DNA of 64,000 nt from positions 32,001 through 96,000 of the IMG/VR virus record IMGVR_UViG_3300033064_003894. The stretch is one strand, 5' to 3'. Under the pieces are notes generated by a model that saw only the letters and a list, made by a program, of their open reading frames with translations, searched no databases and was not told the DNA's origin. Below, piece after piece: positions 1-64,000 of the stretch. Both the position numbers and the translations under genes were made by a program. The stretch's first letter is position 1; every line of letters starts with the position of its first letter. This DNA comes from a virus.

Positions 1-3000
1 TTCTCTACATTACGCGCTCTGACTATATGTGCAAACCTAGTCAAACCCTCCTCCCTGTCACATGTATCACATGGAGAAACTGCGCCTAGCCACTCAAAGA
101 ATTCAATTGCCGCGCCCTCATACCTAAATACCATGTAATTGCCCATAAAGTTATTTATGCCCTTATCGGCTACCTGGAAGTTTGGAATGCTATTGTTTAT
201 TAATATGTACCTTTCCGATCCATCTAAAGATTCCGTTATAAGAATATTGCATGTCCCATAACCCGTCCTGTCTACTGGAACAACCTTGTGCTGCAGGGCT
301 TCCGCCATCAACAGATAGGCATCCTCTGTAGATTTTCCAAGAAGCTCGTTTGTTCTAAAGAATGTCCCATGAACTTTATTGTTCACTAAAGCAGTGTTCA
401 TGGCGCTAAAATAAACGCCAGCTCTCTTGTCCGAAACCCACGGACGATCTTTAGCGTCCGGGTTCGCCTGACGTTTGAAGTCAATTGCCCATTCCGAACA
501 CCAAACAGATGTAGAGGTAATGCCTACTCTTGGAGTTACACCATCCGACTTAAAGGCTTGCACCTTATGAACCCTCTCATGCGGCTTGAACACATCAAAA
601 GTTACAGGATCAAACCAATAATCGTGTAAGGACTCAAACTCTGGCTGAAAACCAATATTTTCATATGCATCATATACAAATGGAAGCATATGATATAGCT
701 GATTCCATGAAGACACTTGAAGTCCACCAAACTTAGGTACAGGTATTGTGCTTCCACCCCCTAGCGCGGTCAGCCACAATCCATCTACGTCTGCTGCCTG
801 TCTTGCATGCACTTCTGCAGATATTGATGCGTACATATAGGCCGAGAATGTTGCATATGATTTCTGCTTGGCCCACTGATCACCGGATGAAGTTATATTT
901 GTATAAAGCTCTTTGAACTCTATGTCAGGCTCATTCTCTAAGAAGATTCCATAAATTCTTCCAGAGTTTGAAACAGATTCAGTCGTGCACAACTCTTCTA
1001 TAAAGTCAGCCGCCCTAGATACAAACTTGTGTGTGCTATCTCCTTTCGGAAGAGTGGGTAAGTCAAAGTCATGAGGATATGCCCATAATTCATTCTTTGT
1101 TTCCACGTTAAAGCCTCTATACCCGACCATTGCGCTATAGCTAGTTTTTAACGCTTCTGATATTTGATTAAGTGCTAATTGTTGCGGGAAAGCAGGATTC
1201 TTGTATGTCCCAGGGGTTGATCTCCAAAGTGAGGCAGTGTCCGAAGAACTCCACCATGAACATACAAACTTATTAGCCCAATACTGTGTAGACCCAGCTG
1301 TATTGTATTCTCCTATACCTCCCGCTAGCTCATCCCATTTGGCCCTGAAATATTCCGTACCGCCAGTTGCATTCTGTGTACCCCAAATGGCAGTCTCATA
1401 ACTTATTGGATCCCTTGCTCCATCAGGGTCTAATACGTATCCGTCTCCAGGAAATGCTAGAGTTGATGGATATATATATGCACTATGAAATCCTGGATAT
1501 TGCTTACCATCATACTTAGAAGCAGATTCACTAATGTGATATGCATATCTGAAGCTTTCAGGATCTTCTGGAGGTACTTGCTCTTCTATAAATTCCGAAT
1601 TAAGAAGAGAAACGCCGCCATATTTTTCAGGGCACGCTACCTCTACGTGACCAGTTAGTAACCTAATACCTACAGCGTTTGAGTGCCTTGGAAGATATTC
1701 TTCTGAACCTATAGGAGTATAAGACTCAAGTGATGACATGCTGGTCCTGAAAAGCCTTACATATTCATCTATATAGTTAAATATACTAGACCCAACATTC
1801 AGTTTAAGCTCTGATTCTTTCTTATAATACTGCTCGTTGTCTGCAGCGTACTTCTTAAGAGAGAGCATTTCTGCTGCCTGCTCTAGAGAATTATACTCCT
1901 CAATTGTACCGAAATTAGGATCAGATACTTCTCGTATCATTCCGGAATATATCCCTTGACACTTTATTGCACTGCTTAGGCTTGTGCATCTCATTGTGTC
2001 GTCATTCATATTCAAGTGATACATCAAATCTCTTCCGTCTCTGTACTCGCCATCTATTTTGAAAAACGAACGTGCATTAGCGAAAAGGTTAGATCCATCC
2101 AAACTAACGTACTCTCTAGGAACAGTAAAGTTAACCCAGTCCCCAGTAGTATCTGACTTTCTATAGTTATTCCATGCGAATACAGTTGACCATCCGTGAG
2201 TAAAATCATAAATTCCAGATCCGTCGTTGTAGTGGCACGTAAAAGCCAACGCGTTTGGGTTGGTTTCTATTTGGCTCTTTACAAGTGGCCCTAAAAACCC
2301 ATTTAGAAGAATTCTGACTTTCCCATTCACAATAGTGAAAGAGGGACCTGCATCAAGAGTATACGTGTAAGTTACGCCTACCACGTCTGGGTCATATATC
2401 TTAATCTTTCTGTCATTTAGCATAGAGCTGAAATAAGCCTCTGTTTCAGCAAGCGCCCCAGATACATACGGAGAACTGCGTCTGTCGCAATTTACACCAA
2501 ACCCTTGCGGAGACTCAGTCCTAAAATCAGGGTCATTCATATAGTTTGGATCTATAATTAATTCATCTGCACCGCCAATATCTTCTACAGCCTCAATTCT
2601 TCCATTTATTGGGGCCATTATCGCCCAGGTCCCAAGCCCGATATCCCACGCGGTCTGCCTTAAAATATCCGCCGATACTCCAATTGGAGGTCCAGGATAA
2701 AGGTCTCCGTTAATATATACACCAAGGACTCCGTTAATATTTACAATCTCATCTCCTGTTATTACAGATAAATGGAACTCTGGACTTAGGACAAACGGCC
2801 CATCAGGTAACGGAATGCTTGTTGTAGTAAGATCCGCATTAATCGGGTTTAGAGTTCCAAATATACCAAGCTGCTTATAAAAGTCGTCTATAGGCGGTAT
2901 GGCTGAAGATGTATTAAATCCAGGCAGGTGCGCAGGGCTATATGGTTCATCTAAACCGCCAATCCAAGGAAGACTTGCAGTGTTTCCGTTTATCACTGCT

Positions 3001-3371
3001 CTACTTGCGGTGTTATACATATTAGTTAAAAGATTCTGCCCCCTATAAAGAACCCAGCTTCCAGCAATCCACCAAGGATAAACGGAAGAACTTATATTCT
3101 CCAGGTGCGCGGAAAGTATGTTGAGAGAGGCTGTGTTTAGTACGTTATCAGGATCATCGACTAAATTAAGCACATCAATGACTCCATCAAGGTCACTATA
3201 ATGCCTAGCAGTCGCCTCAGCGCATGCAATCTGAAACGACTGTACCCTATTAATAATCTCGTCACGTCTTGCTATGACTGAGTCATAAGAAGAATTAGCT
3301 CCAGAGAGTCGCCCGCCTTCCAGCGGACTCCTCTCTACAAGATAACTAAGAAAGCTATTTGTTGATCCCAT
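1..3371 (-). CDS. Large virion/tail-associated protein (>1120 aa, runs off the left edge) with a clan GH-A (GH39/GH5-like) glycoside hydrolase domain
   Basis: Missing from the ORF track because it has no stop in the window. ATG at 3371 (MGSTNSFLSYLVERS...). The same frame was checked open at ~2020, ~930, ~490 and 1-50. Motifs GIFLENEPD (~924-950), ESLHDYW and VWCSEW (~489-506) match the GH-A acid/base and nucleophile motifs. Confidence 0.75.
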   Translation of the reverse strand, partial: MGSTNSFLSYLVERSPLEGGRLSGANSSYDSVIARRDEIINRVQSFQIACAEATARHYSDLDGVIDVLNLVDDPDNVLNTASLNILSAHLENISSSVYPWWIAGSWVLYRGQNLLTNMYNTASRAVINGNTASLPWIGGLDEPYSPAHLPGFNTSSAIPPIDDFYKQLGIFGTLNPINADLTTTSIPLPDGPFVLSPEFHLSVITGDEIVNINGVLGVYINGDLYPGPPIGVSADILRQTAWDIGLGTWAIMAPINGRIEAVEDIGGADELIIDPNYMNDPDFRTESPQGFGVNCDRRSSPYVSGALAETEAYFSSMLNDRKIKIYDPDVVGVTYTYTLDAGPSFTIVNGKVRILLNGFLGPLVKSQIETNPNALAFTCHYNDGSGIYDFTHGWSTVFAWNNYRKSDTTGDWVNFTVPREYVSLDGSNLFANARSFFKIDGEYRDGRDLMYHLNMNDDTMRCTSLSSAIKCQGIYSGMIREVSDPNFGTIEEYNSLEQAAEMLSLKKYAADNEQYYKKESELKLNVGSSIFNYIDEYVRLFRTSMSSLESYTPIGSEEYLPRHSNAVGIRLLTGHVEVACPEKYGGVSLLNSEFIEEQVPPEDPESFRYAYHISESASKYDGKQYPGFHSAYIYPSTLAFPGDGYVLDPDGARDPISYETAIWGTQNATGGTEYFRAKWDELAGGIGEYNTAGSTQYWANKFVCSWWSSSDTASLWRSTPGTYKNPAFPQQLALNQISEALKTSYSAMVGYRGFNVETKNELWAYPHDFDLPTLPKGDSTHKFVSRAADFIEELCTTESVSNSGRIYGIFLENEPDIEFKELYTNITSSGDQWAKQKSYATFSAYMYASISAEVHARQAADVDGLWLTALGGGSTIPVPKFGGLQVSSWNQLYHMLPFVYDAYENIGFQPEFESLHDYWFDPVTFDVFKPHERVHKVQAFKSDGVTPRVGITSTSVWCSEWAIDFKRQANPDAKDRPWVSDKRAGVYFSAMNTALVNNKVHGTFFRTNELLGKSTEDAYLLMAEALQHKVVPVDRTGYGTCNILITESLDGSERYILINNSIPNFQVADKGINNFMGNYMVFRYEGAAIEFFEWLGAVSPCDTCDREEGLTRFAHIVRARNVE

Positions 3372-4182
3372 TGGCTTTATTTTTGTGCTCTATGAACTTA
3401 TCTCTCCATCCGCCTGGAGAGAACCACATCTCTGGCTTGAACTCGTGAACTCCAACATGTCCAGTCCAGATGTCGGCATTAAGTCCAACCTTAAGATTAT
3501 GAGACTTAAGTATCTTACAGAAGGCCAAGTCCTCACCGAGCATCTTGGTATTCATCTCATTTACCTGCATATAGAATAACTTTTTGTTCTCATTTATTTT
3601 TTCCTGTCTAAGCAAATCTAAGTCTATTATTGTACACGCTAATCCTGTATGCATTACTTCGTGAACTCCAGAAGATGGTACGTCTTCAGGAGTAAGAATG
3701 GGTTCTCCTTCATCATCTAGCCTCATTCCTACAGTAGGACTAAACGGCGGGACTCTCTTTATCGCAAGAGCTGAACACATTACAAACCCATGGTCATAGC
3801 AGTTCTTTGCTAGAGTCACAGGCGTGTGTGCAGGGAAAGTCATATCATCGTCTATAAACCACAGCCAGCGCACTCCAGCCCTAAGTGCAGTATCAAGTGT
3901 CTCTTGCCTGGCAACGTGGATAAGGCTCCCTGCGTGGCTGTAAAACGACACCTGGTTGAACTGGGTAAGGAACTGCTGAGACGAGAACAAAGACTTTACC
4001 GTTGCAGTGTAAATGCTAGGTTTCCCGGTTGGTATTGCCACCATAAGAGGCCCTTTGCACTCTTGAGGAAGTATAACTTTCTCAGAAGACTTTTCAGGCA
4101 ATCCTGGCTGGCCCTGCATAGCCATACGTGTAGGCCTGAACGGCTTATTCTTAGGCTTATTCATTTTTATTATGTTTGTCAT
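3355..4182 (-). CDS. GT-A fold glycosyltransferase (GT2-like)
   Basis: WLWFIDDDM DxD motif, GLACTII, GEDLAFC, GHVG. Confidence 0.8.
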   Translation of the reverse strand: MTNIIKMNKPKNKPFRPTRMAMQGQPGLPEKSSEKVILPQECKGPLMVAIPTGKPSIYTATVKSLFSSQQFLTQFNQVSFYSHAGSLIHVARQETLDTALRAGVRWLWFIDDDMTFPAHTPVTLAKNCYDHGFVMCSALAIKRVPPFSPTVGMRLDDEGEPILTPEDVPSSGVHEVMHTGLACTIIDLDLLRQEKINENKKLFYMQVNEMNTKMLGEDLAFCKILKSHNLKVGLNADIWTGHVGVHEFKPEMWFSPGGWRDKFIEHKNKANGINK

Positions 4183-4745
4183 ACTATGGCTATCTTTAAA
4201 GTGGCACTCATGCCGTTAGACCTAGATTCTACCGTAACGATACTGTTCTTGTCTACATTCTCTGCAAAAAATTCTGTTGAATATGATCCGTTAAAGAAAG
4301 GCATGAAGATTGTTTTAAGCCTCCCCCTTGTGGCAGTTATCCTAACAGTCGGCTGCTTTTTTTTAGAATCCAAATATTTGTACTGAACCCCGTTAACTAG
4401 TGTCTTTATTATGATACCGCACGACATGCCCACTGGCAATGCCGGGATCATATATCGATTCTCTGATGGATCTATTCCATAATATGGAGCGTCTGCAAAA
4501 ATAAATAATCTAGGGTCCTCCAACGGAATTATTTTTCCATTAACAAACTTCCTTCGCGCCGTTCTTGGATCTTCACCCTTGAACGGAGAAATTGAAAATC
4601 CCTGAAAGCTTGTTTTTATAGACTCAAGGTCAACGCTTTTTGCTAGAGGATAAATTGATTCTATTACTTCAAGCGTGTTTGAATTATAAATAACAAGTCC
4701 GTAATCATGGAATACTCTCCTGTCTTCTTGTAGCTTATTCTTCAT
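4179..4745 (-). CDS. Hypothetical protein, possibly tail-associated
   Basis: 188-aa ORF coupled by an ATGA overlap within the minus-strand tail operon. Confidence 0.6.
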   Translation of the reverse strand: MKNKLQEDRRVFHDYGLVIYNSNTLEVIESIYPLAKSVDLESIKTSFQGFSISPFKGEDPRTARRKFVNGKIIPLEDPRLFIFADAPYYGIDPSENRYMIPALPVGMSCGIIIKTLVNGVQYKYLDSKKKQPTVRITATRGRLKTIFMPFFNGSYSTEFFAENVDKNSIVTVESRSNGMSATLKIAIV

Positions 4746-5346
4746 TATGCTTTAATGCGCTCATTGGTATGGTACCGCATTCATAAAGCCTACTCAAGAA
4801 TATTCCGTATTGGTCCATTTTTCTAAAATTCCAAAAGATGTCTCTTATATGCGTTGTTAGGCACCTATCCATTACGGAATCATAAATTTCCATAAAATCA
4901 GGTATAACAAAATTTCCTTTGTACGGCTCCGCTTGCCTAAACCAGTAAGATATTATAGGAGACTCGTCAGACGATGACCACCCCCAACCTTTAGAAAAAT
5001 ATGCAGTTTGCTCTGTTCCAAAGTCTCCTTTTATTTTTTTTGAATAGAGTTTTGGGAAAGATTTTGTTACGTAATTAAGGATGATCATTTTGCATAATGC
5101 TGGGTGAGAAAGAATGGCACCATCAAGATTATGTATAACCTCCCACATCTTCTCCTCTTTAAAGGTTTCATCTATTGGCTCTACTAAAACATTAGCTCCT
5201 AGATTGAATGCCACCAGATTTATCCAAAAGACGTCTGCAGCTACATCAGTAACGAAGACTCGCCCTCCGAATGAGAGGCTGTTGCTATTAGTCAATTGGG
5301 GCAAATTCTTCATCAATTCTGTACCAGTTTTCATCATTATCTCCAC
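4735..5346 (-). CDS. Hypothetical protein
   Basis: 203-aa ORF that overlaps its neighbours in the same operon. Confidence 0.6.
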   Translation of the reverse strand: MEIMMKTGTELMKNLPQLTNSNSLSFGGRVFVTDVAADVFWINLVAFNLGANVLVEPIDETFKEEKMWEVIHNLDGAILSHPALCKMIILNYVTKSFPKLYSKKIKGDFGTEQTAYFSKGWGWSSSDESPIISYWFRQAEPYKGNFVIPDFMEIYDSVMDRCLTTHIRDIFWNFRKMDQYGIFLSRLYECGTIPMSALKHNEE

Positions 5347-8122
5347 TTAAGAATCTAGAGCCCAAGCTGCTTGTAGCTTCTGTGTCTGTTGGGCCTATAA
5401 CCATCCACTTAGCTATTTGATATATCTTTGAGTTCCCCTGCGGCTTTCCATTGTCACAGTAGATCTTTAGACCCAAATCGGCATTTGTATTCTTAGGGTC
5501 AGCTTGAGTAATTCTGGCAGTGCCAGGAGTTAGATAGCAGAATTGATATTTACAGACATTCGCTCCTCCGCTACTAGGAGCAACGATTGCTACTATATTA
5601 TTAACAGTCAGAGCCCTATAACCAATTTCATCCGATCCGAACGGAACTCCTGATTGACCAGGAGTTATAATTCCAGCATACCATCTATTTGGGTCATTCT
5701 TAATCCCCGCAATTGCTGAGCTGTTGGTAAACACCTTGTATGGAGGTTCAAATCCTATATTCCCAAAATAGATTCCGTTCTTGAATTCAGTGTCGTCTGG
5801 GTGCCTTTTTGCTGTATTTGACGAACCCTCAAATCTGCCAATCTTCCCATTGTAAAGGTTTATAACACAGCCGCCGAATGCGTATCCATGTGAATATCCA
5901 AATGTGAACTCAGTAGTCCCAACGCCACGAACAACGTTTTCTATGCACTGTACAAGACTTAGATTTTTATTTAAACCAAGCTCCTCTCTGTTAGCCAGCC
6001 ACCCAGCAAAAGAAGACTTTACCTCACCTGATGCGCTATATGACATTCCAGCAGAGAAGTCATACTCTCTTGGAGTAACGTCTGGTGCATTTGCAAAACC
6101 AAGAGCGTCTGCCCAGTTAGACATAAACGCTTGAAGCCCTCCATATGTGATTATTGGATTTTTGTCACTAATGAATTCATCTGGCTCTATGCTACCAACT
6201 GTGTAAAGGCCAGTAGACGAAGTCAAAAGCTCATCGTTGTACCCCTTAGGTGGAGTCTTTAGCTTTAGGTATCCATTGGTAGAATAGTTAATAAGACTGC
6301 TTGCGCTTAGAGCAAGTCCTGTATATATTGGCACATCAGAGAACATTCCTACAGACATGGTTAGTGTAGTTAAAAGAGAAAGAGACGCTGACGGAGCACC
6401 TGACTCCATTCCTGCTAACGATTCAAATGTTACAAAATAGTTGCCGTTAAATGTTCCAAGCGAGGTCGAGTAAAATTCCGAGTCAGCCGGCGTTGGATCC
6501 CAATGTCTTACCACTTCCTCATTAAAGACGGCTTCAGCTATTCCAGGGCTACCTATGGATTCTTCAAGGCCAGCAAATGTTGCAGAACCATCGAACGCAT
6601 GCACAGTCTTTCCTAGAAGGTAGTTAGGACGAAGAACAGCAGATACAATAGTCTTTGCCTGAGAAGAGGTGTGGGTCTGTGAGGCAAACCTTGATGTTAC
6701 AACTGGAATTGTCCCTATCTCAAAAGAGCCTGCACTTAAGTCGTTAATATAAAACTGCTTTCCAGTTTTGTCGTCGTAGTGAGGAGTAGTCGACGCGGTG
6801 CAGTTCAGATGGTTAGCATAGAAGTGGTCTGACGGACAAAGTCTTCCATCAACCCATACCTGAAGCTGTCCAGTATTCGCCATATATGGTATTTTTGAAT
6901 CAACATATTGAACTTCATCTGTAGCATGTGCAGCATTTTTGTATACAACTGGGAGAGAAAGGGCTCCAGTTATGTTTGCTTCTCTGTAGTGTGTCTGTGA
7001 CCCCTGTAAAGCCTTAACTCCTATTATAGTTATTGTAGCAATCGCAGATGCAACATATTCATCTGACGTCCAGCCGTTGTTTAATTCATTCTCCCATCCT
7101 GGACGCTTGTACAGCTCCAATGACTCTCTTTCGTCACCACCTTCTGAATATTCAGACAGAGAATATCTATCAAATCCTACAAGAGTTCCTCCACCAACTT
7201 GCACGCGATCATTTGAAAAGATAAAAGGATAAGCCTCTCCATTTATTATGTATTCTTTATTGTTCTTGCCAAACTTTAACTTGTTATTACCGCCGTCTTC
7301 TGGACTAAGAAATCCGTGGCGTTCTCTAAATACGAAGTCGTCACTAAAAAGAATGTCGATGAAAGCGTCAGCATAATCGGCAAATGTTATATCTGATCCA
7401 TCCACTCTGCCTAACGATTCAGTTGCTCTAATTAAAATAGAGCCAGGAGATTCAATAACATAGTGAGTCTCTTCTTCTAAAAGCCCACCCATGAAGAACA
7501 CAAGTATTCGATGGTCTCCCTTTGCAAGAACAATATTGTCTACAAATATTCTGTAAAAGGCGCCAACTCTTGATGCAGCAAAATCGATGGCTTTCCGAGA
7601 AAAGATTTGCGTTCCATTAGACACCATGGCAGCCAAGTCTTTCATTCGTGCACGCGTAGAAGATCTGTATGATGGGAACTGCCCAGAAGATAAAGACTTC
7701 CTCGATGACTCATTAAGAGTAATAGACGAAGGGTAGTAATATCCAATAACCGCCATCTTATTTGTGACGCTAACTGGAGAGATCATGTCAACGATTACAG
7801 GCGTATCCTCTTTGTTGTCGTTTGTGTAGGCAACAACAACCTTGGGAGCTCTTGGGCTTTCTGTATAAGAAAACACCACTGTTTCCTTTATTGATATAAG
7901 AACTCCGTCGCTTGAGAATTTCCCTGGAGAAAGCTTTATCGTCAAGTTGGCTCCAGGAGTGCTCTCTCCAAGAGAATTCACCTCTTTAATGTCTTCAAGG
8001 ATAAAGCCGTCTATTAGGAAGCTTTCTCCATATATAATCTTATGTCCCTGGTTAAGATTAGACGAGTTGTACCTCGCGCCATATGGCACGCTCTTTTCAA
8101 CAATTCCTGAATTTATGATCAT
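5288..8122 (-). CDS. Large virion structural/tail protein, paralogue of 8119-12942
   Basis: 944 aa, S/G/T-rich. Shares QVWxDGRL, FNGNYFxT, NPIxTY...WxDALG and FGYxxGxxxGxC blocks with the upstream gene. Confidence 0.7.
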   Translation of the reverse strand: MIINSGIVEKSVPYGARYNSSNLNQGHKIIYGESFLIDGFILEDIKEVNSLGESTPGANLTIKLSPGKFSSDGVLISIKETVVFSYTESPRAPKVVVAYTNDNKEDTPVIVDMISPVSVTNKMAVIGYYYPSSITLNESSRKSLSSGQFPSYRSSTRARMKDLAAMVSNGTQIFSRKAIDFAASRVGAFYRIFVDNIVLAKGDHRILVFFMGGLLEEETHYVIESPGSILIRATESLGRVDGSDITFADYADAFIDILFSDDFVFRERHGFLSPEDGGNNKLKFGKNNKEYIINGEAYPFIFSNDRVQVGGGTLVGFDRYSLSEYSEGGDERESLELYKRPGWENELNNGWTSDEYVASAIATITIIGVKALQGSQTHYREANITGALSLPVVYKNAAHATDEVQYVDSKIPYMANTGQLQVWVDGRLCPSDHFYANHLNCTASTTPHYDDKTGKQFYINDLSAGSFEIGTIPVVTSRFASQTHTSSQAKTIVSAVLRPNYLLGKTVHAFDGSATFAGLEESIGSPGIAEAVFNEEVVRHWDPTPADSEFYSTSLGTFNGNYFVTFESLAGMESGAPSASLSLLTTLTMSVGMFSDVPIYTGLALSASSLINYSTNGYLKLKTPPKGYNDELLTSSTGLYTVGSIEPDEFISDKNPIITYGGLQAFMSNWADALGFANAPDVTPREYDFSAGMSYSASGEVKSSFAGWLANREELGLNKNLSLVQCIENVVRGVGTTEFTFGYSHGYAFGGCVINLYNGKIGRFEGSSNTAKRHPDDTEFKNGIYFGNIGFEPPYKVFTNSSAIAGIKNDPNRWYAGIITPGQSGVPFGSDEIGYRALTVNNIVAIVAPSSGGANVCKYQFCYLTPGTARITQADPKNTNADLGLKIYCDNGKPQGNSKIYQIAKWMVIGPTDTEATSSLGSRFLSGDNDENWYRIDEEFAPID

Positions 8123-11100
8123 GTCTTAGTTACAAGAATGTCCTTGTTTCGTACTGTGTAGAAGTTATCGGTTCTTTGACCAGAAGCACCTTCTACGTGG
8201 CCAGCAAACCTTGGTAAAAAGCCGCGAGTCGGTCCAATCAAAAAGAAGAACACAGGCTCAACGTAGTGTGAATAATTCACGTATGGCCTGACTGACAGTT
8301 TACCACCATCATAAATATCAAAATATTCAATGCACTTAGGATGAGCCTCAGCAGTGTCAGACTCTGCGTTGGTGTCACCCCAATGGTAATAATAGTCGGT
8401 AGTATGCCACGTTGATCCATGGTCCTCTCTCCACGTAGTCATAAATGACCCACGTAACTCTCTCATTGGAGACATCCAACAAATGATGTTGTTACGTACG
8501 CCTTTATTGTGCATATACATCCCAGACCCGCTCTTAAAGTTATTATATCCTGGAGTTTTTGGCAATCCATTATCCCCAAGATATGAAAAATCTATAAAGC
8601 CTGTTGACGGGTTTGCTTGTGCATAAGGTGTAGTCCATGGATCACTAAGATATGTATGAACCTTATATGTCTCTTTATCTTCCTTAAGGTCCTTGCTTGG
8701 CTTTGCATATCCAACGTGCCCTCCATACCAACCGTAGTCAAATGGAGAGCTTCTGTCCTGTTGATTGAATCTATACCACGCATAACTTGTATTGTTTGAA
8801 TATCTAGCATCATTCCTGTTTCTGCTTAATATGTCAGAAACGCTAGGAAGTCCAGATGAAGGAACCTTACACCATCCTTCATCTAACGTTGACGCAGACT
8901 TCCTTGACCAGTGAGGCCCATTTTCGCTGTAGTTAGTCCTCTGTGTGACGAAGTCATCATGATATTCTCTATAAACTCCACCAGAACCAACTATTCCACC
9001 TCTCTCAGTATATGGCGGTATGCCAAGTCTCGGGTAGCGCTCATTAGTCATCGGCTTGAAGAGCATTTCCCCGTCTTCCATATTGAACGCACATGTCCCC
9101 CACATCATTCCTGAGCCATATCCGAAGTTTGCCTTTATCTCTTGTCTATATCCAAGGAACTTCTCCATAACGATTACAACAGAATCTGTAGTAGATACAT
9201 TAAGAAGACCTCTTGTCTGCGGAGACAATAGAGCTCCAAATCCAGAAGATACTGACCCATCATTCGCATTCCGTTCAATCCCTGCATCAAGCATTGTATG
9301 CCTAATTCCGTCTTCATCAGTAGTATATAAACCAAGCGCATCTCCCCACAAAGCCGCCATAGAGGCAAGGTTTGCGTATGTCATTATCGGATTGTTTGGA
9401 CCAAAGTATATGTTGTTAGATACAGTTAACGTTGGCCTTCCTGTCACGGGATTCAAGAAGCTTGCACCGGTAGAGTCTAAAGCTTCTTTTTTGAATAATG
9501 TCTCAATAGCTTGATCTACCTGCATAATAGATCTAGACTCAACGATTGATTTGCCAGACCTCAACGGCACGTCTGACATTAGGTCAACCGTTAACTGAAG
9601 AACTCCAAATACGCTAAGAGCTTTATGTGGGTGATTCTGGTCTGAAGGTATATCTTCATATCCAACATACACATAGTCTCCAGTGTCAAGAGTTTTAAAC
9701 CCCATAAGGGAGTTAATAGTTAAGAAATAGTTTCCGTTAAATATCTTGCCTGTATCAGAAAATTCTGTGCCGTCAGAAATAGTGTCGTAGTGCCTAGGGG
9801 TTGGAGGGTTAGCTCCAGCTCCTTGCCATACCCCTGAACCAAATGTTGGAACACCAACTCTGTAAATTGCCTCACTAATTGATTTATTCGCATTTACACT
9901 AGCCTCTTCCAATTCTTCGAAAGAGTGCGGGAGCTTCACCTTTACCCGGTTTTCAGGCGACGACGCGGCAGACTCGAAAACTATTAGATTTATATTTCTA
10001 GAAGCCGTTGTTGCAAGGCTTACAGGTAGACCACCTTCTATCTCTAGACCTAACTGAGAATCTCTCTGAACGTTCATAGGATAAGATGCAAACTCAAATT
10101 TATCTGAGCCGGTTTTTACTGAATATAACTGGTCCGTGCGTCCGTCAAATTTCTCAACTGCATCAGAAATGGTATTCTTAGACGTATGGTCTGGGTAAGA
10201 TAGCCTTCCGTCAGACCATACTTGCCAGGAGTTGTTCTTGCCATAAGTTGCTACTGGAGACGAGACATAAGATCTAGATGAAGTTTGGTGCCAGACAACT
10301 CCTTTAGCTATAACCTCATTAGCATATAAGTTGTTTACGCATGCTACGGTTATTTTAAGGACGGCAGAACTTGCAGAAGTACTTGAATCTAAAAGTTGTC
10401 CAGCATCTAGTCCGCCCACTCCAGACTTGTTGTATAGAGTTGGGTGTATAGAAAGAAATGTACGGTTTTTGTCTATATTATACCGGTCTTTATTGAGCAT
10501 GAACCCGTCAGAGAATACAAGCAATGAGCTATCTGAATCTATGAACCCACGATCAGAGTCAGATATTTCAATAACAGAACTTCCAGTTTGATATATATAG
10601 TAATCACGAATGAACTTAATATTGTTTGATGATATTACGTCTATACTTCCAGTTATGAAATCATTGTCTGTAATCCCATGGCTTCCAGTAAAGTACGGCT
10701 GAACGATGTCAGATCCTGTCTTCCAAATAACAGCCCTGTCTATCCACGCAATATGCATATCAAGACCAGGACGCATTAGTTTGCCATTAACAAATACCAT
10801 TTGAGGCTGACCACCCATATCAAGTGGTGCACTAAAGAACATCTCATTACCTATGGTAATGCCTTCATTAATTACAGTATCTGTTTCTGTATTTATATAA
10901 ACAGAAGAGCCTGTCCATGTTTGAAGCGAAGACGTATAGTTGAAACCTGAATTTGTTATTCCTAATGGGTGCATGTCAGAGAAAACAGATGCATCTCTCT
11001 CTGGAGTTATAAACGACTTAAAACTTCCACTTGGAGCTGGCAGCCATTTAAGTCCTTTAAAATTAAATCCTGAATCATTCTCTAACTCTAATGGATATAC

Positions 11101-12942
11101 ACGAACATTAGCTATGTCTATGAATCCAGTTGCCGTTTTGTAATATGCAAGTATCACTCCGTTCTCTACAGCAGCAATAGCGGCAATTGGAACTCTGTAC
11201 TTCGTCCAAGTAGTTGTTGTAGTAACATCTACTGTATTTGCAGTGGCGCCCTTTCCGCACCATACAGTTAGCGTTTTTGTAGTCGTACCACATCTTGCAT
11301 CAAACTCAACGACAACGCTGTGAGCGTTTGTTATAAATCCGTCATCATTGAACCCCTGAGACACCGCAGCCCTTGTAGCAAATGTAGTTGTCGCGATAGA
11401 AAGCCTTACAGTGTTACTTATATGAGTAGTTTGGTTTTTTACCTTAACGACAGAAGCGCCAGAACCTTCATATACGTCCCATCCAACCGGCTTATCGTCT
11501 TTCCAATACTTAAAGTCTCCGTTCTTTACATGATTTACCTGAACATCCGAGAAGAACGCGAATCCAAGAAGTGCTCTATTATGTAGAGCGTGCACGGTTT
11601 TTTCAGTATTATCTTCATATGTAACAGAGACATTGTCAAGGAAGATTGATTCTCCGTCGTCTCCAATCATATAAAAGTCAAGAAAGCTATTTTCGTCTCC
11701 AGCTCCCTGATTAGGTGTAGGAATAATTGTTTGTGAGTATTTAGTCCATGTAGTAGTCAAAGAAAGAGCCGTATAAACCTGCTCTTCCAATTGTGGTCCA
11801 TTTATGGAAACATTAAGTGCTACGGCATTAATAGAAGCTTTCGCAAAGAATGAAACGATTACCTTCCTATTAGGCGGTATTGACCTTAATCCATTTGCCG
11901 ACAGAGTCCTAACTGACAACCTAGCGGGTGTAGCTGGAGATTCAATTCTAGTCATCTTTAGTGCAGCCCCATCTCCTGCCACAAGTGACAATGAGCTGCC
12001 GTCTAAATCAGCGCTCTCTTTGTAAATCTCCCAGTCAGAGAACAGTGAAGCACCGTCGTTATTGACAAAGGCTCCGTTAGATATGGCTTCAACCGTCTTA
12101 TATGACACTTCCGTCTTTGATACAGGTTCTGCAGATATATATACATTAGAGTCGTTTGAATTACTGTCAGTCCATCCATATATTGCTATACCTCCATAAT
12201 CATAATTTGGAACCTCTATCTCTGTATCGCCATTAATCTTTACGCCACACCCATTAGAGAAGAATGACCCTGGTCCAAGAACTATCTTGGCCCCGGCCGA
12301 TTCGTCAGTAACGCTCATAACCGTTACTTCGTCAATATCTATTTCTATAGGCGTCACACTTCCAACCTGGTCATATATTGCAAAAACTATATAACTATTT
12401 GCAGCAGACGTTGCCTGTACTTTAGCGGTATAGACTCCCCATTGATTTGATATTACAAAGTAGTCAAACGATTCTGTTTGCCTAACCTCTACGGGTGTGG
12501 TGCCGTCACTTATTGTTACCCTTAATTGAGAGAGGTCTGCAAGTGCCCTAGCCTTAAATGTTACATTTACAGTTGAAGACTTTGGAATAGTTGTAGTACT
12601 CTTAATTGATATCCTGTCTGCATATGTAGCCGCAGCGCCAGTATAGTAAAGCCGTACTCCTGTATTGTCTTCTGAGAATACAGGACTTATTGAGCCCTGA
12701 GGAAGACCGGCATTTTCAGATGACCAGTGCTCATAAGATGCTCCATTAAATACATCAAAGCTCCCATCGCTTATTAAGTTAGCCCTTCCGTGTATTAGTG
12801 AACTAGACTTAAGCTTGAACCCGTCAATCTTATACGCATCTCCTAGATACCCTGAATAATTACTACCTATGCCGCGAGAATGCAGCGGCTGGTCATAGTA
12901 TATGCTCTTTGAGGCGCTTCCTTGAGCGATTTTTATCGCCAT
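8119..12942 (-). CDS. Tail fibre/virion protein with three CBM4/9-like carbohydrate-binding repeats
   Basis: 1607 aa. Repeats start NLISDGSF, ISNGAF and HVKNGDF, each followed by FxAR/K, TTTWTKY-type and IDxVxV motifs. Confidence 0.7.
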   Translation of the reverse strand: MAIKIAQGSASKSIYYDQPLHSRGIGSNYSGYLGDAYKIDGFKLKSSSLIHGRANLISDGSFDVFNGASYEHWSSENAGLPQGSISPVFSEDNTGVRLYYTGAAATYADRISIKSTTTIPKSSTVNVTFKARALADLSQLRVTISDGTTPVEVRQTESFDYFVISNQWGVYTAKVQATSAANSYIVFAIYDQVGSVTPIEIDIDEVTVMSVTDESAGAKIVLGPGSFFSNGCGVKINGDTEIEVPNYDYGGIAIYGWTDSNSNDSNVYISAEPVSKTEVSYKTVEAISNGAFVNNDGASLFSDWEIYKESADLDGSSLSLVAGDGAALKMTRIESPATPARLSVRTLSANGLRSIPPNRKVIVSFFAKASINAVALNVSINGPQLEEQVYTALSLTTTWTKYSQTIIPTPNQGAGDENSFLDFYMIGDDGESIFLDNVSVTYEDNTEKTVHALHNRALLGFAFFSDVQVNHVKNGDFKYWKDDKPVGWDVYEGSGASVVKVKNQTTHISNTVRLSIATTTFATRAAVSQGFNDDGFITNAHSVVVEFDARCGTTTKTLTVWCGKGATANTVDVTTTTTWTKYRVPIAAIAAVENGVILAYYKTATGFIDIANVRVYPLELENDSGFNFKGLKWLPAPSGSFKSFITPERDASVFSDMHPLGITNSGFNYTSSLQTWTGSSVYINTETDTVINEGITIGNEMFFSAPLDMGGQPQMVFVNGKLMRPGLDMHIAWIDRAVIWKTGSDIVQPYFTGSHGITDNDFITGSIDVISSNNIKFIRDYYIYQTGSSVIEISDSDRGFIDSDSSLLVFSDGFMLNKDRYNIDKNRTFLSIHPTLYNKSGVGGLDAGQLLDSSTSASSAVLKITVACVNNLYANEVIAKGVVWHQTSSRSYVSSPVATYGKNNSWQVWSDGRLSYPDHTSKNTISDAVEKFDGRTDQLYSVKTGSDKFEFASYPMNVQRDSQLGLEIEGGLPVSLATTASRNINLIVFESAASSPENRVKVKLPHSFEELEEASVNANKSISEAIYRVGVPTFGSGVWQGAGANPPTPRHYDTISDGTEFSDTGKIFNGNYFLTINSLMGFKTLDTGDYVYVGYEDIPSDQNHPHKALSVFGVLQLTVDLMSDVPLRSGKSIVESRSIMQVDQAIETLFKKEALDSTGASFLNPVTGRPTLTVSNNIYFGPNNPIMTYANLASMAALWGDALGLYTTDEDGIRHTMLDAGIERNANDGSVSSGFGALLSPQTRGLLNVSTTDSVVIVMEKFLGYRQEIKANFGYGSGMMWGTCAFNMEDGEMLFKPMTNERYPRLGIPPYTERGGIVGSGGVYREYHDDFVTQRTNYSENGPHWSRKSASTLDEGWCKVPSSGLPSVSDILSRNRNDARYSNNTSYAWYRFNQQDRSSPFDYGWYGGHVGYAKPSKDLKEDKETYKVHTYLSDPWTTPYAQANPSTGFIDFSYLGDNGLPKTPGYNNFKSGSGMYMHNKGVRNNIICWMSPMRELRGSFMTTWREDHGSTWHTTDYYYHWGDTNAESDTAEAHPKCIEYFDIYDGGKLSVRPYVNYSHYVEPVFFFLIGPTRGFLPRFAGHVEGASGQRTDNFYTVRNKDILVTKT

Positions 12943-12981
12943 GACCTATATTTTATTTACTTAAGAAAATCCGTTTTATTA

Positions 12982-13299
12982 TTACAGAACATTCATGTTG
13001 GAATTCTGCATTTGATTTGGATATAGCCCTATTGGACCAGTCTCCTCTTTCTTTTTGTTAATAAGATCCTGAAGTGCTTTAATTATTAAATATGTGCCAA
13101 TTGCTGTACCAGTTAGACCGGCAATACCTTTAAGTCCTCCAAAAGCTTTAGCCAGTGCTCCAGATGCGTCCTTAAGCTTATCTATATTCTTTACCGGATT
13201 CCCAGACAAATATAATACGCCAGACCCCAAAAGAAGCTTAAATGGGTCAATTAAGTTAGTCTCATTCTCCATAGCGTCCAATTGATTATACTTGGTCAA
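12982..13299 (-). CDS. Small Gly/Ala-rich hydrophobic protein, possibly an internal virion protein
   Basis: Segment GGLKGIAGLTGTAIGTYLII. The true start may be the ATG at 13272. Confidence 0.5.
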   Translation of the reverse strand: MTKYNQLDAMENETNLIDPFKLLLGSGVLYLSGNPVKNIDKLKDASGALAKAFGGLKGIAGLTGTAIGTYLIIKALQDLINKKKEETGPIGLYPNQMQNSNMNVL

Positions 13300-13383
13300 T
13301 TACGATAAACAAAATGGCATAAATTTATAAGTAATACAATAATATGTAGGACTGGAGAGGGTGATCGCATTTTTTTAATAATT

Positions 13384-13393
13384 ATGGTATAAT
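13384..13393 (+). promoter_or_regulatory. Extended -10 promoter (TGGTATAAT), leaderless start
   Basis: ATGGTATAAT lies 6 nt before the ATG at 13400 and there is no SD. Confidence 0.6.
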
Positions 13394-13399
13394 CACCTG

Positions 13400-13843
13400 A
13401 TGAGCGGCAAAAAGAGAATATTAAAAAAATCTTCTGCAATCGTAGAGAGAGAACAGATTAATAAGATCGCAAAAATGGTTTCTTCATTTGTAAAGAGTCC
13501 AAGAATTCGTCCGGCGTCTCGTGCACATATACAGAGACTCCCTGATGAGTGGCTTGGGGCCTTTGACCATGGAACTCTAGACAACGGGGAAAGGCATTGT
13601 TCAAGAACATTTATTTTGCTGAATAAGAAGCATCTTAATGGAAAGAAGAAAAAGTCGGTTTCTGTTCTTATACATGAGATAACTCATCTTGAAATATACA
13701 GGTCAGGGTATGACAGCGTGATTACGTTGTCAGGTGAAGAGGTGATATGTGAAGTTGTTAGCGCAGTAGTCTCAGCATCACTCACTAAAAAAGATATAGA
13801 TCGTCTATATAAAGTCGCTGAAACTCTTTGGGACAGAGACTAA
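13400..13843 (+). CDS. Zincin-like HExxH metallopeptidase-domain protein
   Basis: VLIHEITH followed by GEEVIC. Confidence 0.6.
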   Translation: MSGKKRILKKSSAIVEREQINKIAKMVSSFVKSPRIRPASRAHIQRLPDEWLGAFDHGTLDNGERHCSRTFILLNKKHLNGKKKKSVSVLIHEITHLEIYRSGYDSVITLSGEEVICEVVSAVVSASLTKKDIDRLYKVAETLWDRD

Positions 13844-14415
13844 TAAACAGAGTCGAACAGAATTTTCCACTCAACCACTAGTCCTACATTTACCGGGGCT
13901 GATGAGCTAAACAGAACTTCTGGGAACGTAATCCTAGCGAACAAATCCATAGTCCCTGAATTTGGAGATCCAATAACTTCCTTTGTCATAAGCCCAACCT
14001 CAGATATAGATGACACGCTAGGATGCTCGTCTGCAAGAGCAGCTGATGTAAAAGTGATAGAATATTCTGGAGCTCCATCATTGAATGTATAAGCAACTGG
14101 CTCACGGAACTCCTCGGTGGAAAGCTTGAAATCTGCCACCTCAGGAGGATAAAATGTGCTTCCAGATGCTCCGCCTGAACCAAAAGACATATATCGTATT
14201 GCTCCAGACGCCGGGTCTTGGCCAAGCAGGTGAGACATCGTTTTAAGTCCTGTATTAACTATAAGGTTACTGTCTTCATAAACCATTATACCTAATGGCT
14301 TCTTCCTAGACATTAGGTGAATATTAAATAATTCTACTCTATCATGCACATTTTTATATTTTATTATTTTTACATGTCCACGCATGCTAAAGGCGCTTCT
14401 TTGAATAATTTTCAT
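13840..14415 (-). CDS. Baseplate/tail-fibre attachment protein (DUF3751-like)
   Basis: Pattern NLIVNTG..YMSFGSG..L.TEEFR..ISEVGL..LFARITF. Confidence 0.6.
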   Translation of the reverse strand: MKIIQRSAFSMRGHVKIIKYKNVHDRVELFNIHLMSRKKPLGIMVYEDSNLIVNTGLKTMSHLLGQDPASGAIRYMSFGSGGASGSTFYPPEVADFKLSTEEFREPVAYTFNDGAPEYSITFTSAALADEHPSVSSISEVGLMTKEVIGSPNSGTMDLFARITFPEVLFSSSAPVNVGLVVEWKILFDSVY

Positions 14416-14505
14416 TTTTGTCCGTTCAAGATTATATCACATCATGGTATAATCCCAAATGGGACGAACCTTGGAAACTGTACTTATTTTTTGTGTGGTT
14501 GACTT

Positions 14506-14928
14506 ATGCTGAAAACACCGTATAAAATAAAGACAATGAAAAACACCTTCATTGGCAGGGACAGAATATCTGCCGTAAGAATCAAGGTCGCATCTTCCGC
14601 TTTAGTTAGCGGAGAATGCCTTGACTTTGAAAATAAATTCATTAAAGTGTTCAATGTCACACCAAATGATCTAAAAAACCGGTACCTCTATATTGAGTAT
14701 CAAATCAAAAAGGCAGATTTTGATGACTATATATTTGTAAGAGACGCTGTTGTTGCAGGAGGCGCTATTGTACTTACAAAGGAAGAGGCCTTGGAGATGA
14801 ATGAACAAAATGGATCAAAAGAAACTAAAGTGCCCACAATGCAAGCTCCTAGTGAAAAGCCCATTGCTAAACGACGGAAGGCCGTGCGTAAAGTGCGAAA
14901 GCCTGATACTGAGAGCGGCGAGGTTTAA
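14506..14928 (+). CDS. Hypothetical protein
   Basis: 140-aa ORF downstream of TGGTATAAT at ~14445. Confidence 0.55.
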   Translation: MLKTPYKIKTMKNTFIGRDRISAVRIKVASSALVSGECLDFENKFIKVFNVTPNDLKNRYLYIEYQIKKADFDDYIFVRDAVVAGGAIVLTKEEALEMNEQNGSKETKVPTMQAPSEKPIAKRRKAVRKVRKPDTESGEV

Positions 14929-15040
14929 TTCATGCCTATGCGGAGAGAGGGCCGAAAGGTTTAAAAAGATGCTCTCTTTAAAGGAAGTAAAAATTGGATG
15001 CAAGCGTTGCTTGTATTCTAGAATAGAGAAAATAAAGTAG
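14801..15040 (+). CDS. Small Cys-rich zinc-finger protein
   Basis: CPQC, CVKC, CLC and CKRC. Overlaps the previous ORF in another frame. Confidence 0.45.
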   Translation: MNKMDQKKLKCPQCKLLVKSPLLNDGRPCVKCESLILRAARFNSCLCGERAERFKKMLSLKEVKIGCKRCLYSRIEKIK

Positions 15041-15051
15041 CTTAGAAACAA

Positions 15052-15315
15052 ATGAAAAAAATAAATTACGGACTTGTTCCGGAAAAATTCTTAGTGTCTA
15101 TGCAAGCATGGATCTCTAAGGGAGAGTATCCTGGACCATTCATCGCCTCTGTATTAGAAAACAAGTTGTCTGATGCAGTTGTTAATGGAGGGAGAGATAT
15201 GGATCTTGTTCAAGACCTTATAGAGTTTCTATTGACAGAGGCTCCAAAAGAATGCTGGGGATCTCAAGAAACAATGAAATCGTGGACAAATGAACGACAA
15301 AGAATGCTTAGATAA
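15052..15315 (+). CDS. Conserved phage hypothetical protein
   Basis: PGxFIxSVLxNxLxDAV...APxECWGS..V/MxxW pattern, which I recall from small phage proteins. Confidence 0.6.
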   Translation: MKKINYGLVPEKFLVSMQAWISKGEYPGPFIASVLENKLSDAVVNGGRDMDLVQDLIEFLLTEAPKECWGSQETMKSWTNERQRMLR

Positions 15316-15454
15316 ACAATTAGTCTCATCTGCTCAGGTTATCTCAGTAATACAAGTTGTTATAGACTTGGAAGATTCTAGGATAGTTGAGCTGTGGTCG
15401 CTAGAAGGAGATAAAATAGCAGAAAAGAAATGGCCAACACAAACACAGAAATAA
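15290..15454 (+). CDS. Small hypothetical protein (54 aa)
   Basis: MNDKECLDKQ...TQTQK fills the gap between two ORFs; it is below the ORF-track cutoff. Confidence 0.4.
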   Translation: MNDKECLDKQLVSSAQVISVIQVVIDLEDSRIVELWSLEGDKIAEKKWPTQTQK

Positions 15455-15756
15455 ACTACTCTGAGGTTATAGCCCTTTGCTCGGCGATAAGTATAATCCA
15501 TGACAAGGTTGAGACTGCCGTATCTGTACAGCGGGCTATAAACGAAATCGATGAAGAAGAAGAAGAGGATGAGTTGAAGACGTCAATGTTTTCAGTTTTT
15601 CTAGGAGGACCGACAAAGGACAGCGAGCAGAATGTAGTAATACGTCTAGATGCAATTCTAGACGAACTAGTACCACTTGAGAGGCGTATGACCGAAAGGC
15701 TACAGGAACTTACGAATTCACTATGGATGACAAAGAAGAGCAAAGAAGAAAAATAG
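15430..15756 (+). CDS. Hypothetical acidic helical protein
   Basis: 108-aa ORF in a + strand operon. Confidence 0.55.
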   Translation: MANTNTEINYSEVIALCSAISIIHDKVETAVSVQRAINEIDEEEEEDELKTSMFSVFLGGPTKDSEQNVVIRLDAILDELVPLERRMTERLQELTNSLWMTKKSKEEK

Positions 15757-16367
15757 AGATTGACAAATCTCTTGATAAACTTATAGATCAGTTTTTAGAT
15801 GTAAAAAAGCAGCCTTACAAATCATACGACTACAGCTTAGGAAAAAGCGTAACAAAATATAGAATGGTTGAGACAATGTCCGAAAAGATTTCAAAAGTTA
15901 TGGAGTCACGAAAAGACGATGATATCTATATGATAATGGACATGTTCAGGGAGGGCAGAACAGAAATAGAACGTTCAATACTTCCTGAAAAGATTGCAGC
16001 CGTAATGAGGAGAACAATGAGGTTTGTAAAGGTGTCGTCTATGTATTTTGCATGTGTAGAGCAAGAACTTTTAGATTTAATTGGAGACACATACCAAGGA
16101 CTCTGCTATAAGAGTGTGCCTGAATACGATGCTGTAACTAAGACACACTTTGAGACAATGAGGTTTATAACTAGATCACAAGGAGTGATATCTCTACTAT
16201 TCATGAAGAACTTATACGAGGCCGTTTCAAGTCCATCAGTAACTAGAGATATAGAGTCTTGCTCGTTCGTATTTAAGCCTCTTATAGATTCGTGCAGCAA
16301 GACTATATCAGAAATATCTGAGATAGAATTAATGGTACAGTCAAGAGTTTATAGACTTTACACGTAG
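15723..16367 (+). CDS. Hypothetical protein
   Basis: 214-aa ORF. Confidence 0.6.
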   Translation: MDDKEEQRRKIEIDKSLDKLIDQFLDVKKQPYKSYDYSLGKSVTKYRMVETMSEKISKVMESRKDDDIYMIMDMFREGRTEIERSILPEKIAAVMRRTMRFVKVSSMYFACVEQELLDLIGDTYQGLCYKSVPEYDAVTKTHFETMRFITRSQGVISLLFMKNLYEAVSSPSVTRDIESCSFVFKPLIDSCSKTISEISEIELMVQSRVYRLYT

Positions 16368-16384
16368 CAACTTAAACAATAAAA

Positions 16385-16564
16385 ATGGATGAACTATTCG
16401 ACGATGTAAATACGCCATATGATTTAGGCGTAGATAACCATGGAAGGCTGAAAATTGTCGTCGGAGGAGAAGAGCTTCTTCTGTCTGACGAGAACATCAT
16501 TCAGCTTATATCAGTCATATCAGACTTGGGGTTTAATATCACGATTTCTTTACCAGAAGACTAA
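16385..16564 (+). CDS. Small hypothetical protein (59 aa)
   Basis: MDELFDDVNT...SLPED; below the ORF-track cutoff. Confidence 0.45.
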   Translation: MDELFDDVNTPYDLGVDNHGRLKIVVGGEELLLSDENIIQLISVISDLGFNITISLPED

Positions 16565-16599
16565 TATACCCCTTTTTTTTATGTAAATATAATATCTTT

Positions 16600-17067
16600 A
16601 TGGCGGTCTCTGTCTTATCGGAGTATACTAGCAATGAGCTTGTTGGTTTTATAAGACTATTATTGCAAGACTTTAAAGAGGTTAACGTTCTCTTGAGTGG
16701 AGAGGAGCTGTCTGATCTTCTAATAAAGATGAATCTTGCTATTACTGTAGACGAGTTCAATAAGTTCCCACCAAAAGAGACGGCATACGGCACTGACTTT
16801 CACCCAATACCGTCTGTCATAATACGTGGCACAATATTAAATCTTCTTCAGATGTCTGGAATTCTTATGAGCAGAAATGATCTGTCGTATAATGCTGGAG
16901 ATATAAGTCTCAACTTAAATAAATCCAAAGAGTATATAATGTGGTGTAAGATGTTTTACAAAAGATACGACGAAGAGGTTAGGGCGATAAAGCAATATAT
17001 AAATATGGCTAGTGCGTACAGTAGCGTAAGTTCTGGATATAAGATTGACAGGTCACAGACTATATGA
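16600..17067 (+). CDS. Putative head-tail adaptor/neck protein
   Basis: IRLLLQD...ELSD...I..(helical)...LSYNAGDISL resembles SPP1 gp15-like adaptors. TATAAT lies 6 nt upstream. Confidence 0.45.
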   Translation: MAVSVLSEYTSNELVGFIRLLLQDFKEVNVLLSGEELSDLLIKMNLAITVDEFNKFPPKETAYGTDFHPIPSVIIRGTILNLLQMSGILMSRNDLSYNAGDISLNLNKSKEYIMWCKMFYKRYDEEVRAIKQYINMASAYSSVSSGYKIDRSQTI

Positions 17068-17606
17068 CTAAATTAAAAACACTTTCTAAGCGCTTCTGGG
17101 AAATAGATCAATACATGTCAAATGCTTGCCCATTCCTTAAACATGAACTTGATTTACTATCTCCAGGCTGGGACGATTTTGTGTGTGAGCTTTATAAAGA
17201 AAAATCAGTTGTTGACGGGCTAAAAACTAATGATGGGTTTAACGTAAAGATGTCTCCGTATAACTCATGGAAGTATAAAAGCAAACATGCTTCTGTAGAG
17301 TCTAATGTGTTTATGCTGTGCAGCGTTGGCCTTCTCGGTATCAATGAAGACGATTTTTGTAAAAAAAAAGAATGGGTTCTTTATTTGTTAAATGATGACT
17401 TCTTGCTCGCTAAGGGATATTTTGATATATTGAATAGCGGGGCAAGAAAGGCTAGCGGTGTTTTACTTCTAAAATGGATTCACGAATACTTTAAAAATGG
17501 CTTCACCAATCATAAAGTGGTATGTGGAGACGGCTGGGAAGACGTCGTCACTTTTGGCGTCCCCTCAGAACTGGGCAGAGATATCTTCGACTTCTGGGAC
17601 AGCTAG
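17064..17606 (+). CDS. Hypothetical protein
   Basis: 180-aa ORF, ATGA-coupled. Confidence 0.55.
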   Translation: MTKLKTLSKRFWEIDQYMSNACPFLKHELDLLSPGWDDFVCELYKEKSVVDGLKTNDGFNVKMSPYNSWKYKSKHASVESNVFMLCSVGLLGINEDDFCKKKEWVLYLLNDDFLLAKGYFDILNSGARKASGVLLLKWIHEYFKNGFTNHKVVCGDGWEDVVTFGVPSELGRDIFDFWDS

Positions 17607-18279
17607 CCAGATATACTTTGCGTCTGCAGAGTATACAGAGGGTAAACTCTACCCAATGGAGAAATCACCTAATATTGTGATTGCCCCTGAGGCCCTTTAT
17701 ATAAAGAATAAGCCTGGAACATCAGAAGAGAAGTTTGTAAAAATAAACAATTGGGGTAAAGGTTCACCTGAAGGACTGTATAACTTTTGTATTAAATTTG
17801 AGAGCCCGAAAGACGTATTAGGTTATTACGATCCAGTGTCAATGCTAGGATATCCTAGAATAGAAGCATATGATTCTCAATATTCATTAGATATATACCA
17901 AACTCCAACCAAAGAGCTCTTAGTTGGGACAAAGACGGAATCTTTGCCTCTACTAAGAGCTATCGATTTGACTGAGGAGGCCGCAGGCCTTGTTGATTCT
18001 GGAGGATGGCCTCCAGATAATTGGTGGTTTAATGCTACATATGGATCAGGAGTTGGAAGGATAAAAGCATTAAGCGGAACATCTAGTTATTTGGAGTGCA
18101 GCTCTATTATTAAGCCTGCCGGAGGATACGTGTACCTTCCAGGAAACTCTTCTGCATATGTTGGTCAGTCTTACAGCGAGGCATTCTATTTCTCTGTTTG
18201 TGCCGTAATACCACCAGACAGCTACAGGGGTATGATCGGTCACGATATTATTTTGACATGCAGATCCCACTTCATTTAG
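17497..18279 (+). CDS. Putative virion structural protein
   Basis: 260 aa, G/S/Y/P-rich beta-type composition. Confidence 0.5.
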   Translation: MASPIIKWYVETAGKTSSLLASPQNWAEISSTSGTASQIYFASAEYTEGKLYPMEKSPNIVIAPEALYIKNKPGTSEEKFVKINNWGKGSPEGLYNFCIKFESPKDVLGYYDPVSMLGYPRIEAYDSQYSLDIYQTPTKELLVGTKTESLPLLRAIDLTEEAAGLVDSGGWPPDNWWFNATYGSGVGRIKALSGTSSYLECSSIIKPAGGYVYLPGNSSAYVGQSYSEAFYFSVCAVIPPDSYRGMIGHDIILTCRSHFI

Positions 18280-19423
18280 AGCAATTCAGGAAAACATCCT
18301 GAAGATCAGCCAAAGTGAGAATCTCTGAAATTGTAGTTCTTGCTGGATATACTTTGTAGTGATCGTTACCTGCCATTATTGATAGGTTAACAACTCCGCC
18401 AGATCTATTGCTTTGCAGGCCAGTTATAAATCCGTATTTCGCTACTAGCACTGCAGGAACAGTCATTTGGCTAAATATGTCATTTGGCGTGTATGCCTTC
18501 TTATACAGTGAGGTGTCAGAATGAAGCCTAGTTGATTTTGAAATACGTAAGTTTTGATTTACCTTCGACAGATGAGACATGAACCCAAAGGTGTCTATTT
18601 CTGATACAGTTGAAGTTGAATCTCTTATAATATCAGAATAGTCCGTTCCCATACACGGAATAATTGCCTCTGTTATGCTGGAATTGTAAAGAATTTCTTT
18701 TATCATAAGCTCAGCATACTCTTTATGAGTGTATGTATAGAGATAACGATTCATAATGTTTGACGACGGAAGAGACTCTATGCTCTTATTGTTTGAAGTA
18801 ATAGAAGTAAATGGTGACAGAATGTGAATAGCCACTCTTGAAACAAAAGAAGAGTCTTTCTCTGAGGCAAGCTCATTTACCACTTTACTGATAACTCCAT
18901 TCTTTCCTGCCTTCAAGTCTCTAAGGAAGTTTGGAACTCTATCGCTACTATCCTTTCCAGACTTCTTCCACTCTTTACCGTCTTCAGAAATCCTTCTGCA
19001 CACGTTCTCAATAATCTTGCATATGCCTGTTCCGTTTAGGTGTGATGCGTATATTTTTCCTGAAACGTTTAAATAGCATAGCATGTGTCCTGAACCGTCA
19101 TCAATCATTGCTCCTATGGCAGACAGCTCGTTTCTTCTTTGTTCGACTATCCCCATATGTTCGTCTACATCATTTGAGTACAAAGGGTATCCAACTATGG
19201 ATGGACCATCCTCAGTAATTGAAGTCATAATCATCCTCTGAAGCTCATCTGGAAGATTCTTAATGCTTCCGTATATATTCCCTCCTACTGCTATAGTTGA
19301 GTGTGATCTGTGAATTAACGAAATATGAGGCTTTATTCCAGTCTGGTCAGACACTGCCCTAACAAAATCTGTAATTTCTAAATCATCTGACAAATTAATG
19401 ATTTGTTGTTCTTCTCCTATCAT
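18272..19423 (-). CDS. Hypothetical protein
   Basis: 383-aa ORF with no recognisable motif. Confidence 0.65.
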   Translation of the reverse strand: MIGEEQQIINLSDDLEITDFVRAVSDQTGIKPHISLIHRSHSTIAVGGNIYGSIKNLPDELQRMIMTSITEDGPSIVGYPLYSNDVDEHMGIVEQRRNELSAIGAMIDDGSGHMLCYLNVSGKIYASHLNGTGICKIIENVCRRISEDGKEWKKSGKDSSDRVPNFLRDLKAGKNGVISKVVNELASEKDSSFVSRVAIHILSPFTSITSNNKSIESLPSSNIMNRYLYTYTHKEYAELMIKEILYNSSITEAIIPCMGTDYSDIIRDSTSTVSEIDTFGFMSHLSKVNQNLRISKSTRLHSDTSLYKKAYTPNDIFSQMTVPAVLVAKYGFITGLQSNRSGGVVNLSIMAGNDHYKVYPARTTISEILTLADLQDVFLNCSK

Positions 19424-19443
19424 ACTATAATTATCCCGTAAAG

Positions 19444-19749
19444 ATGGAAAGTTTTGACAGAATATCGTTCGAAAATGAAAAGGGTCTCATTGTAATCAAA
19501 GATGCCTTCTTTGAAGATCTTGGAATAGCCGTTGATCTGACGGATGAAAGTATAGACATGGTTGGATATAAAAAAGACATTATGTCTGCGATGTCAAATG
19601 AGTATAATATTACATGCGTATATCTAATACACCGCAAAAATGGTATTTGGCACTGCGCAGAATCTAGAGATGACGAGAACCTAAAGTTCAAGATAATAAC
19701 AAATGAAGAGGTTTCTAATATGGAACCAGTCTTTTGGATAAAAAAATGA
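19444..19749 (+). CDS. Hypothetical protein
   Basis: 101-aa ORF divergent from 19423. Confidence 0.55.
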   Translation: MESFDRISFENEKGLIVIKDAFFEDLGIAVDLTDESIDMVGYKKDIMSAMSNEYNITCVYLIHRKNGIWHCAESRDDENLKFKIITNEEVSNMEPVFWIKK

Positions 19750-20078
19750 GAACAGTAACAGGCACACTTCTATCGGCTTCTGGTTCCCCAATACAGGACA
19801 CAGCAATACTCTTCAGGCCTATGGCTGTATATGCCTACACAACAGCAGGAGAGTATATTAGTACAGCTCCTATCGCTGTATCAACAACTGTAGGAGGAAC
19901 ATTTTCTGTTAATTTGTACGCAACCGAAGATTTTTCTACTACTACAAGCAAGTTCCTGTACTGCTCAATGGGGTATAGAATTGAGATACCAAGCCTTGGG
20001 TTAGTTAGAAATGTTCAAGTTCCTTACGGTGATGGATCTGATATTTCATGGGGCGATTTAACAATGAGCTTAAATTAA
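19746..20078 (+). CDS. Tail-fibre N-terminal-like (transthyretin-like beta-sandwich) structural protein
   Basis: TVTGTLLSASGSPI..ILFRP..GTFSVNL..YRIEIP; ATGA-coupled start at 19746. Confidence 0.5.
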   Translation: MRTVTGTLLSASGSPIQDTAILFRPMAVYAYTTAGEYISTAPIAVSTTVGGTFSVNLYATEDFSTTTSKFLYCSMGYRIEIPSLGLVRNVQVPYGDGSDISWGDLTMSLN

Positions 20079-20080
20079 TA

Positions 20081-22135
20081 ATGTCAAAAAAAGCATTCGA
20101 TGTAAATAATTCTGTAACTAGCAGTGAAACCATTTCGGTGTCTTCTGGAGCATTCCTAGTACAGCAAGAATATACAACTACAGGCTTTACAAGACTGTAT
20201 TTGAATGACAATGCAATAAAGGGCACAGACGTAACTGACATATCTGGATATGCCATAGGAATGTATTCTAATAGCGTTACTCCTGGGTCTAAGTTCCCAT
20301 GGAACGCATCTGATCCTGTAACAGGAAGATGCATAGAATTTAACGGAACCTCTAGTTATATAAGAGTAGACACAGTTGAAGGAATACAGGACTACAAAGA
20401 TTTCACGATAAAAGCTCTTGTATACCCAGATAGTGTCGCGTCTGAGAGTACTCTTTTTTGCTCGTCACGAGACGCCTATTCACCTTATAGATTATATATT
20501 GATAGCGGATATGTAAAGTTTCAATGGAAAGACCTTTCTGGAGTGACAACAACAAAGACTGGACACGCTATTTCTGATAATGAGCTATCCGCTCTATACC
20601 TCTCATTTGGAGAATCAGAAATAGTGTTTAAGAAGTCTGGACAGTCCGATATATCTTTTACTGGGTCTAATCACTATTTAAGACACACTAATGAGCCTAT
20701 ATATGTTGGTGGAGACGGAGACTCAAAAGACAACTATTTTGATGGCTTTCTAGGGAAGGTTCAGTATGAAAAAGTAGCACTAGGATCAACCACTAGCTTT
20801 ACTGTGTCTTCTCTATATGACGTATCTGTTCCGTATATAACTTCAACCGCTAGTATAGATGCAAACTATGTCCCGTATAGAGTTGATATAAGCAAATACA
20901 ATGATTCAAGAAACTGCTCATTGGCTTATCTAATATCAACTAATAGCGGATCAACATGGCTTACAAACACGTCATCATCTTGGGCGTCCACAGACGGGAT
21001 TTCCGACTACTGTGACCTAGGACACATAAATGCCATACTTGACCAGTTAACATGCGGAAGTTCTACTGAGCTTTCACTGCGCGTGTTTCTTAAATCAGAC
21101 GGGACAGATGGAGGAGGCATTCTGTCTTCATCTATTTCTTATATCTATGACAATTCCGTAACTTCATTTGACAATCCAGATGTTACTTTCGGAACCACTG
21201 AAAATATATTTAATTCTGGGTATGTTAGCTCGTCTATTCGGCCAGGAGATGTCCCAATAATATTTATTGGAGACTCCATCTCTGGCCCATTTACTACATA
21301 CTCACCATCTATTTCTTTTTCTGGATATGACGACAGAAATAGCATGATTAGGGATCTTGAGGTGTCATTCGATGGTCAGTTCTGCTCGTCTGATTTGATA
21401 ATATCCACCTCTGCTGACTCAGTAGAAAAATACTTATTCTTGAGTATTGGTGATAACGCAGGAGTCCCATACAGTGACTCTGGCGGATCAACCGTGTCAA
21501 TACGTGGACATTACGTTACAATTTCTTCATATGCAAATACTGGTGTATATGATTCTCCTACATTGTCAGTATTTGATATATCACGTGTTGACCCAATAAG
21601 TATTATTGATTCATATAAAAGCACATCATCAGGCCCAATAGAAGTGTCTCTTCCATCTGGCAGCTATAAGTTTGAATTAATACAGGAGGATGGAGGAGTA
21701 TTCACGATCTCAAAAACAATATCATCTGATGATCAGTTCAGCATAAATTCTCTTCCTCCTAAGAGGTCTTCATCTCAGCCGCTAATAAGCATAAATATTA
21801 TAGATGTAATTGTAGACCAGCTTTCATGCGTTAAAGGCGACACTCCAACGATATCTCTTTATATAGTAGATAAAAAGACAAGAATACCTAAAGACATAAC
21901 AGACTTTAATGTGTTCTTCAGACTAAAAGAGGCGTATGGAGATACCGTAATTGTTGACAGACAATGCTCAAATATACAACCATCGTACGGAAAGTGCTCC
22001 GTACAGCTAACTTCTGATGACACAAATACAAACGGAAAGTTCATTGGTGAGCTTAAATTAATAAAAATAAGCGGATCAGAGGAGGTAATCACTTCACTCC
22101 CTAGATTTATTTTTTACATAAACGACAGCTTCTAA
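20081..22135 (+). CDS. Virion protein with a LamG/concanavalin A-like domain and a C-terminal BppU-like domain
   Basis: CIEFNGTSSYI..DFTIKALVYP..IYVGG..YFDGFLG (LamG). KGDTPTI..DITD..LTSDDT..GKFIGEL (BppU-like). TAATAATG start. Confidence 0.65.
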   Translation: MSKKAFDVNNSVTSSETISVSSGAFLVQQEYTTTGFTRLYLNDNAIKGTDVTDISGYAIGMYSNSVTPGSKFPWNASDPVTGRCIEFNGTSSYIRVDTVEGIQDYKDFTIKALVYPDSVASESTLFCSSRDAYSPYRLYIDSGYVKFQWKDLSGVTTTKTGHAISDNELSALYLSFGESEIVFKKSGQSDISFTGSNHYLRHTNEPIYVGGDGDSKDNYFDGFLGKVQYEKVALGSTTSFTVSSLYDVSVPYITSTASIDANYVPYRVDISKYNDSRNCSLAYLISTNSGSTWLTNTSSSWASTDGISDYCDLGHINAILDQLTCGSSTELSLRVFLKSDGTDGGGILSSSISYIYDNSVTSFDNPDVTFGTTENIFNSGYVSSSIRPGDVPIIFIGDSISGPFTTYSPSISFSGYDDRNSMIRDLEVSFDGQFCSSDLIISTSADSVEKYLFLSIGDNAGVPYSDSGGSTVSIRGHYVTISSYANTGVYDSPTLSVFDISRVDPISIIDSYKSTSSGPIEVSLPSGSYKFELIQEDGGVFTISKTISSDDQFSINSLPPKRSSSQPLISINIIDVIVDQLSCVKGDTPTISLYIVDKKTRIPKDITDFNVFFRLKEAYGDTVIVDRQCSNIQPSYGKCSVQLTSDDTNTNGKFIGELKLIKISGSEEVITSLPRFIFYINDSF

Positions 22136-23523
22136 TTGTAATTAACTCTATATCCTGTTAAGACCTCATCGTTTAGCCTTGATGGAGTTGTAAGAAGCCA
22201 CATTATTCTTTCGAAAGGGACTTCTTTCTCAAACCCTTGGTCTGCGTTGTACCCGTCAGTAAACATTACAATTAGGTCTAATCCTCCTATCTCTCCGTTT
22301 TCGTATAATTCATTTATTCTTTTTAGTACTGGGCCGAACATTGTTCCTCCTCTACCAAAAGCTTTTTTAGGCAAATCATATTCGTCTCCAATTTCAGACT
22401 CATACTGAACATCTGTATCGAACATTATAAAATACAGTTCTGCATTATTGGTTTCACAAATTCCTTTAGCTTCAGATATAGCTCTTGTGATCTCTTCATC
22501 TGACATCGATCCGCTTGTGTCTACAGCAAACACAACGTAAGACCTGTTTGAGTACAATGATGGTAGGAAAACCTCTTGCCCTATTGATTTTCTAGATCTC
22601 TTTGACCAAGAGTAGTCTTCTTTGTCGTTTGATGCCATGCTAACCAATTTGGAGAGAGCTTCACGCCAGTCTATCTTTGCCTCATATATTTCGTTAAGTT
22701 CTTGGAAGTGAAGTCCAGGTATTATTCCAGCAGTACGCTCTCTTTCATTAGATAGAGTTGACCTCTCCATCCAATAGTTTTTCCATCTTTCTTGCTCTTC
22801 GTGACTCATTTCGTTAGTAGCAGGAAAGCTTATGTCTCCAGAATCACCGTATCTGTCCATGAAGCTCTTTGATGAAGATGACTCATGAGGACCCTTCCCG
22901 CCCTTCTTTCCATCACCTGATGAACCTTTTTGTTTGTACTTTAATTTGGAAGACTTAATTAATAGATTATACACAACTTCCGTAGTGTACGACCTCATGA
23001 ATTCTTCTTCTTTTACTACAGTGACTATCTCATTAAATTCTTTTAAACCTAGCATGTAAGGGATGCTGTAACCTAATACCTTAGAGAGTATTATATTTAT
23101 AACAATGTCTCCAGAAATATTCCATATCAAAGCATCTCTGTCATCCTTTCTTAGGGCATGAAGGTATACACAATGAAACAGCTCATGAAGCAATAGAAAC
23201 AGTATCCCCTTTGAATAATACACCTCTTTGCTATAAAAAGGACCTTTCACTTTTCCTTTTTCAGACGTATAGCAGTAATCCAGATACTTACCTAAATTAG
23301 TTATATTGAAATATATTGTTCTTTGTCCGTCCGTAAATGCAGGTGCATTTACAAACTCTTCGTGTTTAAATATTTTAACTATTTTGCAACCAAGTACAGC
23401 TGACGCCCAGTATGAATAGTTCTTTGCTAGGTAAACCCGTGCAGCTCCTAAGTATTTATTAAAGTCATCTTCTGATAAGTCTGTATTTATTAATAAAGCC
23501 TCATCTGGAATATTGACGCCCAT
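22132..23523 (-). CDS. DUF2201-type metallopeptidase + VWA domain protein
   Basis: AFTDG, LLHELFH and WNISGDIVIN in the N-terminal half; MIDAS DTSGSMS, GRGGT and FTDG in the C-terminal half. Confidence 0.85.
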   Translation of the reverse strand: MGVNIPDEALLINTDLSEDDFNKYLGAARVYLAKNYSYWASAVLGCKIVKIFKHEEFVNAPAFTDGQRTIYFNITNLGKYLDYCYTSEKGKVKGPFYSKEVYYSKGILFLLLHELFHCVYLHALRKDDRDALIWNISGDIVINIILSKVLGYSIPYMLGLKEFNEIVTVVKEEEFMRSYTTEVVYNLLIKSSKLKYKQKGSSGDGKKGGKGPHESSSSKSFMDRYGDSGDISFPATNEMSHEEQERWKNYWMERSTLSNERERTAGIIPGLHFQELNEIYEAKIDWREALSKLVSMASNDKEDYSWSKRSRKSIGQEVFLPSLYSNRSYVVFAVDTSGSMSDEEITRAISEAKGICETNNAELYFIMFDTDVQYESEIGDEYDLPKKAFGRGGTMFGPVLKRINELYENGEIGGLDLIVMFTDGYNADQGFEKEVPFERIMWLLTTPSRLNDEVLTGYRVNYN

Positions 23524-24567
23524 TTACAAAACACTCCTCTCCATGTCCTGAGCTATGCCAAACTCTTTGGCGGTTTTAAGGTAATCCACTATTTTTCTAG
23601 TAATTATATGCCTCTTTCCTTTTATATCCCTAGCTGACCTTATAACAAAAGCTATAAGCTCTTTAGGTGCGTCAGCCAGCAACACAACGTTTTCAAATGC
23701 AGAAATGTCTTCTTGTTTTCTTCCTACAACCTCTACTACATTCTGAAGGCAGAAGAAAATTAATGCGGCATCTTTTTGCTTGTTTACTTCTTTAATAAGT
23801 TGAGGGTTTGCCAGTATCTCTTCAGGAGGCGGAACCTTCTTTGTCAGCTTAGTGAAAGCGGAAAACCTTGCCCCATGTTCTTTCCCGACTGATCCATAAA
23901 TTGAGTTCTGCGTGCCCAAATCTTCAATGTCTTCAAATGCATTCAATACGTGACTTACAAAAGTCCACGTTCTTGGAGTAGGGTATGCATAGAAGTCCTT
24001 AACCTCTTTTGATGGGATAGAAATAAGATCTTTAGGATTTGCTGCGATGAAGCTAACAACTTCATTTCTAATGTTTGAAGTAATTGCCCAATCTATCCAC
24101 TCTCGATGATTGCACTCTACTGTATAGTGTATAAATCTGTTCTTTAAAGGAAGAGGTAGCTCGTATCCAAACATACCAGCACCCTTCTGGTTACTTGCCG
24201 CACAAACAATAGTATCTGCAGGCAGACGCAACTCTCCGCACCGCCTGTCTAGAATAAGTTGATATGCTGCAGCGAGTGTTGCATTTGTTGCGTGGTTTAG
24301 TTCATCTAAAAATAGAATTGTTTTTTCTTTAAATGATAAGAATGATGGCGGGCACCATGTAGCATGACCGTTATGAACTACAGGTAGTCCTCTAATTTCT
24401 GTAGGATCTATCTGTGAAAGTCTTATATCTTGTACGTTATATCCCATCTTTTTCCCTGCTTCCCTTACGGCATCTGACTTGCCTATCCCTGGATGCCCCC
24501 AAAATATCATAGACATAGGAAGCTTTTTTGTAATAATGCTTATCATCTCATTTGTAGTTATTGCCAT
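23524..24567 (-). CDS. MoxR-like AAA+ ATPase
   Basis: GHPGIGKS (Walker A), LFLDELN (Walker B), PLKNRF, PTPRTW. The likely start is MAITTNEM. Confidence 0.85.
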   Translation of the reverse strand: MAITTNEMISIITKKLPMSMIFWGHPGIGKSDAVREAGKKMGYNVQDIRLSQIDPTEIRGLPVVHNGHATWCPPSFLSFKEKTILFLDELNHATNATLAAAYQLILDRRCGELRLPADTIVCAASNQKGAGMFGYELPLPLKNRFIHYTVECNHREWIDWAITSNIRNEVVSFIAANPKDLISIPSKEVKDFYAYPTPRTWTFVSHVLNAFEDIEDLGTQNSIYGSVGKEHGARFSAFTKLTKKVPPPEEILANPQLIKEVNKQKDAALIFFCLQNVVEVVGRKQEDISAFENVVLLADAPKELIAFVIRSARDIKGKRHIITRKIVDYLKTAKEFGIAQDMERSVL

Positions 24568-25274
24568 CTTTCGTCCATTTGCTGTATTCCTTTTAGTCCA
24601 ACGTCTACATGACCAGACTGACATTCACCGAGTCCGTTTTTCTTGATTATTCTTGAGAACCCTTTAAATGAACCATCTTCACTAAAAACTGTTTCACATC
24701 TAATAACAACATCTGCCCAAAAAGGGACTCTTTTATAACAGTCAATTATTCTTTCTCCTGTCCTTCCAGAAGCGAACTCATCCTTCATTTGAGCTGTTGC
24801 CACTATAATTGCATTAAGAGATCTTAATATGAACATAACCTCATCTATCATAGATGAAACCTCTGTCCACATTATAGTTGGCTCTATTTGAGAAGGGTTC
24901 TTTCTTGCGTACTCATCTTGAGCAAACTGAACCAATGTAGTAATTGAGTCAATTACAAGAGTTGGCTTTGCATATTGTTCTTTGCACCCCTCATAAGGAA
25001 TTTTAGACTTAACTGAAGTAGTGAGCGAGGCAAACTCTTTAATAACAAGTACTAGTTCTTTCCAATTTCTTGGACTATGGACTAACACGTCTTCATCATT
25101 TATATTCAATACATCATAGACCGTGGAAGCTCTTTGATCAAAGTCTATAATTACTGTTGGGCGTGTAAAATTAAATGCGTTAAATGTTTTTCCTGTTCCT
25201 GGTTCTCCATAATAAAGAATTGCTCCAGGGCAGGCTCTATCTATTTCTGCTAACTTTTTAAGTATCTTTGCCAT
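24558..25274 (-). CDS. AAA_24/Sak4-like P-loop NTPase (putative ssDNA annealing/recombination)
   Basis: YGEPGTGKT, IIDFD, LVIDSIT, VATAQ. Confidence 0.75.
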   Translation of the reverse strand: MAKILKKLAEIDRACPGAILYYGEPGTGKTFNAFNFTRPTVIIDFDQRASTVYDVLNINDEDVLVHSPRNWKELVLVIKEFASLTTSVKSKIPYEGCKEQYAKPTLVIDSITTLVQFAQDEYARKNPSQIEPTIMWTEVSSMIDEVMFILRSLNAIIVATAQMKDEFASGRTGERIIDCYKRVPFWADVVIRCETVFSEDGSFKGFSRIIKKNGLGECQSGHVDVGLKGIQQMDERWQ

Positions 25275-25290
25275 CTGTTAGAATGTAACG

Positions 25291-25860
25291 GTGACTTCCG
25301 TGCTTGACTTCACAGCCAAGAAGATCAAACTAATAAGGCCAACGAAGCCTGGGTTTTTGCTTCTTCAGTATGCTAATGGAGAAAAAGAGATAATAAGCGT
25401 GTTTGACGCTCCAAATCTTTCAAGTGTAATTACTGAATCTCCTGATCTCGTTGGGCACTCATTTTCTTTATGCCCTTATTGTTCTGATTTTTTGAATGAG
25501 AAATACAAGTATATATACTACGCAAAAGTAATTAAGGGTCGCGTATATTCATACAGATCAAAGGAGTTCAAAGAGATAATACTTGAACGTTCTTGTGACT
25601 CATGCAAAATATCTCTATTTGAATGGGAAATAGACTCTCCATTCATTGAGGCAGAACATATAACCTTCCTAGGTGTAAGAACCTTAATTCGTAAGGAAAT
25701 GGTAATCATGTCTCCAAATGTATGCCCAGGAGTAAGGCTTGTGGCAATTGGAAATAAGCAGCACGTTTCTACATGCGAAGAGTTCCCAAGATGTAAAAAT
25801 ACTATGGTTTGCTTGCCCGATTGGCATATTACTATAAATAAGAGTAAAATAACTATATAG
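25291..25860 (+). CDS. Hypothetical zinc-binding protein
   Basis: CPYC, CDSC and CEEFPRC. GTG start 6 nt after TGTTAGAAT. Confidence 0.55.
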   Translation: MTSVLDFTAKKIKLIRPTKPGFLLLQYANGEKEIISVFDAPNLSSVITESPDLVGHSFSLCPYCSDFLNEKYKYIYYAKVIKGRVYSYRSKEFKEIILERSCDSCKISLFEWEIDSPFIEAEHITFLGVRTLIRKEMVIMSPNVCPGVRLVAIGNKQHVSTCEEFPRCKNTMVCLPDWHITINKSKITI

Positions 25861-25897
25861 TCGGTAATAAAATAATCATACTGTTTTTTCTGATATC

Positions 25898-26554
25898 TTG
25901 AAAAACCTTATAGAAAAATTAGGCAGGTGCAGAAGGTGCCAGGCACTAGCGATTGATGGCCAGACAGCCTGCTCTGATTGTGCCAAAAATAAAAGAGCTG
26001 AAATGAAGTCTCTTAATAAAGAAAGAAAAGAAAATGGATTATGCACTTCATGTGGGGGCATTATAAACTCTTATTTCATTACATGTAAAAAATGCAGAGA
26101 TAAAAGCTTACAATGGAGGAGATCAAGAATCGCCAAAGGACTTTGCTATACTTGTGTGAAAAACACTCCAGTATACTGTAAAAGGCAATGTTCTTCTTGT
26201 ATCGAATCTAGAATCAGTAAAGAGTTAACTCCATCTGGTAGATATAGGAAAGCCGTAACTCAAGCAAAAGTTCGTGCAAAAAGTAGGAATATTTTGTTTG
26301 AAAATGAGATAATTTTATTTTTTACAAATAATCCACCGATGTATTGTCTTTGTTGTTGAGTTGAGTTTGATTTTTCTCTTGGTAATGGAGGCTCTAATAA
26401 AAATAAAAGCCCTTCTCTTGATAGAGTAGATAATTCTAAAGGATATACCGTAGATAATGTAAAGGCTATTTGTTTTAAGTGCAATACAAGAAAAAATAAT
26501 ATGTCTATAAAAGACGTTGAAGATCTCTTGAATTATATGAAACTTAATACATAA
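25898..26554 (+). pseudogene. HNH-type endonuclease with Cys-rich repeats, interrupted by an in-frame TGA at 26357-26359
   Basis: After YCLCC* the same frame continues VEFDF..SPSLDRVDNSKGYTVDNVKAICFKCNTRK (His-Me/HNH-like core) to TAA at 26554. Confidence 0.8.
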
Positions 26555-26618
26555 GTCTGATTGGCGCATATTAAATATTTACGGTAAAATAATCTTGTAA
26601 ACCAAACCAAAAATAAAA

Positions 26619-27497
26619 ATGTTTCGATTAGCTTCTAAAATAATAGACTGGGTTGACGAGGGGAACATACCTCTTTCTTCCGTCGCATTCCCACATAGCT
26701 TTGACGAATATGCGTTAATAATTGAAGATGAGGATGGTGTTATAGGCCGTAAGTTTCCAGTTAATAACAAGCAGAATCTAGTCAAGTCACTTGACAGCTT
26801 CTCTAAATACGCAAGCAGGCTTCTCCCTCTACATAGAAGAACGGCGGCACATTATATACACCAGGAGTGCTCAAGATACGAAATGCCTACAACAGATGTA
26901 GTAAATAAATATAATGATCCGGAAATTAATTCTAGGATGGTCTCATATAAAGAGGCATATGTTGACTATCAGCCAGAGATGTTTAAAAAGTACGCTAGCA
27001 GCCTAATATCAAATAATAATGAAACATCAGCTCCTTCTGAATATGTAGTTGACTCCAACTTTTTAAAACAGGCTTATTATGATTTTAAGGACATTCTTCT
27101 TGAATCTGGACTAATAAAAACTGCTAACGATCCTGAGCTTTCTGTAATTAAATCAGAGCTTTCAGATGACATAACAAATGAAGTTCTTCATAAGATAGCA
27201 GAATATATATATAACAAAGTATCTCCTACACTATTTGAAAAAACTAAGTATTTCTATAAAACTACATATCCAAAACATGTAATAGAAAAAACTGCTTCCA
27301 AAGTAGACCAACGCATATTAGAATACATTGAAGACAATGCACACAAGCTTCATGGATATTTTGATAACGCATTTATACATAAGCTAGCAAATGATGCAGA
27401 AGTTGTTTTATCTGACACACCAGATAAAGTTTGCTTAAAAATAGTGGAGATACTAAATGGACAACCAAAGTGGAAAGGCTCTCGTAAGTCTAGTTAA
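26619..27497 (+). CDS. Putative internal head/virion protein
   Basis: Upstream of the portal; repeated K-x-A motifs; RKFP motif. Confidence 0.5.
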   Translation: MFRLASKIIDWVDEGNIPLSSVAFPHSFDEYALIIEDEDGVIGRKFPVNNKQNLVKSLDSFSKYASRLLPLHRRTAAHYIHQECSRYEMPTTDVVNKYNDPEINSRMVSYKEAYVDYQPEMFKKYASSLISNNNETSAPSEYVVDSNFLKQAYYDFKDILLESGLIKTANDPELSVIKSELSDDITNEVLHKIAEYIYNKVSPTLFEKTKYFYKTTYPKHVIEKTASKVDQRILEYIEDNAHKLHGYFDNAFIHKLANDAEVVLSDTPDKVCLKIVEILNGQPKWKGSRKSS

Positions 27498-28293
27498 GTA
27501 TGGATTCGATCCTGAAGACTCAGATCTTCATTCTGCCCTAATAGGTGATGAGGATTCTGGGACAATTGTCGGCTCTGTTCCTATAGTATCAAAAACAAAT
27601 ATAGACGAGATTATGGACATCTCTAAGTCTCCAACTTCTGGAGACTTGTTTCTTCAAGAAAATGATTCTACAATAGATCAGGACGAAGAAGAAATAGACA
27701 CTTTAGAGGAGCTTTCAGGAGCACAACAGTCTGACATTTATAAGTTTTTGAAGTCACATTATGGAGACTCTTTCATAAGGTGGGAGCCAGAAACTTTAAG
27801 GGTGGTCTTGGCTGACGATCTTAATTCTACAGATATACCAGACAATGTTTGGGAGACTATCTTGGCAATAAAAACAGCCGCTGTAGGAGTATCTTGGGAT
27901 AACTATATCGCATTTGAAAAGTCATCCTTGGCAATATCTGGTATGCCAGTGGACCCAGGATCTATACAATATGTATCACCTAAGCAAATGTACAGAATGT
28001 ATACTTTTATGAAGGAGATAGATCCTGGACAGACATTCAGTGATGAAGTACTTAGGTATATAGCAGCACGATTATTTTCTGACAATCTTGTTTACTCAAT
28101 AGGAGCATTCCCTGATGATGTTCAAACACATATAGAGAGTCTTGGAGTGTCAAGAGATTTAGTTACAAAGGTTTCAGAGAAATTGCACTCTTTTGGTGAC
28201 CTTTCTAGAGATAGCATTCCTTCATTCATTGGTGAATTATCAGAGAATGCTGTTGATATACAAATAGCCAGGTATCTTGATATGATCTCATGA
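27457..28293 (+). CDS. Putative virion/head-morphogenesis protein
   Basis: 278 aa with a WEPETL motif, in the portal operon. Confidence 0.5.
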   Translation: MDNQSGKALVSLVKYGFDPEDSDLHSALIGDEDSGTIVGSVPIVSKTNIDEIMDISKSPTSGDLFLQENDSTIDQDEEEIDTLEELSGAQQSDIYKFLKSHYGDSFIRWEPETLRVVLADDLNSTDIPDNVWETILAIKTAAVGVSWDNYIAFEKSSLAISGMPVDPGSIQYVSPKQMYRMYTFMKEIDPGQTFSDEVLRYIAARLFSDNLVYSIGAFPDDVQTHIESLGVSRDLVTKVSEKLHSFGDLSRDSIPSFIGELSENAVDIQIARYLDMIS

Positions 28294-28511
28294 TAACACC
28301 AATAATAATAGACAAAAAAGATATCCTACCTCAAAAGTCTAAGGAGTATCTTTATGACCACTCTATTAGCACTCTAGGAGGGATTGAGCGTAACAAACCT
28401 GTAAAGTTTTGGTTAAGTCAGGCCCTTAAAATATTAAAGATAAGGGCAAAGCCTGCAAAGAGAATATTGTCTAATATTGGGGAAGCGTATGAAGAAGAGA
28501 ATAAAAAATAA
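28290..28511 (+). CDS. Small hypothetical protein
   Basis: 73 aa, coupled on both sides (ATGA, TAATG). Confidence 0.5.
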   Translation: MITPIIIDKKDILPQKSKEYLYDHSISTLGGIERNKPVKFWLSQALKILKIRAKPAKRILSNIGEAYEEENKK

Positions 28512-30295
28512 TGTCAATAAATTCTAATGACCTAGTGTTTGGCAAGTCAAGAGGGGGATATTATCAGTCTCCTTATTATGATATAGCAAGAACGTATCTT
28601 CCAAAGAACATGGAAGACCTAATTCGTTGGTGCAGATATTATTTTGAGAACAACCCAATTATTCACCAGGCCATTAGGCGTATGTCTTCATATCCAGTAA
28701 CTGACATTATGTTGTCAGATGAAATATCAAAAACTGCAAAAGGCAGAGCAGAAGACCTAGTCTCTCAGCTAAAGCTTAGAGACCATTCAATAGATATAGC
28801 AATACAATATTTTACATTTGGCAATGCATTTTCTTCTGTTTCTCACCCATTTCTAAGATACTACAAGTGCTTAAAGTGCACAAAAGAAAACTCACAGGCG
28901 ATGATTTTGCAGACGAGGGGATACAAGAAGTCTATATTTAAAATAAGAACAGTCAGCGGTAAACAGATTATAACACTAGACAGGTGTCATTTCTGCAGAG
29001 AGACTAATGTACCAGTAGATATAATAGATAAACCAGTTAGCGATATTAGTAAGATTAAGATTATCTTGTGGGATCCATCTTATATTCGTATTGACTACAA
29101 TGAGGTATCTGGGGAGAGAAATTACAGATACATACTCCCAGAATCTTCACGTAAATCTATACTTGATGGATTGACGTTTCCTATAACTACTTCACCTAAA
29201 ATATTCATTGATGCGGCACTTCAAGATAAAGACATTATAATAGAGAAGTCGTCATTCTTCCATTTCGCCAGAAACACTGTTTGTTCATCTAACGGATGGG
29301 GAATACCAATAATTCAGCCAGTATTAAGAGAACTGTTCTATATGCAGGTTCTTAAGAAAGCTAGCGAGGCTATTGCTATGCAGCACGTTACGCCTTTGAC
29401 AATATTGTTCCCTGGAGACTCTGGCGGTTCTAATGTATACCAAACACTTGACTTGGGAAACTGGTCAAAGAATGTTGAGGATCAAATTAAGAAGTGGAGG
29501 AGAGATCCTAACCACATGCCAATAATGCCATCACCAGTAGGAGTTGAGTATGTTGGTGGACAGTATAGAACACTTGATCCTCACCCACTAATTGAGCAAT
29601 CAGCTAGTGACATATCTGTAGGCATGGGTGTACCTAAAGAGTTTCTTTATGGAGGGACGTCATTCTCTGGAGCGTCAATTGCTTTGAGAATGCTGGAGAA
29701 TGATTTCATTAACTTAAGGACCTCTCTACTTGAGTACATGAATGAATTCTTAATACCTAGAATTTCAAAGATAGCAAACGTTTCCACTTTCACTCTTAAG
29801 TTTGGAAACATGAGGACTGCTGACGATATTCAAATAAAAGAAACTCTGCTTAGGCTTGCACAGCATGGGTTGATATCAAAAACTACAGTTCTTGCAGAAC
29901 TTGGATTTGATTACGCTAAAGAAACCGATAACATGCTATCAGAGCAGAAAGACCTAGCAAATCTTCAATCTACAATTACATCTGACGAGGGCGGAATTCC
30001 TACAACGCTTTCTAATATTAATGTACCGTTTGGTGACGGATCAATGATGATAGGACAAGTTGGAGAAGAGGCTATATCTGTTATATCTAAGATTATATCT
30101 ACAGCTGACCCTCTAATAGGAACTCAGATACTAGAATATATGCAGTCAATATCTCCAAACGTTCACGGCGCAGTTTCATCCTTTATAGCAAACAATTCAA
30201 GATCTTCTGTCCCTAAAGAAGATAAAGAAGGAGGAACAGACATGAGGCCAACACCAAGTCAGAAACCACCTAGACGTACTAAGTCAACAATATAA
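28511..30295 (+). CDS. Portal protein with a zinc-ribbon insertion
   Basis: NPIIHQAI..YP, YFTFGNAF, FFHFAR..GWGIPII, GMGVPKEFL, GLISKTTVL; the 594-aa size is typical. Confidence 0.75.
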   Translation: MSINSNDLVFGKSRGGYYQSPYYDIARTYLPKNMEDLIRWCRYYFENNPIIHQAIRRMSSYPVTDIMLSDEISKTAKGRAEDLVSQLKLRDHSIDIAIQYFTFGNAFSSVSHPFLRYYKCLKCTKENSQAMILQTRGYKKSIFKIRTVSGKQIITLDRCHFCRETNVPVDIIDKPVSDISKIKIILWDPSYIRIDYNEVSGERNYRYILPESSRKSILDGLTFPITTSPKIFIDAALQDKDIIIEKSSFFHFARNTVCSSNGWGIPIIQPVLRELFYMQVLKKASEAIAMQHVTPLTILFPGDSGGSNVYQTLDLGNWSKNVEDQIKKWRRDPNHMPIMPSPVGVEYVGGQYRTLDPHPLIEQSASDISVGMGVPKEFLYGGTSFSGASIALRMLENDFINLRTSLLEYMNEFLIPRISKIANVSTFTLKFGNMRTADDIQIKETLLRLAQHGLISKTTVLAELGFDYAKETDNMLSEQKDLANLQSTITSDEGGIPTTLSNINVPFGDGSMMIGQVGEEAISVISKIISTADPLIGTQILEYMQSISPNVHGAVSSFIANNSRSSVPKEDKEGGTDMRPTPSQKPPRRTKSTI

Positions 30296-30663
30296 TGTCA
30301 AACATATTCTTCGCTGGAGAAACAGTACCTAGAACACTTGAAACTAAAAATCACGCTGAGTCTCTTGATAAATCAATAAACCCTGACGATATAATAGCAA
30401 AGGCTGCTGAGGATAATAAGGGTAAAAGAGCTATAGCCTCTGAAGAAGTTAAGGCTCCTGAAGAAATGAGACCTTCATATTTGAAGTATCACTTTTTTGA
30501 GCTACCTAAAGACTCCGTTGAATACGAAACCGTTTGTAAGAAGATCTCTGAAAAAAAATATTCATTTGCTAAGGAAATAGTCAGGGATGTTAACGATGAC
30601 ATTGGTTCAATCGCTATTCATTTGTTCCTTACAGAGACTAGGATTGCGAGTAGTATTCATTAA
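30295..30663 (+). CDS. Hypothetical protein
   Basis: 122 aa, TAATG-coupled to the portal. Confidence 0.55.
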   Translation: MSNIFFAGETVPRTLETKNHAESLDKSINPDDIIAKAAEDNKGKRAIASEEVKAPEEMRPSYLKYHFFELPKDSVEYETVCKKISEKKYSFAKEIVRDVNDDIGSIAIHLFLTETRIASSIH

Positions 30664-30784
30664 TAGTTTCTTCTCTAATCTCTTCTACTAATTTATCTCG
30701 TTCGCTTATTTCTTCTTCAATTTCTTGGCCAGACATGTCATTAGCTACTTCTATAAAGCAAAAGTGCCCATCTTTTTCGTCCAT
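30638..30784 (-). CDS. Small acidic protein (48 aa)
   Basis: MDEKDGHFCF...EYYSQS, preceded by TGGTATAAAC immediately upstream. Confidence 0.45.
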   Translation of the reverse strand: MDEKDGHFCFIEVANDMSGQEIEEEISERDKLVEEIREETINEYYSQS

Positions 30785-30816
30785 AACTGTTTATACCATT
30801 TTTTTAAAAAAAGTAT

Positions 30817-30844
30817 TTGACAAACAGTTTGTAGTCATTAGAAT
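30817..30844 (+). promoter_or_regulatory. Sigma70-type promoter
   Basis: TTGACA-16 nt-TAGAAT; no credible ORF follows it. Confidence 0.7.
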
Positions 30845-30849
30845 TTCCG

Positions 30850-31200
30850 CGTCCAACTAAGGTTGGAGGGGAGACCCGAGACGATTCGGGGCAAGTTAAT
30901 ACTTGGATGGACGGGGGGAAACACCTCAGCTATACAGGCATACGTTTAACAATTAGAGGTTCCCGAAACCTCCAAAACAACGGCGTTACTGAACGAACAA
31001 TCTGGACATTTTAAATAGAAGATCAACAAATCAAGTGGTGGAAATTCTAAATTCAGGAGCATGCCCTGAACACGTTGTTCTATTCATTCAACATATTTTA
31101 CTATATAATTGCCATATCATCACAGATACAGAGATTTCCTTATTCTGCAGAGAGCAGCGCAACATATGCACCAGCATCGCCTCAGACATGCCTGTATTCA
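30850..31200 (+). ncRNA. Candidate structured non-coding RNA of unknown class
   Basis: Starts ~7 nt after the -10 box. Hairpins TCCAAC/GTTGGA, CCCGAG/TTCGGG, CAAGT/ACTTG, GAGGTT/AACCTC and TTCAGG/CCTGAA. Long-range ATACAGGCAT (30932-41) pairs with ATGCCTGTAT (31188-97). Confidence 0.5.
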
Positions 31201-31482
31201 CTTGTGCGGCTACATAATATGAAAAGTGGCATCTCACTCACCTTTTGTATGAAAATCGATTACAGGGCATTACAGACGCGTTTAAGCGAATGTGCCATTT
31301 TTCGGCCCGTAAATTATATGCTAGTCTTTCTATCGAAGGTCTCTCGCACGCGTAAGAGCTGCACGCGCTCGCGTAAGAGTTAACTGTTAATTGTATGCTT
31401 GGTAGCTAGGTAGGAAACCCTCCTCTATCCTCCCCCCTATAGTCCCCCCTCCTTCCTCCTCCCTTTAATCCGCATGCACCAT

Positions 31483-31522
31483 ATTTTTAAAAATAAAAAT
31501 GGAACACCCGTGTGGATGTTCC
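31483..31522 (-). terminator. Intrinsic terminator of 31543-31812
   Basis: GGAACATCCA-CA-CGGGTGTTCC hairpin followed by ATTTTTATTTTT on the minus strand. Confidence 0.7.
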
Positions 31523-31542
31523 AAGCCCGATAGGCATTTGGC

Positions 31543-31812
31543 TTAGCCTTCGTCTTCGTCGTCCGGGCTCTTCGGGCTACTCGTCCGAGCTTTCTTGTCG
31601 GCAGCGCTCTTGCGGTTGAACAGGCGCGAGCCTCTCACTCCGTCGATTGCGTAGCCGCCTCCGGCGACGATCGCAGTTCCGATGGCAACGGCGACACCAA
31701 CGGCGACGCCGAGTCTCAATCCGGTGAGCAGGGTGTTTCCAATCCCGCCAGTCGCCAATCCGGATTCGGAAACGACAGCCGAGGGTTCGGTGGGAAGTTC
31801 GATTTCGTTCAC
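31543..31812 (-). CDS. Small GC-rich single-TM protein (stand-alone cassette)
   Basis: GTG start with SD AAGGAG; hydrophobic GVAVGVAVAIGTAIVAGGG; charged tail; GC roughly 60% by eye. Confidence 0.7.
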   Translation of the reverse strand: MNEIELPTEPSAVVSESGLATGGIGNTLLTGLRLGVAVGVAVAIGTAIVAGGGYAIDGVRGSRLFNRKSAADKKARTSSPKSPDDEDEG

Positions 31813-31877
31813 AGGTCTTTCTCCTTAATTTCGAGTTCTCAGTAGTGCGAAACTTTGTTATGGTTTCACTTACAAGA

Positions 31878-31887
31878 TTTTATACCA
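31878..31887 (-). promoter_or_regulatory. TGGTATAAAA promoter motif
   Basis: The identical 10-mer occurs at 52748-52757 upstream of a similar cassette. Confidence 0.55.
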
Positions 31888-31953
31888 CTCAATGTTAATA
31901 AATTGACTAGTTTTAGGCCTTGAAAAGGACTGGAATGATGATAAGATATTGTT

Positions 31954-32448
31954 ATGAAAAGAGTAGTAACTAACGGCGTCAGAAGGGTCGTTGAGAGCTC
32001 ATTTATACCTCTTGCTACTTGGGAGGTTATATCTTCAGCAAAAGCGCTTAAAGTGCCAATTTCTTGCTCTAATTCCAAAACTGAACACTCGTCAATAATT
32101 GGGATACTTAACAAAATAACTAGTGAGTCATATGGATCTTTGATAAGATATAAGCCTTATGAGAAAAGAGATGTTCTGTGGCTAAATAACAGAATATTCG
32201 ACATGCCAGTAGAAGATCAGATAAAGTTATATTGTGACAACATAACTGCTGTAATATATGACGGATTTAAAGATGAAAATTTGTTTGCTACGGACGACTA
32301 TTTAACAGTAAGAAAGTACTTAGAAACTAGAAATTATTCTATGATGAGTGGAGACAAAAGGAAGAACAAAGAAATAATGAAATCTGTGCGTGCTGGCCAC
32401 TCTAGATGCATATTTTATCGTGACTATATTACGTCTTTTTCTTCTTAA
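31954..32448 (+). CDS. Hypothetical protein
   Basis: 164 aa; TGATAAGAT lies 6 nt upstream. Confidence 0.55.
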   Translation: MKRVVTNGVRRVVESSFIPLATWEVISSAKALKVPISCSNSKTEHSSIIGILNKITSESYGSLIRYKPYEKRDVLWLNNRIFDMPVEDQIKLYCDNITAVIYDGFKDENLFATDDYLTVRKYLETRNYSMMSGDKRKNKEIMKSVRAGHSRCIFYRDYITSFSS

Positions 32449-32857
32449 TCTTCTTAAGAATAGGAGACCTTTTAACCAATATTTCGCACAGTCTATTGTC
32501 ATTTACTGAAATACCACTATGTCTTTTATTATCTTCTATTGCATCAGCGACAGTGTCTAATATGTTCTGTATATCTATTTTTCCTCCCCACTTAGTTGCT
32601 GATGGGAAGGAGTCAAGCTTAGTTATAGTGACGCATATTTCATCTATAAGACAATCATACTCAAGAGTCATTGACATATAATTGTCAAAAGGAATATCCC
32701 ATCCTGCGTTTATAGCCTCTAGCCTTATGGCCTCAGCAAGATCCTTTTCATCCTTTCTTGCCTTAGAATTTGTCACGAACCGGCCCTTGAAAATATAATT
32801 GTTATTTTTTTTTCCTTTTGGGACCCGGAACCTAACGGTTATTTTGTCATTTTTCAC
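32429..32857 (-). CDS. RusA-like Holliday junction resolvase
   Basis: VPKGKKNN..KIDIQNILDTVADAI..NDNRL resembles the RusA DxDN..D..DD catalytic pattern. Confidence 0.6.
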   Translation of the reverse strand: MKNDKITVRFRVPKGKKNNNYIFKGRFVTNSKARKDEKDLAEAIRLEAINAGWDIPFDNYMSMTLEYDCLIDEICVTITKLDSFPSATKWGGKIDIQNILDTVADAIEDNKRHSGISVNDNRLCEILVKRSPILKKIKKKKT

Positions 32858-32900
32858 GTGAAACCATTATAGTAAAAAAAAATATTTTAGAAACTGACTG

Positions 32901-33263
32901 TTACATTATGTATTCATTAACAACTTCTTTAGCTTCAGTGAAACATTTTTTAGAAATAGTGTATATGTCTATTGCACATGAATCACATAAATCCTCTTCC
33001 TCTTGAAGATTAATATCTATAGAATTCATATGAACTCCCCAATGAGAAAGTTCGTGCAGGTAAACTAACGTTAATTCTTCTATGCTTATAGGTGCCGTTT
33101 TATTTAGCCAAATCCTTTGTGTTCTTCGAGAATAAACTCCAAAAGCCTTGGATAGAAAAAACTTAGGTGCTATAGTTAAAAGACTGCCAGTGTGAAATTC
33201 TGGCAAACAACCGTCATAGATCTGTCTCCTTATAAAAGAAGAAACAGTTTTTTTATTGCTCAT
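32901..33263 (-). CDS. ImmA/IrrE-like HExxH metallopeptidase-domain protein
   Basis: GVY..RIWLN..YLHELSH..EEDLCD. Confidence 0.65.
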   Translation of the reverse strand: MSNKKTVSSFIRRQIYDGCLPEFHTGSLLTIAPKFFLSKAFGVYSRRTQRIWLNKTAPISIEELTLVYLHELSHWGVHMNSIDINLQEEEDLCDSCAIDIYTISKKCFTEAKEVVNEYIM

Positions 33264-33993
33264 TTGTTATGGTATTGTTATTATTCTTTGTATGACAAAC
33301 TTCGCCACCGTAACTTGCGTAAAAAGGCGGCCGACAGTGTATGCTTCTATGAATTCAATTTATAGAGAAGATATATATTCAGTACTTGTAGAATGTGACA
33401 AGAAGTCTAATTTTGGTGATATTGAATGCTCTAAGTATATATTTGATGACAAGTATGAATGCTGGAATAGGTCTCACGCGTTGAATATTGGGATACAGCA
33501 CATATTAAAAGAAACAGATGCTAATTACATTATGATATACGATTGCGATAATTATGCATCACATGAAACCATTTCTGATATAATTGATTATACCAAAGAA
33601 AAAGATATTTTTTTCCCAAGAATAAGCAATTACGACTACAAAAAAACAACTGGCTTTGTTGTTGCATCTAGAGACAGGTTTGAGAACGACAAGTTTGATG
33701 AAAGACTTTTTTATTGGGGATACGAAGACGATGATTGGGCGTATAGGACAAAGAATTACAAAACATTTGACAAAAGTGCTATAGTAGATCTTGGAGATGT
33801 TGTACACTTAAGGGATAGAAGGAGATATACTCAAAGGCCACCAGGAATGAAGAAGTGGAACTGTTGGGAATACAATAGGATGATTGTAGACTATAAACTT
33901 GGAGTCAAGCCTGAACAGATGAAGTTTTCTAAGGGAGAGAACAGAGATGTATGGCCTAAAGAGTGGATGGACAGGTCAGAATACTACCTATGA
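33256..33993 (+). CDS. Glycosyltransferase (GT2/GT7 galactosyltransferase-like)
   Basis: WNRSHALNIG, YDCD, FDERLFYWGYEDDD. The real start is probably 33292. Confidence 0.8.
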   Translation: MLICYGIVIILCMTNFATVTCVKRRPTVYASMNSIYREDIYSVLVECDKKSNFGDIECSKYIFDDKYECWNRSHALNIGIQHILKETDANYIMIYDCDNYASHETISDIIDYTKEKDIFFPRISNYDYKKTTGFVVASRDRFENDKFDERLFYWGYEDDDWAYRTKNYKTFDKSAIVDLGDVVHLRDRRRYTQRPPGMKKWNCWEYNRMIVDYKLGVKPEQMKFSKGENRDVWPKEWMDRSEYYL

Positions 33994-34742
33994 AGTTCAA
34001 TCTAGTTTGTTATAATAAGCTCTTTTATGATGATATAAGCAAAAGTCTTGCTAAATATAACATCACATATTCTAAAGAGTTTGATATTCTAATAGTGGTA
34101 TCACCAAATATAGGAGAAAGACTAATGCATGAGTATTTGTCTATGAATTCAATAGAAGAAAAGCGTCTATTCTATGATCACATCCAGTCATCTATAATTA
34201 AGTGCAAATCTCATGTTATTTTTATATGCCCTCCAGTCATACACGGAGGAAGATATGAAGACTCAATGGATGCCAGCATCATATCTATGATGGACATTGT
34301 ATATAATCACAGCAAGAAAATGGGTCTGTCAAAAAAGTTAGGGACTGTTTTTGTTGAGGCAGTGTACGGTATGAAAGAATTTGATCATCAAATAAGCATG
34401 TTCGACTCTATAATGAAGATGTGCTCTAATGTATATGATAATGGATTTATATATTCAGCTATAAATAAGAAGTCAAAAAGGAGGCTCTGTAAGATAGATT
34501 CAATTTCAGAGGCAATAATATATTTTATAAAAAACATGTCTAATTCAACAATACACATAACGTCGCCACTTTATACAGTTGATAACGTAGTAGGGATGGC
34601 TGCAAGCCTAACAGGTAAAAAGTACAATATTGCATACTATGATCAGGGCCTTATAAGTGAATACAAAATAAATGGCCCAACATATGATGCTGGGCCGCAA
34701 GAGGATCGAATTAGAGAGGCTTTTCTTCTTTTAGATAAATGA
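33963..34742 (+). CDS. Degenerate NAD-dependent epimerase/dehydratase-like protein
   Basis: AVYG..., RRLCKIDSISEAI and an extended-SDR-like C-terminal layout; lacks GxxGxxG and YxxxK. Confidence 0.4.
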   Translation: MDGQVRILPMKFNLVCYNKLFYDDISKSLAKYNITYSKEFDILIVVSPNIGERLMHEYLSMNSIEEKRLFYDHIQSSIIKCKSHVIFICPPVIHGGRYEDSMDASIISMMDIVYNHSKKMGLSKKLGTVFVEAVYGMKEFDHQISMFDSIMKMCSNVYDNGFIYSAINKKSKRRLCKIDSISEAIIYFIKNMSNSTIHITSPLYTVDNVVGMAASLTGKKYNIAYYDQGLISEYKINGPTYDAGPQEDRIREAFLLLDK

Positions 34743-35264
34743 CAGAGCAATTCCTTCACGAAGACCCTCAAAAGTGCAAGTAGTTGACGTATAAGAGAAT
34801 TTTGAATCGAACTCTTTAATTCCATCTAGAGTCATAAAGTTAAAGGCTCCAATCCATAGTATTGTGCAAGATGACTTGTTAACGAGATTATTTTTCAATA
34901 AGTTAAGTCCCCTTCCCTTGCCAGCAAAGCGAGGAGCATCAACGATTATAAAATCGTAATTGCCTTCTAGTCCATCAAAGATCTGAGTTCCATCACAATC
35001 AATTATAGGCATATGCTCAATTACTATAGGAGAAGATGGATCGATCTTCTTTTGTATGTGAGACATGACAATCTCTTCTTCTTCTACGCATCTAATATTA
35101 TGCATATCCTGAAGACATGCAGCGATATTAGATGCGCCAAGAATAAGAATATTTTCAGGCTTAATCTTTTTTACAAGATTTCTTGAAAAAATACAAACAT
35201 CATCAGATGCTCCCCAAGCCTCTGGGGCAATCCGCATTTTCTTTATAGCTTCCGAGGCGATCAT
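34731..35264 (-). CDS. Class I SAM-dependent methyltransferase-like protein
   Basis: KPENILILGA, YDFIIVDAP. Confidence 0.55.
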   Translation of the reverse strand: MIASEAIKKMRIAPEAWGASDDVCIFSRNLVKKIKPENILILGASNIAACLQDMHNIRCVEEEEIVMSHIQKKIDPSSPIVIEHMPIIDCDGTQIFDGLEGNYDFIIVDAPRFAGKGRGLNLLKNNLVNKSSCTILWIGAFNFMTLDGIKEFDSKFSYTSTTCTFEGLREGIALSFI

Positions 35265-35492
35265 TCGGACATTTTAAAGTGCACGTTGTTGAAAATCAAC
35301 TAAAAATAACTGATCCTACTGCGACACCTATAAGAAAAACAACAATCTCTCTATTGTGCTCTCGAATGAATTGTTTAATTTTATCCATCTGTAGTAGTTT
35401 GTTCTTTTGTCCCAATCTTAAAAGACAGAACGATGCAATTATAATATAACAAAAAAATTGGTTAATAAACTAAGATTTTTATTTAGCGTTAC

Positions 35493-36479
35493 TTAAGCCG
35501 AAACGCTTTGGGACGCTTCTTTTTTTACCCCTGAGGAAGATATATAAGATTTGATGATTTCCAACAGATCTGATGGAGAATACTTAGAGGCGTCTTTTGA
35601 TGGCGATGTTGCAGTTCCTCTGCTAGCCATCGTTCCTGATTGAGAGAAAAGCCAATTTTCTTCGTCTATTAAAGATCTAAGCTCTGACACGTTAACTTCA
35701 TATAGGTCTTTATTCCTTATAATGCCAATGTCATTATCCTGAGAATAGACTATTATGTCGACATTTTCTCTGAACAGTCTCTTAACTATGTGCTTACTTG
35801 CAAGCGCTTTACTTCCATCGGCAATTGCCATTATGAATCCGTTATGCTCAACAGTGACAATATTTTTGCAAGCATGTTTTGCTCTCTTGGTCGTAGTCAT
35901 TCTGAAAAGCATTCCGTCAAGGATCTCAAAGAGAACCTGTTGTATTGAAGACAGGCTTTCATCTGCGTCAGACTCTGACTCGTAAAGATTTTTAAGACTT
36001 TCAAACACGCACAGAAGGTCCACCATGTGTGGCAAGAAGTGAGTCTTTCTGTTATTGTTTGCCCAAGGCCCGTCTTCTGTAAGAGTCGCATTCAGATAGT
36101 TTCCAAGGTGCGCCATAGAAGAATAACCATTTAGTACATCAGCTACAGACGCATCAGTATTTGGATCTTCTGAAATATCTCTTACTGAATTTATAACCCT
36201 AGAGAAACACCCACGGGTTACAAAGATTGATTTTTTTCTTCCAGTTTCCTTGTCCGTTATTTTTATTTCTTCTGGACCATATCTAATCTGTTCGCCATTT
36301 ACGGCGTCTTTTGCTTGCAATCCAATTGAGACATCGTCATCTGACATGTCACTACCAGACCAATTATTAGACTCGTAGCAAATAGCTTCTTCTGGTATTT
36401 CAAACGCTCTGCAATATAGCCAAGCAGCTGCTGCGCCATCTAAGTTTAAATGCCTAGGAAGGATGATTCTTTTTTTCAT
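35493..36479 (-). CDS. MYG1/DHH-like hydrolase, degenerate
   Basis: RHLNLDGAAAAWL at the N-terminus; W.F..SG..A.RG at the C-terminus. Confidence 0.4.
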   Translation of the reverse strand: MKKRIILPRHLNLDGAAAAWLYCRAFEIPEEAICYESNNWSGSDMSDDDVSIGLQAKDAVNGEQIRYGPEEIKITDKETGRKKSIFVTRGCFSRVINSVRDISEDPNTDASVADVLNGYSSMAHLGNYLNATLTEDGPWANNNRKTHFLPHMVDLLCVFESLKNLYESESDADESLSSIQQVLFEILDGMLFRMTTTKRAKHACKNIVTVEHNGFIMAIADGSKALASKHIVKRLFRENVDIIVYSQDNDIGIIRNKDLYEVNVSELRSLIDEENWLFSQSGTMASRGTATSPSKDASKYSPSDLLEIIKSYISSSGVKKEASQSVSA

Positions 36480-36931
36480 TGTATGTATGCCGACGCTTCT
36501 TTATACCCAGTCGGACGTGGGTCTTCAACGAGTACGTTTTGAACTTCGCCATGCACGGTTGTGTGTATAACTAACTTTGCTTTCTCTAAGTCTTTAGAGC
36601 TTAAAGGAATTTCGTATTTTGTGTATATGTCTATTATTTTGACTAGCTCTAATACTATACGAGACACCTGAGGTCTGGCTACTATTAGCGCAGCCCTTGC
36701 AGTATCTGGGTCTACTGATTTACATTCCTTTTCCTCAAAGGCTACTCCACCAAGATTGCCTTGCGATGGATCTCTCAAAAGTGAAAAACCCTGAAAGATC
36801 TTAACAGAAGGGAGTCCAGACCCAGGAGGAGGAGTCGCAATTATTGTATTTAGAGATATAAAAATCTGATTTCCAGGGACTTCTAATATGGTTGGCTGAT
36901 CTGGTTTTGATTGGTTCATTTTATTTACCAC
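36476..36931 (-). CDS. Hypothetical protein
   Basis: 151-aa ORF, ATGA-coupled. Confidence 0.55.
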   Translation of the reverse strand: MVNKMNQSKPDQPTILEVPGNQIFISLNTIIATPPPGSGLPSVKIFQGFSLLRDPSQGNLGGVAFEEKECKSVDPDTARAALIVARPQVSRIVLELVKIIDIYTKYEIPLSSKDLEKAKLVIHTTVHGEVQNVLVEDPRPTGYKEASAYIQ

Positions 36932-36977
36932 ACGAGATGTGGTAACATATTATACCTTTGATAGGGGTAGTTTTTAC

Positions 36978-37712
36978 ATGAGGAAGACAAAACTAAAAGG
37001 AGTGATAAGTGACATTCATGTTCCATTTCACGATGTAGCAGCTACTGCTCAAGCTATTGAGTATCTTAAAGATGCCGGAATTGATGAGCTAACGCTTCTT
37101 GGAGATATCTGCGATTTTATGGCAGTGAGCAGGTTTAGCCGTTCTCTTGAAAGAAGGGCTGGACTTAAATATGAATTAGACTCAACTATAGAGTTCTTGG
37201 ACGTTGTAAGGCAGACATTCAAAAAAATAAAAATAAATTATGTATGCGGAAACCACGAAGAGCGATGGGAAAAATATCTTATGGATAAGAGCCCAGAGCT
37301 CATAGGTTTAGAAGGAATGACAATACAAGAAAAGCTTAGGCTAAAGGACTTTAATATACAGTGGCATGAGACAAAATATATAGACAATGACATGGTATTT
37401 TATCATGGAGTCGGGCGCTCGTCAGGTGACGCAGGAGGTAGCGTAAAGCTTTGGCTTAACCACTTTATGACATCAGTAATAATTGGACACGTGCATAAGC
37501 AAGCAGTTCTGTACAAAAGAACTGGCACTGGAAGGGTTTTAGTAGGAATAGAAAACCCAACTCTTAGCCAGCTTGACCCAGAGTATGAGCCGACAGGAAC
37601 AAGCAACTGGCAGCAGGGAGGAACAGTATTATTAATGGATTACGCTAACAACGTAAATATACCCTATCCATTCCAAATATGTAATGGGAAACTGTACGCA
37701 TCAAAATTTTAA
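36978..37712 (+). CDS. Calcineurin-like metallophosphoesterase
   Basis: SDIH, GDICD, GNHE, HG and GHVH motifs. Confidence 0.85.
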   Translation: MRKTKLKGVISDIHVPFHDVAATAQAIEYLKDAGIDELTLLGDICDFMAVSRFSRSLERRAGLKYELDSTIEFLDVVRQTFKKIKINYVCGNHEERWEKYLMDKSPELIGLEGMTIQEKLRLKDFNIQWHETKYIDNDMVFYHGVGRSSGDAGGSVKLWLNHFMTSVIIGHVHKQAVLYKRTGTGRVLVGIENPTLSQLDPEYEPTGTSNWQQGGTVLLMDYANNVNIPYPFQICNGKLYASKF

Positions 37713-37714
37713 AA

Positions 37715-38490
37715 AAAAATATATTAAAGGTACGTATTACACATTTTTGAGATGTCACCAGGTCTAAGAGGTCCCACTCCACTTCAATTTCACCTCGCAG
37801 AGTTTCTACGATCGACGACGTCGACGTGTACATGCATTCGAAAATCGAAAATGTGGATCCGGATAAACTTGTGGGTTAACTCCACTGCTCGTGTAGAGCT
37901 CACGTGTACCGACTTTCTGTAAGTCGAAGTGAATTCCTATTCCTTACTTTTAAGTAAGTGATAGATGAAAAGGTATCCTTTTCAAAGAAATAATACGGGT
38001 TTTTATAAGTTACTTTTTTTTCTTTAATAATCTCAATTAATTAGATACTCTCTTTTGAACTAGCTATACTTTCCGACATTTACCGAAAACGCTAAACCTA
38101 CGCGCGTCGCCTGGCCCTGCAGGTTTCGAGGAGAGGACATTCTCTACCCACCCCATCTGGATTAATTTTTGATTAAAGTGAAAGTTACAAATGCCTGCCA
38201 GGCGTGGGTCGCGACGGCGGGTTTAAATTATCCGGGCCCGCCGGCGCCTTTGTAAATGAAAATTTACCTGTCTTCACTTTTAGTGAAGTGACCATTGTTA
38301 TGGAATCCACAACCGAAATTGAGCTAGCTATAACTTATGTTGCATACTCTTTTTTCAACCTGCATAAGTTTATTTTCACCTTTATGGCTAAAGGTTTGTA
38401 GGTTAACTTCTTAACCACACATCTAAGGTTCTTAAGGAATCCTTAAGATGATTGCAACATTGCTTTATACCCAGAATGAATTCTTTTTTT
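37715..38490. repeat. Non-coding palindrome/inverted-repeat array (natural polylinker-like)
   Basis: 12 different 6-bp palindromes in 37809-37936; several 8-bp palindromes (CCTGCAGG, ACGCGCGT, GTCGCGAC, CGGGCCCG, CGCCGGCG, AGCTAGCT); about 10 stem-loops. Confidence 0.85.
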
Positions 38491-38499
38491 AGTTTTATA

Positions 38500-38508
38500 T
38501 GATATAAT
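38500..38508 (+). promoter_or_regulatory. Extended -10 promoter of the RNAP gene (leaderless)
   Basis: TGATATAAT lies 6 nt before ATG 38515. Confidence 0.6.
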
Positions 38509-38514
38509 TAGATC

Positions 38515-48433: not shown

Positions 48434-49630
48434 ATGACAATATTAATGGGAGCACCCCAGGTACCGTCGTCGTCATACTCTAGCACACATTTTGGTGTTG
48501 TTAAGGGGCCATATACAAGAAATAGCGAGGACTCTAAGTCTCAAGAGTATACAGGACTGTATTGGGTATCTATAGACACAGCAAGTGGCACCTCTATAGA
48601 TAGGGTCTGTATGGTTTCTTCTACGTCATACAGCTACTCGCAAGGTGTAGGAATGTTCAGGCTGCCCTCTCCAGGAGAGTCAGTTTTGGTTGCAAGGACA
48701 GTAAATAATCAATTTTATATTATTGGCGGAACGGCACAAAGGACTATAGGAAATCTTGACTCTGCCATACCAAAATTAGGATCTCCTCTTAAACCAATTT
48801 CAGAAAATGAGTTAATTATAGTAGGGAATAGAACTGACTTTCCTCTTAGCCAATCATATATTAAGTTTAGCAAGTCTGGAAGCATACGTATTCAGGCAGG
48901 CGAATATCCTAAAATAGTTCTATCTAAGTCTAAGGGAGAGATAGAGGAATCTTCTTACAGGAAAACTACGTGGACAAGGAGTGGATATGAAAAATGGGGC
49001 GTTGATGGGTCAGTGTCTTATGGGATACGTGAGCCAATGAAGGCTCCAGCGAAATGGGAGCGATACGTAAGAACTAGAGAGGCTGACAACTCTGCACCCT
49101 TTGTTCATACTCAAGAGGGGGACCTTGAAGGAGACAGGGATATACTGACTAAGGTTGACGCAATTATTTTCTCAAAGAACGTAAATAATAAATCATTTTC
49201 AATATCATATAAGAGCGGCAAAACAGTAATGGGCTTTGGAGCCATTGGTTTGCCATCAAATGGACTTGTTAGGCCAAAGGTTACGCAAATGCAATCAATT
49301 ATTGACAGCTCGTCTTCAAGCATTACTATCAATCCTGATCTAAATAATATGATTTTAAGATCTTATGATATAATTATTAGAGGCGGTAGGACCAGCTCAG
49401 ACAGAACAGGAAAAGTAACAATAGAGGGCCGGGAGCTCTCTGTACAAATGACAGGACCAATATCAATACGTGGCACTTCGGAAATATTCATAAGTGCCCC
49501 AAACATTAGGATGTCGTCTAACGTAATTGTTGATGGCACACTAACGGTTAACGGTACGGCTAATGTAAATGGCACAATTTTATGTTCTGGTCCTGTTTTT
49601 GGGAATCCGTGCACTTGGACACCTAATTAA
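48434..49630 (+). CDS. Baseplate central spike (gpV/gp5-like)
   Basis: N-terminal OB-fold LPSPGESVLVA..YIIG; C-terminal beta-helix VDGTLTVNGTANVNG. Confidence 0.7.
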   Translation: MTILMGAPQVPSSSYSSTHFGVVKGPYTRNSEDSKSQEYTGLYWVSIDTASGTSIDRVCMVSSTSYSYSQGVGMFRLPSPGESVLVARTVNNQFYIIGGTAQRTIGNLDSAIPKLGSPLKPISENELIIVGNRTDFPLSQSYIKFSKSGSIRIQAGEYPKIVLSKSKGEIEESSYRKTTWTRSGYEKWGVDGSVSYGIREPMKAPAKWERYVRTREADNSAPFVHTQEGDLEGDRDILTKVDAIIFSKNVNNKSFSISYKSGKTVMGFGAIGLPSNGLVRPKVTQMQSIIDSSSSSITINPDLNNMILRSYDIIIRGGRTSSDRTGKVTIEGRELSVQMTGPISIRGTSEIFISAPNIRMSSNVIVDGTLTVNGTANVNGTILCSGPVFGNPCTWTPN

Positions 49631-51487
49631 ATGGAAACTAACCTAGGAAACAACGTAGGTCTATGGCCTCAAAAGATCTTTGAGTACGTTAGCGCAGAAT
49701 ACAACTATATAATTCCATATATACAGAATATATCATTCAAGAGAATTGACATTGTAAATGGAGCGGCAATTGGTGGCATCACGATTGGTAATAAATCTTC
49801 TGGAATGATGGCAATTGTGCCATTAATAGTCTCAGAATTCAACCTTGCCCCAATGGACGTAATGATTATGGAAGAAGACTTGTATATTCCAATGACAGAG
49901 GCAAGAGTTTTGGAATATCTTGGACAAAACTTTGGGTCTCACATACCTAAAACAAATAATAACTATAGCACAGGAGGACGTATGCCAGTGACCCCTTTGC
50001 CTCCTGGGCACAGAAATGGCGACGTAAATAAGTATTCTAGTATATTTAGGCACGCATCTGAAAAGGCTGGCTTTGGACCAGGAGTACTTAAAATTATAAT
50101 GGACAGTATGCCTCACCTTATAAAAAAAGACGAGTCTGTTGCAAAGAGAGTTATGTCAGTGATCTCAGACATCCCGTACAGAGCTGTATGGATAAAGAGA
50201 GACTCTGACAAGAATACATGGACTGCTATATGTTCTGATGACGCAGGAAGAATAAATTTAATCGATGGCAAGGATGCGATAATACGAACTCTTTCTAAGT
50301 TTGATCCAGAGGTTGCCGAAGAGATGAAGGTGTCTGACAACATATATTTTAGTAAATATGGGAATAAGCCTATTGTCTTTGAGTCCATATCAGAGCTACC
50401 TGAAGTTCTTAGTAACACAGGAAGGGTTGCCGTGTTTGGGAAAAACAAAGATCTTATTGTAGGTCAATTTTATCATAGAGTTTCAGATATGGCAGGGAGG
50501 AGTCTAGGCCTGAGCATTTGGTTTAATGACAGCAACTGGTCAGTATCAGAGGAGATGACTGGTTACATGATACGAGAGGGACATGCTGATCGTACTCCTA
50601 CGGTTAAAAATAGAAGAAGTTACTGCTTTAGTTTTATTCATAGTGACAATGACTATATGTGCACAATGCCTTTCAAGGTTGTGTCTGAACCTAAAATAGA
50701 GGGTGGAGACTCTAAAGAAATGATAGTAGATATTGTCGACTCTAATGGGAAAGATGCAGTTCTATATTATAGCTCAGATGTATTCAAGCCTCACTGTAAT
50801 AAAGCAGGAGATAAAATAAGATACTATATTCCAAGAGATTGGAAGATGCATGATGTAGGAGAGTGCAAAATATCTCTATCGTATGTAGGAGGAAAATCAT
50901 TAGCAGATTTGGCGTCAACTGCAGCAAACACTATATCTCTGTCATTATTGGATGGCGTGTATTACATATCAGGAGAGCATTCAAAAAATTTGGCAACATC
51001 ATTCGACGGAGATTATGATCCCAGGCTAGGGAAGTCTGCAGACACATTAAATAAGGCCATATGGAACCTGGTAATGTTTGGCATGTCAGAAGGAGATGCA
51101 AGAATGTGTATTTCTTCATTGCACGAACACGGAGGCAGGATAACTATAGGGAATATAGCACCATTTGTAGCGTACGAGCCAAAGATTAGGGGAATACCTA
51201 CGGAGCTTATAAGTCTAGCAAGTTCTGTATCTAGCGAATCAGTTGACTCTATCCTTGGTCTTGGCATGTCTGACATATTGTCAAGGGATGAGCTAAGCCA
51301 GCATTCGCTCGAAATAAGAAAGCTTGAGAGCGTTTTGGCGAAACTGCTATTCAATGTTAGGATAGGTGCGTTAAACATTGAAGAGGATATGATAGTCAAG
51401 GCAATGAAATATCTTTCTGTTGTCGTAGACGAGATAGAAGCGTCAAACTCTTCAATAGTAAGAGAAAAGAAGAAAGAGGGACTATAA
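49631..51487 (+). CDS. Putative virion structural protein
   Basis: 618 aa, follows the spike gene. Confidence 0.55.
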   Translation: METNLGNNVGLWPQKIFEYVSAEYNYIIPYIQNISFKRIDIVNGAAIGGITIGNKSSGMMAIVPLIVSEFNLAPMDVMIMEEDLYIPMTEARVLEYLGQNFGSHIPKTNNNYSTGGRMPVTPLPPGHRNGDVNKYSSIFRHASEKAGFGPGVLKIIMDSMPHLIKKDESVAKRVMSVISDIPYRAVWIKRDSDKNTWTAICSDDAGRINLIDGKDAIIRTLSKFDPEVAEEMKVSDNIYFSKYGNKPIVFESISELPEVLSNTGRVAVFGKNKDLIVGQFYHRVSDMAGRSLGLSIWFNDSNWSVSEEMTGYMIREGHADRTPTVKNRRSYCFSFIHSDNDYMCTMPFKVVSEPKIEGGDSKEMIVDIVDSNGKDAVLYYSSDVFKPHCNKAGDKIRYYIPRDWKMHDVGECKISLSYVGGKSLADLASTAANTISLSLLDGVYYISGEHSKNLATSFDGDYDPRLGKSADTLNKAIWNLVMFGMSEGDARMCISSLHEHGGRITIGNIAPFVAYEPKIRGIPTELISLASSVSSESVDSILGLGMSDILSRDELSQHSLEIRKLESVLAKLLFNVRIGALNIEEDMIVKAMKYLSVVVDEIEASNSSIVREKKKEGL

Positions 51488-51876
51488 TGAAGTGCACATA
51501 TATATATGATGATGACTCTAAATGCGATGGCGACCAATTTGGTGGGTATGAATTCTGTATAGAACACTATAAATCCGCCATAGCAAAGACTAAGGCGATG
51601 GATGATACGAGGGATCGCGAGGCCTTATACGATGAGGCATTAAAGTCAATACCGCCCGTAGTTACTTCGCTAGAGCAGATAAGAGATGTTCTCGGTATTG
51701 CGATTCCTCACCTTATATTTGGAAACATGTCTCCGAAGATTGTTGATGCACTAACCAGAGCCTGCCTTGCTCAGGCTAGAATACTTGAAATAACAGAGAT
51801 TGATCAAAAGCTAAAACAGCTGGAGAAGCTGGCATCAAACGACATGCGTTATACAACGGCGTTAAGCGATGAATAG
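51487..51876 (+). CDS. CCCH zinc-finger/coiled-coil protein, possible terminase small subunit
   Basis: C-x9-C-x10-C-x2-H at the N-terminus; G.MSP..ARILE..IDQKLKQLE helical tail; upstream of terL. Confidence 0.4.
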   Translation: MKCTYIYDDDSKCDGDQFGGYEFCIEHYKSAIAKTKAMDDTRDREALYDEALKSIPPVVTSLEQIRDVLGIAIPHLIFGNMSPKIVDALTRACLAQARILEITEIDQKLKQLEKLASNDMRYTTALSDE

Positions 51877-52104
51877 ATGTCCAATATCGACGCGAGACTT
51901 AAAAAACTAGAGAATGCCCTTATTGACAGAGCAAGAGTTTTAAGGGCAACGGAAGACACCATAAGAAATCCGCTTGAGAATATAGATGAGGTCTTTGAAC
52001 TGTGCGTAAAAGGTTCAATAAAGGTAGTTCTTGAATCAAATGTTTACATATTTAAAACATCAGATACAATAGATAACGAAAATGAGATACCAGTCAATAG
52101 GTGA
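51877..52104 (+). CDS. Small hypothetical protein
   Basis: Coiled-coil start MSNIDARLKKLE. Confidence 0.5.
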   Translation: MSNIDARLKKLENALIDRARVLRATEDTIRNPLENIDEVFELCVKGSIKVVLESNVYIFKTSDTIDNENEIPVNR

Positions 52105-52414
52105 TATGCTACTACTTAAGGGTCTAGAAAAGGTTGCATTTGTTGCAACGCTAGCGAAAGGCGTACAGGCTATTGGATCTAAAGTGGTAGGTGCTGTCCC
52201 CAAGAAAGCTAGAAGCTTTTTGAAAGCTTCCACTCCATCAATGGTAGGCGGGGCAGCAGTTGGAGGAGCAGTTGGAGCGGTTACAGGCGGGCTTAGTGAC
52301 GACAGTACAGCTCTGAAAGGGCTAGGGAAAGGACTGCTTGGAGGAGCTGCATCTGGTGCAGGAGTTTACGCTGGTGGTAAGGGATGGGCGTCTTTAGCAA
52401 AAAAAACAAAATAG
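52082..52414 (+). CDS. Glycine-zipper-like putative internal virion protein
   Basis: LEKVA motif; GGAAVGGAVGAVTGG; GLLGGAASGAG. Confidence 0.55.
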   Translation: MRYQSIGDMLLLKGLEKVAFVATLAKGVQAIGSKVVGAVPKKARSFLKASTPSMVGGAAVGGAVGAVTGGLSDDSTALKGLGKGLLGGAASGAGVYAGGKGWASLAKKTK

Positions 52415-52436
52415 GACAACACTTAGCGTTGCCCTA
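52399..52436 (-). terminator. Intrinsic terminator of 52444-52722
   Basis: TAGGGCAAC-GCTAAGT-GTTGTCCTA followed by TTTTGTTTTTTTT on the minus strand. Confidence 0.75.
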
Positions 52437-52443
52437 CTAGAGG

Positions 52444-52722
52444 CTAAGACATTGCAGCTTTAGCTTCTTTCCTTTCTGCTCTAGCCAACGCCCTTTCTCT
52501 CTCGTTAAGATCGGTGCGCTTTTGGCTCAAGGCAAGAGCCGCTTCCTCTTTCTTGCACACATCTTCAGCGAAGTCAATAGCTTCTTGTCTTTCGATTAAG
52601 GTGCGTTTTTTTAGACGCTGGTTGTTTGCCGAGAAGCCTGCGGAAATTGCAAAGCCGGCAATGAAGCCCCTTAGAAGACCGCCAACTACAACTCTTCCTA
52701 GCGTGATGATGATTGGACCCAT
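52444..52722 (-). CDS. Small membrane-anchored coiled-coil protein (stand-alone cassette)
   Basis: SD AAAGGAG; hydrophobic Gly-rich N-terminus; charged coiled coil; own promoter and terminator. Confidence 0.7.
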   Translation of the reverse strand: MGPIIITLGRVVVGGLLRGFIAGFAISAGFSANNQRLKKRTLIERQEAIDFAEDVCKKEEAALALSQKRTDLNERERALARAERKEAKAAMS

Positions 52723-52747
52723 TTTTCTCCTTTGTTAGGGTTCAGTA

Positions 52748-52757
52748 TTTTATACCA
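52748..52757 (-). promoter_or_regulatory. TGGTATAAAA promoter motif
   Basis: Same 10-mer as 31878-31887. Confidence 0.55.
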
Positions 52758-52800
52758 TTAAGGGTTGCATTTTTAAGGTACAAAGGCTAAAATCTAAGCA

Positions 52801-53730
52801 ATGAAAATAGGATGCTTTGTGTCCACAAATGAAGACCTACTTACTCAAACTCTAGTTAGTGGTCTTAAAAGTCTTGGGCACGATGTAGTGTCAGACAGGG
52901 GTAATAATTACACAAGAAAGGTAGATTATGAAAAGGAAGACGGGTTTGACCTATTTATAGAGTTTTCTAATGCATGCGTTGACACGATGTTAGCCTTTAA
53001 CGTGTCTTCTGCGCACAATGGGCAACTTGTATATGTCAATGGGTGCGACTTTGAAGATGAACATTTCTTAGAAATATATCAAGATAGCTTTAGGTATCCT
53101 TCAGACTACAAGGTCTATTTTAGAAGAGAGTACAGATCTAAACTTGCAAACGGTAATGAGTATCCTCTTCAGTTTGGCATAGAGGACCGGTATCTTAAAT
53201 ATAACAACAAAGATAAGAGCATCTTTGCAACGTTTCCATCTAATGGAGAATATGCCAACAGGCTTAGTTTAAAAAGCTATATAGAGGAAAATTTCTCAGA
53301 TGTAATCACTGGACGTATAGGAAATTGGGTTCACCAGTCACCAAAAGATGACCGTGACCTATATTATGAGCATATAAGCAAAGCTAAAGCCATAGTTGTT
53401 GCGCATGGTTGGGGAGAGGATACGGCAAGATTTTATGAGTCAGTGGCAACTGGAGCTATAGTTATTGCTCAAAGATTTACTATAGACGTATACAGGCCGT
53501 TTACTCACGGAGAAAACATATTGTTTTGGGACCATCCGTCTGAAGTAGTTAAATACCTAAAAGAAGTCCGTGATGGGAAATGGGATCATATAGGCCCAGC
53601 ATGTAAGGAGTTCGCGCTAAAAAATCACACAGTCAAAGAGAGGGCTAAGTACTTTTTTGATATATTGAAGAAAATAGAGTTTTATTCATTGGCAGAGAGT
53701 GGTGCAGGCGCTATACTTCAGAAGTCGTAA
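52801..53730 (+). CDS. GT-B glycosyltransferase (CgeB/Glyco_trans_1_2-like)
   Basis: YFRREY, GEDTARFYESVATGA, FTHGENIL, HT..RAKY. Confidence 0.8.
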   Translation: MKIGCFVSTNEDLLTQTLVSGLKSLGHDVVSDRGNNYTRKVDYEKEDGFDLFIEFSNACVDTMLAFNVSSAHNGQLVYVNGCDFEDEHFLEIYQDSFRYPSDYKVYFRREYRSKLANGNEYPLQFGIEDRYLKYNNKDKSIFATFPSNGEYANRLSLKSYIEENFSDVITGRIGNWVHQSPKDDRDLYYEHISKAKAIVVAHGWGEDTARFYESVATGAIVIAQRFTIDVYRPFTHGENILFWDHPSEVVKYLKEVRDGKWDHIGPACKEFALKNHTVKERAKYFFDILKKIEFYSLAESGAGAILQKS

Positions 53731-53737
53731 AAAAAAC

Positions 53738-54541
53738 ATGAAAAATGACCTAGGAATTGTTGTACCAGTAAGAGGACAAGAGGCTTACACAAGAAAGTTT
53801 TTAGCTAACTTGGACAGTGAGCTCTCAGACTTTATGTATGATAAGAAAGTCAACGTTGTGCTTATGGACTCTGGCGGACACGAAGAATTTTCTGTTGGGA
53901 AGGATCATAGGCTATTGGAAGGGATAAGGGATATAGAAGGTATTACGTTTACATATCACAAGGTTGAGAACCCTGACGAGTCGTCTTACTATAAAATATG
54001 GAACGACGGGACAAAGTTGTCGGACGCAAAAAACGTTATAATGTCAAACAATGATATACTCGTTGTCCCAAGAACTATATATGACTTAAACTATGGTCTA
54101 GACAATGGGTACGAGTTGGTGTCTCCCGCTCAGGTGGCTACGGAGAGAGAAATAGAGGACACCAAGATAAACCATTTCACTGAGGTATTAGTCGTAGACG
54201 GTAGGGTTAGCTTTGTGGGATGGCTATTTGGGTACACAAGAGAATACTTCGATTCAGTCGGAGGGTTCAACGAGAAATATAAGTTATGGTTTGCCGATTC
54301 TGAATTCTTTATTCGGTCACATGGCAGGAAAGTTTGCGTTATAAGCAGCGCTGGAGTTTTCCACTTTTTCAGTAAAACGGTCTCCACGCTTGGACGGGAT
54401 AAGCTGTGGAGTGTAGTCAAAGAGGATTTCGAAACTCAAAAGCTTGTATCAAAAGAGCTTGGCGTAGAAATAGATGGAAGGACTGATGAAGAGTATGCAT
54501 CTATGTTTGAGAGATATTGGAGTCAAGTAGGGGCGTCTTAA
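53738..54541 (+). CDS. GT2 glycosyltransferase
   Basis: IVVPV, SNNDI, VGGFNEKYKLWFADSE, VFH. Confidence 0.85.
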   Translation: MKNDLGIVVPVRGQEAYTRKFLANLDSELSDFMYDKKVNVVLMDSGGHEEFSVGKDHRLLEGIRDIEGITFTYHKVENPDESSYYKIWNDGTKLSDAKNVIMSNNDILVVPRTIYDLNYGLDNGYELVSPAQVATEREIEDTKINHFTEVLVVDGRVSFVGWLFGYTREYFDSVGGFNEKYKLWFADSEFFIRSHGRKVCVISSAGVFHFFSKTVSTLGRDKLWSVVKEDFETQKLVSKELGVEIDGRTDEEYASMFERYWSQVGAS

Positions 54542-54545
54542 CTTA

Positions 54546-57335
54546 ATGCAGGAGATAAAGATACCAACTAGTAAGCTTATAGAAAAGGCTTTCTATGTTG
54601 ACATGGACCTTCCGTTCTCATTTAAGGAGCGTGAGTATCTTCTTCCTATATACGACAATAATGATAAAATCATTGTTCTATATTTTGCAAGACAGTCGGA
54701 AAAAAGCGTTTTAGAGTTTTCTCGTGTAATAAACCAATATGGCGAAAGAGTCCAAATAAAAGATTTGAATGTTGGAGATAAAGTCGCAACATTAAATACC
54801 GATGGCGTGACCATTGGCACAAGCCGTGTCATTTGGAAATCAAGAAGATACAAAAAAGACTGCTTAAGACTAAATACAAAACTAAATTATTCAATAGAGG
54901 TTGCAGGAACTCATCCAATTAGGCAGTGGAATCGTTGGACGGAAGCGAAAGCTTTAGCAGTTGGAGATAGAATTGCAACAGCACGTTTTATTGAGACGAA
55001 TCATGAAGAAAATAATATACCAGATGATGTAATTAAATTTATAGGATATATGATTGCTGATGGTAGTATTATAAAAGCGATAAGCTTTACGCAACGTATA
55101 GATTCTCTAGTATTGAAAGACTTTAGGGATATTTGCTCTAATATGGGATTTGTATATAGAGAACGTTACAGAAATAGTGATGTATTAATGCTTCACTTTG
55201 TGACTAAATCTCCGGCAGCAGAGTTATTGAGAAAATATGGTATTTACGGAAAATCTTCTTTTAATCATGCACTCCCCGCCTGTTTAATGAGGTTAGATCT
55301 TAGACAAACGAAAATACTTATTGAATCATTGTGGTCGTGTGATGGATATGTTAAGAAGTGCGAAGGTGAAGAGACTGACTACAAAATTTCTTACTGTTCT
55401 GTATCTAAAGGGCTATTAGAACAAATGCAGGCATTGCTCTGGAAATTTAAGATAGCTTCAAGAATAAGAAAATTTAAGCCGACCTTATATAAAGGAACGG
55501 GAAAGTATGCATATAGTTTATATGTAAGAACTAGAGAGAGTCAAAATATTTTCCATGAAACATTTAAAATTATTGGTAAAGAGTCATGCTTTGTTTGTGC
55601 CCAATCAAGAGACAACAGAGATACATTTCCTATTGAAATCAATGAGGATATATATGAATTAGAAAGGACTAGGGTGAAACCGAGAAGTCATAAGCCTCTA
55701 TATAAAAACGGTCTAAGGAAGACCTTAGAATATCCCTTAAGCAAAGTTAAATTCCGCAAATACTTAAAGCATTTCAGGACAGCTGGAGGTTATGATCAAG
55801 CATTGGTGGATAAATTAGATATACACTCAGACACGGACCTTTTTTGGGATAAGATTGAAAGCGTAGAAGATATAGGAGAACAGTGGTGTTACGACATTGA
55901 AGTAGAGGGAACGAATAATTTCTTGGTTGATGGGGTTGTCACTCATAATAGTACAACATTGGCAAATAAAATACTTTTAAATAGTATTACGAACAGGAGA
56001 TTTAGATCTCTTTACGTCACCTCAGCGGATGCTCAGGCTAAAGAATTTTCAGTAGATAAGCTGCAACCTAAATTAAAGTATTCTCCGACAATAAATAGGC
56101 ACTTTTGGGGCTCTCAGCCAGAAGCAGACAACGTGTTTTCTAAAGAGCTTAAGAATGGAAGCAGAATATTGATAAGGAGTATGTTTAAGAGTGCAGATAG
56201 GATAAGGGGAATTTCAGCAGACCTCCTGGCGGTCGACGAATTGCAGGACATAAATCCTGATTTCCTCGCAGTAGCGGAAGAGTGTCTTTCTCACTCAAAT
56301 TATAAGCTAAGAATGTATGCTGGGACGCCTGACACCGCTTTGGATGCATTAGATCAGGTCTGGTCATTTTCTGATAAAACAGAGTTCGTATTTAAATGTC
56401 CTAAAGGCCATTGGAACAGACAAGACCATGCAATGGTGGCAAGAATTACCAAGGCTGGAATTTTATGCAAAACATGTGGAGAGGTATTAGATAGGCGTAC
56501 CGGTGAATGGGTGGTTATGAATAAACAAGGAAGATATAAAGGATACAGAACTAGTCAAATGATGGTGCCGTGGATAACGGTTGATGAGCTTATAGATAAA
56601 AGAGAGCGTTACTCATCTAAGAGGTTTTTTAACGAAGTTGCAGCTCTTCCTTATGATGCGATAGGTGCTCCTATAAATGAAGGGCACTTAAGAAAATGTT
56701 GCGATGAAGGGTTTAAGATGATCAAAGACGGGGTCTATCCAAAAATAGATAGAAATGTTCATGTATTTATGGGCTCCGATTGGGGCTCTGGGTCCGCCTC
56801 ATACACAGTAATAAGTTTTTGGGCTCATATAGGTGGGAAGTGGACGCTGTTAAGGGCAAAGAAATATACAGGCGTCGAGTCTGATCCGGCTTTACAAATG
56901 AATTTAATACTATCTGAAATGGACAGAATTAATCCTATAAGAGTAGGGTCTGACTGGGGGTTTGGATTCCTTAACAACGCTCAACTAAAACTTCATTATA
57001 AAAAGGGTGAGGTGTGTGAAATATTTAGCAGTTCTGGAGCTAGCCCGATAACTAGAGACAGCTTATCTGGAAGGTTTGTGATCAACAGGTCATATATGAT
57101 GAGCAGAGTATTTAATATGATATTAGAGGAGAGGGTAAGGTTCCCGTGCTGGGAAGACTTTGCTCAGTTTGCTCCAGACATTCTTTCTATTAGAGCTGAC
57201 GACCCGGATGAAAAGCCAGGACAGAGACAGATAAAATATGTACGTGTTGCGCCAGATGATTTTTTTCATTCAATGATGTACGCATTAATTATGGGTGAAA
57301 TTCATACAGGAAAGCTCTTGATAGATGCCATTTGA
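54546..57335 (+). CDS. terL: Terminase large subunit (GpA-like), intein-containing
   Basis: Spliced Walker A FARQSEK/STT; RIRGISAD..VDELQD (Walker B); AGTP; C-terminal nuclease MGSDWG and PDDFFHS. Confidence 0.9.
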   Translation: MQEIKIPTSKLIEKAFYVDMDLPFSFKEREYLLPIYDNNDKIIVLYFARQSEKSVLEFSRVINQYGERVQIKDLNVGDKVATLNTDGVTIGTSRVIWKSRRYKKDCLRLNTKLNYSIEVAGTHPIRQWNRWTEAKALAVGDRIATARFIETNHEENNIPDDVIKFIGYMIADGSIIKAISFTQRIDSLVLKDFRDICSNMGFVYRERYRNSDVLMLHFVTKSPAAELLRKYGIYGKSSFNHALPACLMRLDLRQTKILIESLWSCDGYVKKCEGEETDYKISYCSVSKGLLEQMQALLWKFKIASRIRKFKPTLYKGTGKYAYSLYVRTRESQNIFHETFKIIGKESCFVCAQSRDNRDTFPIEINEDIYELERTRVKPRSHKPLYKNGLRKTLEYPLSKVKFRKYLKHFRTAGGYDQALVDKLDIHSDTDLFWDKIESVEDIGEQWCYDIEVEGTNNFLVDGVVTHNSTTLANKILLNSITNRRFRSLYVTSADAQAKEFSVDKLQPKLKYSPTINRHFWGSQPEADNVFSKELKNGSRILIRSMFKSADRIRGISADLLAVDELQDINPDFLAVAEECLSHSNYKLRMYAGTPDTALDALDQVWSFSDKTEFVFKCPKGHWNRQDHAMVARITKAGILCKTCGEVLDRRTGEWVVMNKQGRYKGYRTSQMMVPWITVDELIDKRERYSSKRFFNEVAALPYDAIGAPINEGHLRKCCDEGFKMIKDGVYPKIDRNVHVFMGSDWGSGSASYTVISFWAHIGGKWTLLRAKKYTGVESDPALQMNLILSEMDRINPIRVGSDWGFGFLNNAQLKLHYKKGEVCEIFSSSGASPITRDSLSGRFVINRSYMMSRVFNMILEERVRFPCWEDFAQFAPDILSIRADDPDEKPGQRQIKYVRVAPDDFFHSMMYALIMGEIHTGKLLIDAI
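54705..55949 (+). mobile_element. Intein (415 aa) with LAGLIDADG homing endonuclease in terL Walker A
   Basis: Ser1 (SVLEFSRV), block B AGTHP, FIGYMIADG and LWSCDG, CYDIEV..NFLVDGVVTHN/S. Confidence 0.92.
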
Positions 57336-58111
57336 AAACTCATCGGTGATATGCCGCCAGCCTTTCCTCCGCTTCTCATCCATATTGGTAGCGCTAATTC
57401 CTTTTTATATATAGAGTTCAAAAACTTCTTTGCAATCACCTGATACTTTTTATTATTTATAGAGTCGATAAGGTCCAGAATCGTTCCGTCAGAAAGCATG
57501 CTAGACATTGTTTTATCTATATTTACGCAGGATTTAGCCCTAAAGCTGTTATTTTCTATTATTACAGAAGATACGGCAAGCATCGAAACGTCATTCTCAA
57601 CAGATGGAGTAATATGTCTATTTATTACAAAAGAGTATCTAGTTCCAAGCCCAAAGTTTGCGCCATTAAAGTCTATGATTTTAAATTCAGACTTAGACTT
57701 CATTATGTTCCATGGAGACAGATCGTTGTGATATATACCAAATCTATGCATTTGCTCTATGGGCTCTATGCAGAAATTAAACACATCAGAGGCCTTTTCA
57801 TTTTCTATCTCTCTATATCTGTCCATTATTATTAGAGAGTGGGCACAAGGGAAAGAGGTTTTTATTAGATTTTTGTATATGTGTGGGAAACCTACTATGC
57901 CAGAGAGTCTTTTCAATATGTAGTGCTCATGCATTGATTCATAAAACTCAGCTAAATGCTGGTCATCCTTTAAGTTGAAAAATAGAAGCTTAGCGCAGTG
58001 TTTTTTTGTTTTATTTATACTGTAAACTGCTTTTTCGAACCCATAAGAACCCATAATGTCTTCAAAAAAAAGGTTTTTATGGTCCAAAATCTTATAACTA
58101 TTTTCAATCAT
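57302..58111 (-). CDS. Ser/Thr (Hanks-type) protein kinase-like protein
   Basis: CAKL, HE..IL..L, IIMD, IYHNDLSPWNIM, KIIDF, NDV. Confidence 0.75.
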   Translation of the reverse strand: MIENSYKILDHKNLFFEDIMGSYGFEKAVYSINKTKKHCAKLLFFNLKDDQHLAEFYESMHEHYILKRLSGIVGFPHIYKNLIKTSFPCAHSLIIMDRYREIENEKASDVFNFCIEPIEQMHRFGIYHNDLSPWNIMKSKSEFKIIDFNGANFGLGTRYSFVINRHITPSVENDVSMLAVSSVIIENNSFRAKSCVNIDKTMSSMLSDGTILDLIDSINNKKYQVIAKKFLNSIYKKELALPIWMRSGGKAGGISPMSFQMASIKSFPV

Positions 58112-58533
58112 TCTACAGTCAAGTTAGAGATATTTTCGCCTGCAATTTTTAGTATGTTTTCTGGGCACTCTGTCTTTCTGAGACCATAAAGACATTTTAT
58201 CATTTTTGCTTTTTCTTGACTAGATATTCTCCCACCTCTTACACTGACAGAAGGAAGCCCTAAAAGTTTTCTCCTATGATTAACTGTTGACTGAATAACA
58301 GATTTATGTGCACTTGAATTGTTACCCACCGACCAAAACAATATTATCTCGTCATCAGACACCTTGAGAGATCCAGTGCCATTCATTTGTTGATGAAGGC
58401 GTACTCTTTTTTGTGTAATATAAGCTGGCTTAATATAAGTACCTTTCTGTATAGCATAAGTCACTGCGAATGACCTTGTTGACTTATATCTATTTTGTAT
58501 TTTCTTTAGAAGCCCTAGTATGGTTCTTGCCAT
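58108..58533 (-). CDS. Hypothetical basic protein
   Basis: 141-aa ORF in operon. Confidence 0.5.
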   Translation of the reverse strand: MARTILGLLKKIQNRYKSTRSFAVTYAIQKGTYIKPAYITQKRVRLHQQMNGTGSLKVSDDEIILFWSVGNNSSAHKSVIQSTVNHRRKLLGLPSVSVRGGRISSQEKAKMIKCLYGLRKTECPENILKIAGENISNLTVE

Positions 58534-59056
58534 TAGTTTCCACCCGTTTATTTTTTACTTTGTGAGGTTGCGTTCTTGTGTTCCAAAACACAGAACCGTC
58601 ATTTTTCCCATATCCAGTGTCAGGCTCAGTCTCTTTAGTTTTTACAACTCTAAGACACTGGCTTATTAGTTTTCCATATTGTTTATTTTTAGATGTCTGC
58701 GGAAGATCCCACATTACTGAGGACATAAAAGACCGAACAGCCTCTACTAGTCCATCAACGGGATCCATTCTTTGAATCTTATACCTTAAATTCCTGAAGT
58801 GTTTACACGACTTACATATGTTTCCTCTTCCAGATCTATTTTTTGTCTGAATGCTCATCATGAACGGTGGGAAAAATTCTAAACAATCCGAACACTGTAT
58901 CAACATAAGCTCTGATGCTATATCTATAGGTCCTCCACCCTTCCCTATTTCTAAGATTACATCTTTTGCTACCTGAGTATCTTTTCCGCTCTTTGCATAG
59001 TAAATAATAGCAGTTATTATATTAGATAACTGTTCTTGAGTAAGTACATTTTTCAT
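58490..59056 (-). CDS. Hypothetical zinc-finger protein
   Basis: CSDC..F..CKSC motif. Confidence 0.55.
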   Translation of the reverse strand: MKNVLTQEQLSNIITAIIYYAKSGKDTQVAKDVILEIGKGGGPIDIASELMLIQCSDCLEFFPPFMMSIQTKNRSGRGNICKSCKHFRNLRYKIQRMDPVDGLVEAVRSFMSSVMWDLPQTSKNKQYGKLISQCLRVVKTKETEPDTGYGKNDGSVFWNTRTQPHKVKNKRVETNGKNHTRASKENTK

Positions 59057-59505
59057 TATACTCCAGTAGACCCAAGACCTCCGGCTCCCCTATCTGTGAC
59101 ATCTTCAAAGTATTCATTTCTTGTTACGTATTCAATATCGGCAATAGTAACCTTCTGTATCGTTAGCTGAGCGACACGTTCACCTTGAGATAGGTTAATA
59201 TCCATATTACCAACGTTAGCGAGAATAAGTTTAATCTCACCACGGTAGTCGCTGTCAATTTTCCCAGGAGAATTGGCAATAATAAGCCCTCTAGCAGATT
59301 GACCGCTCTTCATGCTAAGAAGTCCCTCATATCCTTTTGGAATGATAATTCTAATTCCAGTCTCTATAATCTGAACTCTTCTAGGAAGAAGAGTTACAGC
59401 ATTTCTAGACGCAATGTCTATTCCAGAAGATCCGTCAGTGTGGTATTTGGGGTCAGGAAGAAATTGTTCTTCCTTTAGAATCTTAATTGTAACGTTTGCA
59501 GTCAT
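59056..59505 (-). CDS. dut: Trimeric dUTPase
   Basis: SSGID, KSG, GKIDSDYRGEI, RVAQL, RGAGGLGSTG. Confidence 0.95.
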   Translation of the reverse strand: MTANVTIKILKEEQFLPDPKYHTDGSSGIDIASRNAVTLLPRRVQIIETGIRIIIPKGYEGLLSMKSGQSARGLIIANSPGKIDSDYRGEIKLILANVGNMDINLSQGERVAQLTIQKVTIADIEYVTRNEYFEDVTDRGAGGLGSTGV

Positions 59506-59519
59506 TTTTTTAAGTTAAG

Positions 59520-59594
59520 TGGAGCCCCCTCCCAGAATCGAACTGAGCTATCTAGTTTACAAAACTAGGGCATCGCCAACAATGCTTAAGGGGC
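59520..59594 (-). tRNA. tRNA-Thr(UGU)
   Basis: Cloverleaf GCCCCTT..CTAGT-TTTGTAA-ACTAG..TTCGATT..CCA. Confidence 0.92.
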
Positions 59595-59595
59595 G

Positions 59596-59685
59596 TGGCG
59601 GAGGAGGAGGGAGTCGAACCCCCATTACGCTATGACACGTTTAGCCGATTTCAAGTCGGTGTGCTACGCCAGTTGCCGCTCCTCC
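59596..59685 (-). tRNA. tRNA-Ser(UGA)
   Basis: GGAGGAG acceptor, CCGA-CTTGAAA-TCGG, long variable arm, G73-CCA. Confidence 0.9.
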
Positions 59686-59691
59686 GAACCG

Positions 59692-60525
59692 TTATTGTAT
59701 CAAAGTTCCAGACTTTACAACAAAACTTTCTTTTTCTAAAGATATCTTTTTATATGGATCAAATCTTCGTCCCTCTCCAATTGCGTGTATACCTACTGGG
59801 TTATTCGTAAGTAATGTAGTCAGGTGTGCAGTGTCAACAACTTCATGACTGTGACCATATATGCAGACATCAAAATAATTTAACAGTTCTTCGTTTATGT
59901 CTGCACAGAAAAAAGAGTTGAATCTAGAGTCTGGACCAGTTTTATACATATCATGAGTGCATCTGTAAGATGGCAGGAAATGCGACAAAAGAACCTTATG
60001 TTTATAATTACAAACTTCGTGTTTTCTGAACTGATCAATAGAGTTGCAGGCAATTTGGTGAAGCTCTCTAATTGAAGAAGCTCTAAATCTTGCATTCATG
60101 TATTTTATCTGTCTAAAATCCTGAATTCTAGAAACAATATCATACTCTTGAACTGGGTCTTTAAGTCCAGACCATAAGGTGGTTCCAAAAACAACTATGT
60201 TTTTATCAATAGAGCACGAGCTATTATTTAAAATTTTAATCCTTCCTTTATGGTTGGAAGAATTGAATTTCTTAATAATATGGTTAGTAGGCTCTATTCC
60301 TCTTTTGTAGTATTCGTGGTTTCCTGGGACAAAGATAAGCTTCCTGTATTTGTATTTCTTCTGAATGCTCTCTATGTACGGTATGCTTACTTTTATATCA
60401 TTTGAGACGTCTCCGACTACAGCTAAAATGTCGGCAGATTTCTCGATAGAGAAGTCTCGCCGCTTTTTTCCTATAAACTCATTGTAGTCAACGTGAATAT
60501 CAGAGATGTATTGGATGTCAGTCAT
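59692..60525 (-). CDS. Metallophosphoesterase
   Basis: SDIH, GD, GNHE, GTTLWS, SHFLP, GHSH. Start MTDIQY at 60525. Confidence 0.88.
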   Translation of the reverse strand: MTDIQYISDIHVDYNEFIGKKRRDFSIEKSADILAVVGDVSNDIKVSIPYIESIQKKYKYRKLIFVPGNHEYYKRGIEPTNHIIKKFNSSNHKGRIKILNNSSCSIDKNIVVFGTTLWSGLKDPVQEYDIVSRIQDFRQIKYMNARFRASSIRELHQIACNSIDQFRKHEVCNYKHKVLLSHFLPSYRCTHDMYKTGPDSRFNSFFCADINEELLNYFDVCIYGHSHEVVDTAHLTTLLTNNPVGIHAIGEGRRFDPYKKISLEKESFVVKSGTLIQ

Positions 60526-60531
60526 GATTGA

Positions 60532-60608
60532 TGGTAGTGGAGGACGGAGTCGAACCGACACTGTCAGGCTCCTAAAGCCTGTTTCTCTTCCATTTGGAAT
60601 ACTCCACC
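60532..60608 (-). tRNA. tRNA-Leu(UAG), short variable loop
   Basis: CAGGC-TTTAGGA-GCCTG, ACAGT, GTCGG-TTCGACT, A73-CCA. Confidence 0.88.
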
Positions 60609-60652
60609 ATTGCCAGTTGATTAATTATACCAAATTATATACAATCGTTTAG

Positions 60653-61300
60653 ATGAAAGAGTCATTCATACAGATAGGGGCAGGAGCTGGAGATTTAGAC
60701 CCGCGTGCAAATTATAGAGACGGGTTCACTGAAACTGTGAAAGGTATTCCACGAGACAAAATCGATAAAATAATTTTAGTTGAACCAAATCCAATAAATA
60801 TTCCACTTCTGAAAGAGTGCTGGAAAGAGTATCCAGAGGCGGAAATTTATGAGATCGGGATAGTCCCAAAAGAATTTGGAGACAAAAACCTTATACTATA
60901 TTATTGCCCAAGCGACGCCCCTCATTATCAGGTTGCGTCTATAAAAAAGGAGCATGTTAAAAAGCATTATGGAGAGAATTGTACACTAAAGGAATTCACT
61001 ATAAAGACAAGGCACCTTGAAGAGTTCATTTCTGAAGCCGCCGGGTCCGCAAGTATTGGAATATTAGCTCTTGATATAGAAGGAATTGATGCTGAAGTTG
61101 TTCTAGAAATGAAATTTGGGTTCAATTTGAGATATCTATCATTTGAGGACACACACCTTGGAAATGACAAAGAGCGCGTAATTAAGCACTTATGTGATAG
61201 TGGTTTCAGGTATTCTGGCACTGGCCTTGACCACAGAGGGTTAGATTCTTTATATGTTAATGAAAAGTGTGATAAGAAAAATTTGCTTATAATACGATAA
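60653..61300 (+). CDS. FkbM-family methyltransferase
   Basis: FIQIGA, LVEPNP, LALDIEGIDAEV, SFE. Confidence 0.85.
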   Translation: MKESFIQIGAGAGDLDPRANYRDGFTETVKGIPRDKIDKIILVEPNPINIPLLKECWKEYPEAEIYEIGIVPKEFGDKNLILYYCPSDAPHYQVASIKKEHVKKHYGENCTLKEFTIKTRHLEEFISEAAGSASIGILALDIEGIDAEVVLEMKFGFNLRYLSFEDTHLGNDKERVIKHLCDSGFRYSGTGLDHRGLDSLYVNEKCDKKNLLIIR

Positions 61301-61339
61301 ATTTGTGGATTGTTAGTTATTAAATAGTAAACTGCTTCT

Positions 61340-61903
61340 ATGAGGTTCACAAACAACTGGTTTGACTGCAGCGCGAATAATTTTATTAAGTTCCTGTCGC
61401 CACATAAAGGTGAGCCTGGTATTAAATATTTAGAAATAGGGTCTTATGAGGGCAGGAGCGCTCTAAGCATTGCTGATCATATACTTACTGGATTAGGTAG
61501 TGAGATTCATTGCGTAGACACATTTGAAGGTTCAATCGAGCACACAGAAAAACAAAAGGATTCTCTATATGATAGGTTTATGAATAACCTAAAAGGCTCA
61601 GGCATTAAAAACGTTACTGTTCACAAGATGACTAGTAGAGAGTACTGGATGAACAATAATGAGATGTTCGATTTTATATATATAGATGGAGACCACAATT
61701 CGTGTACAGTAATAGAGGACGCAATGTGTGCATGGCAGAGAATAAAGCCAGGAGGCGTAATAGCGTTTCATGATTACGAAGGAGGCGGCGAGCCAATATG
61801 CACACCAAAGCCAGCGATTGATTTCTTTTTGCTGTCACATTATGGCAAGTATGATTTGCTGCTGAAGGGATACCAGGTTTGGGTAAGAAGGAAAATTCTA
61901 TAG
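61340..61903 (+). CDS. Class I SAM methyltransferase (Methyltransf_24-like)
   Basis: LEIGSYEGRS, VDTF, FDFIYIDGDH, KPGGVIAFHDY. Confidence 0.9.
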   Translation: MRFTNNWFDCSANNFIKFLSPHKGEPGIKYLEIGSYEGRSALSIADHILTGLGSEIHCVDTFEGSIEHTEKQKDSLYDRFMNNLKGSGIKNVTVHKMTSREYWMNNNEMFDFIYIDGDHNSCTVIEDAMCAWQRIKPGGVIAFHDYEGGGEPICTPKPAIDFFLLSHYGKYDLLLKGYQVWVRRKIL

Positions 61904-62314
61904 GTCTATAAAGACAACGTCTTTGCCTTGATTAAGGCTAATATTAAGAATCTTGTAAGCTCTATGTCGATTGCGTCTATTTATAAAGACAACAACAGAA
62001 AGGTTAAGTAAAATGGAAGAGAATGGCTCATAATGAGAAGGAGCTGTTGGTGGCCTTATCTTAAAAAGTGTGAAATGTTTGTTGCAGGAGTGTTTTACCA
62101 CAAAAAATCTTAAACTGTAGGCATTTAATAGTTCTTTATATGAACTGGCATAGACAAATATGTCGCACTGTGACATGAGGATTCTGTATGATAAAACCAT
62201 ATTATGGTTTCTTTCTGAACATGCTTCGCCAAGTCCTGTAATAAGACGAATTCCTTTATTACAGACGTTGAAATCATGGAGATATTTTAGTAGAGTGGCA
62301 GTCATTATTTTCAT
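61898..62314 (-). CDS. Hypothetical protein
   Basis: 138-aa ORF. Confidence 0.45.
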   Translation of the reverse strand: MKIMTATLLKYLHDFNVCNKGIRLITGLGEACSERNHNMVLSYRILMSQCDIFVYASSYKELLNAYSLRFFVVKHSCNKHFTLFKIRPPTAPSHYEPFSSILLNLSVVVFINRRNRHRAYKILNISLNQGKDVVFIDL

Positions 62315-62344
62315 TCGAAGTTACGAAAAATAATAGATATATTT

Positions 62345-62932
62345 TTATATAGGCAGACTATTTCTGTATACAGAGTCAGTCGTAAAGTGATCAATGTTTA
62401 CGCAAAGTCTGTTTCTGCACGTAAGGTATATAAATCTGTATTTCTTTCTATTGTCCCACCAGTTAAACTTTTCAGCAACAGCATGACGAACAGGTCCGTT
62501 TCTTATTGCTTTAGCTGTGCAAGATGGAGACCCATGTGTAAGGCTTCCAGTCCAAATAAGACATTTGCCATCTTTCTTTGTATGTCTTTTCATCATATCT
62601 TCGAACGACATAACTTTTAAATGTCGTCCGTCTATCTTTTCTATCTCAAGAGCCTTCTTCTTTTGATAATAAGCCCTATCATTTCTCTTTTTAGCATAGG
62701 ATTCTCTGCACTCAGGACAAAGCCTAAGATTTCTCCTATTAAATGATGCGCTCGTATACTTCTTTTTGCACCCGATTGTTGTACAGTCATGATATGAAAT
62801 AAGTTCAGAACCTTTTTCTTTGTTGTTTGTGCAAACAATACACAAGTCATCTTCTACAATATATCTAGTTAGTCGGCATCCTTCGCAATATCCAATTTTA
62901 AGATCTGGCTTGACTTCAAGTTCTTCGGTCAT
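62345..62932 (-). CDS. Zinc-finger + HNH (Zn-binding loop type) endonuclease-like protein
   Basis: CLIWTGS...TCRNRLCVNIDH; the catalytic His appears to be replaced. Confidence 0.65.
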   Translation of the reverse strand: MTEELEVKPDLKIGYCEGCRLTRYIVEDDLCIVCTNNKEKGSELISYHDCTTIGCKKKYTSASFNRRNLRLCPECRESYAKKRNDRAYYQKKKALEIEKIDGRHLKVMSFEDMMKRHTKKDGKCLIWTGSLTHGSPSCTAKAIRNGPVRHAVAEKFNWWDNRKKYRFIYLTCRNRLCVNIDHFTTDSVYRNSLPI

Positions 62933-62948
62933 GATTTCTTATTGTTGG

Positions 62949-63024
62949 TGGTATGTGGGCCGGGACTCGAACCCGGACTAAGAGATTCAAAATATCTGGT
63001 GCTGACCAATTACACTACTCACAT
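62949..63024 (-). tRNA. tRNA-Gln(UUG), atypical
   Basis: AGATA-TTTTGAA-TCTCT and CCGGG-TTCGAGT-CCCGG, with CCA; one mismatch each in the acceptor and anticodon stems. Confidence 0.75.
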
Positions 63025-63038
63025 TTAGTTTGGTAAGG

Positions 63039-63116
63039 TGGTAGGGGTGGTCGGATTCGAACCGACACTGTACGAATCTTAAGTTCGTTGCCTGCTGCCA
63101 ATTGGGCTACACCCCC
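63039..63116 (-). tRNA. tRNA-Leu(UAA), short variable loop
   Basis: ACGAA-CTTAAGA-TTCGT, ACAGT, GTCGG-TTCGAAT-CCGAC, A73-CCA. Confidence 0.9.
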
Positions 63117-63122
63117 AGTAAA

Positions 63123-63419
63123 CTAAGCCCTCTTCTTTAAACCACTATATGTATCTTTATTTATATATCTAACCATCTCGTTCCAAAGGATAATTCTTAA
63201 TGTTTGATCTCTCATAACGCCTCCAGTCTCAGAATTAGTCCAAGGAGTTTCATCAAATGGTTTAGCAGGTTTACGTATTAATGACCAGTAACGATTAGTA
63301 TAAACTAAATTTTTCATTAATATCCTTTTATATGTTACTTCTACTTCAATTTCGAGTAAAGATGACGTTTCCCCTACAGAAGCCTTAGTTACTTTAGTTA
63401 CTTTATAAGACGTCTTCAT
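63123..63419 (-). CDS. Hypothetical protein
   Basis: 98 aa, ATGA-coupled to NAMPT. Confidence 0.5.
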   Translation of the reverse strand: MKTSYKVTKVTKASVGETSSLLEIEVEVTYKRILMKNLVYTNRYWSLIRKPAKPFDETPWTNSETGGVMRDQTLRIILWNEMVRYINKDTYSGLKKRA

Positions 63420-64000
63420 TGTGCGGATATTTTTCTTATGTCTTCAAAAGACTGATCTACAAGAAGCCTTCCGTTTTGGTAAACAGTAACAAGCTGTGCG
63501 TCCATGTCAGGGATGCCTTCTCTTCCGGTTTGGTATTTTCCTTGAACTTTGTAAAGCTCAAGACGTCCCTTTTTCGAGTTCTTGCTCTGGTCACTATGTG
63601 GGCGCTTGAAGACGTCGAAACCTTTACCATCACGCTCAGTGTAGCTTGCCTTAAAGGCGAACCTTTGAGTGTCACGATCAACCTTTTGAAGAAGTCCACC
63701 ACCCATCCCAAATGACCAGTTCTCAATAGCAAACCCTTTAAGCGTCATCTCTCTAATGAACTCACGTATGCTATCGAAATTCATTCCATCTCCTTGAATA
63801 ATCCTTATGTAAGGAGGAAGCACTTTATGGCCCGTTGGGTTTTTTGTGTACCCAAACTTATTCATGAGAGCTTCTACGATAAAGGTGTTCACTTCAGTGA
63901 TATGTCCGCTGTCAGGTCTAATTACAACACGACCGTCTCTAGCTTTCACTTGCTCAGCGAGCTCACCACACCAGAAGTCAGAAACAGCTTTCTTGATGTC
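63416..64000 (-). CDS. nadV: Nicotinamide phosphoribosyltransferase (C-terminal part; starts outside the window)
   Basis: VVIRPDSG, RIIQGDG, FGMGGGLLQKVDRDTQRFAFKAS, KNSKKGRL. Confidence 0.93.
   Translation of the reverse strand, partial: DIKKAVSDFWCGELAEQVKARDGRVVIRPDSGHITEVNTFIVEALMNKFGYTKNPTGHKVLPPYIRIIQGDGMNFDSIREFIREMTLKGFAIENWSFGMGGGLLQKVDRDTQRFAFKASYTERDGKGFDVFKRPHSDQSKNSKKGRLELYKVQGKYQTGREGIPDMDAQLVTVYQNGRLLVDQSFEDIRKISAQ

Follow-up and report, generated by a model that had tools for sequence, protein, structure and literature searches.

The non-coding gap upstream of the RNA polymerase (RNAP) gene of a freshwater phage is best explained as a natural, lineage-conserved control region with two layers. 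The first is a skeleton of strand-specific two-hairpin modules. The second, confined to this phage and its two closest relatives (L014 and L002), is an excess of many different exact palindromic hexamers in the GC- and CpG-rich segments before modules 1 and 2. For this second layer we favour, with a probability of roughly 0.35, selection that acts on duplex DNA to keep many different words of 6 bp with dyad symmetry, the class that Type II restriction-modification (R-M) proteins read. The window analysed here is a stretch of 64,000 nucleotides from the phage genome (139,837 bp; linear contig, about 79% complete), and all positions refer to it.

Results

The gap (37713–38514) sits between a metallophosphoesterase gene, which is syntenic in all relatives, and the RNAP gene. 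Its parts and flanks are the following:

36939–37712, + strand: calcineurin-like metallophosphoesterase, left flank (Pfam Metallophos_2, E=3e-8; phrog_221, E=6e-40)
37713–37799: AT-rich stretch past the metallophosphoesterase stop codon, few palindromes
37800–37936: body 1, about 130 bp with 12 exact 6-bp palindromes, no two alike; CpG observed/expected 1.8
37937–37964, + strand: module 1 hairpin A, 13-nt arms, 2-nt loop, 85% paired
37966–37984, + strand: module 1 hairpin B, 8-bp stem, GG/CC closing, 3-nt loop; 530 nt before the RNAP ATG
37985–38094: AT-rich segment, 26% GC, three weak sigma-70-like matches on the + strand
38095–38255: body 2, 55% GC, 8 palindromic hexamers, five 8-bp palindromes among them
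38272–38288, + strand: module 2 hairpin A, 7-bp stem, 3-nt T loop
38297–38313, + strand: module 2 hairpin B, 6 of 7 pairs, GG-AAT-CC apex, 201 nt before the ATG (by sequence inspection)
38316–38400: segment 3, AT-rich, free of CpG, with the second copy of a 14-nt word and an extra hairpin at 38378–38395
38401–38416, + strand: module 3 hairpin A, 6-bp stem, 4-nt loop
38430–38448, + strand: module 3 hairpin B, 8-bp stem, GG-AAT-CC apex, 66 nt before the ATG
38449–38514, + strand: RNAP promoter region, a T-run followed by an extended −10 (TG 38500–38501, hexamer 38503–38508)
38515–45909, + strand: single-chain beta-beta' multisubunit-type RNAP with intein, right flank (Pfam RNA_pol_Rpb2_6, Rpb1_2/3/4/5, Intein_splicing)

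Within body 1, 45% of the bases lie inside palindromes, and the chaining by one-base overlaps described in the first-pass annotation is real, several palindromes abutting or overlapping in this way. The 14-nt word occurs at 38055–38068 and again at 38319–38332. The stem arms of module 3 hairpin B are themselves two palindromic hexamers. The predicted extended −10 ends 6 nt before the ATG, implying a leaderless RNAP mRNA, and the promoter region is the only part of the gap besides the hairpin modules that can be aligned with relatives. The gap had been called gene-free, which holds: no long open reading frames were found in it under code 11, code 4 or TAG=Q, and tblastx revealed no peptides common to the three palindromic gaps. 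The best Rfam match in the gap (E=1.1) is far under the gathering score, and a tRNA scan of the gap was negative. Among the relatives, the Rfam scan gave a tRNA-Cys in L002/L021 alone.

The natural origin of the sequence could be established. In one freshwater study, the contigs of four separate runs have an identical gap (0 differences) and bridge both junctions without joints; likewise, the L002 gap is identical in two runs. By blastn, no match to the gap was found in 72,556 plasmid records or in 50,697 phage records. A cloning linker or a chimera, both named at the outset as possible sources of the palindrome density, are thereby refuted. A vector polylinker is also rejected because the gap is contiguous with phage genes and divergent versions of it occur in two natural phages.

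All sites listed in the first-pass annotation were found where it had placed them, and the enrichment it proposed is present against both shuffled sequence and the rest of the genome. Positions 37715–38490 hold 34 palindromic hexamers, 29 of them distinct, compared with 12.8±3.4 (maximum 27) in 5000 dinucleotide-preserving shuffles; depending on the bounds, the gap count varies from 34 to 36. The claim of 12 distinct hexamers at 37809–37936 against about 2 expected is likewise correct, since 37804–37936 holds 12, all different, with 2.3±1.4 in the shuffles (maximum 8). Outside this cluster the gap still contains 20 hexamers against 9.9±3.0, a count reached by 13 of the 5000 shuffles. Trimer composition was rejected as the cause of the excess: second-order strand-symmetrised Markov models expect about 14 hexamers in the gap. 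On a whole-genome scale the gap is the maximum both for 128-bp windows (12, mean 2.0, next best 9) and for 776-bp windows (36 against 12.2±4.2, next best 27). The 16 other intergenic gaps of at least 200 bp show 0.007–0.019 palindromes per base, compared with 0.045 here. The reported CpG richness in a CpG-poor genome was also recovered: the observed/expected ratio is 0.75 for the genome as a whole and rises to 1.15 within the gap and, at 37800–37940, to 1.80.

The excess recurs in L014 and L002, which share about 60% protein identity with the window phage, come from samples of other studies and have gap DNA that cannot be aligned with it. In L014, 32 palindromic hexamers compare with 13.6±3.5 expected (window phage, 35 against 13.9±3.5); the excess in L002 is weaker (18 against 10.8±3.1, P about 0.02). 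The palindrome property thus persists across saturated divergence. Relatives at ≤48% identity lack the excess while retaining gap and hairpins, in a comparison that left out two relatives at 51–53% identity; the palindromes are therefore dispensable for the core function of the region. Of the expectation that equally dense but divergent gaps would stand between metallophosphoesterase and RNAP genes in related phages, the part concerning the two closest relatives is confirmed and the part concerning the more distant ones is not. A protein search for further relatives returned only the same three members. Back-translated metallophosphoesterase patterns gave no match in viral contigs, short fragments of the RNAP N-terminus were looked for without success, and look-alike stretches were not found in the other genomes scanned.

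It is very unlikely that this pattern stems from chance, from base composition or from an artefact of assembly or cloning. With about 250,000 windows scanned, one 12-in-128 cluster could turn up by chance, but the second cluster within the gap and the replication in two independent relatives escape this look-elsewhere effect. Composition is contradicted by both the dinucleotide and the trinucleotide models, and an artefact by the joint-free contigs of four runs and the lack of plasmid or phage matches.

The fine structure of the excess is narrow. Among inverted trimer arms only spacer 0 is enriched (z=6.0 in the window phage, 5.0 in L014, 2.2 in L002), and 3+3 arms at spacers 1 and 3–8 give z of about 0–2. 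The z of 3.2 at spacer 2 in L014 is not independent of spacer 0, because each 6-bp palindrome contains 2+2 arms with that spacer. Pooled over the three phages, maximal palindromes of 6 bp (64 against 28.0 expected) and 8 bp (19 against 7.3) are in excess, with no enrichment at 4 bp (106 against 107) or at 10 bp (2 against 2.0). The counts at 6, 8 and 10 bp match a 6-bp core with random flanks. In 800 bp, 4-bp sites would be saturated by chance, so that selection for diversity would become visible at 6 bp. Hexamers with one mismatch, including the G-T wobble type, stand at expectation (pooled 327 against about 326); this lack of a near-miss excess speaks against a decay halo and against tolerance of the RNA type. 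Mirror and tandem trimer pairs, used as controls, were not enriched, and an apparent excess of the 'complement' trimer class was rejected as overlap with palindromes. Alternating purine-pyrimidine tracts cover only 6 of 35 palindromes and were rejected as a cause. The most enriched class is that of GC-rich palindromes.

Regarding diversity, each array hexamer occurs at most twice, and 29 of 35 are distinct in the window phage and 29 of 32 in L014; the union of the three phages comprises 44 of the 64 possible palindromic hexamers. The low redundancy asserted in the first reading stands against a composition null (P=0.004 for 29 of 35) and fails against uniform draws (P=0.25), so it is weakly significant in the window phage; against the uniform null, non-redundancy is not significant in two of the three phages. 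Neighbouring palindromes start 5–6 nt apart in 12 of 51 pairs, compared with 5.0±2.1 expected (P=0.003), and five X-rc(X)-X triplets occur. The description of many different recognition-type sites in a small space fits this picture of a 6-bp unit that is exact, diverse and abutting.

The hairpin layer, which the first-pass annotation had overlooked, is more widespread. Strand-specific two-hairpin modules were found in several copies in every relative with readable DNA, down to an RNAP N-terminal identity of about 44%. In the subclade of the window phage there are three, placed relative to the RNAP start near −500, near −220 and between −65 and −95, and module-to-ATG distances are conserved in the three phages (530/226/66, 494/217/62 and 513/219/96), with inter-module segment lengths kept within about 5–10%. 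In the second hairpin of a module, the 7–8-bp stem is free in sequence and closed by a G-C pair, and the 3-nt loop is A-rich on the RNAP-sense strand. Among 31 hairpins in 8 gaps, the loop is AAA, AAT or AAC in 21 and the closing pair is G-C in 26. With 68 A against 12 T, the loops are strand-specific, which implies a single-stranded form. No intrinsic terminator (GC-rich stem followed by a T-run) was found in the gap of the window phage; L014 has two terminator-like + strand hairpins at the ends of its bodies. Sigma-70 scans gave no consistent promoters inside the L014 and L002 arrays.

Discussion

Selection rather than mutation probably maintains the palindromes. If it acts on duplex DNA, it would favour the presence of many different 6-bp dyad-symmetric words, which are the class read by homodimeric site-specific enzymes, namely Type II restriction/modification proteins; that R-M-type enzymes are the readers is a tentative assignment. 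The array would then be a compact 'site library' beside the early RNAP promoter, exposing the cut or methylation status of the genome to the R-M set of the cell as sensor or bait. In a decoy variant, transcription and a nearby RT-like protein would copy the array into a multicopy decoy for unpurged sites. Such a selected cis-element, whether sensor, bait or RT-copied decoy, is doubtful as a whole, and each specific benefit (sensor, bait, decoy) is improbable when taken singly. From the interpretation offered in the first-pass annotation, which named a decoy, a sacrificial cut site and a methylation sensor as possible roles, a real, natural and recurrent many-site structure is retained on the strength of shuffles, junctions and two relatives.

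The genome itself is under R-M pressure, as it avoids several words: only 7 copies of CYCGRG are present where 56 are expected, and hardly any of CCGCGG, CGATCG and GCGCGC. The array, too, lacks four of the five purged words and therefore is not a bait for the enzymes of the current host; the same absence is also predicted by a decoy for the remaining, unpurged sites. Most array hexamers have 10–90 copies each elsewhere in the genome (54 for GAATTC), and a single-copy cis array cannot titrate enzymes. It counts against a site library that no benefit is obvious, and also that the genome has only one DNA methyltransferase gene (N6_N4), with none of the C5 or D12 class found. The corresponding avoided-site analysis in L002 has low power, with 21 kb of sequence. 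Literature on natural polylinkers, restriction-site enrichment or decoys in phages yielded nothing relevant.

A rather unlikely alternative is a local mutational process. Repeated breakage and repair, by hairpin-end opening, fill-in end joining or template switching, would make short perfect inverted duplications from which the words cut by host enzymes are purged, leaving palindromes without function. The diversity of the words and their frequent abutment or X-rc(X)-X arrangement are what successive local events might yield, the missing purged words agree with it, and the adjacent metallophosphoesterase has, going by a generic family assignment, the fold of hairpin-cleaving nucleases. Palindromes of 4 bp, the size that end-processing makes most often, are however not in excess, and instead of the roughly +56 decayed one-mismatch words expected under neutral decay, +1 was observed. 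The well-kept inter-module lengths run contrary to an indel-prone hotspot, and the other non-coding gaps of the genome are unaffected. We know of no process that specifically yields zero-spacer 6-bp duplications. A structural chromosome site, at which hairpins and dyad words would bind dimeric phage or host proteins or favour unusual DNA structure, is similarly doubtful, be it a T5-like pause or anchor during injection, a replication origin or a packaging site. No other non-coding region near the early RNAP gene is as large as the gap, AT-rich (26% GC) blocks alternate along it with GC-rich ones, and stem-loops are numerous (arms of 5 at loops 3–7, z=3–4.5) in a layout conserved in the family. 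Yet 29 different hexamers are unreadable by one protein, 6-bp palindromes are too short for extrusion, and T5-type regions are conserved in sequence where this gap is not. Despite the AT-rich block, the tests for a replication origin came out negative: no TTWTNCACA DnaA box lies in the gap (the whole window has 8, with 7.1 expected), there are no iterons beyond the one 14-nt pair, and the cumulative GC skew does not turn at the gap.

Less probable still is a function at the level of RNA or cDNA, with the bodies as small RNAs or leaders ended by the modules and the words driving RNA-RNA pairing, or with the RT-like protein copying the RNA into multicopy DNA that displays the sites. The strand-specific modules on the RNAP-sense strand, the terminator-like hairpins at the L014 body ends, the preference for GC-rich palindromes and an RT-like open reading frame 8.6 kb downstream point in this direction. 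Relatives have frames of similar size and strand in the same place, one with a faint RVT_1 match and none recorded for the others. Against this reading, a candidate RT-like gene is also present in relatives without palindromes. Further points against RNA are the missing G-U tolerance, the lack of a graded gain from longer pairings and the absence of an Rfam family match. Fold z-scores are modest (whole gap −2.6 to −2.8, single bodies −1.2 to −2.9), and the helices that stand out are mostly terminal hairpins. A kissing-loop arrangement was rejected, as palindromes lie in loops in 27% of cases compared with 24% for any other hexamer and tolerate no wobble.

A 2.5- to 5-fold excess of hexamer palindromes across lineages whose DNA cannot be aligned suggests that DNA symmetry is the target of a selective force, or the product of a mutational mechanism, that has not been described before. 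If R-M enzymes are the readers, phages would engage restriction systems in a new way, through a 'multi-site' DNA element of natural origin; a mutational cause would instead reveal a site-specific palindrome-generating process. The signature (zero spacer, exact, 6 bp, no near-miss halo) is easy to screen for in sequence collections. In addition, the hairpin-punctuated region upstream of the RNAP gene opens a new approach to early gene control in phages with multisubunit-type RNAP, a group that has received little study (PMC7481178).

Comparison with known systems

We know of no described element that keeps many different exact hexamer palindromes as this gap does. Synthetic multiple cloning sites are similar in that different 6-bp sites are chained with overlaps of 0–1 bp. 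Phages usually avoid restriction-type palindromes. This avoidance concerns the same class of words and implies the same selective agent, but the sign is opposite here, with local enrichment. The pac site of phage P1 is a cluster of one methylatable palindromic hexamer whose methylation state gates cleavage, and it is the precedent for a 'methylation sensor'. Like the gap, it is a phage cis-element of close-set palindromic hexamers that are methyltransferase targets; P1, however, repeats one hexamer for one methylase, in contrast to 29 different and mostly single-copy words here. A P1 pac-like element was rejected since no hexamer of the gap exceeds two copies.

The injection stop signal region of T5 resembles the gap in being large and non-coding and in its wealth of inverted repeats and palindromes. 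Across T5-like phages it keeps the same repeats in the same order, together with paired DnaA boxes (bioRxiv 10.1101/866236; 10.64898/2026.04.02.716235). The present gap differs in that its sequence is not conserved, only the ATG-adjacent promoter and the hairpin modules being alignable; it has no DnaA boxes, and its distinguishing trait is the variety of exact 6-bp words, not long repeats. For the hairpin layer the closest likeness is to the promoters of the N4 virion RNA polymerase, which are small, strand-specific hairpins, short in the stem and with a purine-rich 3-nt loop, that cluster before early genes (PMC4496689, PMC13492108). PF00940 (single-subunit RNAP) is unmatched in the incomplete genome, as it is in the control genomes. 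Hairpin B of the modules shares with the N4 promoters the short stem and the strand-specific 3-nt loop with a central purine. Its stems are 7–8 bp long, the likeness concerns the hairpins and not the palindromes, and by this analogy the modules are candidate promoters.

Genomic setting and natural origin

The non-coding gap at 37713-38514 lies between two genes:

36939-37712, + strand: calcineurin-like metallophosphoesterase (left flank; Pfam E=3e-8; phrog_221)
38515-45909, + strand: single-chain beta-beta' RNA polymerase (RNAP) of 2464 aa with an intein (right flank)

Phages with multisubunit-type RNAPs are known from metagenomes; the gap region is not treated in that paper (PMC7481178). The window corresponds to bases 32001-96000 of a linear IMG/VR record of 139,837 bp, which is ~79% complete. 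One freshwater-metagenome study contains the DNA in four of its runs. The run that is the probable source has a single 65.7-kb piece covering the entire stretch; in the three others, short contigs cross the gap with 0 differences and span the two junctions. The contigs of the four runs show no joints across the gap, and neither plasmid records, serving as a vector stand-in, nor phage records matched it. No long ORF was found in the gap under codes 11, 4 or TAG=Q. The palindrome-rich gap is natural DNA.

The intein-like insert of the RNAP (42640-44020, Pfam Intein_splicing match) follows the catalytic NADFDGD motif and is atypical, with Ser as first residue and Trp-Asp at its end, followed by Thr. 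The RNAPs of relatives carry additional inteins with LAGLIDADG or Hom_end domains; that of the close relative L002 reaches 3173 aa. A cluster of five tRNAs (Thr-TGT, Ser-TGA, Leu-TAG, Gln-TTG, Leu-TAA) is located at 59520-63116 on the minus strand.

Palindrome excess in the gap and its recurrence in relatives

The first-pass annotation had described the gap as a dense array of different palindromic sites. All sites listed there were confirmed at their positions, and the density is indeed above chance: 34 palindromic hexamers (29 distinct) were counted vs 12.8±3.4 in 5000 dinucleotide shuffles (maximum 27), and second-order strand-symmetrised Markov models predict ~14. Against dinucleotide shuffles, a 133-bp core holds 12 vs 2.3±1.4 and the gap minus this core 20 vs 9.9±3.0. 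No other place in the genome reaches the count of the gap in 128-bp or in 776-bp windows, and palindrome density is normal in 16 other intergenic gaps. Within 287 kb of genome and related loci, the richest three 200-bp windows belong to this gap (15) and to that of the relative L014 (13, 11). The reported CpG richness in a CpG-poor genome also holds, with observed/expected ratios of 1.15 in the gap, 1.80 in its first GC-rich segment (body 1, 37800-37936) and 0.75 in the genome.

A search with the RNAP N-terminus yielded five full-length relatives (44-60% identity); in each of them gene order is kept and a gap of 0.7-1.3 kb precedes the RNAP gene. Further relatives were obtained from scans of viral and metagenome contigs. 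The comparison of gap DNA covers relatives at 57-60% and at <=48% RNAP identity; two relatives lie between these, at 51-53%.

Palindromic hexamers in the gaps of related loci
L002: RNAP identity 60%; 20 vs 10.4 expected; highest count within its 21.5-kb locus
L014 (NCBI metagenome contig): RNAP identity 57%; 32 vs 13.6±3.5; 10 in one 128-bp window
L003/4, L005, L006/7, L010-13: RNAP identity <=48%; 7-13, as expected; no excess

Apart from the ATG-adjacent promoter and the hairpin modules described below, the three palindromic gaps are mutually unalignable, and no peptides common to them were found. Since neutral DNA is saturated at ~60% protein identity, the palindrome-rich property recurs and is not inherited as sequence.

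Spacing, size and diversity of the palindromes

For 3-nt arms, enrichment is confined to spacer 0 (z=6.0, 5.0 and 2.2), with z of about 0 to 2.7 at spacers 1 and 3-8. The sole other peak, at spacer 2 in L014 (z=3.2), is not independent, as every 6-bp palindrome contains 2+2 arms at this spacer. When dyad centres were sorted by maximal palindrome and the counts pooled, only sizes of exactly 6 bp (64 vs 28.0) and exactly 8 bp (19 vs 7.3) were enriched; 4 bp (106 vs 107.2) and 10 bp (2 vs 2.0) were not. The unit is thus a hexamer, because the 64:19:2 split matches a 6-bp core with random flanks (63.8:15.9:5.3). One-mismatch hexamers, including G-T wobble on either strand, occur at expectation: ~1 extra near-miss was observed vs roughly 56 expected under neutral decay of the ~47 excess palindromes. 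Neither mirror nor tandem trimer pairs are in excess, and an apparent excess of the 'complement' trimer class proved to be overlap with palindromes.

Word diversity exceeds the composition prediction (P=0.004 and 0.0095) and is only marginally higher than in uniform draws (P=0.25 and 0.04), the largest excess being that of GC-rich words (e.g. 14 vs 2.8 in the window). Of 51 pairs of neighbouring palindromes, 12 have starts separated by 5-6 nt vs 5.0±2.1 (P=0.003), and five X-rc(X)-X triplets occur among them. No preference for stem-closed loops was detected (27% vs 24%).

Hairpin modules and RNAP promoter

Listing the hairpins in all gaps revealed a family-wide two-hairpin module, which had escaped the first-pass annotation. 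Hairpin A has a T-rich loop of 3-4 nt; hairpin B follows after a few bases and combines a 7-8-bp stem of unconstrained sequence with a 3-nt A-rich loop, closed by a G-C pair in 26 of 31 B-type hairpins. Read on the RNAP-sense strand, where they invariably lie, these A-rich loops contain 68 A vs 12 T. The genome outside the gap has 18 such triloop hairpins without A/T bias and 0 with that apex. Free stem sequence, conserved pairing and strand-specific loops together indicate that the module works single-stranded, as RNA or extruded DNA.

The window phage, L002 and L014 each have three modules, at distances to the RNAP ATG of 530/226/66, 494/217/62 and 513/219/96, respectively. Modules 1 and 2 of L014 (1225-1267, 1519-1561) form a 43-nt direct repeat with 98% identity amid unrelated flanking bodies, a pattern suggestive of homogenisation or of a strong constraint acting on the module. 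In L013, a more distant relative (TARA scaffold, 44% RNAP identity), the stretch before the RNAP gene (1760-2900) consists of six to seven units of 170-200 bp in tandem. Every unit contains a conserved module of 62-69 nt in which the same GG-AAA-CC hairpin is embedded, and palindromes are not in excess. The palindromes cluster in the GC-rich bodies preceding modules 1 and 2 (0.04-0.085 per base), where 22-45% of bases lie within a palindromic hexamer.

A 14-nt word (13/14 identical) occurs after module 1 (38055-38068) and after module 2 (38319-38332); its last bases are a -10-like TATA(C/A), and it may indicate promoters inside the units. The first segment of the L002 gap holds, on the strand opposite to the RNAP gene, a tRNA-Cys(GCA) (5309-5380, minus strand) shared with locus L021 (3747-3817). 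It directly follows the metallophosphoesterase stop, where the window phage and L014 have no tRNA.

The predicted RNAP promoters are placed as follows:

window, 38500-38517: T-run, then extended -10 (TGn type) ending 6-7 nt before the ATG
L002, 5990-6003: same arrangement and distance
L014, 1746-1783: -35/-10 pair ending 7 nt before the ATG

Judged from these positions, the RNAP mRNA is probably leaderless in all three phages, so the gap would not be its 5' UTR; leaderless RNAP mRNAs imply host ribosomes that accept them.

Restriction pressure and methylation genes

Several words are purged from the genome: CTCGAG (0 vs 23 expected), CCCGGG (0 vs 7), CCCGAG plus CTCGGG (7 vs 26; all four CYCGRG words 7 vs 56), CCGCGG (0 vs 5.6), GCGCGC (1 vs 6.6) and CGATCG (1 vs 13.5; 2 copies genome-wide, of which 1 lies in the gap). 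TCGA and CTAG reach 0.58 and 0.67 of expectation. Together these depletions suggest that the host has AvaI-like enzymes and further Type II systems. Four of the five purged classes are absent from the array, CGATCG being the exception; the remaining array hexamers have ordinary frequency elsewhere, and mean observed/expected is 0.88 for array words, equal to that of non-array words (0.90). This shows that the array is subject to the same word purging as the genome. The word statistics fit both 'harmless words only' and 'decoy only for unpurged sites' and do not separate the two. The sole DNA methyltransferase signal of the genome, N6_N4_Mtase (37 bits) within a 485-aa frame, lies outside the window (G000:C1:132272-132586, minus strand); methylases of the C5 and D12 classes were not detected in the genome.

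Interpretation

The exact-only, zero-spacer 6-bp unit without wobble tolerance or near-miss halo, its diverse and compact packing, the constant segment length and persistence despite saturated divergence are what would be expected if selection acted on duplex DNA to keep many different short sites of dyad symmetry. To our knowledge, Type II restriction/modification (R-M) enzymes are the only proteins that jointly read any exact 6-bp palindrome. On these two grounds we propose, with a probability of about 0.35, a selection-maintained site library as the best single reading. The array would be a library of different 6-bp sites kept by selection, and these sites would engage R-M enzymes. The limit of 6 bp would make sense: in 800 bp chance alone already supplies every 4-bp site, and sites of 8 bp would cost too much space. 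A single-copy decoy acting in cis is implausible on stoichiometry.

A site-specific mutational process that makes palindromes would produce diversity, abutment and triplets naturally; the missing 4-bp excess, the missing near-miss halo and the conserved segment lengths speak against it, and we regard it as unlikely. We judge a structural site equally unlikely, be it a T5-type stop signal, an origin or a packaging site: location and hairpins fit, but the gap sequence is not conserved, DnaA boxes in the gap and a skew signal are absent, and 29 different words are left unexplained.

Action of the array at the RNA or cDNA level appears quite improbable. The strand-specific modules would fit, as would a reverse transcriptase (RT)-like ORF 8.6 kb downstream:

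47150-48412, - strand: RT-like ORF, 420 aa (sub-threshold RVT_1 match, E=1.6e-4; weak PADLOC matches to retron/DRT-type RTs)

Relatives have ORFs of similar size and strand at the corresponding place, one with a faint RVT_1 match; no template RNA adjoining the ORF was found. The hexamer-sized unit without 10-bp enrichment, G-T wobble near-misses at expectation and the lack of loop display oppose such action. As the excess is replicated in relatives, the look-elsewhere objection to one isolated cluster no longer applies, and chance or artefact is barely credible.

Comparison with known systems

In the literature searched for natural polylinkers, restriction-site enrichment or decoys in phages, no described element of this kind was found. 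The T5 stop-signal region shares only part of the features of the gap, the hexamer cluster of P1 pac is a partial analogue of the array only, and the likeness of N4 hairpin promoters is confined to the hairpin modules.
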